Assembly (NCBI GenBank): GCA_054661495.1
Contig: BAAFSQ010000277.1
Location: 1 to 13,118 of the forward strand
Length of the DNA: 13,118 nt
Source: Zygophlyctis sp. KS116
Taxonomy: Eukaryota; Fungi; Chytridiomycota
Direction: 5' to 3'
Notes under the pieces: generated by a model
The model's input: only the letters and a program-made list of their open reading frames with translations
What the model was told of the DNA's origin: nothing
Database searches by the model: none
Shown here: positions 1 to 13,118 of the stretch, one piece after another
How the letters are laid out: the number at the start of each line of letters is the position of its first letter
Numbering within the stretch: the stretch's first letter is position 1
Position numbers and translations under genes: made by a program

Positions 1-159
1 GTTGTACCTCCTGTTGTTGTACCTTCAAAAACCCAATCGGATGTACCGTACTCGACAGCCAGTTGTCCCCCAGACTTACCTGACTGTGTCTTGTCTGGTT
101 CAAACATTGCACTACCCCACTTGGGAATGCTTCTTTTGTTGATTTGTGTAAATATTTAA
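1..159 (+). CDS. 3' end (partial) of a probable GPI-anchored or surface protein
   Basis: Frame 1 is open from the window edge to TAA at 157-159: VVPPVVVPSKTQSDVPYSTASCPPDLPDCVLSGSNIALPHLGMLLLLICVNI*. It has a Pro/Ser/Thr-rich linker, small residues (SGS, candidate omega site) and a terminal hydrophobic tail. AATAAA follows at 182-187. Confidence 0.55.
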   Translation, partial: VVPPVVVPSKTQSDVPYSTASCPPDLPDCVLSGSNIALPHLGMLLLLICVNI

Positions 160-320
160 GATTTATTTTGGATTTATTCTGAATAAATACTGCATTGTAT
201 AAACTTTAAGTATTCACTAGTGTTCCAAAGAGTCTAGATAAAATTATATCCCTATAAGGAAAATTTCAAGTCTTTAAAGAATCGACCACAAAAATCTCTG
301 TTGGTCTTTTGCTAGTTTAA

Positions 321-635
321 ATGGACAATGCATTATCATCCTCATTCAAATCAGCTGCAAACAATGTAGCTCTTTTGTATAAAGAAGCTCTAATTTCTAA
401 TAAAACATCATATGAATCAGGATATAAACATTGCTTATCAGACCTATGGTCTTATTTAACTTCAATACAATCTAGTAGTACATCAGTCTTATCACTCTCT
501 GATCTGGAATCTTTTATTCAAATGCAAACTTCTAAATTGTCAAAAGATTTATCAACTCTTGATGATGATGTTTCTTTAAAAAGATCATTTACTGGCTCAT
601 CAATGGAAGAGTCTAAAAAAAGTAAATTATATTAA
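321..635 (+). CDS. Small HAPSTR1/C16orf72-like protein (104 aa)
   Basis: Intact ATG-TAA ORF. LSSSFKSAANNVALLYKEA...SYESGYKHCLSDLWSYL resembles the recalled F-x-x-AA-x-x-V-x-x-LYK...GY pattern of HAPSTR1/C16orf72 and its fungal homologues. The family call is from memory. Confidence 0.6.
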   Translation: MDNALSSSFKSAANNVALLYKEALISNKTSYESGYKHCLSDLWSYLTSIQSSSTSVLSLSDLESFIQMQTSKLSKDLSTLDDDVSLKRSFTGSSMEESKKSKLY

Positions 636-678
636 TATTTGGAGATTTTAAATTTCCAGTTTCTAAATTTCCATTGCC

Positions 679-2741
679 ATGAATTCCAAACTTGAATCTC
701 TTTCCACAAATTCCCATGTTAAAGATAAAAAGGATAAACCAAAAAAACTCAAGACTAAATCTCTTCCAAGAGAATCTAGAGCTGAAAAACTCAGTATTTT
801 ATCTAGACATGAAGAAGAAAAGACTAAACCAACAATTTATAAATCTGTAGAATCTCTAAGTAGAAGAAAACATTTTCAGACAAGACTAAAGAGTGAAGAA
901 TTGTTGATTGATTTGTCAATTCCTGAAATTTCTAGTCAATACTCTCAAAAAAAGAAGGAATTATTGGATTTAAATTCTAGAAAAAGTATTATTACAACTT
1001 CTTTACCAGCTATAAGCTCAAATCAAATTGATTATGTAAAAAATCTAGAAATGGGAATTCCTGTTCGGTTAAAAGAGTGGATTCCAGTCATTGAGGCTGA
1101 ATCTAGTAGGAAAACTCAAAAAGTCGCGTTATCAAAGAATAGTGAGGCTATTGATTTGAAAGCGTTGATAGGGCAAAGTCAAGACCTGGTACCAGACAGA
1201 ATCGTTTCTTGGGGAGAGTTTTATGAATCTCAAAAAGATGATCAAGAATGGTTGTCAGATCAAGATTTAATCGTGTTTGAAATTGAAGCGCTATCTCCAA
1301 TTTCAATAGGAAAAGATGAAGAAATTTCTTCGAGAATTTTGGATATTTTTAAAGATGGTCCGATTGCAGATTTAACTTATAAAGATGATGCTAAAACTAT
1401 CATAAAATTTGGTACTTTCAAGGCATTAGTAGATGCATTATTATTTCCATTGTCATCACAAGATTCTAGTTATATTTTGGAATTTTTGTATGGATATAGG
1501 TTTTTTATGGAATCAGTAGAGTTGTTGGATGGTTTAATGTCATGGTATAATGTAGATGTACAAAATGGACAAAAATTTCAAGTTGATTTTCTAAAACAGA
1601 ATAGGAGAACTATTCAAAAAAAGGTTTTAAATGTGTTGAATTTGTGGATAAAGAATTATTGGGATGATTTTTTACAGGATAGACAATTGTACAAAAACTT
1701 GCATTTTTTTTTACATTGTTTATCGCAAGTTTCATTTGTAGATTATCAAAAATTAAGTCAAGGGATACGAGAACAATGGTTAAATTGGTATACTTTTGTT
1801 TATGTTCCGCCATTTACTAGTTTAAATATTTCAAGTGGCTCGGTTGAAGGGAATTTTAGTATTTTAGAAATGGATTCAACTCTTTGGGCTACGTATATAA
1901 CAGCAATAGACAAGACTTATTTTTCTCAAATTAGAGAAAATTCTTATGTATCTTTATTATATACTTGTTGTTCTCATCGTGGTGGTGCATATCATACTGG
2001 ACTCAAATTAATTCTTGAAACTTTTTCATGGTTTAGAAGTGTAATTTTAGAATTTAATTTCCTAGTTGTCTTTTTATGTTTGTACTATAATTGATTCTCA
2101 AGATACAATTAAAAAACGTTCAAAAGCTATTCAAAAATGTATAAAAATTGCAAAATATTTATATGACTTTGGTGATTATCAGGGAGTTTTTGCTATAATG
2201 CATGGGCTTACTAGACCGAGATCTCTTTCTGTAGTATCTGCGTGGGAGGTATTTCTCTTGATTTAAAAAGTTTAGGGAGTGAAACAAAAACATTTAAATG
2301 ATTTTAAATTCTTGTATTGTTTTGTAGATTCTAAAGATGGATATCTTTGTTATTGGAATCAACTAAACTCCAACATTTCATGTATTCCCTTTTTTGGTAA
2401 TTTTACATATTTTATAAATAGCACTTCATTTTTATGAAATTATACGCTATGATACAAATCTATCAACCTTTTTAAGTCGAAAAGAAGAAATTAAAGCATT
2501 TGGAGCCCCTAGTGCTGAACGCCTGGTTAATTTTACAAAATTCAAGGAAATTTACATGATTGTATCTGAACTAGAGAACTTTCGGACATGCAAATTTGAC
2601 CCAAAATTCCATATCAACAGAGAAAACCTGTATGAAATGGTTCAGTATATTAGAAATACTGCCAATTACACTCAAATTGTAGAACCAATGGCTGAACGTA
2701 AATCGTCACAATTCTTATCTCCTTTTAGAAAATCTATATAA
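679..2741 (+). CDS. Ras guanine-nucleotide exchange factor (REM + CDC25-type catalytic domain), about 661 aa, 4 exons
   Basis: Exons 679-2040, 2066-2248, 2276-2396, 2422-2741. Introns 2041-2065 (25 nt), 2249-2275 (27 nt) and 2397-2421 (25 nt) are all GT-AG and restore one frame. REM motifs: IIKFGTFKALVDAL, FLYGYRFF, VLNVLNLWIKNYWDDF. CDC25 motifs: KCIKIAKYL, DYQGVFAIMHGL, CIPFF, LVNFTKF. Confidence 0.9.
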
Positions 2742-2793
2742 TAGCATATAAGCTTTTAAACTTTTTAATTTCCATTGAGATTAATCGTGTACA

Positions 2794-3177
2794 ATGTTGT
2801 CTTTTATAAAATCCCTTTTTCTTTATGAGCCTTTTGAGTATAGTCCATGTCCAGAATTAGACTTTCTTGTCTCTTTAAACATGTAGTTTTCAAGTACTAA
2901 CTGTAGAATCAAAAACAAGAATGGAATTTATTTCAAGACTTGTAACATGTCACCACTTGATGAAGTGGAGTTTCTACAATTTCAGATTAAACTAATTGAA
3001 CAAAATGAGGAAAATCAAGAAGAAATCTCAAAATGTATTCAAGATCATATGAAGTTACTACATGATTACAATGAAATTAAAGATATCGGACAAATCATCA
3101 TTGGAAAAATTGCTGAAATCAAAGGATGTACTAGTAAAGAGATTTATTTAGAATATGGATTAGATTTAAATGATTAA
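2794..3177 (+). CDS. SWI5: Swi5/Sae3 recombination mediator; core 2947-3177, with a probable upstream exon 2794-2882
   Basis: HMKLLHDYNEIKDIGQIIIGKIAEIKGCTSKEIYLEYGL is the Swi5/Sae3 signature. A 24-nt GT-AG intron (2883-2906, containing TACTAAC) joins an ATG at 2794 in frame, giving 119 aa. The minimal model starts at 2947 (76 aa). The family call is firm; the start is less certain. Confidence 0.85.
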
Positions 3178-3578
3178 ATAACAACTTTAACCAAATATTC
3201 TGAATAGCTAGAGTACATCCAAGAAAACATTACACTGGACATGATCATTGCTGGATAAACACCAGGTGAAGATAATGGAGCAGTTTTATAAACAAAAACT
3301 TCCAATCCAAAAGACAATAATGCAATCATAAACGAGATCATGCACAGTTGATACACTGGAGCATTATTAATATTGTAAGAGGCATAGATTCTAATCATTG
3401 CAGAAGTTAAAGTCCAGGTTCCCATCATTCTAGACATTAGTGGCGATACTTCATCTCGGGCTCTAGCGTATATTCTAGGAGTCAGGCGCATAGAGGGGAT
3501 AAAACATTGAAGGGCATTGTACAAAGCTAGAGATCCAAGGACAAATATAGATTTGGGGAGTGCACCATCAGGCAACAT
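3174..3578 (-). CDS. ERG28: Ergosterol biosynthesis protein Erg28 (134 aa, intronless)
   Basis: The first ATG is at 3578 (the ORF track starts at an upstream TTG). Motifs LPDGALPK, YNALQCF, VSPLMSRMMGTWTLTSAMIRIYASYNI, and LYQL-like VYQLCMISFMIAL..F..E match Erg28, with several TM segments. Confidence 0.92.
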   Translation of the reverse strand: MLPDGALPKSIFVLGSLALYNALQCFIPSMRLTPRIYARARDEVSPLMSRMMGTWTLTSAMIRIYASYNINNAPVYQLCMISFMIALLSFGLEVFVYKTAPLSSPGVYPAMIMSSVMFSWMYSSYSEYLVKVVI

Positions 3579-3653
3579 TTTGTCAATTTTCCACCTCTGC
3601 CTACACAATCACTGCCAACTCTCTGTTTTTTACTTGAAAGTCACAAAATAATT

Positions 3654-5440
3654 TTATTCAAGCTTGATGATCTTGACACAATTCTTTGCCTCTTTAATTC
3701 TTTCCCATCTTCCAAGACGATGCTCTTGGCCAATACCAGCAACTAAATATACGGTTTTTTTTCTTTCTGTATCATTGATTTCAGTAAATTGTAATGCATT
3801 AATAAATCCAATCATTGGAATTGATAAAAGTGGTGAAAAACTCTTTTTAGTAGGAGATAGTTTCCATAAACGAATTGAACCATCATTTGATCCAGATGCA
3901 AATAAGTCGGAATGAGGTATTGCTGCCAATGAACAAATCCAACTACTAATTTCAGAACCATGGGCTTTGAATTTAGTAAATATTGGCTTCTTTTTTGTAA
4001 CATTCCAAAGTGAAATGGCACTTTTATATAAATATAAATGGTATTTACCCTGCATCAGATCCAGAAATAAATAAATCCTCTTCAATCATACAAACTACAT
4101 CAATAGAACCACCAGACTCTACATGATTTTTCTCTGTTTTTTTTCTCATTCCATCCATAACAACTAAATCTTCAGTTGCATTCAAGACTCCTGCACCTCT
4201 AAAGACAAGTTGTGATTCCTCTGGAATTTTCCATAAACGGACTGTACGATCTCTAGTACCACAAGTAACACATCTTTCTTTACTTAGTGTTCCAATAGAT
4301 CCAATATGATCTTGATGTCCAAAACTTTGAAGTTTAATTGAAAAAAAATACAGTGTTTCAATGTATGACATTTCATCTACATCCCAGACTTTTATAGTTC
4401 TATCCATAGAAGCAGTATATAAATGATTAACACCTTTTCTAAATGCCAATGCTGAAACTGCATCACGATGATGCTTAAAAGTACCAAGCAATTGATTTGA
4501 TTCAATTGACCAGATATGAACTAGTTTATCTCTGCCACCAGTTGCCTAATACATTAGTTTATAAATTAAAAAAAGGAAAGTGTAGCAGCATCAAAATTCT
4601 AATAAAGTCATTCATCCGACTATATCAGACTCAAAGAGCGCTTTCATTCTTGAAGCTATGCCTACTGATATTCAAAAATTAATTTTTTGATATTCTGAGC
4701 AACTTCAATCTTGTCATAAAAACATACCAAATATTTTCCATCATGACTAGCACTCACAGCAAGCACCTGATCATTATGTCCTTTATGCTCCTTGAGTTTT
4801 TTTTCAGACATTCGTTTCAGTAACTTTTTTGTCGGCTTCAACCCCCTAGTCTTGACAAACAGCTTTTGTCCAGTTAGGAAATCCCATTTTATAATTGATG
4901 CATCTTTAGAAACTGAATACAAAAAATGTTTAGCGCCAATAGGACCTTGACTACTTATTGAAGCTATTGTAACCCCAGTTACAGTTAAATCATGACCTTT
5001 TAAAGTCATAATCTGTAGACTAGTTGGATCGACATTTGCAAACTTTACTGCAATCTGATGAAACAATTTACCGACAGATTCCAACTAAAATTAATAATAT
5101 TTTTACATACAGCATCATTTCTGATTCTTGAAGCGATCAAATCCTTGTCGAGATCTGCTGCATCGACTTCATCATTATCAACCTCTTCTTCTAACTCAGC
5201 CAAATACCTTTTAGCAAGTCGAAGTCTTTTCTGGGCTGGAGTTTCATTTTCAGACTCTGAACTCTCAGCGTCGGATACCCTAGCCTCGACATCTTCAATT
5301 TCCTCTGATAATGAATCTGATCTCTTCCGTCTAGAATTAATGAATGCTTTTGCAGCTTGAACCATCATTGCCCTCTTCTTTTTGGGAATATTAGCATCAG
5401 GATCTACAATGCTATGTTCATTAATGAAGAATTCATCCAT
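3654..5440 (-). CDS. RRP9: U3 snoRNP WD40 protein Rrp9/U3-55K, about 507 aa, 5 exons
   Basis: Exons 5440-5111, 5084-4728, 4545-4352, 4324-4049, 4020-3654. Introns 5085-5110 (26 nt), 4546-4727 (182 nt), 4325-4351 (27 nt), 4021-4048 (28 nt). Motifs: ETPAQKRLRLAKRYL, DGKYL|ATGGRD, ETL|FGHQD, RLWKIPEESQLVFRG, SLWNVTKKKP, GQEHRLGRW. Confidence 0.95.
4546..4727 (-). other. RRP9 intron 2 (182 nt), the only long intron in the window
   Basis: Donor GTATGT at 4727, branch-like ACTAAT near 4558-4553, acceptor TAG ending at 4546. Splicing joins DGKYL to ATGGRDKLVHIW. Confidence 0.92.
4578..4710 (-). ncRNA. Probable intronic box H/ACA snoRNA (about 133 nt)
   Basis: Hairpin 1 has lower stem TTGAAGTTGC/GCATAGCTTCAA, an internal pocket, and upper stem ATATCAAAAA/TTTTTGAATAT. 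The hinge is AGAATGA (imperfect H box). Hairpin 2 has AGC/GCT at the base and upper stem TTTGAGTC/GAC..TTAGA. ACA lies at 4583-4581, followed by 3 nt. The host is a ribosome-biogenesis gene. Confidence 0.72.
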
Positions 5441-5472
5441 TTTATTTTTCGAATTTTTTTGTTTGCAAATTT

Positions 5473-6786
5473 TTACTGCAAAATTCCGTTTTTAAAATGT
5501 CTTGCATGTCTGGACATTCTTAATTTTTTCTTTTCCTTGTACCATCGTCTCTGATCTAAATACATTAATAGTTTTCCGTCATCAATAGATCCACGGATTT
5601 CAGAGTTTGAGTCATTTAATGAGCTAGGATCTGTTTTTTTACAGACTCTGCAAATAATAGACTCTATACTCCATTCCCACAACTTTGAAAAACTTGGCTT
5701 CCTATCATTAACCATTTTCTTCCAATTTAAACGAGAAATCCACTCTTGTTCTGAAATAGATTGTAGATATTGGACAAGTCTTTGAGGTGAGTCTGAAAAA
5801 TCCCGTGCATTCACTATTCCTTTATCATCTGGGAGATATGGTGTTAAATCAGTAGCTCCAATTACAACAGGCATACTATAATAGACTAGAGATTCGAAAA
5901 ACGATTCTGAAACATAAAACGGATCATTAAATGGTTCCACAACTAGAATATACTGATATGATCCGACAAGATTCATTTTATCAATGAAATCTGGTATTTT
6001 AATCCCTACTTTTGATTTGTATAATTCCAAACATCCTCCATATATATCAAGATTTACAATTTTAGATAATCTAATAATATAGTTTATGTGAGACGGAGGT
6101 AATAGACTGCATTCAGGCAAAAATGTAACCATAAACTTTCTAGTAGGAAAAGAAGGAAAGTTGGGATTCAATGCTAAACTTCTTGCTAATTCTCCAAATT
6201 CAAAGTAATCACGGAATGCTCTTGAAACAAGATTGTACGATATGTCTCCATGTCCGAGGCCAATAGAATAAGAATTAGTAGAGATTTTTGATTTGGGTAA
6301 AGTTTCCATCGGTATAGGATTTGATCCATCAAAACTAGATAGAGTATGTGCATATGTTGAGTTTGGGTGCGGTTGAATAACAAAATTAATTCTGTTTTTT
6401 GAATTGAAAGAGTCCCGATGAGAAGATATTGAAGCATATGCTTTTCTTGAGAGTTTATTATAGTTATTCTCTTCAAGCCAGACATGGTCAAATCCATTTT
6501 GTGTAAACGGGCGATCATGAAGTTTGTCTCTGGAAATGAATGCACATGGATTTGAACATCTTCTGGTCTTGAGTAATAATTGCCAAGGATGATTGAAAAT
6601 ATTTCCAAATTGAGAATCTAGACTTTCATCGACTTTAATGAGAATGAGTTTCGGACGTGATTCCGTTTTGATTGTTTCGGACAGACTTAACCAAACTAAA
6701 ATGCCAATCATACAAAGCATAAACGATAGCCTAGTGCAGCGGTACTTTGAATGCAAAAAAAATGCTTTTGGACTTTGAATTCTCAT
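5473..6786 (-). CDS. GT10 alpha-1,3/4-fucosyltransferase-like type II membrane protein (437 aa), with divergent donor-binding motifs
   Basis: N-terminal TM anchor LSFMLCMIGILVWLSL. LDIYGGC, YQYILVVEPFNDPFYVSESFFESL...PVVIG and IVNARDF..SPQRLVQYL align with the GT10 consensus YKFYLAFENS..DYITEK..NAL...VPVVLG and I...DF..P..LA.YL. Confidence 0.85.
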   Translation of the reverse strand: MRIQSPKAFFLHSKYRCTRLSFMLCMIGILVWLSLSETIKTESRPKLILIKVDESLDSQFGNIFNHPWQLLLKTRRCSNPCAFISRDKLHDRPFTQNGFDHVWLEENNYNKLSRKAYASISSHRDSFNSKNRINFVIQPHPNSTYAHTLSSFDGSNPIPMETLPKSKISTNSYSIGLGHGDISYNLVSRAFRDYFEFGELARSLALNPNFPSFPTRKFMVTFLPECSLLPPSHINYIIRLSKIVNLDIYGGCLELYKSKVGIKIPDFIDKMNLVGSYQYILVVEPFNDPFYVSESFFESLVYYSMPVVIGATDLTPYLPDDKGIVNARDFSDSPQRLVQYLQSISEQEWISRLNWKKMVNDRKPSFSKLWEWSIESIICRVCKKTDPSSLNDSNSEIRGSIDDGKLLMYLDQRRWYKEKKKLRMSRHARHFKNGILQ

Positions 6787-6801
6787 TTACAATTTTTTGA
6801 T

Positions 6802-9259
6802 TTATTTTAGAGAAATCCGAGCCAAAAGTTCCTCCAACACTGCTCGTTCAATTGCAGATGTCGTGCTTTTTACAGAGTTTAAATAAGCTTCAGCCTGAGA
6901 TTTATGACCAGCACGAATTAATGTTTCAATTACTGATATAATACTAAAACGGGGAGTGGTTTTTACAAATTTATCTAGCCCATCCCAGTTTTGAGTCTAA
7001 AATTAATTTAAAAACCCAAAAAGTACCTGAACAAAAACTTTAAGTCTAAGCCAACAAAAGCGTTTTTCTGAAACTTTGAAGTCTGATTTGATTTTGGCTG
7101 CTTTACTAATATTTCCTATGAAAAGAAGTTTTGTAATAGTATCGCTCACGGGCAATCCAATAAACGATTGTCCAAGATCTTTTTCAAGAGAAACTTGAGC
7201 TCCTAATAGTTTAACTTGTTCATCAGTCATCTTGGCTTCAAATGCATGCTTTTTATCATCACTAAACATTCTTGTAGCCATTTTTAACTTTTCTTGGTAA
7301 TTTCCGGGATCTGAAGAGCTTAGTCCTTCCAAAAGTACAAGTTTTGCACCATCTGCTCTTCTGTCATCTTGATAATAAAAATCTTTCAGCAAATTAATAT
7401 CATTCTGTCGTGCGTAAACCTCCAACAGACTCGCTGCGATCGGTTTTTTATTAAGTAGCCTGAAAAACTCTGCCAATGGTAGCTTTCTTTTCATATGGAA
7501 CATTGTAAAGTATACAAGATCACTGTCGCCACTTTCTATAGCCTTATTCAGCGCTATTTCATCTTCTTGCATGCTTAGCAAAAGTGGAACACGATCAGCT
7601 ATTCGAGGCTCTTGTTCCAAAAGCTTTCATGTTAGTAATTTTTTTGGCTAACCTTTATAGCCAACTTTCTTCTGCCAGTATCATAAGCCGTTTTTGCCAC
7701 ATCTGAAAGTGAATACATCTTATGTCCACAACTTTGAAATTTTTGAATAATCTTTTGAGAAAGAACAGTTTCATCTTCAATCGATGTTTTAATCTTGTGA
7801 CATGCCCAATGAACTAAAACCCCATGAAACTCAATGTTTAAGTATTTTGCAATCTTTAGAGCCAAAACATGCAAATTCCTGTTGATCAGTTTTTTGATAA
7901 TCATTTGATATGAAATTTGAGCTAATCTACATTGATTAATCTAATTAGTTTACTCTGCATGTGTCAAGTATAATCCAACGTGTGGATCACGAATAGCATT
8001 TAGTACTCTAATTATCCTACATTTTTGCACAAACTTATCTGCAGGATAATGCTGTAGAAAACATTTTCCAAAGCTAGCGGCCCTCATTAACTGCTTTTGA
8101 ACATCATGATCAAATTCATCTGCAGCAGCTTCGATGCATGTATCTACGGCACTTTCAAGTTGATGTGAAAGAATTCTGATACATTCTTCAGCTCTTGGAT
8201 TCTTATTTTCGTACAATTCAGCTGCATCATAAAGACCAGCTCCTGGGCTAGTTGAACCAATTCTAAAAATCGATTCAACAGCAAAAGGAACCTTTTGTAA
8301 AAATTCTGAATAATTTCCACTAATTATTCTTATCCCATCACATTCAGACAATAAATGAACTCTACCATTTGGCGTATAGCTAATCCAATCACCCGAAGGT
8401 CCAACAACCCATAACATGTTATCCCAATGCAAAACTACAGAATCATTACCACACCACTCCATCTCTAAAGGCACTAATGTCTTATTAGTATTGATTTTTG
8501 CAAGACATTTTTGAAAATCTATACTATATACATGAAGGATCCCTGAATCTGAAAAAAGCGCAATTAGAGTTCCATTTGGAGAAAGTGCCATTTTCTTAAA
8601 GGGCACTCCATCTATCTTCTAAATTTTACTTTATCAACTGATTTTACCTGATCTAAAACAAAACTCGAATCCAAAATCATCAAACTATCAAAAGAACTGA
8701 TTAAAACTTCTACATGTTTTGATCCACTTAAATGAGGAGGAATCACAATCCAACTTTCCGGTTCACAAGCTAGACCACTAGATTTTAGAATTTTTGGTCT
8801 TGGTTCTGATAAATCTGAAACTGCAATAAATTCAAACGACTCTGTTAATGCAACCAAACCCGTTGAATAGATCTTTGCTTGGATAATTTTACCATATGAG
8901 TGTAGTTGGAATGTTGAATATTCACCCATCAAATTATAAATCAAAACATTCCCATCCTCCAAAACAATGATTAAAGTTTCGGCAAAAGTCCAACCGACGC
9001 CGACCGCCTTTCCTTCAAAATCAGCCGTAAATGAAATCTGTCCGGATCCAGTTGTTACAGTTAATTTCCTTGTCTGATCAGGAGAAGCAATGGTTATTTT
9101 TAGAGATTTGATAAATGCAAAGAGTCCAGTAGCGCAAGCAACAACATAATCCCCAAAATCATTAAACGGCCAATCAAAAGAATATAAAATAGTCTTTCTT
9201 TTACTTTATTAAATACTAAAAAACCTATAATATGTATCCTGCAAGAGATTCCAGTCCAT
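6802..9259 (-). CDS. VPS16: Vacuolar protein sorting 16 (HOPS/CORVET subunit), about 771 aa, 6 exons
   Basis: Exons 9259-9225, 9197-8648, 8618-7954, 7926-7653, 7623-7027, 6996-6802. Introns 9198-9224 (27 nt), 8619-8647 (29 nt), 7927-7953 (27 nt), 7624-7652 (29 nt), 6997-7026 (30 nt). Motifs: MDWNLLQDTYYRK, WCGNDSV, IFRIGSTSPGA, QKQLMRAASFGKCF, VLVHWACHKI, VPLLL, KAIESGDSDLVY, FKVSEKRFCWL. Confidence 0.95.
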
Positions 9260-9276
9260 TATCACAAACTCCCTAA

Positions 9277-12200
9277 TCACTTTTTCAGCTCCACAAACAA
9301 TGTTGCAATCAATTCATCTACCAAAGTGTACAATAACTGTTGGTTTAGCTTCTTGTTTTGTAATATATATAGTAATCTTTCTGCTCCACGCTTTGCATTA
9401 GATCGTCCAACCATTCCTCCAAAGATTTCTGGAAAAACTGACACAAGTTTAGACAATGAGTCCGATCGAGTCTTCTTTTTTTGTTCATTGGTTCTAATTA
9501 CAGTTGGAGCTTCGTAAAACGACTTCCCATTAGGCCATAAGTAGGATAAAATCCATTCAAGAAAATTAACAGCTGTATGCAATTCACCTGCCCAACCGAG
9601 ATTTTCAGTGACACGCCTTTCTACTGTTCCTCCAAAAAGCTGCTGTAAAAGAATAACTACGGCTTGATGTCTAAGCCAATTGTTACGCTCTTTTAGTTCA
9701 AATAACTCGATAAAAAGATCAATCACTGCATCAGTTGCTGAAATTGATAAATCTCCAGAGGGTGAAAGAGAAGAGTTCAAGATATTTGGGCTCGGTGATG
9801 AATTATAGGAATCAGCTGGTGTTAAATCTAATACACTATTAGATTCAAACAAATCAGTAGAGTCATATTTGGGATCTGCTTTAGACGGGAGTAATAATTT
9901 CTTCAGTATGTAGTCTGAACATAAAAATCTGATAAAATCAGTATTATTACGCACATCTGGTATTTTTAATAATGCCTATTGTAAATATTTTTACTTTTAA
10001 ATTACTCTTAGGTATTTTTCTAGTCCCCTTCGTCGTGCTTCTGTAAGCTGTGTTGTCATCTTCATCAATCCAGTCAACATTTTACCCGGAAATTCTAGCT
10101 GAGAGACAGATGAAAAGCTAGTCTTCAATTTTATATGCAGAGCTTCAAATTCAGAATATCTTCTTTGAATTATCCATGAAGCCGGAAACGTTTCTTGGGC
10201 TCGTTCAATGAGAACTTCTATGGGATAAGCAGTAAATGCACGTCCGTCTTCCCTAATTGTTTTTACTTCTGAAATTTTCACAATTACATTACCCTATAAT
10301 TAATATTTCAAAAGGCTTTCTTACCTTGAAAATGGATTCCGTGCTATCTTTTTCCTTTAGCCTTTTTTCTAATTTTGCTTGCTCTAACTCAACTTGCAAT
10401 CCTCTCCTCATAAGGGCCAGCTGTCTTGAACTTTTAGAATCCAATTCATCCTTTTTTAATTCGAGAATTTCTACTTCCAGCCTGGCCAGCTCCTGTTCAA
10501 GTTGTGAAATATGGTCATAGCTTTCCTTGTGGAGATTCGATTCTTTCAAATTAAGTCCCATTTGCGATCGAGAAGAACCGACCGAACTAGAGTTAGTGTC
10601 TCTTATATGAAATGCTGGTTCAGTTGCAGATCGCGAAAGTCCCCTTAAAAAGCTTCCAGTAAATGAAGCTTTACGAATATGACCAGAATTATGCGCATTA
10701 GAATCGCTATCGGATGATTGACCTCCACCAATTGATTTCTTTCTATTTCTGCCTTTTGAAGCCAATCCTTTCTTCACAAATGAAAACCCTTTTTCTTCTG
10801 AAGAAATAATAGACTGAAGTTCTCCTTCAACATTTTCTACTCCATCTTTTCTCGAAGGGATGGTGTCATTTCCACAAGATTTTGGGTCCTTTTTGATTTT
10901 TTTGAAGAAATTTGACACCTTAAATCTAAATTTGTCCCGATCAGCAAGAATCATGCGATATTTATCACTGTAAGATAATCCATCACCTACTTCATCATCA
11001 TCAAGATCCACATTCAATTTCTGATTTTGATATATACTTGATTTAATATAAAGTTCATAATCCCTTTCCATCTGATGCAAAACATTCAACTTTACTTTTT
11101 TTAAAAGATGAAACCATGCAAGGGATTGTTCGAACAGAGACTTTTTGGTATCGAGACTATTGATGCAATTCTGAAAATCTTGTGCTAATTGTTCATCTAT
11201 ATCAATGAAAACAGATTTATCCAGGAAAAAATCTTGATTGAGCTTTTGTAAATCTTCCATTAATATTGAGTCTGGTTTCCCAACCCAAGAATCTCCTTGA
11301 GGATTTATCAGCAAGCTTATCTGATCTTCAATTCCAGTGAGAATCATATACAATTGTAAATACGGAAGACGCCCATCCTTATCAATGAAATATACAAATG
11401 ACGACAATAAATGAGGATCCTCCAAAGTCTCAACTAGAGATGGAGGAGTCTTACTTGAATGATCATTTGAAATTATATTCTAAGTGTAAGTTCTTTATAG
11501 TCTCTTACCAGAGTCTTCCCTCCTAATGCTTTAATTCTTTTATCAATCCGCTTTTCTGCAACATTTAACCTATTTATATACTAAAATTCAGTAAATTTGT
11601 AAAAAATACTATTCTAATTTCGGACACACGAACACCATTAATTATATCATCTCCTCCATAACCAGCTACAACCCATCATAAAACAAAAATTACCAATTTC
11701 ATGTTTCTTTTTCAAAATTTCTGTATGAATAGTATCACGAATCCCAAAAGCATCCAAAAGATTATCACATTTTTTAATTTGTTTGATAAAATTATCAAAA
11801 CTTGGAGGTCTATTTAACAAATCAAAATTCTCTAATTCATCATCTGACCTCTCTAGTCTATCCATAGCTTCATTAACCTTTTTATCTAGAGAATATTCTA
11901 GTATTAGTTTTTCGGCAATCATATCAAAAGTCTGATTCCAAAAATCAGAATCTGCCATTGAGTCTATTATAGGCTGAATCACTTTACAAACCAAAATTTC
12001 TCTTAATAGAATCGTAATAATTTTAACATCCTCTGATTTTGGTAATAATAGTGGTATTATAGGTTTAAATAATTTTCGTAGATATGCTTGTTCTATACCA
12101 ACTGTTGATCCAGAAATAGCACTAGTTGCAGGATGAATTTTCCCAGATCTATTAATTTTTAAATTTCAAGAATTACTTGTAACATCGTAGTACATCCAAA

Positions 12201-12853
12201 TCCGCATCATCAACACGCAAATTCTCTCCTCGAGCCAATTTTTCTGCTTTACAAACTTCCTTGATATGATTAGTTAAAATTGGTAGCATTTTGTAAATAA
12301 TAAACTGAACAAAATCCATTCTTTCAAATCGCCTTGTTAATTCATAAAATACAAACCATAGACTATTTTCCACCTTGAAAGTAAATATTTGACAAGGAGA
12401 TAAATTCTGAAACCAACCTTGAATGAAATCTCTACATAGATACATTATAAATTCCCCAACTGCTTTTTGATATTTTGAAATTATTAGTGGATCTAGTCTA
12501 TTCATATCCTCTGAACTTGCAGAAGTATTACTTGTCGGACGCATTGGCCTTGGATTTATAAGAAGTTGCGGCCTAGCTTTAACTTCACCCAATCTCTTTA
12601 TTGAATATTCGGACCAAGTCTTTGACTGCGCCAAGAGGCATCCATTAGAGTTTAAAGGACTACACAGACTATATAAAGGAATTTGTGGAAGAAATATCCA
12701 TGAATAGATTGCGAATCCAGATATAAAAACTACTAATAATCCAATAGCATCAACTAGTAAATTTAACCAAGACCAAGATCCAAAACATGCCAATAATAGT
12801 ATAGCTGTAGAAAGTTTAATAGGATGATTTAAACAAACGACCAAGACTCTCAT
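9277..12853 (-). CDS. MDM1: TM-PXA-RGS-PX-PXC sorting nexin (Mdm1/SNX13/SNX14/SNX25 family), about 1133 aa, 7 exons
   Basis: Exons 12853-12177, 12148-11694, 11665-11610, 11580-11509, 11479-10325, 10293-10006, 9975-9277. Introns are 28, 28, 29, 29, 31 and 30 nt. Two N-terminal TM helices; PXA (RDFIQGWF, IHPA, EQAYLR, LLREILVCKVIQP); RGS-like (TLEDPHLLSSFVYFID); PX (WIIQRRYSEFEALHIKLK, FPGK, RRRGLEKYL); PXC (DLFIELFELKERNNWLR). Confidence 0.9.
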
Positions 12854-12921
12854 TTCTTTCTTTAAAATTCTACGAACGGTTGGACTGTGCTGTCTCTCTT
12901 TTGTAGTAAATCTCAATCTCA

Positions 12922-12992
12922 ATTATGGTAAAACTAAAACTAAAACTATATTATGGTAAAACTATAAGAAGAACTATAAGTAAGTACTATAG
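12922..12992. repeat. Short degenerate tandem repeats upstream of the sorting nexin gene
   Basis: ATTATGGTAAAACTA occurs at 12922-12936 and 12950-12964. AAAACT is repeated three times between them. ACTATA occurs at 12945, 12961, 12973 and 12986. Confidence 0.7.
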
Positions 12993-13016
12993 GGCAACAG
13001 AAAAAGTGAAAATTAT

Positions 13017-13118
13017 ATGTCTAGTCTTGGCTTCCAAACTATTAAATCTAAAAACAATTACAATTTTATAGGATCTACTCCGACTCTCTTGCATGAAATG
13101 GAAATGGATAATATCAGC
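13017..13118 (+). CDS. Possible 5' start of a divergently transcribed gene (partial)
   Basis: The ATG at 13017 is open for 34 codons to the window edge (MSSLGFQTIKSKNNYNF...). No recognisable homology. Confidence 0.25.
   Translation, partial: MSSLGFQTIKSKNNYNFIGSTPTLLHEMEMDNIS

Follow-up and report, generated by a model that had tools for sequence, protein, structure and literature searches.

We propose that intron 2 of RRP9 in this chytrid contains a two-hairpin box H/ACA snoRNA that would be co-transcribed with its host gene and whose 3' pocket would guide pseudouridylation of 18S rRNA at U1187 (yeast numbering); from comparison of homologous sequences we put the probability of this reading at about 0.88. 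In each of the 11 distinct copies, the UUGAGU and AAUU strands of the pocket form 10–13 bp around U1187, at a distance of 14–15 nt from the ACA box. The window, by which we mean the whole 13,118-nt stretch of DNA analysed, is contig C277, part of a 12.7 Mb assembly. An earlier, sequence-only reading of the window had proposed an H/ACA-type snoRNA of about 130 nt in this intron, ending 3 nt after ACA; conservation, covariation and the boxes all support such an RNA, the ends of which are predicted (Table 1).

Table 1. Features of the RRP9 locus and of the predicted snoRNA, in window coordinates.
Feature	Position	Strand	Basis or remarks
RRP9 host gene (U3-55K WD40 protein)	3654..5440	-	WD40 matches; homologues named ribosomal RNA-processing protein 9
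RRP9 intron 2, 182 nt, snoRNA host	4546..4727	-	GT..AG in phase; GUAUGU...UAG; exactly 182 nt absent from an RNA contig
Predicted mature box H/ACA snoRNA, ~131 nt	4578..4708	-	Conservation and consensus fold; predicted ends, 5' end approximate
Hairpin 1, small internal loop	4651..4708	-	Stem kept; loop sequence changed in distant copies; no conserved guide
H box AGAAUGA (ANANNGA variant)	4644..4650	-	A1 and A3 invariant, 11/11
Hairpin 2 lower stem, 5' strand AGCGCUC	4636..4642	-	Pairs with 4592-4584; two-sided changes in 4/7 pairs
5' guide UUGAGU	4629..4634	-	Unchanged in every copy; forms 6 Watson-Crick pairs with 18S ACUCAA (yeast 1189-1194)
Hairpin 2 upper stem-loop, closing CUG/UAG	4599..4628	-	Two-sided change in 7/11 pairs
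3' guide AAUU	4595..4598	-	Invariant; pairs with 18S AAUU (yeast 1183-1186); begins 15 nt before ACA
Hairpin 2 lower stem, 3' strand	4584..4592	-	Alignment of homologues
ACA box and 3-nt tail	4578..4583	-	Among distinct copies, 9 have ACA and 1 has AUA, at 14-15 nt from guide; none there in Chytriomyces copy

The host gene and its long intron

RRP9 was searched, and homologous loci were collected, exon by exon. The exon map gives five exons and introns of 26, 182, 27 and 28 nt, and the position of intron 2, after the GKYL codons, is the same in many chytrid RRP9 genes. Splicing of the long intron is seen in one freshwater metatranscriptome contig from which exactly 182 nt are missing, and a second RNA contig has a loose end that is compatible with the spliced form. 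The RNA matching the window comes from lake metatranscriptomes and consists of contigs only, none of which covers the snoRNA core. The earlier reading was thus right to single out intron 2 as the long one, and the range of 24–31 nt that it gave for the other introns becomes 23–31 nt among those placed here; a pair of small junctions around VPS16 are incompletely resolved and too tight for a long intron.

Every other intron placed between window positions 2041 and 12176 is a GT-AG micro-intron within this size range, in a chytrid that is intron-rich. A 2026 paper (PMC13644364) names ciliates, microsporidia, dicyemids and myxozoans as the only groups with such micro-introns, and their occurrence in a chytrid may merit more interest than the snoRNA itself. 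RRP9 intron 3 (window 4351–4325), at 27 nt, is in frame and has no stop, so that ORF callers read through it. An intronless glycosyltransferase family 10 (fucosyltransferase) gene at 5473–6786 ends 33 nt before the RRP9 start and is syntenic in relatives. The order of genes differs in locus L132, where a CCCH/RING zinc-finger gene (1996–2838) that is missing at that place in the window stands between ERG28 and RRP9, the latter of which looks complete in that relative. The nearest named relatives of the neighbouring ERG28 protein are those of Entophlyctis helioformis, Batrachochytrium and other chytrids. Together with the lake origin of the matching RNA, this points to a chytrid of fresh water that probably stands close to the Rhizophydiales.

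Conservation and fold of the RNA

The 3' hairpin is found, with strong compensatory changes, in the same intron of 10 other distinct RRP9 loci, including those of Chytriomyces and Gonapodya. In the close relatives (L007–L010, L018 and L132; 69–97% protein identity where measured) the introns are 178–182 nt long where complete, the core is conserved while the flanks are not, and the consensus fold is hairpin-hinge-hairpin-ACA. The distant loci (L134–L137, L139 of Chytriomyces confervae and L140 of Gonapodya prolifera) have an intron of 186–326 nt at the same codon with the same 3' hairpin core, and the homologues with a conserved core range from near-identical strains down to about 45–60% protein identity. 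In the alignment of 11 sequences, UUUGAGUCU and AGAAUU are invariant, as are the first and third A in the H box and the A's in the ACA box.

The alignment of orthologous RRP9 introns, which had been suggested as a check, shows covariation: across the 7-bp lower and 11-bp upper stems, 90.8% of cells are paired and 11 of the 18 pairs are changed on both sides. None of 500 shuffles reached the observed pairing and covariation, and registers slid along the alignment were only 28–57% paired. The third pair of the upper stem of hairpin 2 is G-C, G-U or A-U, depending on the copy. The 131-nt core folds with a z of −1.97 as a single sequence in the window and of −1.9 to −4.6 in five homologues; the whole of intron 2 folds no better than its shuffles (z −0.56). 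The two-hairpin fold exceeds chance. A model from which the Chytriomyces copy had been withheld recovers it at an E of 2e-6, and a DNA-pattern scan of metagenomes returned one true homologue (L018) together with 22 chance matches. The Chytriomyces copy itself (L139, 1555–1636) keeps both stems and the guide for Ψ1187, with H and ACA boxes absent at the canonical spacing; it may be degenerate or have variant boxes.

An ACA or AUA box lies 3' of hairpin 2 in 10 of the 11 distinct copies, AUA being the form in L010/L132. Most copies have G at position 6 of the H box; L018, L136 and L137 have A there, which gives the canonical ANANNA. Since ANANNGA is a recognised form of the H box (PMC1636440), the earlier caveat that this box is imperfect can be set aside, as can the one that the lower stem of hairpin 2 is short, for in the correct register it has 7 bp. 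The motifs themselves had been placed correctly (CGCUC at 4640–4636, AUUUU at 4597–4593 and AGAAUG at 4650–4645), and so had the 14-nt spacing from the 3' guide then proposed to ACA (4583–4581).

In a genome search the snoRNA locus is single-copy, and a gene for Cbf5/dyskerin is present. A second match of the model in the same genome (contig C378, E 0.13) was taken as chance, and a C/D-box reading was dropped for want of conserved C and D boxes. Hairpin 1 gave no match to known yeast rRNA Ψ sites or to the organism's own U2 and is probably a structural, non-guiding partner; a partial complement between its 3' strand and 25S rRNA, seen by eye, was dropped, that strand being stem. The genome has two full U2 snRNA genes (C11 and C140) and, on the small contig C912, a U2-like match whose two parts (8–68 and 1453–1550) are separated by about 1.4 kb.

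The target of the 3' pocket

A search of the assembly for its own rDNA found none, and pairing was therefore scored on locus L047, where the 18S is 1800 nt long and has uridines at all 44 listed yeast Ψ positions; the list was partly checked against the literature. GC content was computed for all rDNA loci, none of which was taken to be human; closer reading was confined to loci of low GC and left out those rich in GC, such as L081. The viral contigs gave no 18S. The 18S loci were retrieved by a pattern that contains the U1187 site, so they are unusable as proof that the site is invariant. Pairing between pocket and target has a minimum of 8 bp (PMC6049503), and at U1187, as scored on yeast-numbered 18S, the two strands give more than that, with the target U 14–15 nt from the box, where 14–16 nt is expected. 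The fifth base of the 3' guide varies; in 8 of the 11 copies an A or a G stands there and adds one pair.

Within the window alone, two registers of hairpin 2 match known Ψ sites, namely U759 at 14 nt from ACA and U1187 at 15 nt, the latter closed by CUG/UAG. A free scan of 1450 uridines in 98 registers brought many sites to 8 bp, so that a pocket match made by eye arises easily. Of the top 14, which had 8 bp or more in each of the 11 copies, U1187 alone also leaves the upper stem closed in every copy. A rough nearest-neighbour sum of hairpin and duplex energies favours U1187 over U759, the difference being 10.6 kcal/mol for the window and 7–20 kcal/mol for the other copies.

By established H/ACA biology, the snoRNA would be trimmed from the debranched RRP9 intron to about 131 nt, with Cbf5, Nop10, Nhp2 and Gar1 binding at its H and ACA boxes. 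The pairings UUGAGU-ACUCAA and AAUU-AAUU in the 3' hairpin would leave U1187-G1188 unpaired, 15 nt from ACA, and Cbf5 would then isomerise U1187 to pseudouridine. This site, guided by snR36 in yeast and equivalent to human Ψ1244, is part of helix 31, over the A-site tRNA, and its loss in yeast raises −1 frameshifting 1.2-fold (PMC8307265, PMC2794176); the modification would thus sit above the decoding A site.

Alternatively, one could envision a two-state 3' pocket in the window's clade, in which the stems switch, UUUGA pairing with UYAGA, and one hairpin guides both Ψ1187 and Ψ759. AGCGCUC, invariant in 7 of the 11 copies, is complementary to the GAGUGUU that follows U759 and has the 14-nt spacing; the alternative helix is possible in every one of the 11 copies, and two sites are served by one hairpin in yeast snR3 (PMC5824354). 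The genome also gives no match to snR80, although this blank is weak evidence because Rfam misses the RRP9-intron snoRNA as well. To serve U759, however, the lower stem must melt, which is worse by 7–20 kcal/mol; keeping 3 bp of it leaves only 7 bp with the target in L009, L010, L134 and L135, below the minimum; and the alternative helix has no two-sided change. We consider a dual pocket improbable; if true, it would combine, in a compact genome, what snR36 does with half of the work of snR80. The helix UUUGA/UYAGA (alignment columns 16–20 and 52–56) would also close the empty pocket, and two of its U's are invariant although they have no role in the pairing for Ψ1187.

It is less probable still that the H/ACA RNA has another target (18S U1186, U912 or an snRNA), or that the structure acts in cis, for example as an Rrp9 autoregulatory element, and is not a released RNA. 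With the register left free, U1186 and U912 score as high as U1187, and pockets are somewhat flexible; these registers nevertheless break the closing CUR/YAG stem in every one of the 11 copies, U912 falls 16–17 nt from ACA, and neither uridine is a listed yeast Ψ site. Intronic autoregulatory structures are known in fungi, but conserved H and ACA boxes at canonical spacing, with perfect complementarity to a known Ψ site, would be unexpected in one. Least probable of all is the target originally named, 18S Ψ759 alone under an snR80-like guide: that register is the top match in the window's own sequence (5 + 7 bp at 14 nt), but its pocket boundaries differ from those of the conserved fold, its 5' guide consists of lower-stem bases that covary with the 3' strand as stem, constrained folding of the window's group leaves no lower stem, only 3 bp of the 3' guide are left in 8 of the 11 copies, hairpin 1 does not match 25S U776 (the second snR80 site), and the most distant homologues (L136, L137, L139 and L140), in which CGCUC is replaced and the match to U759 thereby destroyed (1–2 + 3 bp) while the UUGAGU/AAUU core is invariant, largely refute it.

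Relation to known guides and significance

Judged by its sequence and that of its homologues, the RRP9-intron RNA has every H/ACA feature that could be tested and would function like snR36/SNORA36, although the guiding of Ψ1187/Ψ1244 that marks those RNAs is read here only from complementarity and conservation. No snoRNA family was matched when the window, the core and nine homologous loci were scanned with Rfam, a check the sequence-only reading had recommended, and neither the snR36 (RF01242) nor the SNORA36 (RF00340) model scored above cut-off on this snoRNA; we therefore file it as a functional equivalent and not as a family member. Common descent with snR36 is plausible. Yeast snR36 is likewise a box H/ACA RNA that targets 18S Ψ1187, its one known target, and guides through its 3' hairpin, as the chytrid RNA is predicted to do; its model, however, has 180 positions as against about 131 nt, and it is a free-standing gene whereas the chytrid RNA is intronic. 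Vertebrate SNORA36/ACA36 resembles the chytrid RNA in its rRNA site (human Ψ1244, chicken 18S-1202), its length of about 132 nt and its place in an intron of a ribosome-biogenesis gene, and differs in using the 5' pocket for this site, in having DKC1 as host and in the additional listing of Ψ105. Yeast snR80 (RF01269), whose model gave no match, shares the H/ACA class and has U759 as one of its sites, but neither of its targets (18S 759 and 25S 776) has a conserved guide in the chytrid RNA.

The intron outside the snoRNA amounts to only 19 nt on the 5' side and 32 nt on the 3' side, flanks already near micro-intron size. The earlier suggestion that the snoRNA is why this intron escaped shrinkage is therefore plausible: the intron would have stayed long since the RNA cannot shrink, which fits the arithmetic of 19 + 131 + 32 nt and the precedents of snR191 in NOG2 and snR59 in RPL7. 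In those cases (snR191/NOG2 and snR39/snR59/RPL7; PMC8476143) a snoRNA has likewise been kept across deep fungal lineages, in an intron whose position is conserved and whose host gene serves ribosome biogenesis, although host, RNA and target are others and the matter there is retention of the intron rather than its length in a micro-intron genome.

Our literature search, of incomplete coverage, found no paper that links chytrids, snoRNA, intron and RRP9 or that names RRP9 as a host. The catalogue of H/ACA RNAs in early-branching fungi is still thin, 7 of 50 families having been traced to them (PMC5824354). As both the mechanism and the target site are already known, the finding is a gain in annotation and not a surprise: it would supply a chytrid guide, supported by covariation, for a pseudouridine of the decoding centre, together with a link to a host intron in RRP9 that extends from Rhizophydiales-like chytrids as far as Gonapodya. 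In a genome whose introns measure 23–31 nt, length alone flags snoRNA genes, which would permit a cheap listing of the snoRNA set.
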